A stretch of 64,000 nucleotides of DNA from an uncultured Alphaproteobacteria bacterium (lineage in GTDB: Bacteria > Pseudomonadota > Alphaproteobacteria > Rhizobiales > Rhizobiaceae), in assembly GCA_963841615.1 (NCBI GenBank), contig CAWJDI010000001.1, forward strand, positions 65,020-129,019, in the 5' to 3' direction. Of the stretch, positions 1 through 64,000 are shown piece by piece. Both the position numbers and the translations under genes were made by a program. The notes beneath the pieces are model-generated. The model searched no databases, was not told the origin of the DNA, and saw only the letters and a program-made list of their open reading frames with translations. Position 1 is the first letter of the stretch. Every line of letters starts with the position of its first letter.

Positions 1-1126
1 GATACGTGTCGCGGAAGTTCTGCACGTAGCGACCGGACAAAACGGCAGCGCCGGTGAGAACAGGCTCAATCGGGTTCTGCCCACCCTGCGCCGCGCTCTC
101 GTTGCGGCTGGTCGTGTTGCCAAGCGAGCGGCCAAGCAAGGCGATGTCGGCGAGTTGCAGGAACAACCCGGTCTCGCCAATCGTGTCAGCCAGATAAACG
201 GATGTGCCCGGTGTGATATCGCTGCCGGAGGAGCGCCGCACGTAGGACAGGCCTGCCGCGTCCAGCACCGCGCCCACTTCGTCGGCCCTTTGAGGATGGC
301 GGGGGGCGAGAATGGTCAGGGTGTCAGGTCTGTGTTCGGCCAACAAATTGTGGGTCTGGGCGACAACGCTTTCCTCATCCGCATGGGTGGACAGGGCCAG
401 CCATGAGGGCCGTCCGCCGATCTGCGCTTTGAGCCGCGCAGCCTCCTCCGCTTGGAAGACGGGCGGTGCGGCATCAAGTTTCAGATTGCCGACATCGACA
501 ACGCGCGGTGCGCCAAGGTGTCGGAAACGTTGTGCATCGAGCGAGGACTGCGCAGTGACGATGGCCAGTTTTCCGAAAATCCGCCGCGCCAGTTCCGGCC
601 GTTTGCGCCAGCGCTTGTCGGAACGGTCGGACATACGGGCGTTGACCAGAAATTGAGGTATCTGACGCGCGTGCAGTTCGGCAATCGTGGTCGGCCACAA
701 TTCGGATTCGGCAAAGATGGCGAGGTCCGGCTTCCAGTAGTCGATGAACCGCGCCACCGCCTTGGGCAGATCGAGCGGCACGTATTGGTGCAGCGTCATC
801 GGCCCGAGACGGCCTTTCAGCATCTCGGCCGATGTGACAGTTCCGGTGGTCACAACGAGATTAATGCCGCTCTCCTCAAGCCGTTTGACCAAGGGCAGTA
901 TCGCCAGCGATTCACCCACGCTGGCCGCGTGGAGCCAGATGACCGGGCCTTCCGGGCGAACGTAGCTGGCGTAGCCATAGCGCTCGTAGCGCCGCTCGCT
1001 GTCCTCCTTACCGCGCTTGGCGCGACGGCGCAGCAAGATGCCCGCGAACGGGTAAACCGCCGAGCCAAACAGGCGATAGGCGCGCAGGGCCGTCGCGGCG
1101 GCAAGGGATCGGGGCCAGCCGCTCAT
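1..1126 (-). CDS. Probable long minus-strand CDS running off the window start; product uncertain
   Basis: The long plus-strand ORF 452-1210 reads like an antisense shadow. The reverse complement of about 1126 downward gives MSGWPRSLAAATALRAYRLFGSAVYPFAGILLRRRAKRGKEDSERRYERYGYAS...GPVIWLHAASVGESLAILPLVKRLEESGINLVVTTGTVTSAEMLKGRLGPMTLHQYVPLDLPKAVARFIDYWKPDLAIFAESELWP. This matches the N-terminal domain of 3-deoxy-D-manno-octulosonic acid (Kdo) transferase (HAASVGE motif). The ORF is not in the supplied track; I translated it by hand. Confidence 0.75.
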   Translation of the reverse strand, partial: MSGWPRSLAAATALRAYRLFGSAVYPFAGILLRRRAKRGKEDSERRYERYGYASYVRPEGPVIWLHAASVGESLAILPLVKRLEESGINLVVTTGTVTSAEMLKGRLGPMTLHQYVPLDLPKAVARFIDYWKPDLAIFAESELWPTTIAELHARQIPQFLVNARMSDRSDKRWRKRPELARRIFGKLAIVTAQSSLDAQRFRHLGAPRVVDVGNLKLDAAPPVFQAEEAARLKAQIGGRPSWLALSTHADEESVVAQTHNLLAEHRPDTLTILAPRHPQRADEVGAVLDAAGLSYVRRSSGSDITPGTSVYLADTIGETGLFLQLADIALLGRSLGNTTSRNESAAQGGQNPIEPVLTGAAVLSGRYVQNFRDTY

Positions 1127-1173
1127 CGTATCTCGCGGGTTGAAGCAATCATCGCACCGTCATGGGACGGGAT

Positions 1174-1410
1174 TCAGGCATTTTCCGGTTCGAGCAACTT
1201 GTGCATGTGAACGATGAAATACCGCATGTGCGCGTTATCGACCGTCGATTGGGCTTTGGCTTTCCACGCCGCACGGGCGGATTTGTAGTCGGGAAAGATG
1301 CCGACCACATCCAGCGCGTCCAGATCGCGGAAGCTTATGCCTTTCAGGCTTTCCAGTTCACCACCGAAAACGAGGTGCAGCAGTTGTTTGGATTCCGTTT
1401 CGATCGCCAT
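1174..1410 (-). CDS. DUF4170 domain small protein
   Basis: ORF 1174-1449; the likely start is the internal Met at about 1410. The sequence LLHLVFGGEL...LDVVGIFPDYKSARAAWKAKAQSTVDNAHMRYFIVH is typical of this alphaproteobacterial family. Confidence 0.7.
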   Translation of the reverse strand: MAIETESKQLLHLVFGGELESLKGISFRDLDALDVVGIFPDYKSARAAWKAKAQSTVDNAHMRYFIVHMHKLLEPENA

Positions 1411-1482
1411 ATCGGGTGTCCCTTCGTGCAAAGTTCGTGCTGCGCTCATCCCATATGTTGGGCGGCAAGGACAAGCATTTCC

Positions 1483-2241
1483 TCATGGGCAGAGGCTGAC
1501 AGATGCGATGAGATGGGGATGGCTGGTCTGCTGCTGGTTATAGATCGGCACCGCACCGTCCAGCGTCGTCAACCGACCGCCCGCCTCGTGCAGGATGAGA
1601 TCGGCGGCTACGAGATCCCAGTCTTTCGGGCCGGACCGTGCCAGTCCGAGATCGACGCGACCGGCTGCGACCATCGCGATGCGGTAGGCGAGAGATGGCA
1701 CGTAGGGCACCCGCTCGACCTTGCCATCGAGCGCTTTCAGCAGGCTTGTCTGCAAACCGCGCGGGCCGGTGACCCGCAGCATCTCCGGCGGCTCGACACA
1801 TGCTAGAGCCTGCCCTTCCAGCCATGCGCCGCTCCCGGTGGCGGCCGTGTAGGTCTCGCCCAAAGCAGGACAGAACAGCACGCCCGCAATCGGTCGGCCT
1901 GCTTCTACTATGCCGATGGACACACACCATTGTTTACTGCCCGCGAGAAACCCACGCGTGCCGTCGATGGGGTCGACCACGAAAGTACGGGTGCGTCCGA
2001 TGCGTCCAGCTTCGTCGTCGGCGGTTTCTTCCGAAAGCCAGCCGTAGTCCGGGCGCACGGCGAGCAACTCCTGTTTCAGGAATGTATCGACGGCGAAATC
2101 CGCTTCGCTGACGGGAGACTGCCCCTCCTTCATCCACACCTTCGGGTCATCGCCGAAATAGTCCATCGCAATCGCCCCGCCCCGCGTGGCGAGACCGGTG
2201 ATGAGGGCGAGGTCGTCCTGCACGCCGCTATCGTCCTGCAA
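1483..2241 (-). CDS. Inositol monophosphatase family / 3'(2'),5'-bisphosphate nucleotidase CysQ-like protein
   Basis: Motifs SPVSEAD, WLSEE, FVVDPIDGT and WDLVAADLILHEAGG. Confidence 0.85.
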   Translation of the reverse strand: MQDDSGVQDDLALITGLATRGGAIAMDYFGDDPKVWMKEGQSPVSEADFAVDTFLKQELLAVRPDYGWLSEETADDEAGRIGRTRTFVVDPIDGTRGFLAGSKQWCVSIGIVEAGRPIAGVLFCPALGETYTAATGSGAWLEGQALACVEPPEMLRVTGPRGLQTSLLKALDGKVERVPYVPSLAYRIAMVAAGRVDLGLARSGPKDWDLVAADLILHEAGGRLTTLDGAVPIYNQQQTSHPHLIASVSLCP

Positions 2242-3571
2242 CGGTCATGCCTTCGATCAGCAGCGTCGGCGCGCAGGTGGAGAAGCCGGTTTCAAGGTCG
2301 CTCGCCGGTTCCATGCGGGCGATCATGTCCGTCAGCCGGCCTGCGATGGTGACTTCGGAAACGGCGAAGGTGGTCTCGCCGTTCTCGATCCAGAAACCGG
2401 ATGCGCCGCGCGAGTATGTGCCGGTGACGAGGTTGGCCCCCTGCCCGATCATCTCGGTCACGTAGAAACCGGTTGGCAGCGCTGCGATCATCTCTTCCGG
2501 CGAACGCGCGCCGGGATGCAACGTGAGGTTGGTGGAGGACGGGCTAGTGCCAGACCCTGCCCGTGTGGCGCGGCCGTTGGTTTCCAAGCCCAATTCGCGC
2601 GCCGTGGCGCTGTCCAGAACCCATGTTGCGAGCCTGCCGTTCTTGACGAGATCATACGCCTCGCCCGCCACACCCTCCCCATCGAACGGGCGGCTGGATT
2701 GGCCGCGCTTGATGAACGGGTCATCGGTGATCGTAATCGTTTCCGGCGTAATCAGCTCCCCCAGCCGGTCGAGCAGATAGGACGTTCCGCGCGCTATCAT
2801 CGCACCGTTTGCGGCTCCTGTAATGTGCCCCACAAATCCCCGCGCTATGCGGGGGGACAGGATGACCGGCACGGACTGGGTTTCCACCTGACGCGGCTTC
2901 AGTTTGGCAACCGTGCGCTCCCCTGCCAGCCGCCCGATGGAAGCCGGGTCGCGTAAATCCTCGGCATAGCGTTGGGAGTCGAAATCGTAGTCGCGCTGCA
3001 TGCCCGTCCCGGTGCCGGCAACGGCGGAGACGGACAATGAGAACCGGCTGGTGCGATATGCACCGCTGAAGCCCGCACTGGTGACCAGCACGACACCACC
3101 CTGCCCGTAACCGTAAGACGCGCCAGAGCTTTGCTCAACGCCATCGACGGCCAGCGCCGCCGCCTCGCAGGCCAGTGCCGCCTCGCGCATGTCGGTCTGG
3201 CTCGGCTCGTTATTGTCGAACAGATCAAGGTCGCGGATTTCGGTCGCAAAACGGTCGGAAGGAGCAAGGCCTGCAAACTTATCCGGCGGCGAAACCCGCG
3301 CCATCGACACGGCTCGCTCTGCAAGCGATGCGATGTCGTCGGCACGGTTGGCGTTAATACTGGCGGAGCGGTCGCCAACGAACACGCGCAGGGTGAAACC
3401 GGCATTCTCCGCACTTTCGGTGTCCTCCACTTGCCCGTCGCGCACCTGCACACCGGACGAACGGCTGGCGGAAACGACCGCATCACCGGCATCGGCACCG
3501 GCTTTCACCGCGGCGTCGACCAACGCAGCGGCTCTGTCCTGCAGAGTATCGAGGTCGAAAACCTGGGTCAT
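2228..3571 (-). CDS. pmbA: TldD/PmbA family metalloprotease subunit PmbA
   Basis: 447 aa. Motifs SSRPFDGEG, GQGANLVTGTYSRGASGFWIENGE and VSEVTIAG. Confidence 0.9.
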   Translation of the reverse strand: MTQVFDLDTLQDRAAALVDAAVKAGADAGDAVVSASRSSGVQVRDGQVEDTESAENAGFTLRVFVGDRSASINANRADDIASLAERAVSMARVSPPDKFAGLAPSDRFATEIRDLDLFDNNEPSQTDMREAALACEAAALAVDGVEQSSGASYGYGQGGVVLVTSAGFSGAYRTSRFSLSVSAVAGTGTGMQRDYDFDSQRYAEDLRDPASIGRLAGERTVAKLKPRQVETQSVPVILSPRIARGFVGHITGAANGAMIARGTSYLLDRLGELITPETITITDDPFIKRGQSSRPFDGEGVAGEAYDLVKNGRLATWVLDSATARELGLETNGRATRAGSGTSPSSTNLTLHPGARSPEEMIAALPTGFYVTEMIGQGANLVTGTYSRGASGFWIENGETTFAVSEVTIAGRLTDMIARMEPASDLETGFSTCAPTLLIEGMTVAGR

Positions 3572-3727
3572 GTGGTTTGCTGATTGGGAGACGGTGTTGC
3601 GTGTTTCCTATGGTCTTGTCCGCATCGCCACAAGGGACGCTTGCATCATGCGCCGCCCCGCCACACTGTCGCTGCATGTCGCTCGAATCCCAGTGTTATT
3701 GTCATGGCTGACCCCGCCGGACCATCG

Positions 3728-5521
3728 ATGGTCTTTGTGGAAGCCGTCGTTCTGTTGGGCGGCGCGACCATTGCCGCACCCCTGTTTAAGAAAATCGGCC
3801 TCGGCACAGTGTTGGGCTACCTGTTTCTCGGCCTGCTGCTTGGCCCTATCATGCAGTTCGTTGGGCGCGGCGAGGGGGAGGACGTGCTGCATGTGGCCGA
3901 ACTGGGCGTGGTGCTGCTGCTGTTCATCGTCGGGCTGGAGCTGAAACCCGCACGCCTTTGGGAAATGCGGACGGAAATCTTTGGATTGGGCGGTTCGCAG
4001 GTTCTGCTGTCCGGGCTGCTTATCGGAGCGTTGGCATGGTGGCTGCGGTTCGAATGGGCAGCTGCCCTTGCCGTCGGGTTCGGGCTTGCGCTTTCGTCCA
4101 CCGCATTCGCGTTGCAACTGATGGAGGAGCGCGGCGAAAGCGGCACGACCTACGGCAAGCGGGCATTCTCGATCCTGCTGTTTCAGGATCTCGCCATTGC
4201 GCCGCTTCTCATCGCCGTGCCTCTGCTGGCGGCTGGCAGCATGGAAATTACCGGCGCGGGCATGGTCCAGGTCGGCATAGCCGTCGCCTGCGTCGTGGCG
4301 CTCATCCTGATCGGGCGTTATGCACTGAACCCGCTGTTCAACATCATCGCCGACACCGGCGCGCGGGAAGCGATGATCGTGGCGGCTTTGTTCGTCGTCA
4401 TAGGCTCCGCCGTGCTGATGCAATTTGCCGGACTTTCCATGGCGATGGGGGCATTCATCGCCGGTGTCATGCTGGCGGAGTCGCGTTACCGGCACGAATT
4501 GGAGGCCGACATCGAGCCATTCCGTGGCGTGTTGCTGGGGCTGTTCTTCGTGGCTGTCGGGCTGTCGGTCGATCTCGGTGTGGTGCTGGAAAACTTCTGG
4601 CTCATCATCGCCGTTGTGCCGGTAACCATGATCGTGAAGGCGGTGGTTCTCTACTGGCTTTCGCGGGCTTTCGGCTCCGACCATAATGACGCGGCCCGCA
4701 TTTCCGGCGTGTTGCCGCAGCACGGCGAGTTCGGCTTCGTGCTGTTCACGGCGGCCACGTCGGCCGCGTTGCTGGACAGCGAAAACGCTTCCATCCTCAT
4801 CGCCTGCACGACCCTGTCCATGATGGCGACACCGCTGTCGGTTTTCATCTCGACCAAACTACAAACCGGATCCGGTGAAGCGGAACAGATGGACGAGGAT
4901 TTCGACGGCGCGGGTTCCGACGTGCTGATGATCGGCTTTTCCCGCATGGGGCAGATCACCTCGCAGGTGCTGCTGGCCGGCGGCAACGATGTGACCGTGC
5001 TGGACAATTCCGCCGACCGGATGCGGCAGGCGGAGCGGTTCGGGTTCCGCATCTATTTCGGCGACGGCACCCGCAAGGATGTGCTGCGCGCCGCCGGTAT
5101 AGAACGGGCCAAGCTGGTGGCCGTTTGCACCCAAGACAAAGACACGACGGACAAGATCGTCGATCTTATCCATCACGAATATCCGGACGTGCAGATCTAT
5201 GTTCGCAGCTACGACCGCGGTCATGCGCTGGAATTGCTGGCGCGGGAGCGGGTCTGGCAAATCCGCGAAACCTTCGAAAGCGCGCTCGTAATGGGCGGCG
5301 CGTTGCTTCAGGCGAGCGGATGCAGCGAAGAGGACGCCGCACGCATCGTCGCCGACGTTCGCAGGCGCGACAAGGATCGTCTCAACGAGCAGCTGAAGGA
5401 TGGCTTGACCGCAGGCCGCCAGCACCTCCACTTCGAGCCCGTGCCGGAACCGCTCGACAACGTCGAACGCCACGAACACCACGAGAAACCAGGCACCCAG
5501 CCCACGAAAGCCGCCAAATAG
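3728..5521 (+). CDS. Monovalent cation:proton antiporter-2 (KefB/KefC-type K+ efflux) with C-terminal KTN/TrkA-N domain
   Basis: Hydrophobic CPA2 domain ([43 protein letters not shown]) followed by a Rossmann-like domain ([23 protein letters not shown]). The start is placed at MVFVEAVV (3728) or slightly upstream. Confidence 0.85.
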
Positions 5522-5529
5522 GAAACTCC

Positions 5530-5958
5530 ATGTCCGACATCACCCCGTTCCACCTCGCCTTTCCCGTCCACGACCTCGAAGCCGCGCGGGATTTTTACAC
5601 CAACGGCCTCGGCTGCGGCACGGGGCGCGAGAGCGACCACTGGATCGACTTCGACCTGCATGGTCACCAGATCGTCGCCCACCACAAGGACGGTATGGAA
5701 ACCGGTATCGAGACGACGAACGCTGTCGATGGCGACGCCGTGCCGGTGCCCCATTTCGGGGTCGTGTTGCGAATGGAAGACTGGCAGGCCATGAGCGAGC
5801 GGCTGCTGGCGCGGGACGACACGCGCTGGGTGATCCGTCCGAAAATACGGTTCAAGGGTGAACCGGGGGAGCAGGCCACGTTCTTCCTGCTCGACCCGTC
5901 CGGCAACGCGCTGGAGTTCAAGGCATTTGCAGACATGGGGTCGTTGTTTGCCAAGTAG
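5530..5958 (+). CDS. VOC/glyoxalase family protein
   Basis: [23 protein letters not shown]...[14 protein letters not shown]...PHFGVVL...[24 protein letters not shown]-like ggaaac upstream of the ATG at 5530. Confidence 0.85.
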
Positions 5959-5967
5959 GCCTGCCTG

Positions 5968-7413
5968 ATGGCCATTGCCAAGAAAGACCCCGATAAGGCC
6001 GTCTTCCTAACCGGCTCCACCATGCGCCATGTGGTGGTGATGACGGCCACGTCGTCCGTGGGTCTCGTGTCGGTGTTTTTCGTGGACGCGATCAACCTGT
6101 TCTACATCGCCCTGCTCGGACAACAGGAACTGGCGGCTGCCATCGGTTACGCTGCGACGATCATGTTCTTCTCGATCTCGATCAATATCGGGCTGTCCAT
6201 TGCAACATCCGCCATGGTCGGGCGGGCGCTCGGTGCGGGCGATCCGGAGGGGGCGAGGCGGCTGGCAACCTCTTCCGTCATCATTCTGGTGTCCACCGCA
6301 GTTGCTCTCGCCGTATTCCTATATTTCACGGTCGGTTTCTTCCTGCATCTGTTGGGCGCGCGGGGCGAAACGCTGCGCCTTGCCGTAGACTTCATGCATA
6401 TCGTCGTGCCGTCTATCCCCTTGCTCGGCTTTGTGATGTGCGCCGGGGCCTTGCTGCGTGCGAAAGGCGATCCGAAGCGGGCGATGTATGTCACCCTAAC
6501 CGGCGGCGCGGCAGCGCTCGTGCTGGACCCAATCCTCATATTCGGCCTCGATATGGGCCTGACCGGTGCTGCCGTCTCCACCTTTGTCGTGCGCGCAATC
6601 ATGGCCCTCGTCGGCTATTGGGCGGTCGTGCGGGTCCACGACATGCTCGGACCGTTCGAGGGGCAAAAGAGCCTCGAAGCTGCTCGGCCTTTCATGGTGA
6701 TCGCTATTCCCGCCGTCGCCACGCAGCTCGCCACGCCCGTGGGCAATGCCTACGTGACCGAAGCGGTGGCCGGTTTCGGCGACGATGCGGTGGCGGGCTG
6801 GGCTATCGTCGGGCGGCTCATGCCGGTGGCCTTCGGCACCATCTTCGCCCTGTCGGGTGCAGTCGGGCCGATCCTGAGCCAGAACTACGGCGCCCGGCAG
6901 TTCGACCGTGTAAACAGCGCCATGCGCGATGCGCTCATCTTCACCACGATTTACTGCCTGTCGGCGTGGGCCGTGCTGGCGCTGCTTTCCGGTGAGATCG
7001 TCGCTCTTTTTGGGGCGACCGGAGACGCGGCGCTTGTCATCCGCACGTTCTGCCTGTTCGTGGCGGCGTCGTTCCTGTTCAACGGCGCGCTGTTTGTGGC
7101 CAATGCGGCCTTTAACAATCTCGGCTTTCCGGTCTATGCGACCGTGTTCAACTGGGGTCGCGCAACGCTCGGCATCATCCCCTTCGTGTGGCTCGGCCAG
7201 CGGCTCGGAGGCGCGGAGGGTGTGCTGATCGGCTGGGGATTGGGCGCGGTGGTATTCGGCATCGGTGCCGTCATCGTCGCCTTCCGCGTTATCAACTCCC
7301 TGCCCGCCCGTGCCGCAAAAGAGGACGCGCAGGAGGCGGAGCGCAAGCCTGTCTATCCGGCGTCGCAATCCGCCTTTACGAGCGGCAAGGGCGCGAGCGT
7401 CGGGCTGGACTAA
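5968..7413 (+). CDS. MATE family efflux transporter
   Basis: About 12 hydrophobic segments; motifs LRAKGDPKRAMYV, LVLDPILIFG and SQNYGARQFDRV. Confidence 0.85.
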   Translation: MAIAKKDPDKAVFLTGSTMRHVVVMTATSSVGLVSVFFVDAINLFYIALLGQQELAAAIGYAATIMFFSISINIGLSIATSAMVGRALGAGDPEGARRLATSSVIILVSTAVALAVFLYFTVGFFLHLLGARGETLRLAVDFMHIVVPSIPLLGFVMCAGALLRAKGDPKRAMYVTLTGGAAALVLDPILIFGLDMGLTGAAVSTFVVRAIMALVGYWAVVRVHDMLGPFEGQKSLEAARPFMVIAIPAVATQLATPVGNAYVTEAVAGFGDDAVAGWAIVGRLMPVAFGTIFALSGAVGPILSQNYGARQFDRVNSAMRDALIFTTIYCLSAWAVLALLSGEIVALFGATGDAALVIRTFCLFVAASFLFNGALFVANAAFNNLGFPVYATVFNWGRATLGIIPFVWLGQRLGGAEGVLIGWGLGAVVFGIGAVIVAFRVINSLPARAAKEDAQEAERKPVYPASQSAFTSGKGASVGLD

Positions 7414-8726
7414 TTCGCCGCTGCTTCCAGCGGCCGCCCGACGGTGACGACGGACGGATCGGCGGTGAGCAGTTCCTTTGCCATCCGCTTTACATCGTCC
7501 AGCGTCACGTCAGCCACGTAACCGGCGCGCCGGTCCATATAGTCGATGCCGAGGTCGCTTTCCTGAATGGCAACGAGCACGGAGGCGATCTTGGACGATG
7601 TGTCGAGGTTCGAGATTGCGTAGGAGCCGGTGATGTAGGCCTTGGCGTTGTCGAGTTCCTCCTGCGTCGGCCCATCGTCGGCCATACGCTTCACCTCGGC
7701 CAAAATAATATCGACCGTTTGTTGCGCCCTGTCGGCCTGTGTGGCTGACCCGCCGCCGAGCAGGCCGGAATGATCGTTCAGGGACAGATATGTGCCCACA
7801 CCATAGGCCAGCCCGCGCTTTTCGCGCACTTCGTCATAAAGGCGCGAGGAGAACGAACCGCCGCCCAAGACATAGTTCATCAGGTAGGCGGCGAAAAAGT
7901 CCTCGTCGTCCCGCTTGATGCCGGGCAGTGCCAGGGTGATCGACGTTTGCGGTGTATCCAGTTCGATGTGCCGATCCTCGCCAGTCTCCACCGTGATGTC
8001 CGGCACCGGCGTCAGCTGCGCCTTTTCTGGCAGGTCGCCGAATACGGTGTCGAGCATGTCGATCAGGTCTTCCGGCGCGATCGCACCAACGACGCCGATG
8101 ATGAGATTGTCACGGGCAAACACGCGCTTATGGTAGGACTTCAGATCGTCCGGTTGCAGGGTGGCCACAGTTTCCAGCGTGCCGGATGACGGGCGCCCAT
8201 AAGGATGGTCACCATACACCAACTCGCGCATAGCCTTGCCCGCGATGGCGTTCGGGTCGGTTTCCTGCTGGCGCAGATTGTTCGACAGCGACGCTTTCAT
8301 GCGCTCCGTCGGCTCGGTATCGAAACGCGGTTCGACGAGCATCTTGCGGAGCAGGTCGAAGCCTTCGGCGCTGTCGTCCACGATGGTCTGGGCAGAGCCG
8401 GAAAACGTGTCCTGCCCGGCGTTGAACGAATAGTTCAACCCGGCGTCGTCCAGCGCTTCCTGCAGCTGCTGGCTTGAAAGGTCGGCGGCGCCTTCGTCCA
8501 GCATCGTGGCCATAAGCTCGGCGGTGCCTTCCTTGCCGGTCGCGTCCTGCGTCGCTCCACCTTTGAACGTGAAGGACATGGCGATGAGGGGCACGGTGTA
8601 ATCCTCAACCAACAGCGCGGTGATGCCCTGTTTGCTGGTGACTTTCTGAATATCCACGGCCAACACGCCGGTGGCAGATAGCGAGAGCGCGATGAAAGCG
8701 GCGGAGGCTGTTTTCAAAAAGGTCAT
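7410..8726 (-). CDS. M16 family zinc peptidase, non-catalytic-type subunit with signal peptide
   Basis: Motifs LLVEDYTVPLI, GTAELMATMLDEG, NYVLGGGSFSSRLYDEVREKRGLAYGV. No HxxEH motif. Confidence 0.85.
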   Translation of the reverse strand: MTFLKTASAAFIALSLSATGVLAVDIQKVTSKQGITALLVEDYTVPLIAMSFTFKGGATQDATGKEGTAELMATMLDEGAADLSSQQLQEALDDAGLNYSFNAGQDTFSGSAQTIVDDSAEGFDLLRKMLVEPRFDTEPTERMKASLSNNLRQQETDPNAIAGKAMRELVYGDHPYGRPSSGTLETVATLQPDDLKSYHKRVFARDNLIIGVVGAIAPEDLIDMLDTVFGDLPEKAQLTPVPDITVETGEDRHIELDTPQTSITLALPGIKRDDEDFFAAYLMNYVLGGGSFSSRLYDEVREKRGLAYGVGTYLSLNDHSGLLGGGSATQADRAQQTVDIILAEVKRMADDGPTQEELDNAKAYITGSYAISNLDTSSKIASVLVAIQESDLGIDYMDRRAGYVADVTLDDVKRMAKELLTADPSVVTVGRPLEAAAN

Positions 8727-8730
8727 TGGT

Positions 8731-10134
8731 TCAGCCTTCTTTCTCGGTGTTTGGTTCAGCCGTGGTTTCCGGCGCAGGTTCCGGCAGCAGATTGCCGGTC
8801 ACGGAGCGGACTTTTTGCAAATAGGTGCGAGCGGCGTCCTGCACGGCTTTCGGCGTTACGGCGGCAATCCGGTCCGGCCATTGCTGCACATCTTCAATGG
8901 TGAGACCGGAGGCAAGCGAGGCACCGTAGATGCGGGCCAGCGTCGACTGGCTGTCGCGGGCGAAGATGGCGGAACGTTTCAGCCGTTTCACAGCGCGGTC
9001 GATTTCCGCCTGCGTCACGCCGTTTGCGATGACATCCTCGATAGCCTTGTCGGTCGCAGCTTCGAGATCGGACAGCGTGGCGTCGCCACGAGGGGTGGCA
9101 TACACTCCGAACTCGGTGTCATCGAGCGAACCACCTTGATAGTAGGCACCTGCGCCGGTGGCTATTTCATCACCCAGCACGAGCGCGCGGTACAGGCGGC
9201 TGGTTGTGCCGCCACCCAGAATTTCGCTTAAAATTTCCAGCGCTTCCGCCTCGCCTTCCGTGGCATTGCCGTAGGAAGGCGCAAGATACAAGCGCTGGAA
9301 GACTGGCTGGCGCACGCGGGCGTCTGACAGGTCAACCCGCCTTGCAGCACGGGGTTCCGGCTCCAAGGGGCGCGCCCGGTCGCCCGGCTCGGCACGGCGT
9401 TCGACCTTGCCATATGTGGCCTCGGCAAGTGTCTTCACGTCGTCTGCATCCACATCACCAGCAACTACGAGAATTGCGTTGTTGGGGGTATAGAAGCGGT
9501 CATAGAAGAAAATGGCGTCTTCCTTCGTCAACGCATTCATTTCATGCCGCCAGCCGATGATCGGAATGCCGTAGGGGTGGTTCTGATAAAGCGCGGCATC
9601 CATCGCCTCGCGCAGCAGGGCACCGGGGTTATTCTCGGTGCGCTGGTTGCGCTCCTCATTGACCACATCGCGTTCGGCTAAAATCTTCTCCTGCTCGATG
9701 ACAAGATTCTCCATCCGGTCAGCTTCCAGCCGCATCATTTCGGGCAGAACTTCCGGCGTCACGCGCTGAAAGTAACCGGTGTAATCGTTGGAGGTGAAGG
9801 CGTTTTCGGACCCGCCAATGGCCGCGATGCGCTTGGAAAACTCGCCATCGGCGACGGTTTTCGTGCCCTTAAACATGAGGTGTTCGAGATAGTGGGCGAT
9901 GCCGGATTTGCCCGCGCGTTCGTCCGCCGCGCCGGCCTTGTACCACACCATATGGGTGACCACCGGCGCACGGCGGTCCGGTATAACAACGACCTGCATA
10001 CCGTTGTCGAGGGTAAAGGACGTTATGTCAGGTCCACTCTGTTCGCTCTTGGCCTTCTCGCTTTCGACCTTGACTTCAGCATGCGCCATGAACGGCAGGC
10101 AGAGGATGACGAGGACGGAGAAGATCAGTTTCAT
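8731..10134 (-). CDS. M16 family zinc peptidase, catalytic subunit
   Basis: HYLEH (HxxEH) motif in GKSGIAHYLEHLMFKGT, plus NAFTSNDYTGY. The likely start is MKLIFSVL at about 10134. Confidence 0.9.
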   Translation of the reverse strand: MKLIFSVLVILCLPFMAHAEVKVESEKAKSEQSGPDITSFTLDNGMQVVVIPDRRAPVVTHMVWYKAGAADERAGKSGIAHYLEHLMFKGTKTVADGEFSKRIAAIGGSENAFTSNDYTGYFQRVTPEVLPEMMRLEADRMENLVIEQEKILAERDVVNEERNQRTENNPGALLREAMDAALYQNHPYGIPIIGWRHEMNALTKEDAIFFYDRFYTPNNAILVVAGDVDADDVKTLAEATYGKVERRAEPGDRARPLEPEPRAARRVDLSDARVRQPVFQRLYLAPSYGNATEGEAEALEILSEILGGGTTSRLYRALVLGDEIATGAGAYYQGGSLDDTEFGVYATPRGDATLSDLEAATDKAIEDVIANGVTQAEIDRAVKRLKRSAIFARDSQSTLARIYGASLASGLTIEDVQQWPDRIAAVTPKAVQDAARTYLQKVRSVTGNLLPEPAPETTAEPNTEKEG

Positions 10135-10226
10135 CGTTAAATTTCCGGTGGGATCGGGGAGCGGTCTGTGCGTTTCTATATGGGTGCATTTCAGGCGCTT
10201 GCATGGCGGCGTGTCTGACAATTCTG

Positions 10227-10817
10227 TCATGTGGCCACGCCTGCGACATGACGGCGGAAAAAGCCGAAAGCAGTCTGGCCAACAATACGGTGATCGGTTC
10301 GCTCGAAACCCTCGATGACATCAGGCAGTACCACCGCCTGTTCCTCAAGCACCACCATGGCATTTGGCGCGAGCCAACCGGCGACGTTTAGCGCGGCGAG
10401 CGCCTGCTGACCCAAGCCCTGCCCGTATGGGGGATCGAGAAAGACAAGGTCATGCTGGGCAAGCGCGGTGCCGGGGGACAACGCGCTGCGTTTAAGAATC
10501 CGTGCGTTGTCGTCCAGCTTCAACGCGGTGATGTTGGATCGCAAAATACGAATGGCGGTCGGGTCGTTATCGATGAACGTGACCGTTTCGGCACCCCGTG
10601 ACAGCGCCTCGCAGCCCAGCGCACCGGTGCCTGCAAAAACATCCAGCACGTGCGCATCGGTCAAGCGATTCTGGTGGTATAAAATGTTGAACAGGGTTTC
10701 CCGCGCCCGGTCGGTCGTCGGCCGGACAGAGCGGTCGTCCGGTTCGACCAACCGCCTCCCGCGCAGGCTACCGCCGACGATCCGCACGGGGCTTTCCGCC
10801 TTTTTTGCCCGGCCCAC
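10227..10817 (-). CDS. rsmD: 16S rRNA m2G966 methyltransferase RsmD
   Basis: Motifs RIVGGSLRGRRL, RPTTDRARETLFNIL, LDVFAGTGALGCEALSRGA and FLDPPY. Confidence 0.9.
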   Translation of the reverse strand: MGRAKKAESPVRIVGGSLRGRRLVEPDDRSVRPTTDRARETLFNILYHQNRLTDAHVLDVFAGTGALGCEALSRGAETVTFIDNDPTAIRILRSNITALKLDDNARILKRSALSPGTALAQHDLVFLDPPYGQGLGQQALAALNVAGWLAPNAMVVLEEQAVVLPDVIEGFERTDHRIVGQTAFGFFRRHVAGVAT

Positions 10818-11739
10818 CCGGTTTGCGTCCCGTGGGGTCGAGACGCTGCCTGCGTGTATCGAGCCGGTCGAGCGGGTCGATCTTCCTGGGCTTCACCTTC
10901 GGCTTCTTCTCTCCCGCGACGGGCTTTTCCTTCGGCATCATAGCGGCCAGTGGCGCGTCGAAATTGGCACCGGATGCTGCAATCAATTTTGGCCCAAGCT
11001 GGTCGCGCAGCGTCCGTGAACGCACTTCGACCACCGCACCTTCCGGCAAATCGCCAAGCTGAAACGGGCCGTAAGAGATGCGGATCAGGCGGTTCACGTC
11101 GAGATCGAGTGCGCCAAGCACGTTCTTGACCTCACGGTTCTTGCCTTCGCGCATGGCGAAAGTCAGCCACACATTTGTGCCCTGCTTGCGTTCCAGTTCC
11201 GCTTCTATGGAGCCGTAAAGCACGCCATCGACGGCAATTCCATCGCGCAAGCCATCGAGTTGTTCCTGCGTAACCGAGCCGTGAGCGCGGACACGGTAGC
11301 GGCGCAACCAGCCGGTCGACGGCAGTTCCAACGCCCGTGAAAGGCCACCGTCATTCGTTAGCAGCAGCAGCCCCTCAGTGTTGATATCGAGGCGACCGAC
11401 CGTCAGCACACGGGGAAGATCGTCCGGCAGCGTGTCGAACAAGGTTCGCCGCCCTTCCGGGTCGCGGGCGGTGGTGACGGTGCCGGACCGCTTATTGTGC
11501 AGCCAAAGCCGGGTGCGCTCGATCATGGGAAGCGGCGCGCCATCGACGAGAATCGTGTCACCGTCGCCCACAACGCAGGCCGGTGTGGTCAGCTTCTTGC
11601 CGTTGATCTCGACACGCCCGGCCTCGATCCAGCGTTCGGCATCGCGGCGCGAGCATAAGCCCGCCCGTGCCATGCGCTTGGCGATGCGCTCGCCTTTGGC
11701 GGGGGTTTCGGCGCTATCGGTGATTTCGGAATTTTTCAT
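10768..11739 (-). CDS. rRNA pseudouridine synthase (RluB/RsuA family) with S4 domain
   Basis: Motifs GERIAKRMARAGLCSRRDAE, VGRLDINTEGLLLLTNDG and EGKNREV. Confidence 0.9.
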   Translation of the reverse strand: MKNSEITDSAETPAKGERIAKRMARAGLCSRRDAERWIEAGRVEINGKKLTTPACVVGDGDTILVDGAPLPMIERTRLWLHNKRSGTVTTARDPEGRRTLFDTLPDDLPRVLTVGRLDINTEGLLLLTNDGGLSRALELPSTGWLRRYRVRAHGSVTQEQLDGLRDGIAVDGVLYGSIEAELERKQGTNVWLTFAMREGKNREVKNVLGALDLDVNRLIRISYGPFQLGDLPEGAVVEVRSRTLRDQLGPKLIAASGANFDAPLAAMMPKEKPVAGEKKPKVKPRKIDPLDRLDTRRQRLDPTGRKPGGPGKKGGKPRADRRR

Positions 11740-11785
11740 ACACGCTCCCTAGCCCAAAGCGTTGGCGCTTGCGACAAGGTTTCCC

Positions 11786-12223
11786 ATGAGTTTCATGTCG
11801 ATCGCACTGGAAGAGGCCCGCGCCGCCGCCGCGCGCGATGAGGTGCCGGTGGGTGCCGTTCTCGTTCGCAACGGTGTGGTGATTGCCAGGGCCGGAAACC
11901 GTACGCGGGAATTGAATGACCCGACGGCCCACGCGGAAATCCTCGTCATACGTGCCGCCTGTGCTGAAGCGAACAGCCAGAGACTGCCGGGCTGCGATCT
12001 CTACGTCACGCTGGAACCCTGCACCATGTGCGCGGCGGCGATCTCATTTGCCCGTATCGAAAGACTGTATTTCGGTGCGGCGGATGAAAAGGGCGGCGCG
12101 GTCATCAACGGAGTGCGATTTTTCTCACACCCGCAGTGTTTGCATAGACCGGAAGTTTATGACGGTCTCGCCGAAGAAGAATCGCAAACCATCCTGCGAA
12201 GCTTCTTTCTCGGCAAGCGCTAA
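11786..12223 (+). CDS. tadA: tRNA adenosine deaminase TadA / nucleoside deaminase
   Basis: Motifs EVPVGAVLV, DPTAHAE and TLEPCTMCAAAI. Confidence 0.9.
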   Translation: MSFMSIALEEARAAAARDEVPVGAVLVRNGVVIARAGNRTRELNDPTAHAEILVIRAACAEANSQRLPGCDLYVTLEPCTMCAAAISFARIERLYFGAADEKGGAVINGVRFFSHPQCLHRPEVYDGLAEEESQTILRSFFLGKR

Positions 12224-12235
12224 TCAAACGCAGGT

Positions 12236-12847
12236 CTAAAAACCGGGGGCGTTGGAAGGATCGTTGGTCGTGGCCTTGCGCTCACGCCTCTCGCGTTCGC
12301 CAATTTCACCCACCGCCGCACTTTCTGCAGGTGTGCGATATTCAATCGGCGGGTCGGTAAGGTAACGCCGTGCGCCGGAACCTGTGGCTCCACGCGCCCG
12401 TTTGCGGGCTGCCAGAACACGTTCACGGGCGACTTTTTGCTTGCGAATATCGATACCGCCGTCTCGGTCCAGATCACCGATCAGTTCAGGCTTTGCGATG
12501 GCCGGGCGCTCGACACCCTCAACAGTGAGAGAACTGCCTTCAGCCGTGGTGTCAGCGCCCGCGAGAAGGGCAGCGCGCCGCTCTTCAGGATCGACAGGGA
12601 AAGAACCGTCGGCGGACGCGACATTGTCCACAGGTTGCGGCAGGACCGTTCCGTCCGGCGCGCGTACGAGGTCTGGGCGTGCGGAATAATTAATCTGCTC
12701 TTTCTTGTCGCGCGAACCCAGCGTTACGAGACCGGCAACGTCACTGAGCAACTGCGCTTCCTGAGTGACGCCCGTTCCATATGTATTGCCGCCGAGGCAC
12801 CCGGCGAGGCCGAGCAGGGAGGCGAGAGCGATGAGACGCAGATACAT
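12236..12847 (-). CDS. Hypothetical lipoprotein
   Basis: Lipobox-like LLGLAGC after a hydrophobic N-terminus; the rest is not recognised. Confidence 0.65.
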   Translation of the reverse strand: MYLRLIALASLLGLAGCLGGNTYGTGVTQEAQLLSDVAGLVTLGSRDKKEQINYSARPDLVRAPDGTVLPQPVDNVASADGSFPVDPEERRAALLAGADTTAEGSSLTVEGVERPAIAKPELIGDLDRDGGIDIRKQKVARERVLAARKRARGATGSGARRYLTDPPIEYRTPAESAAVGEIGERERRERKATTNDPSNAPGF

Positions 12848-13004
12848 GGCAGGCTAGTCCCCAGGGGCGCGAAAGGCCGATAATTCCGTTTCGGAACCAC
12901 CGATACCGAGCCTAAGCCACAGGATTGTGGCCTTAGCTTGGCTTGGAGCGCAGGTTAGACCCCGCGACCGCTGACTGCAATTCACATGAACCGACCGTTC
13001 CGAG

Positions 13005-16000
13005 TCAAGCGTTCCCGTCGATCTCGCGTATTGCAGCCGCATCGCGGGCCGAAAGGTCGGGATAATCCGCATCGCTGCCGACTTCCGGCAATACGCGCCA
13101 CGAACGTGCGCAGCGTGTGCCCTCGGCGTGCCCCATCACAACGGAAACGCCGGCGACTTCCGGCAGGCGGAAGTCTTCCGCGCCGCCGTCGCCTTGCTCA
13201 ATGGCTATCTGACTGACGATGCAGATGTCAGCCATGTCGAGGCCCTGCACAGCCTCGAACAGGGCAGAATCGCTGATGTGAACGCGGGGTGCAGCTTCCA
13301 GCGATGAGCCGATCAGCTTGTCACGCCGCGCGACTTCCAACGCACCCAGCACGACGCGCCGCACGGTGCGCACCTTCGCCCACTTCGCGGCCAGCGCATC
13401 GTCTCGCCAGGTGGAATCGACCAGCGCAAACTGTTGCAGATGCACGCTGTCGCTGTCCGGATAGCGTTCCGCCCATGTCTCTTCCATCGTAAACACGAGC
13501 ATGGGGGCCATCCATGTCACCACGCAATCGAACAGGTGCGAGACGACTTGCAACGATGCTTTGCGGCGCGTGGACGATGGTGCGTCGCAATACAGCGCGT
13601 CCTTGCGCACGTCGAAATAGAAGGCTGATAGTTCCGAGTTCATAAACCCGAACAACTTCGCCATCACGCCCTTATAATCGAACGCGTCGTAACCGGCCCG
13701 GATTTCCTTATCCAGCATGGCGAGACGATGCAGCATCAGCCGATCGATCTCCTCCATCTTGCTTACAGACACTTCATCGCCCTCGTAATGCGCCAGAGTG
13801 CCGAGCATCCAGCGCAGCGTGTTGCGGATCTTGCGGTAGGAATCGACCGCAGTCTTGATGATCTCCGGTCCGATGCGGGTGTCGTCCTGATAATCGACCG
13901 AGCAGGTCCACAGGCGCAGGATGTCGGCACCATATTGCTTGATGATGTCCTGCGGGGCGATGGTGTTGCCGAGCGACTTCGACATTTTGCGCCCGTCTTC
14001 GGCCATGACGAAACCGTGGGTCAGCACGGTGTCATAGGGCGCACGGCCACGGGTGCCGCAGCTTTCCAGCAGCGAGGAGTGGAACCAGCCGCGATGCTGG
14101 TCGGAGCCTTCGAGATACAGGTCGGCAGGCCATTTCAGGTCATCGCGCTGTTCCAGACAAAAGGCGTGGGTGGAGCCGGAATCGAACCACACATCGAGAA
14201 TATCGCGCACCTGTTCCCATGCGTCGATATCATCCACCAGCCCGTCGAGGAACCGCGCCTTTGCGCCGTCCTCATACCACGCGTCTGCACCTTCGGCCTT
14301 GAAGGCGTCCATGATGCGGGCGGTTAGGGCGTCGGACTGGTCAAAGTCCGGGCCGGGGATGACCTGGCCGGTTTCGGGGTTGCGGAACACACTGATCGGC
14401 ACGCCCCATGCCCGCTGGCGCGACAGCACCCAGTCGGGCCGGTCCGCGATCATGCCGCGCAGGCGGGTTTGGCCACGGGCGGGCACGAAGCGCGTGTCGT
14501 CGATGGCTTTTAGGGCGGTGGTGCGGAGGGTGCGGCTGGCTCCGTCATCCTCGGCCGACCTCACGACGGCGTCATCCTCGGCCACCGTGCCGAGGATCTC
14601 CCGATCGCTGTTCTCGCTGGACGTTTTGGAGGTCCTCGGGTCAGGGCCCGAGGATGACGGAGTTTGAGGCACAGCTCTGTCCATATGGACAAACCACTGC
14701 GGTGTGTTGCGGAATATGATGGGCTTTTTCGAGCGCCACGAATGGGGGTAGTCGTGTTTCAGCCGCCCGCGCGCGAACAGGTTGTTGGCCGCGATGAGCG
14801 CGGTGATGACACGCTGGTTGGCGTCGCCCTTCTTGCCCTTGTCGTCGATCACCCGCGCCGGATTGCCGGTGTCGGGGCCGAAACCGGGGGCGTCGTCGGT
14901 GTAGTAACCGGCGTCATCCACGGTGAAGGGAATGGTGGGATCGATGCCCTGCGCTTCCAGTTGGGCGCGCGAGGCGTTCCAAACCTCGAAGTCGTCCGCG
15001 CCATGGCCGGGGGCCGTGTGGACGAAGCCGGTGCCCGCGTCGTCGGTAACGTGGTCGCCCGCGAGGAGCGGGACGGCGAAGTCGTAGCCGAGGTGCTTGA
15101 GGGGGTGGTCGAGGACCATGCCGTCAAGCTCGGAGGCGGGAACATCGGCTAGGCGATTGAACGTCAGCTTTGCCTTTGTTGCGCACTCTTCCGCCAGCTT
15201 GTCGGCAAAGACGAACTTCGCGCCCGGTAGGGGTCCGAAATCATTTTCGGCAGTGGCGACTTCGTAAAGGCCGTAGGAGATAGATTTAGAGAACGAGACG
15301 GCGCGGTTGCCGGGCATCGTCCACGGTGTCGTGGTCCAGATGACGACTGAGGCATTTTTCAGCTTCTGCCCGTCATCCTCGGGCTCCGTCCCGAGGATCT
15401 GGCCGGTCTCTCCAGTCTCGGCGGTCCAGATCCTCGGGACGGAGCCCGAAGATGACGGCGTGTGAATTGGAAAGCCCACCCAAACCGTGTCGCTCTCATA
15501 CGTCTCGTATTCGATCTCCGCCTCGGCCAGCGCCGTGCGCTCCACCACGCTCCACATGATCGGCTTGGACCCGCGATAGAGCTGGCCAGACCGGGCGAAC
15601 TTCATCAGCTCGCCCGCGATGATCGCTTCAGCGGCAAAATTCATCGTCAGATACGGGTTGGCGAAATCTCCGACCACGCCTAACCGTTGAAATTCCTCGC
15701 TCTGCACTTCGACCCAACCGGCGGCGAAGTCGCGGCATTCCTTGCGGAATTCGTTGATCGGCACCTCGTCCTTGTTGCGGCCCTTGGCGCGGTATTGCTC
15801 CTCGATCTTCCATTCGATCGGCAGGCCGTGGCAGTCCCAACCCGGCACGTAATTGCTGTCGCGGTTTCGCATCTGGAACGAGCGGGTGACCACGTCCTTG
15901 AGTATCTTGTTGAGGCCGGTGCCCATATGGATGTTGCCGTTGGCGTAGGGCGGGCCGTCGTGCAGCACATATTTCTCGCGGCCTTTCGCGTCGTCGCGCA

Positions 16001-16157
16001 GGCGGCGATACATGTCCTGCTCCTGCCAGCGGGCGACGATTTCCGGCTCCTTCTTCGGCAGGCCGGCGCGCATGGGGAAGTCGGTTTTGGGCAGGAACAA
16101 CGTGCTGGAATAGTCGCGCTCGCCGGTTTCGGCTGCGCTTTCGGTCTTGTCGGACAT
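13005..16157 (-). CDS. ileS: Isoleucine--tRNA ligase, carrying apparent in-frame insertions
   Basis: Motifs [13 protein letters not shown] (HIGH-like, here HMGT), [58 protein letters not shown] and KMSKS. Confidence 0.97.
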
Positions 16158-16310
16158 GAAAAATCTCGTTTGGAAAAGGCGTCGTTTCAGGTGGCGGCGG
16201 ATAACCCGGCGCGGGACGATCAGCCCGCGACCGGGCCTATAATTCGTATGGTGCGGGAAACGATGCTCATTGCCGCTTCCTAGCGCGCGCCCATGCAGGC
16301 GGCAACAGGT

Positions 16311-17060
16311 TTAGAGACGCGGCTCGTTCAGCTTGTCGTAAAGGGCGCGGCGCAGCAGTTTCAACGTCAGGTTCGGTGCGAGCCATGCGGCTGCGCGCGC
16401 ACCGGTCCCGCCGGGGTAGAATTCAGCGACGGGCTTGCGGGTTTTGGCCAGTATCTTGGCTGCAAGATCGTTAGGTGCCATGCGTTTCTTCGCACTCGCA
16501 CCAGTTGGCGCGTAGCGTTCGGCATGGGTGGTGCGGATTGGACCGGGAAACACCGTCATCACGCGCACGCCCTTCTTCTTCCAGCCCTTGCGAACCGAGC
16601 GGGCATAGACTGCCAATCCATCCTTCGTGCCCGCATACACCGCCGCGCCGGGATAGCCGGTGACGTGGGAGAGCGACGAGATAAACGTGATGCACCCGCC
16701 CTGCTTTACCAGCCCCGCGCCCATGAGACCGGAAGCGAGCAGAATGGGGGCGGTCATGTTAACGTCGATCAGCGTCTTGTAGGCGCTGGCGGGAATGTCC
16801 TCGAAATGCCCCGTGGCGCTGATGCCCGCGTTCAGCACGACCAGATCGAACGTCATGCCGTGTAGCGAGGCAATGCAGCGCGCCACCGCCTGCCGGTCGG
16901 CCAGATCGACCTTGCGGACGATGCACGCGCCACGGCTGGAGAGCGCCAGCGCTTCGAGATCGTTCGTGTCTCGATCCAGCGCCACAACCTCGTGCCCGTC
17001 TGCCAGCAGTGCATCGGTGAGCGCGCGGCCCAGACCTGCGGCGGCACCTGTTATCAACGC
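16311..17060 (-). CDS. SDR family oxidoreductase
   Basis: Motifs ITGAAAGLG, VVLNAG and YAGTK. The start probably lies near 17066 (VRALITG). Confidence 0.8.
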   Translation of the reverse strand, partial: ALITGAAAGLGRALTDALLADGHEVVALDRDTNDLEALALSSRGACIVRKVDLADRQAVARCIASLHGMTFDLVVLNAGISATGHFEDIPASAYKTLIDVNMTAPILLASGLMGAGLVKQGGCITFISSLSHVTGYPGAAVYAGTKDGLAVYARSVRKGWKKKGVRVMTVFPGPIRTTHAERYAPTGASAKKRMAPNDLAAKILAKTRKPVAEFYPGGTGARAAAWLAPNLTLKLLRRALYDKLNEPRL

Positions 17061-17062
17061 CC

Positions 17063-17794
17063 TCACAACACGCCTTCTTTCGGGCGGGCGAAGGCGGCGC
17101 GGGTGCAATAGAAACGGCCCAGCTTGCGGGTCTTGTCACCGTTGCGGATGGCTTTCTCAATGCCTGCCGACGCGCGGTGGGGGGCCATGAACAGGCTGCG
17201 CGACGCGCCGAGTGTCATGCCCGCCTTGTCGTGCATGCCGGTTTTCGTCGGGCCGGGATGAACCACGGTGACATGTGCCTTACCCCGCCATTCTTCTCGC
17301 AAGGATTTGGCAAAGCCGGCCAGAGCGCCCTTCGTCGCGGCGTAGGTCGCAAACCCTTCCGCTCCGCCTGCCAGGCTGGAGCCGATGATCGTCAACCGCC
17401 CGCCCGCGTTAAGCAGCGCCGGTGCGGCGGCATTGGCGGCCAGCACCGTGCCGGTGACATTAATGTCTATCTGCGCGGCGATGGAGACCGGTGTCTCCGC
17501 TTCCGCCACGCCCTGCCAGCCGATTCCGGCGTTGAGTATGGCCACGTCCAGCACGTCCCAGTCCATCTGTTCCAATGCACGGGATATAGCGGCACCGGCC
17601 CGCGCAGGGTCGGACTGGTCGGCGCGGATGTAGTGGATGTTGTCGCTGGCGAAGAACTCGGCCTGATCGACCAGATTGCGACGGCCGGTCGCCAGAACGC
17701 CTATACCGCGCGCCGCGTAGGATTTCGCCAGCAACAGCCCGATACCGTCCGTCGCGCCGGTAATCAGAACGCGGGTCCGGCGGTCGGCTGCCAT
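17063..17794 (-). CDS. SDR family oxidoreductase
   Basis: Motifs LITGATDGIG, ILNAG, YAATK and VVHPGPTKT. Confidence 0.8.
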   Translation of the reverse strand: MAADRRTRVLITGATDGIGLLLAKSYAARGIGVLATGRRNLVDQAEFFASDNIHYIRADQSDPARAGAAISRALEQMDWDVLDVAILNAGIGWQGVAEAETPVSIAAQIDINVTGTVLAANAAAPALLNAGGRLTIIGSSLAGGAEGFATYAATKGALAGFAKSLREEWRGKAHVTVVHPGPTKTGMHDKAGMTLGASRSLFMAPHRASAGIEKAIRNGDKTRKLGRFYCTRAAFARPKEGVL

Positions 17795-18780
17795 TATCGG
17801 TGCCCGTCGAAGGCGATGGCCCGATCGAGCGCGGAATGCGGTTCGGCCTTGGCCAAGATGGCACGGGCGGCGGCACTGTCGCGGTCCATCTGCTTCACCA
17901 GCGCCTCGGCACTGTCGAACTTCTCCTCACCGCGCAGGTGGGCGAAGAGCGTCACTTCGATCTCTTCTCCGTAGAGGTCTCCATCGAAATCGAACACGAA
18001 TGTTTCCAGCAGCGGCGCGCCGTTGTCGAAGGTCGGGCGGCGCCCATAGCTGGCGACGCCGTCGTGCAGCGATCCATCTGCGCGGCGCAGGCGCACGGCA
18101 TAAATGCCGTGGGCGAGGCGGCAATTGTCGGCGAGCGACAGATTGGCGGTCGGGTAGCCCAGCGTGCGCCCCAGCTGCGCGCCCTTTACCACCGTGCCGC
18201 CCACGCACCAGCGATAGCCCAGCAGGCGAGCAGCGTGGTCCACGTCACCTTCGCCCAGCAGGCGGCGGATGCGCGAGGACGACAATTCCTCGCCCGCACC
18301 GTCACGGTATTCCTCGACGATGGTCACACCGAAACCGGCGCGTCCGCCCGCCTCGCGCAGAAAATCCGGCGTGCCCTCGCGCTTGCGCCCGAACATGAAG
18401 TTAAAGCCCGTCACGACATGGCTTGCGCCGGTCGCTTCCACCAGATGACGGTCGACAAAGTCCTGCGCCGAGGTGCCTGCCAGATCGCGGGTGAACGGGA
18501 GGACGAGCAGTCCGTCAACGCCTGCCGCTTGGACGATCCGCGCTTTCATATCCCGCGGGGTCAGGCGGAAGACGGGGCTGTCCGGTTTGAACAGGGTGCG
18601 CGGGTGCGGCTCGAACGACAGGGCGAAAACCTTGGTTCCGGTCTCGCGCCCGATTGCCAATGCCGCATTCAGCACTGTCTGATGGCCGCGATGGACGCCG
18701 TCGAAATTACCGATGGCGATCACCGCGCCGCGCATGGCGTCCGGCAACGGCTTATCGAGAATGCGGGCGGCGGCACTCAT
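17794..18780 (-). CDS. ribF: Bifunctional riboflavin kinase/FAD synthetase
   Basis: Motifs IGNFDGVHRGH, SSSRIR, GRTLGYPTAN and LRGEEKF. Confidence 0.95.
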   Translation of the reverse strand: MSAAARILDKPLPDAMRGAVIAIGNFDGVHRGHQTVLNAALAIGRETGTKVFALSFEPHPRTLFKPDSPVFRLTPRDMKARIVQAAGVDGLLVLPFTRDLAGTSAQDFVDRHLVEATGASHVVTGFNFMFGRKREGTPDFLREAGGRAGFGVTIVEEYRDGAGEELSSSRIRRLLGEGDVDHAARLLGYRWCVGGTVVKGAQLGRTLGYPTANLSLADNCRLAHGIYAVRLRRADGSLHDGVASYGRRPTFDNGAPLLETFVFDFDGDLYGEEIEVTLFAHLRGEEKFDSAEALVKQMDRDSAAARAILAKAEPHSALDRAIAFDGHR

Positions 18781-18786
18781 GGCGGA

Positions 18787-19623
18787 TTACCAGACAAGCC
18801 GGGGCATGGTGGCGACTGGCGTGACACCCTGTTGCTTCACGAAGGCTGCGAGCCGGTCATGGTCAGGAGCATCGGCCGGGCCATATTCGGCAGCGTGAAT
18901 ACCGGCGCTGATATAAAGCAGATCGAGACCGGCAGCCTGTGCGCCCGCGACATCGGTGGGCATACCGTCGCCGATGCAGAGCACGCGCTTGTGGGAAATG
19001 TCGGCCACCGCCGCCAGTGCTACATCGTAAATCGGCTTGTGAGGCTTGCCCGCCAAGCGCACCTCACCGCCCAATTCGCCATAGAGCCGGGCCAACGCAC
19101 CCGCGCACCAGATCATCCGGTCGCCGCGTTCAACGACAATATCGGGGTTGGCGCAGATCATCGGCAAGCGCCGTTTGACGCCGCGCGACAAGAGCGGGCG
19201 ATAGTCTTCCGGCGTCTCCACCTCGTCGCTCACCAGTCCGGTGCAAACGATGGTTTTTGCGGTTTCCAAATCGACGAACGACACATCCAACCCGTCGAAA
19301 AAGCTCCGCTCCCGAGGCGGGCCGATATGATAGACGTCGCCGGCCACCTGCCGCACAAGCTCGCGGGTCACATCGCCTGACGTGACGATGGAATCGCAGA
19401 TGCCGCCGGACACACCGATATCGTTGAACTGCGCCAGCACATCTTCCCGCGGGCGCGGTGAATTTGTGATGAGAACCACCTTGCCGCCCCGTTCCCGAAA
19501 CCCGCGCAGGGCCACGGCGGCTGGTTCATAGGCGTGTTCACCATTGTGAACCACGCCCCATACGTCGCTGAGAACCGCGTCGTAGTCTGCAACAAGTTCA
19601 CTGAGCCCTGCTATCGCACGCAT
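18787..19623 (-). CDS. HAD-IIA family hydrolase (TIGR01459-like)
   Basis: Motifs DVWGVVHNG, ITNSPR, ANPD, GKPHKPIY and IGDGMPTD. Confidence 0.88.
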   Translation of the reverse strand: MRAIAGLSELVADYDAVLSDVWGVVHNGEHAYEPAAVALRGFRERGGKVVLITNSPRPREDVLAQFNDIGVSGGICDSIVTSGDVTRELVRQVAGDVYHIGPPRERSFFDGLDVSFVDLETAKTIVCTGLVSDEVETPEDYRPLLSRGVKRRLPMICANPDIVVERGDRMIWCAGALARLYGELGGEVRLAGKPHKPIYDVALAAVADISHKRVLCIGDGMPTDVAGAQAAGLDLLYISAGIHAAEYGPADAPDHDRLAAFVKQQGVTPVATMPRLVW

Positions 19624-19778
19624 GAGGGGGAAGGTCCGATTGTCAGGAGGGTCGCCACGTATATGCGGCTTTCTGGCAAAGGCGTTAGGTCAGGTGGCGC
19701 GCAATCGTCAAGGTTGGTGCGGAATTACGCGACATGTTCTTGACTCTGTCCCATGCCGTTCTTATCTCCAGCACGCGC

Positions 19779-19805
19779 TTTGGCACTCACTATATGAGAG
19801 TGCTA
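19779..19805. promoter_or_regulatory. CIRCE element (HrcA operator) upstream of groES
   Basis: The sequence ttggcactc-actatatga-gagtgctaa matches TTAGCACTC-N9-GAGTGCTAA with one mismatch and lies about 80 bp upstream of groES. Confidence 0.9.
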
Positions 19806-19884
19806 ACACGCACTTCACAACCCTTAACATTCATCGGCTGTCGCGCAGGCGAAGCCGTAAACGACTTACAGGAACGAGACAAAG

Positions 19885-20181
19885 ATGGCTGACATCAAAT
19901 TCCGTCCGCTTCACGACCGCGTTGTCGTGCGCCGTGTCGAGGCCGACACGAAAACCGCAGGCGGCATCATCATTCCCGACTCCGCACAGGAAAAACCAGC
20001 CGAAGGCGAAATCGTTTCCATCGGCTCCGGTGCCCGTGACGAAGCAGGCAAGCTGGTCCCGCTCGACGTCAAGGCAGGCGACCGCGTTCTGTTCGGCAAA
20101 TGGTCCGGCACCGAAGTGAAAATCGGCGGCGAAGACCTGCTGATCATGAAGGAAGCCGACATCATGGGAATCGTTGGCTAA
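19885..20181 (+). CDS. groES: Co-chaperonin GroES
   Basis: [13 protein letters not shown]...[15 protein letters not shown]...[31 protein letters not shown]. Confidence 0.97.
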
Positions 20182-20223
20182 CGGCAACGCATGTTTGTCT
20201 CATCGCTCCGCGATGGTGGCTAA

Positions 20224-21936
<1,713 letters not shown>

Positions 21937-21991
21937 GAAACGCTCAAGCGTTTCGGGCATCTACTAGCCGATACCCTAACTTTGAATGTTG

Positions 21992-22030
21992 AAAGAGGTC
22001 GTCCTTCAGGATGGCCTCTTTTTCGTTTTG
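21992..22030 (+). terminator. Rho-independent terminator after groEL
   Basis: The sequence aaagaggtcgtcc-ttca-ggatggcctcttttttcgtttt forms a hairpin followed by a T tract. Confidence 0.7.
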
Positions 22031-22126
22031 CAAGTGGAATTTCGTGAAACCAAACCGTGCAAACCGGCGTTCTTTAATTGATGAAAGCTATTCATCAGGA
22101 AAAACCAATCCGGGGGACCAATCACG

Positions 22127-22996
22127 TTGCCAAAATTTCTTTTCGACAAAACCACATTTTATTCCGTAGCGGGTGCAGTCATCATCACATCCACCATAGC
22201 TTTGGCCGATGGGCATAGCGGTGTTGGTGACGATGTGATCGATGCTCAGAATTCTGCCCTGTCCGACGCCACGAAGGACAAGGGTTTCGGCCCGCAGTCG
22301 CCACGCGACCTTAGCGTGCTTGAAGGTGAAAACCCGCGCGTTGCCATGACGGCCCCGCCGTTCCAGTCGATGAACCTGTGCAACATTCACTTCCACGAGA
22401 ATGCCGAGCACAAGGGCGGTCAGTTCACCACGTATGCCGGCAATGGCGACGGCCAAGGCGCTGGCACGGGCTTCCGTTATGATGGCACGTTGAGCGAAGC
22501 CGAGCTCGCACCGCTGGACCGCACCATAGGCGCGGGCAAATACGGCGACCTAACTCCCGGCGACACGATCGAACTGCACTACGTTCATACGACCGCGCAG
22601 ATCACGCCCGGCCCGACGCTTGGCGCGTGCCTGAGCGATAGCATGGCCAACCCGCAGCTGCGCGTAGAGGCGCAGGTGTTTGTTCTGGTGAACGATGACA
22701 ACGCCGCCGACTTTGTGGCCTTGAACGAAGTTGCGACGGTCGATGGTGTGCATCAGGCCGTGAACATTCCAACCGATACCGGCACACCGATAACCTACGA
22801 AGGCTCAACCACCGGCCCAAGCTACAACCAGAAAGGTTCGCCATTGCTCGTGTCCTGGAGCGTTCGCCCCGACGTAAAAAAGGTGTCGATTGCCAGCGTC
22901 GAAGAGTGGCTGGCGGACAATCCGTTCGATGAGGTCGAAGCCCACGGCGTTCGCAATCTCGTTACCGATCCTGGTCTGATTTCCAACATCAACTAG
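22127..22996 (+). CDS. Secreted delta-class carbonic anhydrase-like protein
   Basis: Signal-like N-terminus and the segments GKGFGPQSPRD-like, NLCNIHFHENAEHKGG, GDTIELHYVHTT, PGPTLGACLS, NPQLRVEAQVFVLVND, YEGSTTGPSY and WSVRP, which I recall from the delta-CA (TWCA1-like) family. The start is a TTG at 22127 or nearby. Confidence 0.7.
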   Translation: MPKFLFDKTTFYSVAGAVIITSTIALADGHSGVGDDVIDAQNSALSDATKDKGFGPQSPRDLSVLEGENPRVAMTAPPFQSMNLCNIHFHENAEHKGGQFTTYAGNGDGQGAGTGFRYDGTLSEAELAPLDRTIGAGKYGDLTPGDTIELHYVHTTAQITPGPTLGACLSDSMANPQLRVEAQVFVLVNDDNAADFVALNEVATVDGVHQAVNIPTDTGTPITYEGSTTGPSYNQKGSPLLVSWSVRPDVKKVSIASVEEWLADNPFDEVEAHGVRNLVTDPGLISNIN

Positions 22997-23154
22997 CCGA
23001 GTTTTACTGGCAAACAGAAGTGCGGGAGATCGATTGTTCGGTCTCCCGCTTTTTGTGGTTCCGGTCGCTCTTGTGTTGCACAAGCGTGCGGTTAGGTTCG
23101 CGCAAACACTACCGGAGCCGTTTGGCCCGGTAGGCAGCATCCGGATTTTTGCTT

Positions 23155-24387
23155 ATGTCAGACGATGCTGCCGATCACGTTCCGTTCCGTCCGTTGGGCG
23201 CGTACGACTATCCCGCCGTGCCGACGCAGGAAGCTGTGCGGCGGTGGTGGGACATAATCATGGACCGCTTCCGGAATGAGGAAGATCAGCCGCTGATCGC
23301 TGGTGACGAACTGCACAGCGCGCCGGAAAAGCTGGTTGATGAAGTCGCCCCGCCACCGGCCTGCGGACCCCTGCTCGATGATCTCCAAATCACGCTCGAC
23401 GATTGGCTGGTTGATCCCGAACCTGCCGATCCGATCCGCCTGATCGTGCTGCCGCCGTGCGATGACAGCGAAATCCTGCAAACCTGGGTGCAAGGTCGCC
23501 CGCAGGGAAAAGCATTCACCCGCATCGATCCACCTTTACGCGAAGCGCTTATGGATGGCGGAACGCTCCCGGACCCTTTCAAGGGTAAGAGTGGTCCGAT
23601 CTTCATCCCGCGGCTCGAACGATGGTTCATCCGGCGTGTCGGCGGGCTGGATGCCGTGCGTGATTTGCTCGAAGCTATCGAACGCTATCCCGACAAGGTG
23701 CTGATCGGCTGCAACAGTTGGGCCTGGCAGTTTCTCGACAAGGCAGCGCAAGCCGGTATGGCCCTGCCGGAGCCGCTGATGTTTAGACAGTTCGATGCAG
23801 ACCGTTTGTTCAACTGGTTTCGCACAATGGCGCAATCCGAACCGTCGGGTGGAAAAAGCGCTGTGGTGGCGACGATACGTTTGCCCGGCACCGCTGGTCG
23901 CGTGTTCGACGATGACATGGAAGAAGGCGGCCCCGTGGAAGAGCATTTCCGCCGTATTGCCGCCGAAAGCCTCGGTATTCCGTGGATCGCATGGAACCTG
24001 TGGCGCGGCAGTTTACGCCAGGGCGACCTGAACGATTTGGGAGAAGGTGCCGGGTCCACCCTGCGCGACCTGAAGGACGAGACGACGCTGTGGACCTCCG
24101 CACTGGAGCAGCACACCCTGCCAAAGACCGGGGAACAAGCGACACTGATGACGCTGCACGCCCTGCTCATTCACGGCGGGTTGCACGCCCATGAAATCGA
24201 GGCCGTCGTGCCGTTTGGCGGCCATCACAATACAATACCGCTTCTGAGGCGCGCAGGCCTGATAACGCGACACAGCGATAACGGGACCGGGCCGGACGGT
24301 GAGGGTCGCTGGATTGTTGTCCCCTCCGCCTACCCCGCAATACGCAGCGGCTTGCAGACTGCAGGCATGCCGATGGACAGGTTGTAA
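23155..24387 (+). CDS. Hypothetical protein of about 410 aa
   Basis: Long ORF with codon usage like its neighbours, and its stop abuts the start of the next ORF. No family recognised. Confidence 0.65.
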   Translation: MSDDAADHVPFRPLGAYDYPAVPTQEAVRRWWDIIMDRFRNEEDQPLIAGDELHSAPEKLVDEVAPPPACGPLLDDLQITLDDWLVDPEPADPIRLIVLPPCDDSEILQTWVQGRPQGKAFTRIDPPLREALMDGGTLPDPFKGKSGPIFIPRLERWFIRRVGGLDAVRDLLEAIERYPDKVLIGCNSWAWQFLDKAAQAGMALPEPLMFRQFDADRLFNWFRTMAQSEPSGGKSAVVATIRLPGTAGRVFDDDMEEGGPVEEHFRRIAAESLGIPWIAWNLWRGSLRQGDLNDLGEGAGSTLRDLKDETTLWTSALEQHTLPKTGEQATLMTLHALLIHGGLHAHEIEAVVPFGGHHNTIPLLRRAGLITRHSDNGTGPDGEGRWIVVPSAYPAIRSGLQTAGMPMDRL

Positions 24388-24389
24388 CG

Positions 24390-25205
24390 ATGGACGGTGT
24401 TTCCGAGACCGGCAAGAAGGCCGGTAAGCTGCTGAACGACCTACAAGACATCTCGTTCTTCGAGATTATTCTGGTGGTTGCAGGCTCATGGCTGCTGATC
24501 TTCGCCATGCAGCGGTTCGTTCCGCGCCTTGCCAACCGGGGTCCAAACCAGCTTCGCCTCTACCTACTTGGCGCAGTGCCAATCCTGCGTCTGGTTCTAC
24601 TTGTCGGCGCGATCCTGTGGATCATTCCGATCATCTTCAACATCACGCTGCAAAACTTCCTCGTCATCGCCGGTGCCGCCAGTGTGGCAATCGGCTTTGC
24701 GTTCAAGGATTATGTCAGCAGCCTCATTGCGGGTATCGTCGCCATCATCGAGCGGCCCTACCGGCCCGGCGATTGGGTGACGATCGACGGGGACTATGGC
24801 GAAGTCACCAACGTCGGCACGCGGGCGTTAAGAATGGTAACGGCGTCGGACGATGTGGTCGTCGTGCCGCATGACCGCATCTGGTCGGAAAACATCCGCA
24901 ACTCGAACGACGGGTCCGGCACCCTCATGTGCGTGACGGATTTCTATGTGCATCCCGACCATGATGCGGTGCGGCTGCGTGCAATTTTGAAGGATGTCGC
25001 GCTGACCAGCGCCTATCTGAAATACGATAAGCCGGTTCATGTGATGCTGTCGCAGACGCCATTCGCCACCCATTACAAAGTGAAAGCCTACCCCTACGAC
25101 CTGCGCGATCAGTTCAGCTTCATCAGCGACATCACGGTGCGCGGCAAGCGCGCCATTGCGACGGTTGGCGCGGTGGAAGTGAGCGCGGCTATCGCGGTTG
25201 AGTAG
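24390..25205 (+). CDS. Small-conductance mechanosensitive channel (MscS) family protein
   Basis: Three TM helices, then AIGFAFKDYVSSLIAG, ERPYRPGDWVTIDGDYGEVTNVGTRA and VVVVPH. Confidence 0.85.
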   Translation: MDGVSETGKKAGKLLNDLQDISFFEIILVVAGSWLLIFAMQRFVPRLANRGPNQLRLYLLGAVPILRLVLLVGAILWIIPIIFNITLQNFLVIAGAASVAIGFAFKDYVSSLIAGIVAIIERPYRPGDWVTIDGDYGEVTNVGTRALRMVTASDDVVVVPHDRIWSENIRNSNDGSGTLMCVTDFYVHPDHDAVRLRAILKDVALTSAYLKYDKPVHVMLSQTPFATHYKVKAYPYDLRDQFSFISDITVRGKRAIATVGAVEVSAAIAVE

Positions 25206-25294
25206 CGCACAGCTCAAACCGTCTTGAAATCGCCCCCGTGCTGTGGTCGTTTCTCAGTAGTGCAAATCCGACTACATTCAATCAAGAGGTTTCC

Positions 25295-26068
25295 ATGACC
25301 ACCACACGCCGCACTTTTCTCGTTTCGTCCGCCGCTGCTGCGGGTGCCATCACGCTGCTTCCCTATGGCGCGCTGGCCGACGCCCATTCCTCAAACGTGT
25401 TCAAGACGGATGCGGGTGACATCACCGTCCACCCGATCAACCACGCCTCGGTCGTAATCGAGACGCCAAAAGGCACGATTTACGTTGATCCGGTTGGCGC
25501 GGTGTCTGCACTCGGCGCATATCCGAAAGCCGATCTCGTTCTCGTCACACACGAGCATGGTGACCACTATAACGCCGATACCCTGTCCGCTGTGAAACGC
25601 GACGAAACGCCGATGATCGTGAATCCGGCTGTGATGGGCATGTTGCCGGACCGGCTGAAGCCGAACACGGTTGCCCTGGCAAATGGTGACAGCGGCACAA
25701 TCCTCGGCAGCGCGGCCATCGACGCCATTCCCGCCTACAACCTTGCCGAAGACAAGCAGAAGTTCCACCCCAAGGGGCGCGACAACGGCTACATCCTCAC
25801 GCTGGACGGCTTCCGCATCTACATTTCCGGCGACACGGAAGATATTCCGGAAATGCGGGCGCTGGAGAACATCGATCTCGCTTTCGTGTGCATGAATTTG
25901 CCCTTCACGATGCCAGCCGAAGCGGCTGCGAGCGCGGTCAACGAATTCAAGCCAAAATTCGTCTATCCCTACCACTATCGCGGACGCGATGGTGGCACGC
26001 AGGACCCGCAGGAATTCGCCAAACTGGTGGACAGCGGCACCGAGGTGAAGCTGGGCGACTGGTATTAG
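25295..26068 (+). CDS. MBL-fold metallo-hydrolase with Tat signal peptide
   Basis: Tat motif TRRTFL; motifs HASVVI, YVDP, LVTHEHGDH, IYISGDT and VYPYHY. Confidence 0.85.
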   Translation: MTTTRRTFLVSSAAAAGAITLLPYGALADAHSSNVFKTDAGDITVHPINHASVVIETPKGTIYVDPVGAVSALGAYPKADLVLVTHEHGDHYNADTLSAVKRDETPMIVNPAVMGMLPDRLKPNTVALANGDSGTILGSAAIDAIPAYNLAEDKQKFHPKGRDNGYILTLDGFRIYISGDTEDIPEMRALENIDLAFVCMNLPFTMPAEAAASAVNEFKPKFVYPYHYRGRDGGTQDPQEFAKLVDSGTEVKLGDWY

Positions 26069-26094
26069 GAGCCTCACCGACAATACGCATCAAA

Positions 26095-26130
26095 GAAAAG
26101 GGCCACTCGAAAGAGCGGCCCTTTTGCGTT
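26095..26130. terminator. Bidirectional hairpin terminator between convergent genes
   Basis: The sequence aaaagggccactcgaaagagcggccctttt is an inverted repeat with A/T tails. Confidence 0.7.
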
Positions 26131-26146
26131 TTTCATCGATCGGACC

Positions 26147-27169
26147 TTAGCGTTCCAGCGGACGCTCGCGACGACCGGCACCTGCACCGGCAACGGCGGC
26201 ACCGAGACCGAGAAGCGAAGCTATGAAAGCCCAGAACGAAGCCGTCCCAAGGGCATCAGTCGCCTGCTGTGCAACGTCAAGCGCTTCGGCACGGGCATCT
26301 TCGAGCGCCTTGGTGGCGTTGTCGAATGTGGTCTTGGCCCGGGTTTCCCAACGGGCGACCAGCTGCTCGGCCTCCTGAGGGGTCACGCCAAACCGGCGTT
26401 CCATGACTGTGACGAGTTCCGCACGGTCTTCCTGGGAAATGACACCTCCACGACCGACGAGATTGTCGATTGCAGCATCAATGTCACTCATTGCGTCGCC
26501 CGGCGAGCGGATGATATCAGTCGCGGTGTTCGTCGCAATGGAAGCGGCGCGGTTGCGCTCTTCCTCACTGATGACGTTGTTGAACGCCTCACGCGCTTCA
26601 GCCTGCATGGACGACGCCGTCACGCCTTGATCGCGCAATGCCTGCTGGACGCTGGAGGGCAGATCGGACATTTGCATTTCTGGCAGATTGAAGTTCGGCA
26701 GGTCATTCGGGATGACCGCAGCAGCCGCATTCTGCGCCGTGCTGGCCGCACTGGAAATTGCTGAGACAGTGTTATTGTAAAGCAGCGTTGCACCGGATGT
26801 TGCCAGATAAACAGCTGCAAGCGTGGTCAAGCCCCATACGGACGCGCCGTGCAACATGGCATTCTGCTTGTCCCATGTGGCGGACATACGGGATGCCGCG
26901 TAACCACCGACCGCGAGAGCAATAAGCTGGCAAATAACGAAATAGATGGCCGATACGACCGACATGGTCGCAATCGAATCCGTTTCGCCGCCTGGTTCTG
27001 TTGCCCACAAGCCTATACCAGCGCCGAGAAGGCCCAGCATAACCATTATAGCGAGGCCAATGACGGTACCGGCAAAAATGCCGCCCCATGAAACTTTCTT
27101 ACGTTCTGGTGCCAGCGCACCAACGGCGGCCGGCATGGTGCCAACGACAGGCTGTGTTGTTACGGTCAT
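26147..27169 (-). CDS. Hypothetical membrane protein (PhnA-like / YrzE-like, alphaproteobacterial)
   Basis: The N-terminus VSWGGIFAGTVIGLA..LLGLLGAGIG has four TM segments, followed by a helical Ala-rich region and a C-terminal TM. Confidence 0.6.
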   Translation of the reverse strand: MTVTTQPVVGTMPAAVGALAPERKKVSWGGIFAGTVIGLAIMVMLGLLGAGIGLWATEPGGETDSIATMSVVSAIYFVICQLIALAVGGYAASRMSATWDKQNAMLHGASVWGLTTLAAVYLATSGATLLYNNTVSAISSAASTAQNAAAAVIPNDLPNFNLPEMQMSDLPSSVQQALRDQGVTASSMQAEAREAFNNVISEEERNRAASIATNTATDIIRSPGDAMSDIDAAIDNLVGRGGVISQEDRAELVTVMERRFGVTPQEAEQLVARWETRAKTTFDNATKALEDARAEALDVAQQATDALGTASFWAFIASLLGLGAAVAGAGAGRRERPLER

Positions 27170-27343
27170 GTCTATTTCCTGATTTCCCAAACCCGCACGT
27201 CATGATTGGGTTTCGGCTGGCTAACGCAAAAGAAGCCATTCGGTTCACGCCAGCGTCATGAAAGCCGATACGTAGGTGCACAACGTGGGAACCAAAATTC
27301 GTTAGCGTGGTTGGATTTTCATAGCAACCAGGAGAACACGATC

Positions 27344-27511
27344 ATGGCGAATACAGACCAGTCCGAAGGCAGTGCCAAGAAGATCAAAGGCGACCTGAAG
27401 GAAGCCGCAGGCAAGCTCACGGGCGACAAGGACATGGAGACGGAAGGCCAGGCAGATCAGGCCGAGGGCACCGTTCAGAAGACCTGGGGCGACGTGAAGG
27501 ACTCTGTCTAG
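27344..27511 (+). CDS. csbD: CsbD family general stress protein
   Basis: [55 protein letters not shown], with RBS aggaga upstream. Confidence 0.9.
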
Positions 27512-28203
27512 ACCGACCCCACTGCCGAACGAATAGCGGCGACGACTTCGCATACCAGCGGGCCGTCGCCGCTTTTTTGTGCGCCGATGAGTGTGGCCTG
27601 ACTTTTCAGGATAACGCCGTCGTCCAGCACTTTGAGATAGTTGGCCCGGATTGTGGAGCCCGTTGATGTGATATCCACGATCACATCCGCAGCGCCGGTT
27701 GCCGGTGCGCCCTCGGTCGCGCCAAGGCTTTCCACGATGCGATAAACACCGACGCCGTGGTGGCCGAAAAAGCCTTGCGTCAGCTGCCAGTATTTTGTCG
27801 CCACCCGCAGTCTGCGGCCGGTGCGCCCGCGGTGGGCGGCGGCGACGTCATCGAGATCGGCCATTGTGTCCACGTCGATCCACGCTTGCGGCACGGCAAC
27901 GACCACATCGGCATGGCCGAAGCCGAGAACGGCATGAAACGTGACGGCCTCGTCAACGTTAGCTATGGTTTCCCGCGCGAGATCTTCCCCCGTTACGCCT
28001 AAATCGACCCCGCCACGTGCCAGTTCACCAGCGATTTCCGAAGCCGATAGAAACGCAATGGCAAGGTCTTCGCGTCCTTCCACATGGCTTTGATAGCCCC
28101 GCTCGTCGGCCAATGGTACGACGGGCAGACCGGCGCGGGCGAACACGTCCAGCGTATCTGCCTTCAACCGGCCTTTGCTGGGGATGGCAATGGTGATTGT
28201 CAT
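27508..28203 (-). CDS. hisG: ATP phosphoribosyltransferase, short form
   Basis: Motifs [34 protein letters not shown] and DITSTGST. Confidence 0.93.
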
Positions 28204-29261
28204 GCCCGCCCTTCCAGTCCAAGCCGGTCCAGCGAGATGGAGAAGCCCACGGCAGGCACAGGCGCTTTTGCGCCCAGCAGCGTGCAGAGCCGGTCGTAGC
28301 GCCCGCCCCCGGCGACGGCTTCCGCAACGCCGGAGCGATGGGCTTCGAATACGACGCCGGAATAATATTCCAGCCGCCGCCCGAAGGAGGCGCGGTAGGT
28401 GACGGGGGCCACCCCGATTGCGTCGGCACGGATGGCGAAAGTTTTCAGCGCGTTGCCGAACTCGACGCCGCTCTGCGCGCCGTATGCATGAAGCCGGTCA
28501 GCGGTTTCCGCGAGCGGTGCCTCGATAGCGAGGAAATCGCGCAGCGCCTGCGCCCGCGTGCTGTCGAGGCGGAAGCCGGCGACCTGCGCCCGCTCGATGG
28601 CGCGGGTGGCGATGGCCGATGCGGAGCGTCCACCGGTTGCGGGCAGTGCCGCCTGCCGCATCATGTCGGCCACATGGTCGGTCAACGCGGGCAAATCGCC
28701 GTCCAGCGCCAGTGTGGCGGCACGATCCGCCGGGGCAGCGACGGGGTCCGGCGCGGCGGTGAGACGGTCGATGATCGCGTCCACCTGCGCCGGTTCGCCG
28801 AAAGCGCGGGACAGGCGGGCGGCTATGGTTTTGGGCAGACCGAGGTTTTCCACCACCCTGTCGAACAGGGCATGGTCGCCCAGCGTGACCCTTACATCAT
28901 CCGCTCCTGCAAGAGCCAGTGCCCCCAACATATCCGCCAGTGCGGCGGCGTCGCGGGCGGGGGTCGGGTCGTGGCCCAAATCTTCCAGACCGGCCTGCCG
29001 GAACTCGTTCGCACCGCCGCGCTCCTGCCGGAACACGGTGCCGTCATAGGCGTAACGTCCTGCGGGCAGGTTCATCAGGCAGATGGGAATGGTGAACTCG
29101 GGCCGCAGGCATAGCGGCGCGCCGTCCGCCATCTGCGTCATGAACACCCGCCGTCGCATGTCCTCCCCCGTCACGTCGAGAAACGGGTCGGCGGGTTGCA
29201 GGATGGCGACGAGGGGCCGCGCGTCGGTGCGCGCGTCGAGAAAGGCGGTGAGGTCAGGCAT
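28200..29261 (-). CDS. hisZ: ATP phosphoribosyltransferase regulatory subunit HisZ
   Basis: Motifs [28 protein letters not shown] and GGGRYDRL; adjacent to the short hisG. Confidence 0.88.
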
Positions 29262-30885
29262 TGCGGGTAAGGATTTTCCGAACAGTCTCGACCATGTCTC
29301 CCACCTTCACCGTCTGCTGCGCGGGGCGTACGCCCTCTTCGCCGCGCCATTCCGTGTGGTCGGTGATGATCGGCGGAAAGCCGCGCGCCCTCGACCAGAT
29401 CCTTGATCTGCACTTCGCCGTTCTCGCGCTCGGCGCTGCCCTGAATGATGGCAATGGGCGAGCCGCGCCGGTCGGCATATTGCAGCTGCTTGCCAAAGTT
29501 CTTCGGGTTGCCCTGATACATTTCGCCGCAGGCTGAATGCCAGCGGCATGTCGGACTCCGCAGCTCTGCACCAGTTTCTGATACCCCGCCAGCGCTTCGG
29601 CGTCGCTGTCCATGACGGTGACGACGATCGGTCCCTTCCGAGGCTTCGGCGTCCAGCTTGCCGAGGTTTTTCAGCGCGGTCGCAAGGCGGGAGACGCCGA
29701 TGGAAAAGCCGGTGGCCGGAACGTCCTGCCCCGTGAACCGCTTTACGAGGCCGTCATAGCGCCCGCCGCCTGCGACGGAGCCGAATTGGACGATCTCGCC
29801 CTTTTCGTTGGGAATGTCAGCAGAATTTCACACTCGAAGACAGTGCCGGTGTAGTATTCGAGACCGCGGACGCAGGTTGGATCAAACAGTATCCTGTCTT
29901 CTTCGAACCCACATTTTCGCGCCAACCCGAGAAGCCGCTTTATGTTGGAAAAGGCATCTCGCCTCATCTTGGACAGTTTAATTATTTCCAGTCCATACGC
30001 GGCGTTTGATTCATGCGCTGTTTCGAAGACAATCTTGTGCGTGTTTTCGAGCCCTTGATCGAAGATGTCCGCGATATCTGCATCTTCTTTAGTTGGCACC
30101 CACCCCGGACGAGATTGACGATTGTAAGCGGCTGCAATTTCCAGCGTGTCTAAAAGCAATTCCGCCTTCCCTAAAGGCAGGCCATTGCCCTTAGTGAAAT
30201 CTCCACTTTCGTCTTGCCTGCCAGACGTAAGGTACTGCAACACTCCGTCGCGCCCAAAGCGGTCATATTTATCCAACGACCGCATAATTGCGAGGGACGA
30301 GATAGCTTTCATATTTTTATCGACACCAAAATGTCGGATCACAAACTCTCAGGAACTCGCGATTGTTCACCCGCACAACATAATCACCGCGCTTCACCCC
30401 CAGCGCTTCCATCGTGTCGGCCATCATCATGCACATCTCGGCGTCCGCCGCCGGACCCGAAGCGCCCACCAGTCCGCGTCAAACTGCATGAACTGCCGGA
30501 ACCGCCCCGGCCCCGGCTTTTCGTTGCGAAACACGTAGCCTGCGCGATACGTGCGATACGGCATCTGTATCTCGTTGATGTTCTGCGCCACATGCCGCGC
30601 GAGGGGCGCGGTCATGTCGTAGCGCAGGCTCATCCACTGGTCGTCATCGTCGGTCAGGCTGAACACGCCCTCGTTGGGGCGGTCGGTGTCGGGCAGGAAT
30701 TTGCCCAGCGCGTCGGTATATTCGAACATCGGCGTTTCGATGGGGTCGAAGCCGTAGCGCTCGAACACTTCGCGGATTTTCGCCATCATCGCGTCGGTAG
30801 CGCGAATGTCGGCGGCCATGCGGTCCTGAAAACCACGGGGCTGCCGCGCCTTTAGGCGTTGCGGTTTTTTCTTCTTGTCGGCCAT
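29261..30885 (-). pseudogene. hisS: Histidine--tRNA ligase, split over several frames (probably sequence errors)
   Basis: The N-terminal part (30427-30885) has [29 protein letters not shown] and [12 protein letters not shown]. The middle ORF (29743-30342) has DPTCVRGLEYYTG. C-terminal fragments ([20 protein letters not shown]...GEVQIKDL) are in other frames. Confidence 0.85.
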
Positions 30886-31029
30886 GGGGCGGCTCTCGTC
30901 TATTAGGAAAAGGCAGGCGAAACAGGCTTGAAGGCGCCCGCTGACGAGCGGACGTTCAAGCGGCGCTATGTCGATGCGAATGTAATGCCTGTGCCATATC
31001 TCGCGGCATAAACCGCTCGACCAATAATC

Positions 31030-31668
31030 TCAAGAAGGCTTCACAAACGCATCTTGCGCCGCCTGCGTGATGGCCCGCGCGGCGCAGCCCTCGATATGGT
31101 CGTTCACCAGCCCCATCGCCTGCATAAAGGCGTAGCAGGTGGTTGGGCCGACGAACGACCAGCCGCGCTTCTTCAGCGCCTTCGACATGGCTGTGGAGGC
31201 TGGCGTAAAACCCACTGCCATAACGCTTTCCGCATCCATCACCGCGGGCCGGTCGTCTTTCGCCTGTTCCGCCCAGCCCCAGAACCACGCGCCGAGCGAG
31301 CCGTGGCTCTCGACCATTTCCAGCGCCCGTGCCGCATTATTGATGGTGGAGACGATCTTGCCGCGATGGCGCACGATGCCCGCATCGTTCACCAGCCGCT
31401 CGATTTCGGCGTCGCCGTAACGGGCGACCTTCGCGAAATCGAAATCGTCAAAAGCGGCGCGAAAATTCTCGCGCTTACGCAAAATCGTTAACCACGACAG
31501 GCCGGACTGGAATCCCTCCAGGCAAATCTTCTCGAAAAGCCGGTGCTCGTCGTCCTGCGGCATGCCCCATTCGGTGTCGTGATAGGTGACATAATCCGAC
31601 TTATCGCCGCACCATAGGCAGCGGCTCACGCCATCTTCGCTGACGATCAGCCCGGTTCGGTCGTCCAT
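31030..31668 (-). CDS. tag: DNA-3-methyladenine glycosylase I
   Basis: Motifs YHDTEWG, LFEKICLEGFQSGLSW, IVRHRGKI and LKKRGWSFVGPTTCYAFMQAMGLVNDH. Confidence 0.95.
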   Translation of the reverse strand: MDDRTGLIVSEDGVSRCLWCGDKSDYVTYHDTEWGMPQDDEHRLFEKICLEGFQSGLSWLTILRKRENFRAAFDDFDFAKVARYGDAEIERLVNDAGIVRHRGKIVSTINNAARALEMVESHGSLGAWFWGWAEQAKDDRPAVMDAESVMAVGFTPASTAMSKALKKRGWSFVGPTTCYAFMQAMGLVNDHIEGCAARAITQAAQDAFVKPS

Positions 31669-31753
31669 GGTCGCGCCCTCACATTGGCTCTCGCCGCCAG
31701 CATCATGGCGTGCGATTGTGCCTTAACACGGCAAGCGCGCGCGGGAATCACAA

Positions 31754-32501
31754 ATGGGTCGGTTGGCAGCGGCATGGGCCGTCATATGCACCCTGTTGCT
31801 TTCAGCCTGCGTGTCCGGCGCCGCTCCGCGCGATGCGTATAGCGTGGCCGGCCTGTCGGACGGGTTTCGCAAGACGGTGTTCGGCGCGGAATACGGTGCT
31901 CTGGCGCTGTCCGATACGTTTTCGGAAAATTACGTCCGCCGCTTCGAGGGACCGGTGCGGTTTTTCGTGCGCGCGCCGGTCAAGAGGCGACGAGCGGCGA
32001 CAGAAAGAAGTAGAGCGCTTCATCGCGCGCATCGACCGGCTGATCGACAATTTCGATGCCGTGGTGGTGCGCAACGAAAGGCCGACGCCAATTTCGTCGT
32101 TCAATCTGGTACCCCGGGCGCTTTACGCCGAGACGGTGCGAGCACGTATTTACGACGGCGAGCCGACCCCCGTGCGCGGGCGGTGCCTCGTGCGGGCGCG
32201 TTTTACCCGCGACGGCATTTCGCGCTCCGATGCGGTGATCGTGACCGACGAGGGCGGGTCGCTGTTCTCCCGCTGCATGACGGAAGAGATATTGCAGGGT
32301 CTTGGTCCGCTCAACGACGATGCAAGCCTTGCGAAATCGATCTTCAACGACACGTCCCGCTTCACCAATTTCCGCCGCTTCGACCGCCTGTTGCTCAACA
32401 TGCTCTACGACCGCCGCATCCGCAGCGGCTTTTCCCGCAGTGAGGTGGAGCCGTTGCTGCCGGACCTTGCGGAAGGCGCGTTGCAGGCCGTCCAGCGGTG
32501 A
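31754..32501 (+). CDS. DUF2927-like lipoprotein, frameshifted near 31985
   Basis: The lipobox LLLSAC is in ORF 31754. The C-terminal EEILQGLGPLND...SIFND...DRLLLNMLYDRRIRSG is in ORF 31710-32501, a different frame. Confidence 0.65.
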
Positions 32502-32651
32502 AACGGTCATGTTAACCACGCCCTTTCAGGATTGATTCACCCCGTTGAAAGGTAAACGGAGTGTTTCGGCGTTTCCGACAAGTGGATTCATATTTCGGTT
32601 GCCGGTCATGGAGAAACGTAGGGGCACATTCGTTCAACTGCGGGTTTTGTC

Positions 32652-33413
32652 ATGTCACGCATTCTCCTTTCCGCCATCCTCGCCTCCACGCTCGGTCTTT
32701 CCGCTCTGTCGGGACAGTCGGCCAACGCTGGTGAGCGCTATCTCGCACCGCCGCCTCTGGTGCTATCGTCGGACCTGTCGTCCCCGTGGACGCTTCAACT
32801 GCAATCGGCGCCCCGCATTCAGACCCATCAGCCGGTTGCACAAAAACAGGTGGCGCGCAGGGCGTTTACGACAAGACGCACATCCGTCGTCACAGGCTCG
32901 GTCGTCCGCTCTGGCACTTCACAGGGCGGTGCAGAGCCCACAGTGCAAGCGGACTTCGACCCCGACCTGCTGCCCGCAACTGTTCGGTGGACCGGCGGCG
33001 ACAAGCCGGGCACCGTCATTGTCGATACGATCCAGCGCAGGCTCTATCTCGTCCAGAATGACGGGCAGGCACGGCGCTATGCGGTCGGCGTCGGCAAGCC
33101 GGGTTTTGAATGGGCGGGCAGCCATAAGGTCACACGCAAGGCGACGTGGCCAACGTGGACACCGCCGCAGGAAATGATCGCGCGGGAACGGGCAAAGGGG
33201 CGCGAATTGCCGGCGTTTATGGAAGGCGGACCGGACAACCCGATGGGCGCGCGGGCGCTCTATCTCGGCTCGTCCATCTATCGCATCCACGGCACCAACC
33301 AGGCCTGGTCCATCGGCAAGGCTGTTTCCTCAGGCTGTATCCGCATGCGGAACGAAGACGTGATGGACCTGTATGAGCGTGTTCCGGTGGGCGCGCGCGT
33401 GAAAGTCATATAG
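32652..33413 (+). CDS. L,D-transpeptidase (ErfK/YbiS/YcfS family)
   Basis: Motifs PGTVIVDT, YAVGVG, WPTWTPP, GGPDNPMGARALYL and YRIHGT...SSGCIRM. Confidence 0.92.
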   Translation: MSRILLSAILASTLGLSALSGQSANAGERYLAPPPLVLSSDLSSPWTLQLQSAPRIQTHQPVAQKQVARRAFTTRRTSVVTGSVVRSGTSQGGAEPTVQADFDPDLLPATVRWTGGDKPGTVIVDTIQRRLYLVQNDGQARRYAVGVGKPGFEWAGSHKVTRKATWPTWTPPQEMIARERAKGRELPAFMEGGPDNPMGARALYLGSSIYRIHGTNQAWSIGKAVSSGCIRMRNEDVMDLYERVPVGARVKVI

Positions 33414-33561
33414 AACGCGCTGCGGCGTGGCGTAACATTTCGGCAACAACTGCCGCTTCGCTGCGCCACCGGACGGCCCCATTCTCGACAAACGGTCGTT
33501 CGCGGCGCTAACACTGAAAGACAAGCGCATTTTGCGCCCGGAATCACTGGATAGTCCGCCG

Positions 33562-34251
33562 ATGGCCCGCATGCTCCGCTCCGCCCTGATCGCCTGCGCT
33601 GCGACCGCTCTCTTCGCAACCGCCGCCCCGACCACAGCACAGGCCGAGATGACCGTCTCGCTCGGTATCGGTGCCAACGCCTCGCCGCACTCCAACCTCG
33701 ATTACGATTTCAACAACGGCACCAGCGGCGATGTCGGTGTGGGCTGGGACGGTGCTTCGTTCGAAATGCCCCCCGTTTACAATGCACGCGCGACATACTG
33801 GCTGAACGATTTCGGCATGGACGCGCTGGGCGTCGGCCTCACCTTCACCCACGCCAAGGTGAAAGCCGATCTCGGCGATCCGGCGCTATCGGATTTCACC
33901 ACGCTGGAATTCACCGACGGCATCAACTTTCTGACCGCCAGTCTCTACTACCGCTTCGACATGGGCTCCAAGTTCACGCCCTATGTCGGTGTTGGTGGTG
34001 GTCTCACCATTCCCCACGTGGAAGTGGACGGGCCTTCGTTGGCACAACGGACACTGGAATATCAGGTGACCGGTCTCGCCGCCGAAGCGACCGCAGGTGT
34101 CGATTACGCATTCACCGATAACTGGTCCGCCTTTGCCGAATACAAATTCAATTACGGACAGGTGGAAGCCGATTTGAATGGCGGCGGGTCGCTCGACACC
34201 AACATCATTTCCAACCAGGTTTTCGTCGGGATTACCTACAAAATTTTCTAG
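33562..34251 (+). CDS. Outer-membrane beta-barrel protein (lipid A oxidase LpxQ-like)
   Basis: Signal peptide, WDGASFEMPPVY, LEFTDGIN, PYVGVGGG..PHVE and AEYKF, with a C-terminal Phe. Confidence 0.65.
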   Translation: MARMLRSALIACAATALFATAAPTTAQAEMTVSLGIGANASPHSNLDYDFNNGTSGDVGVGWDGASFEMPPVYNARATYWLNDFGMDALGVGLTFTHAKVKADLGDPALSDFTTLEFTDGINFLTASLYYRFDMGSKFTPYVGVGGGLTIPHVEVDGPSLAQRTLEYQVTGLAAEATAGVDYAFTDNWSAFAEYKFNYGQVEADLNGGGSLDTNIISNQVFVGITYKIF

Positions 34252-34377
34252 TACCGATTTTTCTGAGCAGCGTATCGAGGGCCGGCACTATGGTGTCGGC
34301 CCTCATGCGTTTTAGGTGTGCGTCAATGGCGCTTCGCCTACTGGTAAAGCGCGGTTCGCTTTCCACCGTTCAGCGCT

Positions 34378-35695
34378 TTACTCAGCGTATGCAGCGCTTA
34401 GCTCGGAGGGAATGGCCCCTCCATACGCCCAATTCAGCAGCTTGACGGTGTGAACTGTGGGTATGCCCGTGCCGCTGCCGATCTGGGTCAGGCACCCGAT
34501 ATTGCCCGCCGCAATCACGTCCGGCTTGACGCTTTCGATAGCCACAACCTTCCTGTCCCGCAGCTTTCCCGCGATGTCGGGTTGCAGGATGTTGTAGGTG
34601 CCGGCGGACCCGCAACACAGGTGGCTTTCCGGCGCTTCGCGAACCGTGAAACCGGCAGCGCGCAACAGGTCTTTTGGCGCGGTCTTGATTTTCTGCCCAT
34701 GCTGCAACGAGCAGGCGGCGTGGTAAGCGACTGTGATATCGCGCTTTTGCGGCCGGTTCCGGCAGTTCGAGAGAAACGAGATATTCGCTCACATCCTTCG
34801 CCAGCGCAGCGACCGTGGCTGCCTTTTCGGCATAGGCCGGATCGTGGCGCAGCATGTGGCCGTAGTCCTTGATCGTCGTGCCGCAACCGGACGTGGTGAT
34901 GACGATTGCGTCGAGCCCCTTTTCGGCCTCCGCATGCCACACATCGACCATGCGGCGGGCGAAACCCAACGCCTGCTTCTCACGGCCCATATGGTGGACA
35001 AGTGAGCCGCAACAGGTCTCGCCTTTCGGCAGGACGACCTCGATGCCTTGCCCCGTCAGCAGTTCGATGGTGGCGGCATTGATGCCGGAATCCAGCGCCG
35101 GTTGGGCGCAGCCGGTCAGCAATGCGACACGGCCCCGTTTATCAACTTTCGGTTCAAACGCTTCGCCATTGCGCGTCTCCCGCACCTTTGGCGCGGATGC
35201 CGAAGGTGCGAGTTTCAACATGGCCGCCAATGGCTTGAGGGGTGTGATGGCTTCGAGAAGCGGCACGAACGGGCGGCCGAGTTTCGACAGAGCCAGCGAT
35301 GCGCGGAAACGGCCTTTATAGGGCAGCACCTGCGCCAGCAATTCCCGTGTCAGTCGTGTCATCAGCGGACGTTTGTGGGTGCGTTCAATATGGACGCGGG
35401 TGTGGTCGACGAGGTGCATGTAATCCACCCCTGACGGGCATGTCGTCATGCAGGACAGGCACGACAGGCAGCGGTCGATATGCTTCGCCTCCCGCTCCCC
35501 CGCATCACGCCCGCTTTCGAGCATATCCTTGATCAGATATATGCGACCGCGCGGTGAATCGAGTTCGTTTCCCAGCGTCACATAGGTCGGACACGTCGCG
35601 GTGCAGAACCCGCAATGAACGCAGGATCGCAGGATGGAATCGGCCTCCGCTATGGCTGGGTTTTCGAGTTGTTGAGGAGTGAAATGGGTTTGCAT
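34378..35695 (-). CDS. glcF: Glycolate oxidase iron-sulfur subunit GlcF, frameshifted near 34730
   Basis: Motifs CVHCGFCTATCPTY, DSPRGRIYL and CLSCLSCMTTCPSG. The C-terminal CCGSAGTYNILQP...AGNIGC is in ORF 34378-34707, another frame. Confidence 0.9.
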
Positions 35696-35698
35696 GGT

Positions 35699-36889
35699 TC
35701 AGGCTCCCAGCCGGCCAGGATTGAGAATGCCGTGCGGGTCGAAATTGGCGCGGTAGCGGGCGGACAGGGCAGCGAGCGCTTTTGCTTGAGGCTGGAAGGT
35801 CACCGTATTCTGGCGCTGATCAGCAGTGGCGCGGATGAGGGTCGCGTGGCCACCGCCGTTGCCTGCAAGGGATTGGCGGACCAGAGGCTCCAGCGGGTCG
35901 GAGCCGTCGATTTCCAGCCAGATTAGACCGCCTTGCCAATCGTAGAATGCGGCAGCGTCAGTTTTTGCAGTGATGGCAGAGACGACGGCGTGGCCCTGCA
36001 TCGGGGTGCAGGAAATGCGCCATAGGGGGCGGTCCTGGCGGGTGGCGAACGGGATGCAATCGCGCACCTGTTGCCACAAGGCGCGAGAGGGACCGGCTTC
36101 GAGGCGGTCGATTGCACCAAAGGGTTTCGTCAGTGCAGCAAGCGATTCCATGCGCGCGGCAACCGAAGGCGCAAAGCCCTCGACCCGCAGCATGGTGCGC
36201 GCTGGTTCAGACTGGTTTGGCAAATGCGCCGCGCCGGAAACCTCCGCACTTGACCCCATCGCAGCCGACATAGCTTCGGCAGCTTGCGCATCGCTCAAGC
36301 CGATAATCAGAAGCGTGTTTTCCGTTTCGGATTTCGGCAGCACTTTCATGGTGATGTCGGTCAAAACCGCCAGCGTTCCCCATGCGCCCGTCAGGCCTTT
36401 GGACAAGTCGTATCCGGTCACATTCTTGACCACTCGGCCACCGGACTTGAACATTTCGCCACGGCCCGACACGGCGTTGATGCCGAGAATATGGTCGCGA
36501 GCGGATCCGGATTTCAGGCGGCGCGGGCCTGCGAAATTGGTGGAGACCAGCCCTCCCAGCGTGCCCCGCCCGGCTTCCAGACCCAGCACGGGGCCGAGAT
36601 CGGCAGGCTCGAATTGCAGTTCCTGATTGGCTGCGTCCAATTCCGCAACGATATCCGACAACGGCGTCCCGGCGCGCGCGGAAAGTACCAGCTCGTCGGG
36701 CTCGAATAATGTTATGCCGCTCAGGCCTGACAGATCGAGCGTGTGAGCGGTCTGCATAGGCCTGCCGATGGCCCGCTTGCTGCCCTGCCCCACGATTTCG
36801 AGAGGCACCTGTTCCCCCGCCGCCCATTTAACGGCGGATAGAACATCGCCTGCAGTGCGGGGGTGGAGGTCGGCGTCGGGAATGCTCAA
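35699..36889 (-). CDS. glcE: Glycolate oxidase FAD-binding subunit GlcE
   Basis: Motifs EPDELVLSARAGTPL, GGRVVKNVTGYDL, WGTLAVLT and FDPHGILNPGR. Confidence 0.9.
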   Translation of the reverse strand: MSIPDADLHPRTAGDVLSAVKWAAGEQVPLEIVGQGSKRAIGRPMQTAHTLDLSGLSGITLFEPDELVLSARAGTPLSDIVAELDAANQELQFEPADLGPVLGLEAGRGTLGGLVSTNFAGPRRLKSGSARDHILGINAVSGRGEMFKSGGRVVKNVTGYDLSKGLTGAWGTLAVLTDITMKVLPKSETENTLLIIGLSDAQAAEAMSAAMGSSAEVSGAAHLPNQSEPARTMLRVEGFAPSVAARMESLAALTKPFGAIDRLEAGPSRALWQQVRDCIPFATRQDRPLWRISCTPMQGHAVVSAITAKTDAAAFYDWQGGLIWLEIDGSDPLEPLVRQSLAGNGGGHATLIRATADQRQNTVTFQPQAKALAALSARYRANFDPHGILNPGRLGA

Positions 36890-38385
36890 AACCTTGGCAG
36901 GTCCGGGAACGGCACCTGACCCTTGTGGACGTGCATCCGGCCAAGCTCGGCGCAGCGGTGAAGCTGGGGGAACATCTTGCCGGGGTTCAGCAGGCCATCC
37001 GGGTCAAAGGCGCATTTGACGCGCTGCTGTTGTGCCAAATCGTCTTCGGTGAACATTTCCGGCATCAGGTCGCGCTTTTCCACGCCCACACCGTGTTCGC
37101 CGGTCAGCACGCCGCCAACCTCGACGCAGAGACGCAGGATGTCGGCTCCGAATTCCTCGGTGCGCTCCAATTCACCGGGCACGTTGGCATCGTAGAGGAT
37201 GAGCGGGTGGAGATTGCCGTCGCCCGCGTGGAACACGTTGGCGACGCGCAGGCCGTAATGGTCCGACAGTTCGCGCATCCGTGCCAGCACGGTGGGCAGT
37301 TGGCGGCGGGGGATGGTGCCGTCCATGCAGTAATAGTCCGGCGAAATGCGGCCCACGGCGGGAAACGCCGCCTTGCGACCGGCCCAGAAGTTGAGGCGCT
37401 CTTCCTCGTTCTGGCTCACGCGCAGGGTCGGTGGATCCGGCAGCTTCGGCCAAAGCCTCTACGCGGGTGATGAGATAGTCGACCTCGGCCTCCGGCCCGT
37501 CCAGTTCGACGATCAGCAGGGCTTCCACGTCCAGCGGATATCCGGCCAGCACGAAGGCTTCGGCGGCGTGGATGGCAGGCTTGTCCATCATCTCCATGCC
37601 GCCGGGAATGATGCCGGCAGAAATTATGTCGGCCACGCATTGACCGGCGGCTTCCGAGGACGGAAAGCCGACCAGCAGCGCGCGCGCTGTTTGCGGTTTT
37701 TGCAGGATGCGAACGGTGACTTCGGTGACGACGCCCAGCAGGCCTTCCGAGCCGGTGATGACGCCGAGCAGGTCGTAGCCCTCCGCGTCCAGATGCTTGC
37801 CGCCGATGCGGATGATTTCGCCGTCGATGGTGACGAACTCGACGCCCAGCACGTTGTTGGCGGTCAGTCCGTATTTCAGACAATGCACACCGCCGCGAAT
37901 TCTCCGCCACGTTGCCGCCGATGGAACAGGCGATCTGGGAGGACGGGTCGGGCGCGTAGTAAAAGCCCTCGCCCGCTACCGCGTGGGTAATGCCCAGATT
38001 GGTGACGCCGGGCTGCACCACGGCGCAGCGGTTCGGGATAGTCGATATCGAGAATGCGGTTGAAGCGGCTCATCACCAGCAACACCGCGTCACCCACCGG
38101 CAAGCGCACCGCCCGACAGCGACGTGCCGGACCCGCGGGGCACGACCTTGATGCCGTTTTCGCCGCAATAGCGCATCACGTCCGCGACTTGCTGCACGGT
38201 TTCCGGCAGCACGACGACGAGCGGCAACTGGCGATAGGCGGTCAGTCCGTCGCTTTCGAAGACGCGCATGCCGGTGTCTTCGGCAACGACACCTTCGCCG
38301 GGCACGATGGCGCGCAAGGCGGCGACCACTTCGGCGCGACGGGACAGGATACCATCGTCGAGCGGCGGCATGACGAGACCGCTCA
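36886..38385 (-). CDS. glcD: Glycolate oxidase subunit GlcD, split over three frames
   Basis: The N-terminus MSGLVMPP...[13 protein letters not shown]...[12 protein letters not shown] ends ORF 38090-39157. The middle [14 protein letters not shown] is in ORF 37172-37888. The C-terminus [12 protein letters not shown]...[11 protein letters not shown] is in ORF 36886-37419. Confidence 0.88.
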
Positions 38386-39560
38386 TCGCGCACATCTCCG
38401 GATGGTTGGTTCGTTGTGGTTCGAAATCAAGCAGGTTGTGGCGACCGACATCGTGAATGTCCGTTTCGCCGCACAGCGCCATCGTCTTGTCGAGTTCGGA
38501 ATGGACGATTTCGATCGCCTTGGAGACGCCCGCCTGCCCCATCGCGCCGAGGCCGTAGATGTAGGCGCGCCCGATATAGGTGGATTTCGCACCCACCGCG
38601 ATGGCCTTGAACACGTCCTGCCCGGTGCGGATGCCGGAATCCATGTGCACCTCGATCCGGTCTCCCACCGCGTCCACGATGCGCGCCAGCATGTCGATGG
38701 GTGCTGCCGCCCCGTCGAGCTGGCGGCCACCGTGGTTGGACACGATAATGGCATCGGCTCCGATATCGGCGGCGATGCGGGCGTCTTCGACATCATTGAT
38801 GCCCTTGAGAATTAGCTTGCGGTCCCACTTGCTCTTGATCCAGTCAATCGACGACCAGTCGAGGCTCTGGTCGAATTGATCGTGGGTCCATTCCGACAGG
38901 CTCGTCATGTTGGAAACACCCGGCGCGTGGCCGACGATATTGCCGAACGAGCGGTTTTTCGTGCCCGCCATGCCCATCAGCCAGCGGGGTTTGGTGGCGA
39001 GATTAAGAATGTTGGCGAGGTCGGCTTGGGCGGTGTGGACAGGCCGTTCTTGATGTCCTTGTGGCGCTGGCCAAGGATCTGCAGAGTCCAGCGTCAGCAC
39101 CAACGCTTCGCAATTCGCATCGTAAGCCCGCTTGATAAGCGCCTCGATGAAACCCACGGTCGCGCATCACGTAAAGCTGAAACCAGAAGGGTGCAGTCGT
39201 GTGCTTAGCCACCTCTTCGATGGAGCAGACCGACATGGTGGAGAGCGTGAAAGGAATGCCGAATGCCTCGGCGGCTTTGGCAGCAGCGATCTCGCCATCG
39301 GCGTGCTGCATGCCCGTCAGCCCCACCGGTGCGAGCGCCACGGGCATGGATACCTCGCGCCCGACCATGGTCGTTTTCACGGACCGCTTGCTGATATCGA
39401 CGGCCACGCGCTGGCGCAGCTTGTATTTCGTGAAGGCGCTCGTGTTGTCGCGGTAGGTGCCTTCGGTATAGGCACCGGAATCCGCGTAATCATAGAACAT
39501 GCGGGGCACACGCCGTTTTGCCAGCGCCTGAAGATCCGCGTTCGACGTAATGACCGGCAT
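38382..39560 (-). CDS. FMN-dependent alpha-hydroxy acid dehydrogenase (L-lactate dehydrogenase LldD-like), frameshifted
   Basis: Motifs RRVPRMFYDYADSGA, LAPVGLTGM, FWFQLYV (ORF 39003-39560) and LILKGI, IVSNHGGRQLD, DSGIRTGQDVFKA, IGRAYIYGL (ORF 38090-39157). Confidence 0.88.
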
Positions 39561-39907
39561 TTTATGTCCCCCCTCAGGCTGCCATCAGGCATACCTTGGG
39601 GGCTGGCGCGAAGGAAGGCTGCGCCGGATGTTTATTGCCGCAGACCGATGCGACGGGGCAGTTCAGTCAGCGAGAGCGACGACTGCAGTTGCATCCACGC
39701 CGTAACCGCTCTGCGCGATTGCGTCTGTGCTATCGGCGCCGGACAAGGCCACTCCGAGCGTCATGAAAATGGCGAGAGCCAGTGTGGAAACGGCGACTGC
39801 AAGGGTCTGATCGTCGGTGTTCATTTCGTAAGTTCCTTGTGCTTTGGCTTCATAACAACGAAGGCGGAATGCGGTTCCCTAACTGTTTTCAGAAAAGTGC
39901 ATTTCCA

Positions 39908-40639
39908 ATGCCACGCTACGATTTCACGACAAAGCGCCTGTTCGTCAGTGACGAATTGCACACCGGCGCAACCGTGCCTGTGGACAGGGCGCAGGCGAAT
40001 TACCTGCTGAACGTGTTGCGGCTGGAAGACGGTGCCGCCATGCTGCTGTTCAACGGGCGCGATGGAGAGTGGCTCGCGCGCATCGAGGCGGAGGGGCGCA
40101 AGAAGGCGTCGCTCGTGGTGGAAACTCAATCACGACCACAAACCGAACGCCCGGATTTGCACTTACTGTTCGCCCCGCTCAAACAGGCGCGGCTGGAATA
40201 TATGGTGCAGAAGGCCGTCGAGATGGGCGTCGGACAAATTACGCCGGTGCTGACCCGCCACACGCATGCCAAGCCGTTGAAGGCCGACAAGATGCAAGCC
40301 TACGTTACCGAGGCCGCTGAGCAGTGCGGTATTCTCGCCATTCCGCGCATTACCGAGATTCTGCCGCTGCACGATGCGGTGCCGGATGACCGGCAGGTGA
40401 TTTTTTGCGACGAGGGACACGGCTCGCAAAATCCGCTGCCTATCTTGCAGAATGTGCCGCGCGGTCCGCTGACCCTGCTCATCGGCCCGGAAGGCGGGTT
40501 CGACGCGGAGGAAAGGGCTTGGTTGAATGGGAAGCACAATGTCATCGCCATTCCCCTCGGTCCCCGCATTTTACGGGCCGACACCGCTGCAGTGGCGGCG
40601 TTGGCCGTGGTGCAGGCCGTGTTGGGGGACTGGAACTAG
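39908..40639 (+). CDS. rsmE: 16S rRNA m3U1498 methyltransferase RsmE
   Basis: Motifs YLLNVLRL, QKAVEMGV, EAAEQCG, IGPEGGF and LGPRILRADTA. Confidence 0.93.
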   Translation: MPRYDFTTKRLFVSDELHTGATVPVDRAQANYLLNVLRLEDGAAMLLFNGRDGEWLARIEAEGRKKASLVVETQSRPQTERPDLHLLFAPLKQARLEYMVQKAVEMGVGQITPVLTRHTHAKPLKADKMQAYVTEAAEQCGILAIPRITEILPLHDAVPDDRQVIFCDEGHGSQNPLPILQNVPRGPLTLLIGPEGGFDAEERAWLNGKHNVIAIPLGPRILRADTAAVAALAVVQAVLGDWN

Positions 40640-40735
40640 CCCCGCCTTCATCACAATCTCGAATTTGGCCTTGCCCAATGCGCCCGTGCGGCGATACCGC
40701 TTCAGGCAACGCATCTCCCGGCAGGCTGATCCCTC

Positions 40736-42118
40736 ATGGCCCGTGATACCACCGACCTCACCCCGATCGAAGGCCGCGACCAGCTGGTCCGCGAACTGGA
40801 ATCCGGTTGCAAGCCGAAAGAGGCCTGGCGCATCGGCACGGAGCACGAGAAGTTCGGCTTCTTCCGCAGCGACATCACCCCCGTTCCCTACGATGCTCCC
40901 GATGGCGAAGGCTCCATCCGCGCCCTGCTGGAAGGGATGCGCGAGACCACGGGCTGGGAACCGATCATGGACGAGGGCAAGCTGATCGGGCTGGCAGGCG
41001 GTCCTGGCGAAGGCGCCATCTCGCTGGAACCGGGCGGGCAGTTCGAATTGTCCGGCGCGCCGCTGGAAACGATCCACGATACGTGCCGCGAGTCCAACGC
41101 CCATCTGGCGCAGGTGCGCGATGTGGCAGACCCGCTCGGCATCGGCTTTCTCGGCCTTGGCGGTTCGCCCAAGTGGACGCTCGAAGAAACGCCGAAAATG
41201 CCAAAATCACGTTACGACATCATGCGCCGCTACATGCCGAAGATCGGCACGCAGGGCCTCGACATGATGCACCGCACCTGCACTATTCAGGTCAATCTCG
41301 ACTTCGCCTCGGAAGCCGACATGCGGCGCAAGATGCAGGTGTCGACCAAGCTGCAATCGGTCGCCGCCGCGCTGTTTGCCAATTCGCCCTTCACGAATGG
41401 CAAGCCCAACGGCCTGCTGTCATGGCGCTCCGATATCTGGCGCGATACGGACAACCAGCGCTCCGGTGTGTTGCCGTTCATCTTCGACGATGGCTTCGGC
41501 TTCGAGCACTATGTCGACTGGGCACTCGACGTGCCGATGTATTTCGTCACCCGCGACGGGCACTATCACGATTGCACGGACGTGACGTTCCGCCAGTTCC
41601 TCGATGGGGCCAAGGTTGGCGAGATACCGGACGGCACCGCCAACGAGGGCGACTGGACCAACCATCTGTCCACGCTGTTTCCCGATGTGCGGATGAAGAA
41701 GTTTTTGGAAATGCGCGGGGCGGACGGTGGCCCTTGGCGGCGTATCTGCGCGCTACCGGCCTATTGGGTCGGGCTGCTCTATGACGATGCTGCACTCGGC
41801 GAGGCCGAAGCGCTGGTGGCGGACCTCGACTACGATGCCGTTTTCGCCATGCGCGAAGCGGTGCCGTCGCAAGGCTTTGCCGCACCAGCTGGCAAACGCA
41901 CCGTGCTGGAACTGGCCCGCGATACAGTTGCTATCGCCGAGCGGGGCTTGCGCGCCCGCAACAGGCTCAACGCGCAGGGTTCCGACGAAACCAATTTCCT
42001 TGCCCCGTTGCAGGAAGCGGTGCAGCTTGAAGAAACGCAGGCCGAGCGGTTGCTGAAGCAATATGCGAGCAACTGGGGTGGCGAGATCGACCACATTTTC
42101 GAGGAGTATGCCTATTGA
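40736..42118 (+). CDS. gshA: Glutamate--cysteine ligase (alphaproteobacterial/plant type)
   Basis: Motifs IGTEHEKF, SLEPGGQFELSGAP, MPKSRY, TCTIQVNLDF and LEMRGADGGPW. Confidence 0.93.
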   Translation: MARDTTDLTPIEGRDQLVRELESGCKPKEAWRIGTEHEKFGFFRSDITPVPYDAPDGEGSIRALLEGMRETTGWEPIMDEGKLIGLAGGPGEGAISLEPGGQFELSGAPLETIHDTCRESNAHLAQVRDVADPLGIGFLGLGGSPKWTLEETPKMPKSRYDIMRRYMPKIGTQGLDMMHRTCTIQVNLDFASEADMRRKMQVSTKLQSVAAALFANSPFTNGKPNGLLSWRSDIWRDTDNQRSGVLPFIFDDGFGFEHYVDWALDVPMYFVTRDGHYHDCTDVTFRQFLDGAKVGEIPDGTANEGDWTNHLSTLFPDVRMKKFLEMRGADGGPWRRICALPAYWVGLLYDDAALGEAEALVADLDYDAVFAMREAVPSQGFAAPAGKRTVLELARDTVAIAERGLRARNRLNAQGSDETNFLAPLQEAVQLEETQAERLLKQYASNWGGEIDHIFEEYAY

Positions 42119-42190
42119 AGACTGTAAGCGAACTTTGCTTGCACTTCGTCGTTGGTCCACACTGTCGATAACACCACGACCGGAACGACG

Positions 42191-43135
42191 ACCATGAACC
42201 TCACCAACCTTCTGTTGACGCCGCAAAACATCGATCAGCTTTCGCAGCAGTTCAACATCAGCAACGATCAGGCCGCCGAAGCCATCAGCGCGCTGTTGCC
42301 GGCTTTCTCGCAGGGGCTGAAGCGCAACGCGCAGACCGGTCAGCAGGCGGCCGGGTTCATTCAGGCACTCGCATCGGGCCGCCACGCCCGCTACATCGAC
42401 AATCCGGCGGAGGCGATGACGCGCAAGGGCCGCGAGGAAGGCCAGGCCATTCTCGGCCATCTGTTCAAGACGCCCGATGTCAGTCGTGCAGTCGCCAGCC
42501 ATGCCGCATCATCCACGGGCCTAGGCGCCACGCTCCTGAAAAAGATGCTGCCGGTCATCGCCAGCATGGTTATGGGTGCGATCTTCAAGGGCGCGACCAG
42601 CGGGCGCGGCGGCGGAGCGCTTGGCAAGACGCTGGGCGGCGCTGTCGGAGGCGGCTTGCTCGGCACCATTCTGGAAGGCCTCGTATCGGGGGGAGCGCAA
42701 GGCATGCCCACTACCCGCCGCAAGCGTTCGACCGGTGGTATTGAAGACATGATCGGCGATGTTCTAGGCGGGATGCTCGGCGGCGGAGCATCTGCGCCGG
42801 CACCGAACCGTAAGGCACCGCGCCGCCGGGTGCCACGCGAGGCACCGGCACCTTCTCCACAAAACGGGAATGTACTGGGCGACCTGCTCGACAGCTTTTT
42901 GGGCGGCGGGTCTGGTCGCTCCGCACCACAAGCAAATCCGCGCGATCCCGTCATGCCACCGCCGAGAGGCCGCACCACCCAGCAGCGGGTGCCCCGCCAG
43001 CCACGCCAGCCCAGAACGCGGGCCAACGATGGCTTCGGCGACATCTTCGGCGAATTGCTGGAGCCCGGCCCGTCTTCGAGCCGCGACTACCAGCGCAAGA
43101 CGCGCAGCGTGATCGACGACCTGCTCGGCAACTAA
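42191..43135 (+). CDS. DUF937 (YidB-like) protein with an extended Gly/Pro/Arg-rich C-terminus
   Basis: LSQQFNIS..QAAEAISALLPAFSQGLKRN...GQAILGHLF...SSTGLG..LLKKMLPVIASMVMG. Confidence 0.7.
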   Translation, partial: TMNLTNLLLTPQNIDQLSQQFNISNDQAAEAISALLPAFSQGLKRNAQTGQQAAGFIQALASGRHARYIDNPAEAMTRKGREEGQAILGHLFKTPDVSRAVASHAASSTGLGATLLKKMLPVIASMVMGAIFKGATSGRGGGALGKTLGGAVGGGLLGTILEGLVSGGAQGMPTTRRKRSTGGIEDMIGDVLGGMLGGGASAPAPNRKAPRRRVPREAPAPSPQNGNVLGDLLDSFLGGGSGRSAPQANPRDPVMPPPRGRTTQQRVPRQPRQPRTRANDGFGDIFGELLEPGPSSSRDYQRKTRSVIDDLLGN

Positions 43136-43150
43136 CTGCGCACAATTGGC

Positions 43151-43432
43151 CTAACGGAGAGCGGCTGCACGCTCGCTCCGCCGCCGGTTGGCGGATACAC
43201 GGTGCAACGCCTGAGCCGGATCGCCTTCGCTTGCCAGCGCTTCGTGGATGTCAGCGCGGGTGATGCCGAGATCGTCCAGCCGGTGCTGTTCGGCCTTCAA
43301 CAGTTCTTCGATAGCGTTGCGCTTGGTGTGCGTGTGCAGGCGCGCGCGCAGCCATAGCATTGCATCCAGAGGTGACGGGACCGCTGCGGTGCGGCTGTCT
43401 GTGTGAGAAAATTCATCGCGGATCATGGTCAT
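43151..43432 (-). CDS. Small DUF1127 (YjiS-like) protein
   Basis: ELLKAEQHRLDDLGITRADI motif; divergent from a LysR gene. Confidence 0.6.
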   Translation of the reverse strand: MTMIRDEFSHTDSRTAAVPSPLDAMLWLRARLHTHTKRNAIEELLKAEQHRLDDLGITRADIHEALASEGDPAQALHRVSANRRRSERAAALR

Positions 43433-43540
43433 GGCGCTTGCTCTTTTTGCTGCGTATCGGGTTGACCCGCCTCATATGTGCCGGTCATATCAATCAATCC
43501 AACGAATGTTGTTTATGTTATCCATCAGCAAACGGAATGA

Positions 43541-44479
43541 ATGATGATCCATTTGGAAACCGACCCGCTTCGCACATTCCTGGCCGTATGTGAGACCGGC
43601 AGCTTCACCAGTGCCGCCGACCGGGTGGCCAAGACGCAGTCTGCCGTTTCCATGCAGATCAAGAAGCTGGAGGACACGCTGGGCAAGCGCCTGTTCCTGC
43701 GCGAAAAACGCGCCATCTCTATCACGTCCGACGGACAGCGGCTCATGCCGTTTGCCCGTGATATTGTGGAAAAGGCAGCGCAGGCAGCAGCGGCTTTCGA
43801 CGAGTCTGCCCTGCGCGGCAGCGTGCGTCTCGGCACGGCGGATGATTATGCGGAGCGGTTTCTGCCAACCATTCTGGCGGGTTTCTCACGGCAGAATCCT
43901 CTGGTGGAAGTGACAGTGGAATGCGTCAACACAGCCACGCTGGAACCGATGGTGCGGCGCGGTGAACTGGACATGGCGCTGGTGACGCACAACGAGGTGC
44001 GCGGGCATTCAGAGCTTATTCGCACCGAGCCACTGCACTGGGTGACGTCCTCGCGCCACATCGTTCACACGTCCCGCCCGGTTCCGCTGGCGCTCGGCAG
44101 CCCTCACTGCGTTTGGCGCCAAGATGCGATTGCGGCGCTGAGCAAAGCCGGTGTCGAGCACCGCCTGCTCTATTCCAGCTATTCAGCCACGGTCGTTGGC
44201 GCAGCGGTGTTGGCGGGTCTGGCAGTTGCGGTGTTGCCGGATTCGGCCCTGCGCCCCGGTATGCGTATCCTGAACCACAGCGACCGCTTTCCGCCCCTGC
44301 CCGATTGCGAGATCGGCCTGCTGCGCGGCACGCGGGATAATACGGAGGTGACGGAGGCGCTGGCCAATCACATCCGCCACAGCCTGAACGCGATGGATAC
44401 TGGCGACGGGCCGTCTATCCCCGCGTTGATGGACCCGTTTGTGGAAAGTGGTGGGGTATCCCATCGCGGTTTCGGCTAG
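43541..44479 (+). CDS. LysR family transcriptional regulator (LrhA/HexA-like)
   Basis: HTH LRTFLAVCETGSFTSAADRVAKTQSAVSMQIKKLE and VRLGTADDYA. Confidence 0.92.
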   Translation: MMIHLETDPLRTFLAVCETGSFTSAADRVAKTQSAVSMQIKKLEDTLGKRLFLREKRAISITSDGQRLMPFARDIVEKAAQAAAAFDESALRGSVRLGTADDYAERFLPTILAGFSRQNPLVEVTVECVNTATLEPMVRRGELDMALVTHNEVRGHSELIRTEPLHWVTSSRHIVHTSRPVPLALGSPHCVWRQDAIAALSKAGVEHRLLYSSYSATVVGAAVLAGLAVAVLPDSALRPGMRILNHSDRFPPLPDCEIGLLRGTRDNTEVTEALANHIRHSLNAMDTGDGPSIPALMDPFVESGGVSHRGFG

Positions 44480-44488
44480 GTTCGCACT

Positions 44489-46045
44489 ATGCCCGAATCG
44501 ACCACTACCAACGCACTGGAAGTCACCGTCACCGAACTATCGGGGCGGCTGAAACGCACCGTCGAGGACACATTCGGCCATGTGCGGGTGCGCGGCGAAA
44601 TATCCGGCTTTCGCGGCCCCCATTCCTCCGGTCACTGCTATTTCTCGCTGAAGGACGACCGCGCGCGGCTGGAAGCCGTTATCTGGAAGGGACAGGCTGC
44701 AAAGCTGAAGCACATGCCCGAAGAAGGGCTGGAGGTCATCGCGTCGGGTAAGCTGACGACCTATCCCGGTTCGTCCAAGTACCAGATCGTCATCGACAAT
44801 CTGGAACCGGCGGGAGCCGGCGCACTTATGGCGCTGCTGGAGGAGCGCAAGAAGAAGCTCGCTGCGGAAGGCCTGTTCGACGAGAGCGCCAAAAAGCCCC
44901 TGCCCTTCATGCCACGCCATATTGCGGTGGTCACCTCGCCCACCGGCGCCGTTATCCGCGACGTGTTGCACCGGATCGCGGATAGGTTTCCGGTCCACGT
45001 CACCGTCTGGCCCGTGCGGGTGCAGGGGGAAACGACGGGGCGGGAGGTGGCCAATGCCGTTCACCAGTTGAATGTGGGATCGAATCCGCCAGACCTTATA
45101 ATCGTAGCGCGGGGCGGCGGGTCGCTGGAAGACTTGTGGGGCTTCAACGATGAGGTCGTGGTGCGCTCGGTCTTTGCCAGCACCATTCCCGTTATTTCGG
45201 CAGTGGGGCACGAAACCGACTGGACGCTGATCGATCTGGTCGCCGACCACCGCGCGCCGACGCCGACCGCCGCCGCCGAACGGGCGGTGCCGGTGAAAGC
45301 CGATCTGGAAGCGGCGGTGGCCGATTTCGGCGCACGATTGCGCGGGTCCATGTCCCGGCTCATCACAACACGCAAAACGCAATTCCGGGCGACCGAACGG
45401 GGCTTGGCATCACCCGATCAGCTGTTCGCCCTGCCGCGACGGGCCTTTGACGAGGCTTCGGGACGCTTGACCCGCGGGTTGGTGACGCGCATTGGCCGTT
45501 CGGTGGACCGGTTCCGGCTGGTGCAACCGCGCCTCGATTTCGGTCATGTGGGGCGGATGGTCGCCAAGCGGCGCGAGATGCTCGACCGAACAATTGCCGC
45601 CCATAGCCGCTCGCTGCTCGGCACCGTTCGCCGTAAGCGCGAGATTTTCGACACCCGCTCCGCGGCTTTGCGCCCCGCTCGTCTCACGCGGCAAGTCGCA
45701 GATGCAAGACGATCGCTCGACAAGGCGCAGGATGGGTTGGGCAAGGCGATCTCGCGCAGTCTGGACGTGCGGCGCAGGGTCTTCGAACAGTCGGACCGGC
45801 TGCTGGAAACACTGAGTTTCAAAAGAGTTCTGAAACGCGGCTATGCGGTGATACGCGATGCAGACGGGATGCCGCGAACGCAGTTGGCTGGACTGGAACC
45901 CGGCAGCGGCGTGGAGATCGAAATGCAGGACGGGCGGCGTTCAGCGGTGCTGGATAGAATGCCAGAACCGGTTCAGCGCAAACCGGAGCGCAAACCTGCG
46001 AAATCTGCGAGACAAGCCTCAACCAAGCAAGGCTCGCTTTTCTGA
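44489..46045 (+). CDS. xseA: Exodeoxyribonuclease VII large subunit
   Basis: Motifs [51 protein letters not shown] and APTPTAAAE. Confidence 0.95.
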
Positions 46046-46133
46046 TACGCGACCTTACGCGACCTTACGCGGGACTGGGATTCTTTCGAAATACGGCACG
46101 TATGCCAACGCTTTGGTTACGCATCGTCGCCAT

Positions 46134-46601
46134 GATGGCACCATGACCCAAAGCCAAGCCGCCTATGACTACAGCGACGCCACCGCAGATCGACCGGTGC
46201 GAAACCCCATCGACCCCGATACAGGTTTGCTGACGCGCCACGAGTTTCTGCAACGGGCGGGGGCGGAGTTTCGCCGTGCCAAACGCTACGAGCGTGACCT
46301 CGCGGTGTGCGTCATCACGCCTTTGCGTTCGAACCTGCCGGGCCGTGCCTTTGCAGACCTCGCCATGCTGGTGGAGGAAAGCTCGCGCTACGGTATCGAT
46401 ATCGGCGGACGCACCGGCGAACGGGAACTGAGCGTTCTGCTACCGGAGACGGCTCTGATTGGCGCGATGAATTTTTCAGCCCGCATGCGACAGGCGCTGG
46501 ATCGCAACACCCGCATCACGCTGCCGGACTTTTCCGCCCGCGAAGCGATATGCCTGCCGGACGACACCACTGTCTCTGAACTGCTGGCGCGCTGCGCCTA
46601 A
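46134..46601 (+). CDS. Degenerate GGDEF-like domain protein
   Basis: IDPDTGLLTRHEFLQRAGAEFRRAKRYERDLAV...GGRTGERELSVLLPET. The GGDEF motif is replaced by GEREL. The start is probably at 46134-46143. Confidence 0.6.
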   Translation, partial: DGTMTQSQAAYDYSDATADRPVRNPIDPDTGLLTRHEFLQRAGAEFRRAKRYERDLAVCVITPLRSNLPGRAFADLAMLVEESSRYGIDIGGRTGERELSVLLPETALIGAMNFSARMRQALDRNTRITLPDFSAREAICLPDDTTVSELLARCA

Positions 46602-46626
46602 ACGGCAATCAAGCAATTCGGGATGT

Positions 46627-46703
46627 GACTGGTACCGCTGGGAGGAATCGAACCACCGACCTCTAGATCCACATTCTAGCGCTCTAACCAACTGAGCTAC
46701 AGC
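46627..46703 (-). tRNA. tRNA-His (GUG), approximate coordinates
   Basis: The reverse complement reads GCTGCTGTAGCTCAGTTGGTTAGAGCGCTAGAATGTGGATCTAGAGGTCGGTGGTTCGATTCCTCCCAGCGGTACCA, with a D arm, the anticodon stem CTAGA/TCTAG around GTG, a TTC loop and an encoded CCA. Confidence 0.92.
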
Positions 46704-46904
46704 AGCATACAGTCATTTCCACCAAACGAACGGTCCGGCGAAACACGACCCTCACTTAGAAACATTTGCCCTGCGGGGCAAGCGGGCGGGCGTGGCGAAT
46801 TAACCGTTTGGTCGAATAATCCGCCGCCTGCTTTATAGATACGCCGGAAAACGCTATTCATTCTTTGTTAAGCCTTTGCAACCGCTGCACGGGCCGGTGA
46901 GTGA

Positions 46905-49900
46905 GTGAGTACGCGTATGTCCCGCCCAACCTATTCGTATCTGGATCTGACCGTCCTGGACGGGGTGCGGGAGCATCTCATTTCGGGCAGCGCCGCCATC
47001 GTGTTCGCGGACGGGTTGTCCGACATTGTATGGTCGAACGCCGAAGGCGTATCGCTGATCGGCGCGGACAATGTGCGGCAAGCCATCGACGGCGATTTGC
47101 AGATCAACGCCGCCATGCGCCGCCAGATGGCCAGCGCGCTGGCACAGTTGGGCGACAAGGACGGGCCGGTCGGCGCGGTGATGCGCTTGCGCCGTGGGTT
47201 TAAGAGCGGGCTGGTCGGTTTCACCCTGCGCGCGGTCCCCTTGCCTGATGGGGAACGCGGACTTTTGCTGCTGAGCGAACCGCTGCGCGGACGCCGCGAC
47301 CGTGAAGCCGCACAGGCGCAACGCATGGTCGACAGCCTCGACGGGCGCGGCCATTCCTCCGCAATCCTGCTCGATGACGGGCGGGTGGTGGCCGCATCTC
47401 CATCGTTCGACGCGCTTGATATTTCCGACGACGTGCTGCGCGCTTTATGCGCCCAAACGGCAAGTGAAGCGGACCGGCTCGTCAAACGCGCCGTCGCAAC
47501 AGCCAAGGGCGCACTGCCCGGTGGCATGGCGCGGATTGCGGATGCGCCGGGACGGTTTCTTCTCATCATGGCGGGAACGGAAGAGCCGGACGAGGACGGC
47601 ACCGACGATACTGTGTTGCTCGATACGCCGGACAGCGTGGATGGTTCGGCTGACTTGGCCGAGGTTGAAGCCGTCGAGGAAGCGCCCGCCGCCCCACGGG
47701 TCGGCGCGTTCTCGAACCGCAGGTCGGGCGGCACGCTGTCTCGCTGGTATTTCAAGGCACCCAAGCCGGAGCCGTCTGACGATGTAGAACCTGCGACGGA
47801 GGACGTGGCGGATATTGTTTCCGACAAGGAGCCGGAGGACGACAGCGCCGCGCCCTCCATTACCACCGCGATCATCGCCGGTGCTGTGGCGACCGGGGCC
47901 GCCGTCGCCGCTGCGGTGAGTGTTACCCGCTCGAAATCACCGGCTGTCGAGCCCGCGCCGATGGCGTGGAGCAGTGACGATGATGATGCTGTGGAAGTGC
48001 CAACAGAGATTGAGACGACTGTCGCTGCGACCTCTACGGATGAGGATAAGGAAACGACTGAAACAGACAGTGGCGAGCCGGATGCGGATGCCGTGCCTGG
48101 TTATAAAGACGACCAGGAGGACGACGCAGGCACCATCGAGCCGGACGCGCTTGATGAAGCCGAGCCGGTCGACTTCTTCTGAAAACGCACAGCCGCGCTT
48201 CCAATTCATGCCTTCGAAGAAGGCGATCCGGTTCGCGTGGGAAACCGATGCGGACAATATAATTGTGTCCATGGGGCGGGAAATAAGCATAGCCCTCGGT
48301 ACAGATGCGGAAGCCATGGCCGGGCGGACATGGACAGATGCCGCTACTGCGCTCGATCTCGATGGCGGCACGGATATCGACCCGCTGTTGAACCGGCGCG
48401 ACACCTGGTCCGGTCGCACGGTGCTTTGGCCCGCGGCGGATGGAGGCGCGGTCGTCCCCGTCGATCTTGCTGGCCTGCCGGCCTATGACCGGGACCGCAA
48501 TTTCAAAGGTTTCAACGGGTTCGGTATCATTCGCATGGCGGATGCCCAGGCAGGTGCCACACTTGGAACCGAGGTTCCCGTCGACACCGTGGAAGCGGAA
48601 ACCGACCGGAGCCGCACTCTTTCGCAGCAGGACCGAAAGGTGTTCGACGAGATCGGCACTCGCTTGACCGACGAACGGGCTGGAAGCGCGGAGACGGAGG
48701 TTTCAACCGTAACGATAGCAACAGCTGCGGCGGTAGAGCCCGGTGACGAGGCTGTGGTTGTCGCGGACAATGGTGCGCGGGAGACACTGGTTGAGTCCGA
48801 TTCTTCGACTGGCACATTGGCTAGTGGTCCAACTGATGAAGGCGAACCAATCGAGGCGGCAACAGTAAAACTGTCTTCGCAGGTTGAAGAAGTCGAAGAG
48901 ACGAAACTCGCCATCAACAAAGAAGAAGCGACTATCGCCTATTTGCCGTCCGCCTTCGTGAAACGGGCAGGACGGGAGGACTTGGAAGGTGCGGTTGAAG
49001 ACGTTTCCGACACTGATGAGGACGCTGGGTCCAATGTCAAGCGATGAACCGGATCAGCGCGAAGCGGATACTGCCCCATACATCGGCAGCACCGAGGATT
49101 TTCCGGTGGACAGCTCAAACGACGACGACGACGCAGCGTCAATCGTGTCTCCGGAAGATGATGACACCATCGCGCAACCTGCGGCGTCCCTGCCGACTGC
49201 CTCTGATCTAGCCGACACCGATCCGACACCGGACGACACCGACGACCGCCCGCGCCCGGAAGTGCCGGAGCACACGGTCGACACGTCTATTCTCGCACGC
49301 TTGCCGATTCCGCTGCTCGTCTATCGTGACCACGAATTGCTGTTCGCCAATTCCGATTTCTACAATCTCACCGGCTACGCATCGCTGACCGATTTTGCAG
49401 AGGCCGGTGGGGTGGAGCGATTGTTCGGCGCGACAGACGACCTGCAGCGCAAGGGACCGGGCGCGCCGATCTATCACCGCAACGGCGAGCGGCTGGACGT
49501 GCGCGCGCACCTGCAGCACGTGCCGTGGGATACAGCACGCGCCATGCTACTAACGCTGCGCCCGGGCGGTGGAGGCGATGGGCGCCGCAGCACGCCCGAG
49601 CCCGACCTGCCGAACGATGCGGGCAATATCGTCAGCTTCAAGTCTGGAAAATCCGAACGCAACGACGGATCGACCGACTCCTTTGGCGGTGTCGGCGTCG
49701 ATGATCTGCGCGCCGTGCTCGACACGGCGTCGGACGGCGTGATTATCCTGACGGCAAACGGCGAGGTCCGCGCTGCCAGCCGATCCGCTGAAGCGTTACT
49801 CGACCGCCCATCGTCCGACATGGCGGGCCGTGATCTGGCAGACTTTCTCGCGCCGGAAAGCCGCGACAAGCTGGCCGATTATCTGGCCGGTATTAGCGGT

Positions 49901-50824
49901 GGCGGTGTGGAACGGCTGCTAAACGATGGACGGGAGTTCATGCTGAGAACGCCCAACGGCGGCTTGATTCCGGTCTTCATGACCATCGGGCGGTTGACCG
50001 AAGCCGAAACGCTTTGCGCCGTCATGCGCGACGTGACGACATGGCGGCGGACTGAAGAGGAATTGCTGAAAGCCAAGTCGCAGGCCGAAACCGCCAACGA
50101 ACAGAAAACAGGCTTTCTCGCCCGCATCAGCCACGAAATCCGCACACCGCTCAACGCCATCATCGGTTTCTCGGACCTGATGATCGAGGAGCGGTTCGGG
50201 CGTATCGAAAACGACCGCTATCGCGGCTATCTGCGCGACATCCACCGCTCCGGCAGCCATGTGCTGGATATCGTCAACGACCTGCTGGATATTTCCAAGA
50301 TCGAGGCGGGTAAGCTCGATCTCACTTTCGATGCCTGCGACCTCAACATGCTGGTGTCGAACTGTGTGGCGACGATGCAGGCGCAGGCCAACACCCATCG
50401 CATCATCATCCGCTCCAGCCTTTCCGCCGTCGTGCCCAAGGTGGTGGCGGACCAGCGCAGCCTGAAGCAGATCGTGCTCAACCTTGTGTCCAATTCCATA
50501 AAGTTCACCCGCGCCGGCGGTCAGGTGATCGTCTCGACGGTCTATGACCAGTCCGGCGAAGTGGCGTTGCGCGTGCGTGATACGGGCATCGGCATGAGTG
50601 AGCAGGATCTCGAACAGGCCATGCAGCCATTTCAGCAGATCGAAACGGTGCCCGCCCGTATGCCTGCGCGTGTGAACGAGCAAAGGGGCACCGGCCTCGG
50701 CCTGCCGCTAACGCGGGCGATGGCGGAAGCGAACCGGGCCACTTTCACTATCGAGAGCGAACCGGAAGAAGGCACACTGGTGGAAATCCGCTTTCCCGCC
50801 GACCGGGTGCTGGTGGACGACTGA
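46905..50824 (+). CDS. Large PAS-domain sensor histidine kinase (PdhS/DivL-like) split into three ORFs
   Basis: The N-terminus (46905) is MSRPTYSYLDLTVLDGVR. The middle has AIRFAWETD..GRTVLWP..VPVDLAGLPAYDRDRNFKGFNGFG (47920-49047), and the C-terminus has FLARISHEIRTPLNAIIGFS, QIVLNLVSNSIKFT, DTGIGM and GTGLGL (48989-50824). These look like frameshifts at about 48175 and about 49010. Confidence 0.8.
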
Positions 50825-50831
50825 ACACCGA

Positions 50832-50865
50832 ACAAAAAAAACGCGGACCTTTCGGCCCGCGTTCA
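50832..50865. terminator. Hairpin terminator between convergent genes
   Basis: The sequence aaaaaaaacgcggacctttcggcccgcgtt is a GC stem with a TTCG loop and an A tract. Confidence 0.6.
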
Positions 50866-51059
50866 GGAATTTGAGTGAGACGCTGTGGGGTCGTTAGTTA
50901 AAACCGAGTTCTTCCGGGAAACTATAGGGCGAAACTTGCGTCCCGCTTGTCCGTTCACATTGGCCACTATGCGTGACCACCACCTTGCCAGACTGTAACA
51001 GATTTTAACGATCTGCCATCTGCCGCTCGGCAGGGTTAAGGTATCGGGTAAGGTTTCGT

Positions 51060-53009
51060 TTACCTTGTCGCTTCTGCAAGCTCCGGCAAGTCCTTGAAAA
51101 GCGACAGTGCTTCGGGGTTGGCCAGCGCCTCGGTGTTTTTCACCGCTCTGCCATGCACCACATCACGCACCGCCAGCTCAGTGATCTTGCCGGATTTCGT
51201 GCGCGGAATATCGTCCACCGCGATGATGATCGACGGCACATGGCGCGGCGATGCGCCGGAGCGGATGCGCGCCTTGATGTCGGCTTTCAGCGCGTGGTCG
51301 AGAACCACACCCGCCGCCAACCGCACGAACAGCACGACCCGCGTGTCGGACTGCCAGTCCTGCCCGATGCAAAGCGCCTCCTCGACGGCATCCATGCGCT
51401 CGACCTGGTTGTAGATTTCCGCCGTACCGATGCGGACGCCGCCGGGGTTGAGCGTGGCGTCGGAACGGCCGTGGATGATCATGCCGCCATTGGCTGTCCA
51501 CTCCGCGAAATCGCCGTGGCACCACACATTGTCGAACCGGGCGAAATAGGCCTCGTGATAGCGCGAGCCATCGTCGTCGTTCCAGAAGCCCAGCGGCATG
51601 GAGGGGAAGGCATTGGTGCAGACCAGTTCCCCCTTTTCCTGCCGGACCGGGTTGCCGTCGTCGTCCCACACGTCGCTCGCCATGCCCAATGCCGGGCCTT
51701 GTATTTGGCCGATAAAAACAGGGTTCCAAGGCACGGACGACACGAAGCAGGAGGCGATATCCGTGCCGCCGGAAACGGAGGCCAGATGGACATCCGCCTT
51801 GATGCCCTCATGCATGAACACAAAATTCTCCGGTGCCAGGGGCGACCCGGTTGAGGCGATGGTGCGGACGGCGGACAGGTCGTGGCTCTCGATAGGCCGC
51901 AGCGACGAGTTGCGCACCGCGTCGATGAACTTGGCGGATGTGCCGAAAAAGTCGAACCGCTCTTGTTCGGCATAATCGAACAGGACTTCAGGGCCGGGAT
52001 GAAACGGCGATCCGTCATAGAGCATCAGCGTTTCCTCCAGCGCGAGGCCGGAGACGAGCCAATTCCACATCATCCAGCCGCAGGTGGTGAAATAGAACAC
52101 CCGGTCACCAGCGGAAATGTTGCAGTGCAGCCAGTGCTCTTTGACGTTCTGCACCAGCACCCCGCCCTGCCTGTGGACGATGCACTTCGGCACGCCGGTC
52201 GTGCCGGATGAAAATAGAATGTAGAGCGGGTGGTCGAACGGCAGTCGGAGAAAGTCAGGTTCCTTCGCAGCATATGGCGCGATGAAATCATCCAGCGTGG
52301 TGGTGCCGGCAGGCGACTTCTGCGTTATATCGTATGGCAGGATCACGGTCGTGGTGACACCCAGCGCACCGGCAAGCGAGACAGCCTTGTCGTGAGTGTC
52401 GATCCATTTTCCATTGTACCGGTAGCCATCGCAGGCGATGAATAAGGTGGGCTCAACCTGTTGGAACCGGTCCAAAACCCCCTGAACGCCGAAATCAGGT
52501 GAGCAAGATGTCCAGATCGCACCCAGCGAGTTCGCCGCCAGCATACAGGCGATGGTCTCGGGCATGTTCGGCACCATCGCCGCCACCCGATCGCCGGTTT
52601 TGACGCCCGCCGCCTTCATGGCTTGTTGGAGGCGGGAAACGAGGTCGCGCAGCTCGTCCCATGACAGTTTGCGCGAAACGGCGTCCTCGCCGCGGAATAC
52701 CAGTGCCTCGCGGCCCCCCCTGCCCTTCAGCAGGTTTTCTGCGAAAGACAGACTGGCCTGCGGAAAAAAGCGTGTGTCGACCATGCGGTCCGAAGCTGTG
52801 ATGATCGTGTCGCCCTTGTCGCCGACGATACCCGCCTGATCCCAGAGTGCGGACCAGAACGCTTCAGGCTGCGCCAGCGTCCAGGTATGGAAGGCTGCAT
52901 AATCAGTACCCTTCGGCGCGCCAGGACACGATGCGGCAAACGCGGTCAGGTTGGCACCTGCCACCCGTTCGGGAGAGGGTGTCCACAAGGGGGAGAATTG
53001 GTCGGTCAT
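51060..53009 (-). CDS. acsA: Acetoacetate--CoA ligase
   Basis: Motifs ILFSSGTTGVPKCIVH, YFTTCGWMMWNWL, SVSGGTDI, GRSDATLNPGGVRIGTAEIY and PRTKSGKITE. Confidence 0.9.
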   Translation of the reverse strand: MTDQFSPLWTPSPERVAGANLTAFAASCPGAPKGTDYAAFHTWTLAQPEAFWSALWDQAGIVGDKGDTIITASDRMVDTRFFPQASLSFAENLLKGRGGREALVFRGEDAVSRKLSWDELRDLVSRLQQAMKAAGVKTGDRVAAMVPNMPETIACMLAANSLGAIWTSCSPDFGVQGVLDRFQQVEPTLFIACDGYRYNGKWIDTHDKAVSLAGALGVTTTVILPYDITQKSPAGTTTLDDFIAPYAAKEPDFLRLPFDHPLYILFSSGTTGVPKCIVHRQGGVLVQNVKEHWLHCNISAGDRVFYFTTCGWMMWNWLVSGLALEETLMLYDGSPFHPGPEVLFDYAEQERFDFFGTSAKFIDAVRNSSLRPIESHDLSAVRTIASTGSPLAPENFVFMHEGIKADVHLASVSGGTDIASCFVSSVPWNPVFIGQIQGPALGMASDVWDDDGNPVRQEKGELVCTNAFPSMPLGFWNDDDGSRYHEAYFARFDNVWCHGDFAEWTANGGMIIHGRSDATLNPGGVRIGTAEIYNQVERMDAVEEALCIGQDWQSDTRVVLFVRLAAGVVLDHALKADIKARIRSGASPRHVPSIIIAVDDIPRTKSGKITELAVRDVVHGRAVKNTEALANPEALSLFKDLPELAEATR

Positions 53010-53151
53010 GGAGTTTCCTGCGCGCTTACTGCTTTTGCAGGCATTTTAGCGCGCTGTGCATGACCTCGCCAGTGGGCTCGGCTGAACGTGCGTTCAGCAG
53101 CCCGCTCTGCTATGAGCCGGACGGGAGATAAAGGTACGTTTCGGGCAGGCA

Positions 53152-54849
53152 GTGAAGTACTCACGAGCATACATCGCCGGCGCCTTGCTTGCCGTTCTGG
53201 TCATCGCAGGCGGGCTGGTTGCAGCACCGTTTTTGATCGCCAATGCGACGGTCAAGTCCGACATCGCAACGCGGTTGGCTGCCATAACGGGCGGCAGCGT
53301 GCATCTTCCGGGCACACCGTCTGTCAGCCTGTGGCCCTATCTATCCATCACCTACCGCAACATGCTCTTGGCAGCACCGACGCCCGATGGTGAGCCACTG
53401 GCAAGGGTTGAAACGCTCACTGTGAAACTCGCATTCTGGCCTGCCCTTTCGGGCAGGACGGTAATCGATGAGATCGAACTCGTCCGCCCCATCGTCTCGT
53501 TGCCAGACCCGGACATGACGAGTGTATTCGAACGCATGTGGCAGCATACTGTTTTGGAGCCCGCGCTCACATCGAGCCAAATCTCGATAATTGTGCGGGA
53601 CGGCATCGTGGTGCCCGCACTGGCGCCGCCTAGTGGGGACGAACGTCTAACAGGCCTGACGGGCGTGCTGTCGCCGTCTTCCGGTGGCAGGGGCGGTACG
53701 TTCGATGTGCAGGGTGTTTGGCACGGACAGACAGTTGGCTTGAAAGGTTCGGTCGGGACTAATAATGACAGTGCGCGCGCGCCCGTCGAACTGGCTGTCA
53801 CCAGCGCTCCGCTTGGTTTCACACTATCCGGCATAGCGGAAACCGCCGCCGGGTTCGCGTTTGAGGGCAGTGTCTCGTTCGAAAGTCCGTCTTTGAAACA
53901 TACGGCACAGTGGCTTGGGCTACCCGATGCAGAGGCGGCACCCGCCCTCCCGCTCACTATGAACGGCACGATGAGCCGGGCGGGACCGGCAGCGCGGATA
54001 ACGGATGTTTCGTTGATAAGCGGAGATTGGTCGGCATCCGGTCGCCTTGACCTCGGTTTGCGCGACCACGGCGTAAGCGTGGACGGCACGCTGGCGATGA
54101 ACGGGCTGACGGTTTTGGAGGACGATGCCACATTCGAGACCGCGCTGGTCACGCTGGCAGGACAGGAAACCGCCGTGTTCGACCTGCGCTTTTCCGCGCC
54201 GGTCGCATCCTACGGGACATGGGCGTTTACAGATCTTGCGGGAGGCATTCGGGTGGTCGACGGGCAGGCTCACCTTGATATCGGCAGCGCCGAAAGCGCG
54301 GGCGGCGGATTGACCGGTCAGGTCTCCTACTCCGCTGATGGCAGCCGTAAGTCGGACGTAGCGCTGACCAATATGGACCTCGCTACACTGGCAGCACTGG
54401 TGGAGAGTTCTCCCTTCAGGCCAACCGGCAAGGTGGATGTGACACTTGGCATAGTTCGACGTGGTCGAGATGGAAGCCTGCAGGGGACATTCTCAATGGA
54501 AGCACAGGACGGACGGCTGGAGGGGTTTGACGCGCAACACTTATTAACCGGCGACCAACCTGCAAACCCGCTCGACGGGAGTACCGCGTTCAGTGCGCTG
54601 TCGGTGTCCGGACGTATGGAGAATGACACCTTGATCGTTGAAAAGGCGGACTTGCAAAACTCCGATCTGCGGATGACTGCATCAGGCCAAACGAATGTCG
54701 CCACCCGAACGCTGGAATTTCTAGGCACCATCGAACCAACCGGCGACGCGCCGGGAAAACGACGTTTCGCGTTTGGCGGTACATTGGACGAGCTGTTACA
54801 CACTCCGCTCTCACCACGGGATGAAATACCCGCCACACCAATCCGCTAA
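53152..54849 (+). CDS. AsmA family protein
   Basis: N-terminal TM anchor, VSLWPYLSITY..., RTVIDEIELVRP and a beta-rich C-terminus with GSTAFSALSVSG. Confidence 0.7.
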   Translation: MKYSRAYIAGALLAVLVIAGGLVAAPFLIANATVKSDIATRLAAITGGSVHLPGTPSVSLWPYLSITYRNMLLAAPTPDGEPLARVETLTVKLAFWPALSGRTVIDEIELVRPIVSLPDPDMTSVFERMWQHTVLEPALTSSQISIIVRDGIVVPALAPPSGDERLTGLTGVLSPSSGGRGGTFDVQGVWHGQTVGLKGSVGTNNDSARAPVELAVTSAPLGFTLSGIAETAAGFAFEGSVSFESPSLKHTAQWLGLPDAEAAPALPLTMNGTMSRAGPAARITDVSLISGDWSASGRLDLGLRDHGVSVDGTLAMNGLTVLEDDATFETALVTLAGQETAVFDLRFSAPVASYGTWAFTDLAGGIRVVDGQAHLDIGSAESAGGGLTGQVSYSADGSRKSDVALTNMDLATLAALVESSPFRPTGKVDVTLGIVRRGRDGSLQGTFSMEAQDGRLEGFDAQHLLTGDQPANPLDGSTAFSALSVSGRMENDTLIVEKADLQNSDLRMTASGQTNVATRTLEFLGTIEPTGDAPGKRRFAFGGTLDELLHTPLSPRDEIPATPIR

Positions 54850-54861
54850 GTCGCGCAGGCC

Positions 54862-56088
54862 TCAGGCGGCGTCGGAAAATGCCGCGCGGTCGCGCGGACC
54901 GAACAATTCGCATTTAGCCGCCACGCCGATCAGCGCGTGTTCCCCGATCGATTGCCACAGGTCCGGCTGTTCGGCTGCGATGTCTGCTGAAGCAAGCACC
55001 GGCACGCCGATGGATTTCGTCAGCGTTTCGATCCGCTCCACCTCGTTGACCGTTGGACCGATAACGGAGAACGACAGGCGCGAGGCAACGCCGATATTGC
55101 CGAACATGACTGTGCCGATGTTCATGCCGATACCGAAATCGATTTCCGGCACATTCTTTTCGAAAGCCGTCTCGTTCATCATTTTCATGCAGCGCATGGC
55201 GTCGCGGGCGGCGCGGGTGGCGCGGCATACGGCGTCGTGCTGTCCGGTGTCATCCTCGAAGGGGAAGATCGCCAGAACCGCGTCGCCGATGAAATCCAGT
55301 ATCTCACCGCCATGGGCGATGGCCGAACCTGCGGTCGCCTCGAAATAGCGGTTCAGCAACGCCAGAAAATCCGCCGGTTTCATCGTGTCGGCCAGCGTGG
55401 TCGAGCGGCGCATGTCGCAATACCACACGACTGCGCGCGTCTCATGTCCGTCGCCGAGCTTGATCTGCCCATCCAGAACCGCCCTGCCCGCGTGGCGGCC
55501 CAGATAGGTTTCAGTGATGTTGCGTGCGATGCGGCCCTGAACGACCGTCTTGCAGGCGGCCGCGAAACGGCGCTGGATGCGCTTGAGCGCCAGAAGATCG
55601 TCGTCGGAAAACCCGCCTTCGCGGTCTGCGGCCCATGAAACCAGCAGGCCATTGGCCTCCGGCGTCATTCTGTCGGTCTTGCTGTCGAAACTGGTGGCGA
55701 TCATCAGATAATCGGTCATGCCAAGTTCGACGAGTTCGTCGAGAACCGGAAAGTCGACCATTCGGTTCGGACCATCCAGCTGGCGGCGCAATTCGTCCAC
55801 GCCATTGTCCATCATGTATTTCATGGGGCTTGCCAGCCACGCTTCGCTCGCTTCCTCCTGATGACGGAATTGCTCAAACTCCGTCTCGTTTCCACGATGC
55901 CACATGATCGTCTCTGCGGTAAAAAGCGGGTGCAGCGTTGGCCATGTCAGGCGCGCACGGGCTACGGGGACACCGATGGCATAAAGCCGGTGGCAGACCT
56001 GCGTAAACATTTCGATGATGTCGGGGTCCGCCAGCGCCTGATCGACCAGCCATTCGCCGATATCCTGAACGAGTGTTTCGCGGCTCAT
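54862..56088 (-). CDS. Class III adenylate/guanylate cyclase with an N-terminal GAF-like region
   Basis: Motifs VVWYCDMRRST, ILDFIGDAVLAIF, FGIGMNIG..MFGNIG and FSVIGPTVNEVERIE. Confidence 0.85.
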   Translation of the reverse strand: MSRETLVQDIGEWLVDQALADPDIIEMFTQVCHRLYAIGVPVARARLTWPTLHPLFTAETIMWHRGNETEFEQFRHQEEASEAWLASPMKYMMDNGVDELRRQLDGPNRMVDFPVLDELVELGMTDYLMIATSFDSKTDRMTPEANGLLVSWAADREGGFSDDDLLALKRIQRRFAAACKTVVQGRIARNITETYLGRHAGRAVLDGQIKLGDGHETRAVVWYCDMRRSTTLADTMKPADFLALLNRYFEATAGSAIAHGGEILDFIGDAVLAIFPFEDDTGQHDAVCRATRAARDAMRCMKMMNETAFEKNVPEIDFGIGMNIGTVMFGNIGVASRLSFSVIGPTVNEVERIETLTKSIGVPVLASADIAAEQPDLWQSIGEHALIGVAAKCELFGPRDRAAFSDAA

Positions 56089-56157
56089 GGGCAGGAACTT
56101 TCGGGCGTTTTCGGTTGCTGCTATGTCGTGCGGGCTAAGCGGAAATTCAAGCTGTTT

Positions 56158-56990
56158 TCAACCTTGCGCAGCCAGTCGTTCCGCCCGTTGGCGCATCACC
56201 TCCTGCCGCTTTAAAGACAGCGAAGCAATGATGACGCCGACGGCGACGATGGCGACGAGAATGGTGCAGACGGCGTTGATTTCCGGGGTTACACCAAGCC
56301 GGACCTGCGAGAATATCTTCATCGGCAGCGTGGTCGCGCCGGGGCCGGAATTGAACTGGGCGATGACGAGATCGTCCAGCGATAGGGTGAAGGCCAGCAT
56401 CCAGCCGGCCATGACGGCGGGGAAGATCAGCGGCAGGGTGACGGAGAAGAATGCGCGGGCGGGGGTGGCACCAAGGTCGAGTGCCGCTTCCTCCAGAGAC
56501 CGGTCGAAGCCCGCCAGCCGCGCCTGCACCACCACGGCCACGAAGCACATGGAGAATGTGATGTGGGCGAGTATCACCGTGGTCATGCCCCGGTCGAGGT
56601 CGATGGCGACGAACAGCAGCAGCAGCGACAAACCGGTTATGACCTCGGGCATGACGAGCGGCGCGTAGATCATGCCGGAAAACAGCAGGCGACCGGGAAA
56701 TATCATGCGTCGCGCCAGCGCCATCGCCGCCATCGTGCCGAGGATCGTTGCGACGGTGGCGGAGATGAAGGCAACGCGGATCGTCACCCATGCCGCGTCC
56801 ATCAGGGAAGTCGTTGGCGAAGGCTTCCGCGTACCATTTGGTCGAGAAGCCCGCCCAGACGGTCACGAGGCGGGACTCGTTGAACGAGAAGATGATGAGC
56901 AGCACGATGGGCAGATAGAGAAACGCAAACCCCACCACCACGCTGGTGATGTTGAAGCCCGTCCAGCGCGCGTTCACGTTCCCTGCTCCC
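56158..56990 (-). CDS. potI: Polyamine ABC transporter permease PotI/PotC, frameshifted near 56810
   Basis: The N-terminus (MNARWTG..FLYLPIVLLIIFSFNESRLVTVWAGFSTKWY) is in one frame. PLVMPEVITGLSLL and LEEAALDLGA..FTLSLDD are in ORF 56158-56802. Confidence 0.85.
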
Positions 56991-57862
56991 GCTGTTGGAT
57001 GCGCTGGAAGATGACGATGGGCACGATGAGCAGGGCCAGCAGAATGACGGCAACCGTTGAGGAAACCGGCCAATCGCGGTTGCGGAAGAACTCGTTGTAG
57101 AGCGTCTTGCCGATCATCAGCGTGTCCGACCCGCCGAGTATCGACGGGATGACGAACTCGCCAACCGCCGGAATGAACACCAGAAAGCAGCCGGCCAGCA
57201 CGCCGGGCAGCGCCAGCGGCCATGTCACCTGCCAGAACGCGTCGATTGGCGTGCAGCCGAGGTCGGCGGCGGCTTCCAGCAACGCGCCGTCCTGCTTTTC
57301 GAGGTTTGCATAGAGCGGCAGCACCATGAACGGCAGGTAGGAATAGACGATGCCGATATAGACCGCGATATCGGTGTTGAGGATCGTCAACGGGGTGTCG
57401 ATCATCGCCGAGCCAGAGCAGGAACTGGTTCAGCAGACCCTCCTTTTTCAGGATACCGATCCACGCATAGACGCGGATGAGAAACGACGTCCAGAACGGC
57501 AGGATGACCAGCATCAGCAGGATGGGCCGCAGGGTGCGCGGTGCGCGGGCCATGCCGTAGGCGAGCGGAAAGCCGATGAGCAGGGTCAGCACGGTGGAGA
57601 CGGCTGCGATCCACACGCTCGACAGATAGCTTTTCCAATACAGGCTATCGGACGCGATGAAGGCGTAATTCTCGAATGTCAGTTCCTTCGCACTCGCCAG
57701 CCAACCGGCCACGCCGTCGATCCAGTCGAAGGTGGGCGTGTAGGGCGGGATTGCCATCGCGGGAAACGACAGGGAAATTTTGGCGACCAGAACGAACGGG
57801 GCGAGAAAGAAAATCAGCAGCCACAGATAGGGCAGCAGGACGGTAAAGCGGCTGCTCTTCAT
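56974..57862 (-). CDS. potH: Polyamine ABC transporter permease PotH/PotB, frameshifted near 57405
   Basis: LPYLWLLIFFLAPF...ILPFWTSFLIRVYAW, continuing in ORF 56974-57405 with YSYLPFMVLPLY, LLEAAADLG and FIPAVGEFVIP. Confidence 0.85.
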
Positions 57863-57875
57863 CGACCCGACCCGC

Positions 57876-59013
57876 TCATGCGGTCAGCACCAAAGCGCTG
57901 TCGGGTTCGGCATGGAGCCAGACGCGGTCTTCCCAGGTGATCGGGTCATCGGCGGCGACAGTGCGGTTCAACTGGCTGGCCTTGAAGAAGGTGCCATCGT
58001 CCAGCTTGACCTTGTAGATTGTGAGATCACCGAGATAGGCGATGTCCCACACCTCGCCTGCCAGCACGTTGTTTGCCGTTGCAGGCGCGGCGCGGGAAAT
58101 GGTGAGTTTTTCCGGTCGCACGGCGAACCATGCGGTCGTGCCTACGCCAAACGGCTCCGGTGCCTGCGCTTCCAGCACCGTGCCATCGGCGGTTTCCAAG
58201 GTCGTCGTGTCACCCGCTTTCACTACGATGCCTTGAAGCACGTTCATGTCACCGAGAAAGTCGGCGACATAGCGGTTCGATGGCCGCTCATACATCTGGG
58301 CGGGCGGGCGCGATTTGCACGAGGCGACCTGCATTCATAACGGCAATGCGGTCGGAAACCGTCATGGCCTCCTCCTGATCGTGGGTGACGATCATGAAGG
58401 TGATGCCAAGACGTTCCTGCAGATCGACCAGCTCGAACTGCGTTTCCTCGCGCAGCTTGCGGTCGAGCGCGCCGAGGGGTTCATCGAGCAGCAGCACGCG
58501 GGGTTGCTTGGCGAGGGACCGGGCGAGCGCCACGCGCTGCCGCTGGCCGCCGGAAAGCTGGTCCGGCTTGCGGCCAGCCAGTCCATCCAGTTTCACCAGC
58601 GCCAGCATTTCGGCCACCCGATCGGCGATCTCACCCTTCGCCATGCCGTCCTGTTTCAGCCCGAATGCGATGTTTTTCGCCACATCCATGTGCGGAAACA
58701 GGGCGTAGGACTGGAACATCATGTTGACCGGTCGCCGGTAGGGCGGGACACCAGCGAGGTCATTGCCTTCCAACAACAAGCGGCCTTCGGTAACGCTTTC
58801 AAACCCCGCCAGCATCCGCATCAGCGTGGTCTTGCCACAACCGGACGGGCCGAGAAGCGCGAAGAATTCCTTCTCGTAGATGTCGAGGCTTAAATCCTCG
58901 ACGGCGGTGACCGCGCCGTAGCGTTTCGTCACATGCTCGAAACGGATAAAGGGCGTCGCAGAGGGGTCGTCCCAAGGCGTAAAATCGCGGCGGAACGAGG
59001 CGACGCCCTTCAT
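57876..59013 (-). CDS. potG: Polyamine ABC transporter ATPase PotG/PotA, frameshifted near 58320
   Basis: Walker [22 protein letters not shown] and LLLDEP. The TOBE C-terminus ([14 protein letters not shown]) is in ORF 57876-58334. Confidence 0.88.
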
Positions 59014-59034
59014 GATCTTGTCTTCTTACCAGAC

Positions 59035-60111
59035 CTACTGGCCCGTCTTCACCTTCGTCCAGGCCCGCGTGACGGTGCGGTTGGTGCGCGGGTCATAGGG
59101 CTGCACGGTGTAGAGTTTTTCCATCACATCGGCTGGTGGATAGATGGCCGGGTCGTCCAGCACTTCCTTATCCATCAGTTCTTGCGCAGCAAGGTTGCCG
59201 TTGGCGTAGAACACGTAGTCGGACGCCTTGGCGATCACGTCCGGCCGCATCAGGTAGTTGATGAACGTATGGGCGTTTTCCACGTTTGGCGCATCTGCGG
59301 GCACGGCCATCTGGTCGAACCACATAAGCGAGCCTTCCTTCGGGATCACGTAACCGACCTCGACACCCACATCGGCTTCCGCCGCACGGTCGCGGGCCTG
59401 GAACACGTCACCGGAGAAGCCGACGGCGAGGCAAATGTCACCGTTGGCGAGGCCGTTGATATATTCCGAGGAATTGAACTTCTGCACGAAGGGGCGAACC
59501 TTCGTCATCAGTTCGGTGGCTTCCTCGATATCGGCAGGCTCGCGGGAATCCGGGTTCTTGCCGAGGTAGTTGAGAGCAGCGACGAACATTTCGGATGGCG
59601 CATCGAGGAAATGCACACCGCAATCCTCGAACTTGGCGATCTGTTCAGGGTCAAACACAACTGACCAGCTATCGACTGTCACGCCACGCTCTTCAGCAGC
59701 CTTGACGTTGTAACCGATGCCAGTGGTGCCCCACATATAGTTGCGGGAATACTCGGCACCGGGGTCATAGGCATCGACGCGGGTGTTGACCACGTCCCAC
59801 ATGTTTTTCGTGTTATCGAGTTTGGAGCCGTCGAGCGGCTGGAACACGCCTGCGGAAATCTGGCGCTTCAGGAAGTCGGCGGACGGCACGACGACATCGT
59901 AGCCCGTGCCGCCAGCGAGCAGCTTGGTTTCCACGATCTCGTTGGAATCGAACACGTCGTAGCGCACCTTGATACCGGTTTCCTTTTCGAAATCGGCAAT
60001 GATGCTGTCGTCGATATAGTCCGACCAGTTATAGACGTTGACCACCTGGTCCTGCGCGAATGCGACGGTGGATGCGGCGGAAAGGGCGAGGGCTGCGAGC
60101 AGCATTTTCAT
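59035..60111 (-). CDS. potF: Putrescine/polyamine ABC transporter substrate-binding protein
   Basis: Motifs VNVYNWSDYID, YDVFDSNE, YMWGTTGIGYN and PKEGSLMWFD. The likely start is MKMLLAA at about 60111. Confidence 0.9.
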   Translation of the reverse strand: MKMLLAALALSAASTVAFAQDQVVNVYNWSDYIDDSIIADFEKETGIKVRYDVFDSNEIVETKLLAGGTGYDVVVPSADFLKRQISAGVFQPLDGSKLDNTKNMWDVVNTRVDAYDPGAEYSRNYMWGTTGIGYNVKAAEERGVTVDSWSVVFDPEQIAKFEDCGVHFLDAPSEMFVAALNYLGKNPDSREPADIEEATELMTKVRPFVQKFNSSEYINGLANGDICLAVGFSGDVFQARDRAAEADVGVEVGYVIPKEGSLMWFDQMAVPADAPNVENAHTFINYLMRPDVIAKASDYVFYANGNLAAQELMDKEVLDDPAIYPPADVMEKLYTVQPYDPRTNRTVTRAWTKVKTGQ

Positions 60112-60231
60112 GGCTTTGGATCCTGTCGAGGGTCTCGTTTGTCGAAACCTAGGGCAGGACACGGCGCGATTGCAAATGGCTTTTGCCTGCAATGCGCCTG
60201 CTGCCCGATTTACAGGCACATTCACAGCCGT

Positions 60232-61572
60232 TCAGCGGTAGGTTGCCTGTTCCAGTGGCGACATGTCGTTGGCAAAGCCGTCCAGTTCCGCCCGCTTCAC
60301 CGCTGTGAGTATTGCGTGCATGGGCAGGCCCAGCGCCTGCACAGCCTTGTCGTCGTCAAAGGCGGCCAGCGCCTTTTCCATCGTGGCAGGCAAGGCGGAG
60401 CCGCGGTTAGGCGTGGCCGACTCGTAGCCGTTGCCTTCCAGCGCCGGTTGCGGTTCCTGCGCCGCTTCCAGCCCGTCCATCATGGCTTGCAGGATGCACG
60501 CGACAACAAGATACGGGTTGGCGTCTGCTCCAGCGACACGATGCTCGATGCGCTTGGCCTTGTCGCCTGCGGCAGGCAAGCGTACGGCGACGGAGCGGTT
60601 GTTGTCGGCCCAGTTTGCGTTGGTCGGCGCGTAGCTGCCCGGTGCCATGCGGCGAAAGCCGTTAATGGTGCTGATGAACACGAGCGTGTGCGCCGCCATC
60701 GCGTCCAGCAGCCCGGCAACCGCGTGGCGTTGGCGGGTGCTGCCTTCCTCACCGGAAAAGATGTTGGTGCCGTCCCTATCAAGCAGACTGGTATGAACGT
60801 GCAGGCCATTGCCCGGCTGGCCGATGAAGGGTTTGGCCATGAAGGTGGCGGTCAGCCCGTTGGCGCGGGCACATTCGCGGATGGCACGCTTGAGCAGCAT
60901 CACATCGTCAGCGGCGCGCAGTGGGTCGGGGCGGTGATTGAGATTGACTTCAAACTGGCCGGGGCCAGCCTCCTTGACGATCGTATCGATCGGCAGGTCG
61001 GCCAAGCGGCAAGCTTCGCGCAAGTCTGCAAACAGGGCCGAATGCTTGGCGAGCTGGTTCAGGCTGTACATGAATTGCGCGTCGGGAATGAGCGATGCAC
61101 CGACCGGTTCGCCTGCCTCGTCGAGCAGGTGAAACTCGATCTCGCAGGCGCAGACGGCGGTCAGGCCCATTGCGTCCAGCCGCTCGACCGCGCGGCGCAG
61201 CACGGTGCGGGCGCAACCGCCGAACGGGGTGCCGTCCGGTTCGACGGTTTCCAGCAGCACCTGCGCGGCATTCTCCCCCCAGGGAACGCATGAAAGGGAC
61301 GACGGGACGGCTTTGCAGAACCCATCCAAGTCGCCGGACGAAATATGCAAGCCGGTCGCTTCCACCTCGTTACCCCACACATCGAGTCCGTGCAGCGAGA
61401 GTGGAAAATTGACGCCCTCTGCGAACGCCTTGTCCAACGTGGCAGCGGGCGCCCATTTGCCCCGCGCAATGCCGTTGGGGTCGGTGAGAACGAGTTCGAC
61501 AGTCTCGACGCCGGGGTTGGCGTCGAGAAAGGACGCGAGTGTCGCCTCCCCGTCTTCAGAGAGTGCTGGCAA
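60232..61572 (-). CDS. Glutamine synthetase family protein (gamma-glutamylputrescine synthetase PuuA-like)
   Basis: Motifs DPNGIARGK, EAGPGQFEVNL, ATFMAKP...GNGLHVH, NNRSVAVR and EHRVAGADANPYL; next to the pot operon. Confidence 0.85.
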   Translation of the reverse strand: MPALSEDGEATLASFLDANPGVETVELVLTDPNGIARGKWAPAATLDKAFAEGVNFPLSLHGLDVWGNEVEATGLHISSGDLDGFCKAVPSSLSCVPWGENAAQVLLETVEPDGTPFGGCARTVLRRAVERLDAMGLTAVCACEIEFHLLDEAGEPVGASLIPDAQFMYSLNQLAKHSALFADLREACRLADLPIDTIVKEAGPGQFEVNLNHRPDPLRAADDVMLLKRAIRECARANGLTATFMAKPFIGQPGNGLHVHTSLLDRDGTNIFSGEEGSTRQRHAVAGLLDAMAAHTLVFISTINGFRRMAPGSYAPTNANWADNNRSVAVRLPAAGDKAKRIEHRVAGADANPYLVVACILQAMMDGLEAAQEPQPALEGNGYESATPNRGSALPATMEKALAAFDDDKAVQALGLPMHAILTAVKRAELDGFANDMSPLEQATYR

Positions 61573-62377
61573 ACTTGGCGATCGTCTGCTGGTAGGCAGT
61601 GGACTCGTTCCACGAATTGAAAACGCGGAAGTTGTTGCTGCCGGGCTGATAGTCGCGCATGGGCTGCCAGCCGTTACGGCGCAGATAGTTGGCTGCGGAA
61701 GCCAGCGCGTCGGCGCGGGATTTCACGAGATCGCGACGGCCATCGCCATCGAAATCGACGGCGTAGCGCAGGTAGTTTTCAGCCATGAACTGGGTTTGGC
61801 CCAATTCGCCGTGGCCCGCGCCCTTCATGTTGGACGGGGACAGCCAGCCCTTGTCCAGAATGGTCAGTGCGGCCATTAGGTTAGGTGTGAACAGGCCCGT
61901 GCGGCGGCAATCGTGCGACAGAGTGGCGAGCGCGTTGATCGTGTCGATCTTGCCGGTGTAACCGCCGAATGCCGTTTCCATGCCCCAGATCGTGACAAGT
62001 ATCTCGCGCTGAACACCATATGTGCGCTCGATGGCGTCGAACAGCTTGCGGTTTTTGTCGAGTTGTCGCTTGGCCGGGCCGGCGAGACCGTTGGTCTTCT
62101 TGGCGTAGAACTTGTTGAAGTTGGTCTGGGAGCGACCCGCGGACTTGAACGCTTCGGCCTGCCTGCGATCGAACTTGATGACCGTATTGGAATACTGGGC
62201 GTTGGCGAGCGCGTTGCGGCCTTTTTGGCCAATTCCCGCCGACTGCGCCTTTTTATCGAAGCTCTGCTTGAAGCTGTCGAAGCCCGACGACGTGTTGGAG
62301 CATTTGGCATAGGCGGCCATGGGCGCGGCGGCGACGAGGCCGACGGCTAGAAGAGCGGCGGAGACAGATCGGATCAT
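61556..62377 (-). CDS. Lytic murein transglycosylase (MltB/SLT_2 family)
   Basis: Signal peptide, IWGMETAFG, GAGHGELGQTQFM, VDFDGDGRRDL and LASAANYL...GWQ. Confidence 0.88.
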   Translation of the reverse strand: MIRSVSAALLAVGLVAAAPMAAYAKCSNTSSGFDSFKQSFDKKAQSAGIGQKGRNALANAQYSNTVIKFDRRQAEAFKSAGRSQTNFNKFYAKKTNGLAGPAKRQLDKNRKLFDAIERTYGVQREILVTIWGMETAFGGYTGKIDTINALATLSHDCRRTGLFTPNLMAALTILDKGWLSPSNMKGAGHGELGQTQFMAENYLRYAVDFDGDGRRDLVKSRADALASAANYLRRNGWQPMRDYQPGSNNFRVFNSWNESTAYQQTIAKFASTL

Positions 62378-62502
62378 TGGTCGGGTTCCTGCAAGCGAAT
62401 GGGGTGTTGCTACCCTTTGTGAACAGCAATGCGAAGACTTCATGGCAGATCAAGCGTTCACGAACGGTTAACCTGTTTTTGTGGTCCGTTCGCCACAGGT
62501 GT

Positions 62503-64000
62503 TCAAGTTAGGCCGTATGCACCGAAACCCTGCACCAGATCGTCCAGTCCCTGCGGTCGCGACAGGGGCGGTGCGGAGCGGGAGGTGCAGGATACGCGTT
62601 CGCACAAGCGGCAAGCCGGGCCTATTTCGACGGGGCCGACCGCCTGCACGTCCGGCAACAAGCGCACATGGGCCAAGTCGTTGGGGAGCGAATGAGATGT
62701 GATCGGCGCAACAGGCATTTTGCCGACGACCGACCGCCCGGCCTCCATGACAGCCTTGGCGTGGGGATCTTCGATTCCCAGTAACAAGGCCGACGTTTTA
62801 GGCCGCTCGCCCGCGTTGCCGACGACACCCTCGACCGTGAGAGACAGGGTAATGAAAACCTCGCCCGCAGGCGTGACGACCCGTTCACAAACCAGTTGCC
62901 CCGGATGAGCGAAGGCGGCGTAAAGTCCCAGTTTCGGGCATGCGCCACCAAAGCGGGATGCGGGAAAGCCTTTCGCACCGAGGCGGCGCAGTACCGTGCC
63001 CGCGCGGTCCACTTCCATTGAGAAAAACGGCAGTCCCGCACGGCGACCGTCGGATTTGTCCTGCAGGCTAACGAGGCGGTGGGCGACCTGTGCCTGTGAA
63101 CACCCGAAGCGGGTGGCTAAAACCGGGAGGTCATAATGGGTCCGCTCTGCAGCCATGAGAAAGCGGTCGTAGGGCATCAGCACCGCCAGCGCGGCGTAGC
63201 GCGCCAGTTCCAGCCGCAACAGGCGCATGGCTTCCTCACCGTCTTTTTCCGCAGTGAGACCGAGCAGTTCCGCCTCCTCGTCCAGCGCCTTGCCTTCCCG
63301 ACGCAGGACGAGTTCCTGAGCCAGCAGTTCGGCCCTTTCCGGCAGCGACAGGCGTTCCGAGACGAACAGGCGGCCGGAATGGCGGTCGATGCGCTTGCGC
63401 CAGACGGGCATGGTTTCGACCGGCAGCACCTGAACCGCCAGCCCGTGTTCAGCGCGCAGCAAGGCGTTGAATGCGTCGGTGCGATCGCCCGTTTCCTTCA
63501 GCGCATCGAGAATGCGGATGGCGGCGCGTTCGAGCCCGGGAAAGCACCACGGCACATCCTCCAGTACCGCGCGCACCCGGTCCAGCGGCAGGGCTCTGGC
63601 CGGTGTGGCGAGGTCGTGGCCCGCCTGCCCCATCAGCGTCGTCATGTCCGACAATCGCTCCCGCTGTTCGCGGTAGGCACGGTAGAGTTTGACGATGCCC
63701 TGCGCGGCGTTGGGTGCCGCATCGGCGATTTCGATCAGTTCCGTATCGCCGGGCAGTTCGCCGGACAGCAGCGGGTCGGCGAAGACTTCCTTCAGCGCCG
63801 CGACGCTGCCCTCCTCGCCACCGGACGACAGTTCGGCCACGTCGATGTCGTATGTGCCGACGATCTTCAGGACCAGTTGCGCGGTCAGCGGGCGCTGGTT
63901 GCGTTCGATCAGGTTCAGATAGCTGGGAGAAATGCCCAGTTCCTGCGCCATCGCGGTCTGGGTCTTCTCCAGCCGTTGCCGAATACGGCGCACGCGGGGA
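62503..64000 (-). CDS. XRE-family / short-chain fatty acyl-CoA regulator (ScfR/RamB-like), 5' end truncated by the window edge
   Basis: N-terminal HTH TQTAMAQELGISPSYLNLIERNQRPLT, ARYAALAVLMPY..F and RFGGACP. Confidence 0.85.
   Translation of the reverse strand, partial: PRVRRIRQRLEKTQTAMAQELGISPSYLNLIERNQRPLTAQLVLKIVGTYDIDVAELSSGGEEGSVAALKEVFADPLLSGELPGDTELIEIADAAPNAAQGIVKLYRAYREQRERLSDMTTLMGQAGHDLATPARALPLDRVRAVLEDVPWCFPGLERAAIRILDALKETGDRTDAFNALLRAEHGLAVQVLPVETMPVWRKRIDRHSGRLFVSERLSLPERAELLAQELVLRREGKALDEEAELLGLTAEKDGEEAMRLLRLELARYAALAVLMPYDRFLMAAERTHYDLPVLATRFGCSQAQVAHRLVSLQDKSDGRRAGLPFFSMEVDRAGTVLRRLGAKGFPASRFGGACPKLGLYAAFAHPGQLVCERVVTPAGEVFITLSLTVEGVVGNAGERPKTSALLLGIEDPHAKAVMEAGRSVVGKMPVAPITSHSLPNDLAHVRLLPDVQAVGPVEIGPACRLCERVSCTSRSAPPLSRPQGLDDLVQGFGAYGLT

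Follow-up and report, generated by a model that had tools for sequence, protein, structure and literature searches.

The locus analysed here raises the question of why the gene of an essential enzyme contains long palindromic stretches within its coding sequence, and what kind of DNA these stretches represent. The window, that is, the whole stretch of 64 kb that was analysed, includes the following gene with an intact open reading frame, as taken from the ORF list:

13005-16157, minus strand: ileS, isoleucyl-tRNA synthetase (IleRS), 1050 aa

A motif scan found KMSKS at residue 724 and the HIGH motif in the form HMGT, homologues of the product carry the Pfam domains tRNA-synt_1 and Anticodon_1, and IleRS structures in the PDB match it with an E-value of 2e-204. 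Compared with the orthologue of the relative L121, the gene is 96.6% identical at codon positions 1 and 2 and 65.9% identical at four-fold degenerate sites, which indicates purifying selection. The first-pass annotation proposed that copies of one palindromic repeat family had inserted into ileS in frame at three places. It is highly probable that two copies of one non-autonomous palindromic element of about 90 nt have inserted in ileS in frame and are translated.

The two elements, A and B, lie in one shared frame within the 1050-aa ORF. Each is an inverted pair of hairpin units with the layout CGTC-ATCCTCGGG-6 nt-CCCGAGGAT. The features are as follows:

15371-15457, minus strand: REP dimer A, 87 nt from tag to tag, CGTC tags facing outward
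15371-15402, plus strand: plus-strand unit of A, CGTC-ATCCTCGGG-CTCCGT-CCCGAGGAT-CTGG, from the CGTC-hairpin scan; fits the published Ssn-related motif (SRM)
15403-15425, no strand: spacer of dimer A, strongly diverged from that of L121 (46% identity and a 3-nt indel)
15426-15457, minus strand: minus-strand unit of A, CGTC-ATCTTCGGG-CTCCGT-CCCGAGGAT-CTGG, from the same scan; fits the SRM
14570-14659, minus strand: REP dimer B, 90 nt from tag to tag, a heterodimer with non-complementary loops
14570-14601, plus strand: plus-strand unit of B, CGTC-ATCCTCGGC-CACCGT-GCCGAGGAT-CTCC, from the same scan; fails the SRM regular expression
14628-14659, minus strand: minus-strand unit of B, CGTC-ATCCTCGGG-CCCTGA-CCCGAGGAC-CTCC, from the same scan; fits the SRM
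14542-14568, minus strand: half unit abutting dimer B, CCGTCATCCTCGG and a degenerate remainder, from the gene alignment with L121

Dimer A codes for residues 234-263 (30 aa), immediately ahead of the WTTTPWT editing motif, and its arms of 33 nt (15370-15402 and 15426-15458) are 97% complementary and separated by 23 nt. Dimer B codes for residues 499-529 (31 aa), immediately past the PQWFVHMD segment, and has arms of 32 nt (14570-14601 and 14628-14659) that are 81% complementary and separated by 26 nt. The inverted ends and internal hairpins described in the first-pass annotation are present in both elements, and no direct repeats flanking A or B were seen on reading the sequence; a classical MITE would have a target-site duplication besides its terminal inverted repeats. 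When folded as mRNA, dimer A reaches -80.3 kcal/mol (z -11.3) and dimer B -51.9 kcal/mol (z -4.9); as single-stranded DNA, dimer A reaches -46 to -47 kcal/mol. An Rfam scan of ileS gave no real family, only sub-threshold look-alikes of miRNA-precursor hairpins.

Two of the three proposed insertions stand as A and B, and the third does not. The segment at 14542-14568 begins with CGTC, codes for ...VVRSAEDDG and is 100% complementary at its end, over 15 nt, to the far end of dimer B. Its 27 nt are missing from the closest relative, L121, as one block, so this half unit abutting B is not a third element, and an independent third insertion was rejected. The half unit is a local duplication or a remnant of a partial deletion.

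The repeats are concentrated in ileS, where they had been reported. In the 64-kb window, CCGTCATCCTCGG with at most one mismatch has five matches, all within ileS, against 0.19 expected, and this count was reached by none of 100 shuffles. The pattern CCTCGG-N8-CCGAGGAT with at most two mismatches has nine matches, all between 14547 and 15453, against 0.86 expected. A and B are the only long local inverted repeats of the whole window, besides two short overlapping palindromes at 14669-14700, adjoining B, and at 49492-49517. The SRM pattern HGTCWYN(0-2)YYVSBRHN(0-5)WNVSBRGN(0-2)RNCYNB matches three of the four ileS units and has no match elsewhere in the 64 kb, about 0.6 being expected by chance. 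Neither the window nor 23 kb of sequence from the relative L121 contains an ssn gene or a further unit of the family. Any activity of the family in the host genome is therefore putative.

The comparison with orthologues bears out the claim that the segments are insertions. Both are present in one of 120 IleRS orthologues, that of P0001/L121 alone (90% identical), and no distant IleRS with the same peptides as native sequence was found among 120 + 80 sequences. Local alignments to solved IleRS structures are interrupted at query positions 231/268 and 491/543, and an AlphaFold2 model shows coil for residues 237-261 and 500-540 (pLDDT below 50), beside confident strands. Of the two variable surface loops that received the insertions, one lies where the CP1 editing domain is entered and the other directly follows CP1. 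The insertions are older than the split from the 90%-identical relative and younger than the divergence from orthologues that are at most 71% identical; no empty-site allele is near enough to give nucleotide-exact boundaries of A and B. A protein database search with a 47-aa repeat-peptide query returned no candidate.

The two insert-bearing loops vary in length across the IleRS family, as would be expected if the segments were native, lineage-specific loop expansions with a coincidental likeness to repeats. This explanation, or that of an assembly artefact, is almost certainly wrong: the exact 24-nt core of the A-type unit occurs at 38 unrelated, mostly intergenic loci in other genera, the counts in the window are far above chance expectation, and two assemblies made independently contain the elements, with spacers that have diverged.

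Relatives of the ileS units are dispersed over more than 120 loci in Hyphomicrobiales, including Hoeflea, Nitratireductor, Aurantimonas, Fulvimarina, Jiella, Rhizobium, Ensifer and others, which supports the likeness to dispersed repeats of Rhizobiales and other Alphaproteobacteria that had been noticed from the sequence. The dimers in related genomes measure 88-155 bp. The tail, CTG or CTC in the ileS units, is CCA in most copies of related genomes. No truly intragenic copy was found in relatives among the ten best of 24 long-ORF candidates (193 units): no Pfam domain spans the repeat in these ten, and the HisRS and DUF559 domains begin downstream of it.

GIY-YIG genes (Pfam PF01541, E 1e-13 to 1e-17) bracketed by units in the order REP(+)...REP(-) were detected at L223, L220, L110, L059 and L062. 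The idea that this arrangement is a new REPtron-like system was rejected, since a 2025 paper had already described the genes as the Ssn family. The homology between the ileS dimers and the ssn-bearing elements ends within about 6 nt outside the REP units, which does not support an origin of the dimers as simple internal-deletion derivatives of such an element, and this origin was also set aside.

The element is probably a dimer of CGTC-tagged REP units, alias Ssn-related motifs. A cognate GIY-YIG Ssn nuclease may have mobilised it by way of single-stranded hairpin DNA, since in related genomes a GIY-YIG gene is flanked on both sides by units of this sequence with their tags outward; Ssn is not known to carry out transposition. 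In the essential ileS, only stop-free insertions with a length that is a multiple of three, landing in permissive loops, would survive, and the inserted peptides would be tolerated disordered extensions of these loops and not functional additions.

The relative L121 provides a second view of the same elements, as the pairwise gene alignment shows A at the same site and an orthologous B. The four dimers of the two lineages measure 87, 90, 90 and 90 nt from tag to tag, share one reading frame and can be aligned end to end with 84% mean column identity, which indicates that the dimer was the unit that was copied. The indels between the lineages are 3, 15 and 27 nt long, every one a multiple of three, and the reading frame has been preserved through these later changes in A and B. 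Lengths and indels alike support the earlier suggestion that the repeats are translated.

The tags and stems of the units are 95% conserved between the lineages versus 66% at four-fold degenerate sites; they differ at 4 of 88 sites, compared with 34% of four-fold sites (P ~2e-11), and at 2 of 28 third codon positions inside them (P ~0.001). The loops differ at 7 of 24 sites, and loops and spacers change at an approximately neutral rate. In dimer A, one change in a loop is matched by a compensating one in the partner unit, and the long hairpin is retained by both lineages (-80.3 and -68 kcal/mol). Such conservation of tags and stems is unexpected for purely neutral, tolerated junk and counts against the reading of the elements as nothing else.

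This pattern is what would be seen if the elements were kept in ileS as working nucleic-acid elements. The REP dimers would then be under selection at the sequence level, either as Ssn binding and cleavage sites that protect ileS from recombinational replacement by incoming DNA or modulate it in another way, or as a very stable mRNA hairpin of -80 kcal/mol that tunes IleRS synthesis by pausing ribosomes or by being cut by RNase III; the permissive IleRS loops would be a recurrent landing pad for several repeat families. In Neisseria, Ssn modulates the integration of transforming DNA that bears such repeats (PMC11893778), which speaks for this reading. However, the conservation comes from just two lineages and four dimers, and the same conservation could arise through gene conversion from copies elsewhere in the genome or through hairpin-templated repair. 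The loops of dimer B are non-complementary, and in L121 this dimer folds just moderately better than shuffles (z -2.7). Furthermore, no ssn gene is known in the host genome, and other IleRS orthologues manage without the elements. It seems unlikely, on balance, that the dimers are maintained in this way.

Co-option of the inserted peptides as functional IleRS loops, serving tRNA or partner binding or the modulation of editing, with the palindrome as a historical footprint, is considerably less probable still. The location of the inserts next to the editing domain, the retention of the peptide motifs SSSG..PR and ILG..ED(D) in all four copies and the preservation of the frame across several indels would suit such a role, but the conservation reaches synonymous third positions, which points to a constraint on DNA or RNA rather than on protein. 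The middle of the peptide, coded by the spacer, is free to vary, and the structural model predicts disorder. Moreover, the same loops in other taxa hold unrelated repeats that code for unrelated peptides: at least four palindromic families without relation to one another have each entered them independently, which agrees better with permissive sites than with a specific function.

The insertion of two tolerated palindromic elements is therefore preferred, and it makes ileS a clear case, in a free-living lineage of Hyphomicrobiales, of palindromic selfish DNA that is translated. Earlier examples of translated palindromes came mostly from Rickettsia and from a few other genomes. The gene is also a natural test bed for three questions: how an essential gene can be transcribed, translated and replicated with a pair of perfect or near-perfect hairpins of some 33 bp inside it, why the repeat stems are conserved far above the synonymous rate, a question that weighs more now that cognate GIY-YIG Ssn nucleases are known, and why three IleRS loops serve as independent targets of palindromic families. 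The same three loops have been struck independently by CGTC, GTAG and other such families. In annotation, segments of this kind should not be taken for novel IleRS domains.

By their sequence, A and B appear to fit the superfamily of CGTC-tagged REPs (Di Nocera, De Gregorio and Rocco 2013, BMC Genomics 14:522, PMC3733652), probably its CGTC-3-like group. These REPs are defined by an unpaired terminal CGTC tag, with TGTC or CCTC as allowed variants, a stem of 8-9 bp with A and T in the first two positions, a loop of 4-5 nt, families with other loop lengths being listed too, and a 3-nt tail with the consensus CCA (PMC3733652). They predominate in Alphaproteobacteria as many dispersed, mostly intergenic copies, largely inverted dimers with spacers of 20-100 bp that can form one long hairpin (PMC3733652). 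Occasional in-frame intragenic copies code for 20-30 aa; a gene may have two of them, and tRNA synthetase genes are among the hosts. In the IleRS of Erythrobacter litoralis (ELI_13550), a CGTC-1 dimer occupies residues 467-488 (PMC3733652), which is the same hot spot as that of element B. Thus, the phenomenon has already been described, in an IleRS among others. All four full ileS units begin with CGTC, their 9-bp stem ATCCTCGGG/CCCGAGGAT starts with AT and has 0-1 mismatch per unit, and the family in related genomes consists mostly of inverted dimers. The loop of 6 nt departs from the published 4-5 nt and is a variant, not an exclusion, given the families with other loop lengths; the ileS tails depart from CCA, and the stem sequence and host lineage differ from those of the listed intragenic cases.

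The second likeness is to the Ssn-related motifs (SRM/NTS) and their GIY-YIG ssDNA nucleases (Chenal et al. 2025, Nat Commun 16:2388, PMC11893778). A cognate Ssn cuts ssDNA strand-specifically just upstream of the motif, and the gene of the system, a single-domain GIY-YIG gene (cd10448-type), is flanked by the same motif; an IS-like architecture of the loci was remarked upon, no more (PMC11893778). The NTSvar sequence (CGTCATACTCGGG-N5-CCCGAGTATC) is nearly identical to the ileS units, and the GIY-YIG gene of the relatives (a Pfam match), lying between outward-tagged units of the ileS-type subfamily, resembles the arrangement NTS-ssnA-NTS. Unlike the Ssn system, the 64-kb window has no ssn gene. 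NTS copies are seldom intragenic (2% in N. meningitidis; PMC11893778), whereas all four ileS units lie inside one essential gene.

Rickettsia palindromic elements (RPE) are palindromic selfish DNA inserted in housekeeping genes in frame, translated and usually located at surface-exposed sites; RPE-1 is the classic coding element of 100-150 bp. They were reportedly described by Ogata et al. in Science in 2000 (290:347); PMC3733652 cites the RPE literature as its references 13 and 14. The ileS elements share the in-frame insertion and the maintenance of the frame (87 or 90 nt, with indels of 3, 15 and 27 nt). The Rickettsia precedent, invoked in the first-pass annotation, proved closer than claimed, RPE-4 being CGTC-4 and RPE-6 being CGTC-1, in the same superfamily (PMC3733652); the link to the RPE families is this classification only. 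Unlike the AT-rich, obligately intracellular hosts of RPE, the present host is free-living, Hyphomicrobiales-like and about 62% GC.

GTAG REPs and BIMEs are mobilised by RAYT tyrosine transposases of the IS200/IS605 type (Y1). The ileS family is similar to them in its short hairpins, asymmetric 4-nt tag, inverted dimers and dedicated enzyme gene flanked by repeats. It differs in the tag, which is CGTC, and in the flanked gene of the relatives, which encodes a GIY-YIG nuclease and not a Y1 transposase. The ileS case is real, yet the kind of element is a known one, alphaproteobacterial selfish DNA.

The ileS gene (13005-16157, minus strand, 1050 aa) encodes an isoleucyl-tRNA synthetase (IleRS): its homologues carry the Pfam domains tRNA-synt_1 and Anticodon_1, and solved IleRS structures match it with an E value of 2e-204. 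The first-pass annotation had described three in-frame palindromic insertions in this gene. When the full 64 kb was searched for local inverted repeats, the only results were two long elements, A and B, and two short overlapping palindromes:

14570-14601 and 14628-14659: arms of element B, 32 nt each, 81% complementary, gap 26 nt
14669-14700: short overlapping palindrome adjoining B
15370-15402 and 15426-15458: arms of element A, 33 nt each, 97% complementary, gap 23 nt
49492-49517: short overlapping palindrome

The end motif CCGTCATCCTCGG (at most one mismatch) has five matches in the window, every one in ileS (0.19 expected), and the inner motif CCTCGG-N8-CCGAGGAT has nine, all at 14547-15453 within ileS (0.86 expected). 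Folding of the mRNA gave -80.3 kcal/mol for A (z -11.3) and -51.9 kcal/mol for B (z -4.9); folding of A as ssDNA gave -46 to -47 kcal/mol for either strand. The palindromic repeats are borne out by the motif counts, the inverted-repeat scan and the RNA folding. The arms have the layout of an asymmetrically tagged small hairpin (CGTC, ATCCTCGGG, a 6-nt loop, CCCGAGGAT, CTG/CTC). Since every arm is its own hairpin with such a tag, A and B are each an inverted pair of units with the CGTC tags outward, 87 nt (A) and 90 nt (B) from tag to tag. When the unit is translated in all six frames, five are open. The codon phase of A and B is identical, and they encode peptides of 30 and 31 aa, respectively.

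Among 120 IleRS orthologues, the A and B segments are present only in P0001, the IleRS of the closest relative (90% identical, 1047 aa); identity is 71% or lower in all the others. The phmmer alignments with solved IleRS chains are interrupted at query residues 231/268 and 491/543; PDB chain 8c9e spans these two breaks with about 9 and 2 residues, respectively. In an AlphaFold2 model (shallow alignment of 36 sequences, mean pLDDT 71), residues 237-261 and 500-540 are coil with pLDDT below 50, and confident strands (218-233 and 269-275) lie on either side of the first coil. The loop length at both sites is variable across the IleRS family. The site of A lies a few residues ahead of WTTTPWT, the Thr-rich editing motif in CP1, and that of B directly past the YPHSWR...PQWF segment closing CP1. 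Judging by the orthologues, the solved chains and the predicted structure, both segments are insertions, as had been proposed.

The ileS gene for P0001 lies on L121, a metagenomic contig of 182 kb syntenic with the window, and has A and B at the same positions. The insertions are therefore older than the split of these two lineages and, being absent from the orthologues of 71% identity or lower, younger than the split from those. Dimers A and B of the two lineages, four in all, can be aligned over their full length, spacer ends included, with a mean column identity of 84%, which indicates a single element of about 90 nt copied into ileS twice. The supposed third copy is a 27-nt block (14542-14568) that abuts B, is missing from L121 and comprises one stem, a tag and degenerate sequence. 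It is a half unit, not an independent insertion, and could be either a local duplication or a remnant lost by deletion in L121. The remaining indels between the two ileS genes in or near the elements measure 3 and 15 nt. These sizes and the element lengths of 87 and 90 nt show that the frame has been kept by selection, and hence that the elements are translated. The first-pass interpretation, including translation, is essentially right, save that there are two insertions and a half unit instead of three.

The gene order around ileS (window 11762-18780) is identical in L121: ribF (FAD synthetase), two short-chain dehydrogenases, ileS, a 203-aa domainless protein and a tadA-like deaminase, with no lspA after ileS. 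In place of the class I signature HIGH, this IleRS has HMGT with G as the next residue (window 15918-15929, IleRS aa 77-80), and so does P0001. In all 119 remaining close orthologues the signature is HIGH with A as the next residue, and HIGT is present in 4 of 80 more distant alphaproteobacterial sequences. Despite the HMGT variant, ileS is under strong purifying selection.

The conservation of the units between the window and L121 is well above the neutral rate:

Four-fold degenerate sites, ileS outside the elements: 162/475 differ, 65.9% identity (reference rate)
Tags and stems, four units: 4/88 differ, 95.5% identity, P about 2e-11 versus the four-fold rate
Third codon positions in tags and stems: 2/28 differ, 92.9% identity, P about 0.001 versus the four-fold rate
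Loops, four units: 7/24 differ, 70.8% identity
Spacers: about 19/50 differ, about 62% identity

In A, one loop change has a mirrored counterpart in the partner unit. Along with the conservation of tags and stems, this points to constraint or homogenisation at the level of the nucleic acid, not of the peptide. Selection, gene conversion or hairpin-templated repair may be the cause in these two lineages.

Other alphaproteobacterial IleRS genes contain unrelated in-frame palindromic inserts at both sites and at a third near aa 356. In query coordinates, the inserts lie at about 234-260, about 499-536 and about 356, with one further at about 798. The following families were found (L numbers are loci of other genomes):

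CGTC-type units: L143 (Rhodoplanes), L159
GTAG-type units: L161, L171
CCCCTC...GAGGGG family, encoding SPL.GE...GGG peptides: L125, L137, L152, L160, L190

They fold with energies between about -46 and -104 kcal/mol, and the gene of Tianweitania populi (L125) has two copies of one palindromic family. The recurrence fits permissive loops filtering random insertions; it may also reflect target preference. All eight units of both lineages lie inside ileS, and no other CGTC/SRM units (SRM, Ssn-related motif) were found within window 1-64000 or L121 1-23144. A single gene with two dimers, when the rest of the 64 kb and 23 kb has none, is an unusual concentration. In relatives, 193 units of the subfamily gave 24 long-ORF candidates; the 10 best were examined, and not one was truly intragenic. 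Units just upstream of hisS and a DUF559 gene in relatives (L094:1441-3627, L213:1912-3318) sit in stop-free in-frame leaders, which could be mis-annotated as N-terminal extensions.

An exact scan for GTCATCCTCGG-N8-CCGAGGAT in one genome per species yielded at least 120 loci, nearly all of them, among the matches listed, in Hyphomicrobiales and other Alphaproteobacteria, in agreement with the dispersed family suggested earlier. The genera include Hoeflea, Nitratireductor, Aurantimonas, Fulvimarina, Jiella, Rhizobium, Ensifer and Shinella. The units there are single or paired, tags outward, in dimers of 88-155 bp, and the tail is mostly CCA. A complete scan for the exact unit A core gave 38 loci, mainly in Aurantimonadaceae-like genera. 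In several loci, two outward-tagged CGTC units of this subfamily bracket ORFs of about 100-130 aa with a GIY-YIG domain (PF01541, E 1e-13 to 1e-17):

L223, 572-981: units at 572-599 (+) and 954-981 (-)
L220, 3909-4378: units at 3909-3936 (+) and 4351-4378 (-)
L110, 1642-2074: same arrangement
L059, 6598-6982: same arrangement
L062, 1609-2084: same arrangement
L052, 330-876: flanking stem differs (ATCCCTGTG), CCTCGG-type unit nested within

These genes reproduce, in Hyphomicrobiales, the published SRM-ssn-SRM architecture. The Ssn family comprises single-domain GIY-YIG nucleases that bind NTS/SRM hairpins and cut ssDNA just upstream of them, while dsDNA and RNA are neither bound nor cut; ssn genes are typically motif-flanked in an IS-like layout (Chenal et al. 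2025, PMC11893778). The NTSvar of that study, CGTCATACTCGGG-N5-CCCGAGTATC, is nearly the same as the ileS unit. Three of the four ileS units, and no other place in the window, fit the degenerate SRM pattern of the same study. The dimers and the ssn-bearing elements have in common the units and at most about 6 nt. No ssn homologue was found within the 64 kb analysed here or, in the relative, within 23 kb (L121 1-23144).

The data demonstrate that ileS has twice received a REP/SRM dimer of about 90 nt (REP, short hairpin repeat with a 4-nt tag), which is translated and lengthens loops of the protein. Mobilisation would have proceeded via hairpin ssDNA, with a cognate Ssn-type nuclease whose gene lies elsewhere or has since been lost. 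To our knowledge, transposition by Ssn has been demonstrated by nobody. To survive in an essential gene, an insertion needs to add a multiple of three nucleotides, keep the frame open and fall in a permissive loop.

Elements of this kind are already known from the literature, as are their relation to the Rickettsia elements, in-frame copies in tRNA synthetases (IleRS at this site included) and the likely enzyme. The ileS units match the superfamily of CGTC-tagged REPs, which have 8-9 bp stems beginning with AT and a short tail, form inverted dimers with spacers of 20-100 bp and predominate in Alphaproteobacteria (Di Nocera et al. 2013, PMC3733652). In-frame intragenic copies encode 20-30 aa, at times two per gene, and the Rickettsia elements RPE-4 and RPE-6 are equated with CGTC-4 and CGTC-1 (PMC3733652), which upholds the Rickettsia precedent invoked in the first-pass annotation. 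The isoleucyl-tRNA synthetase of Erythrobacter litoralis contains a CGTC-1 dimer at aa 467-488 of 965 (PMC3733652, Additional file 3), and this site is the element B hot spot, once the upstream insert is allowed for.
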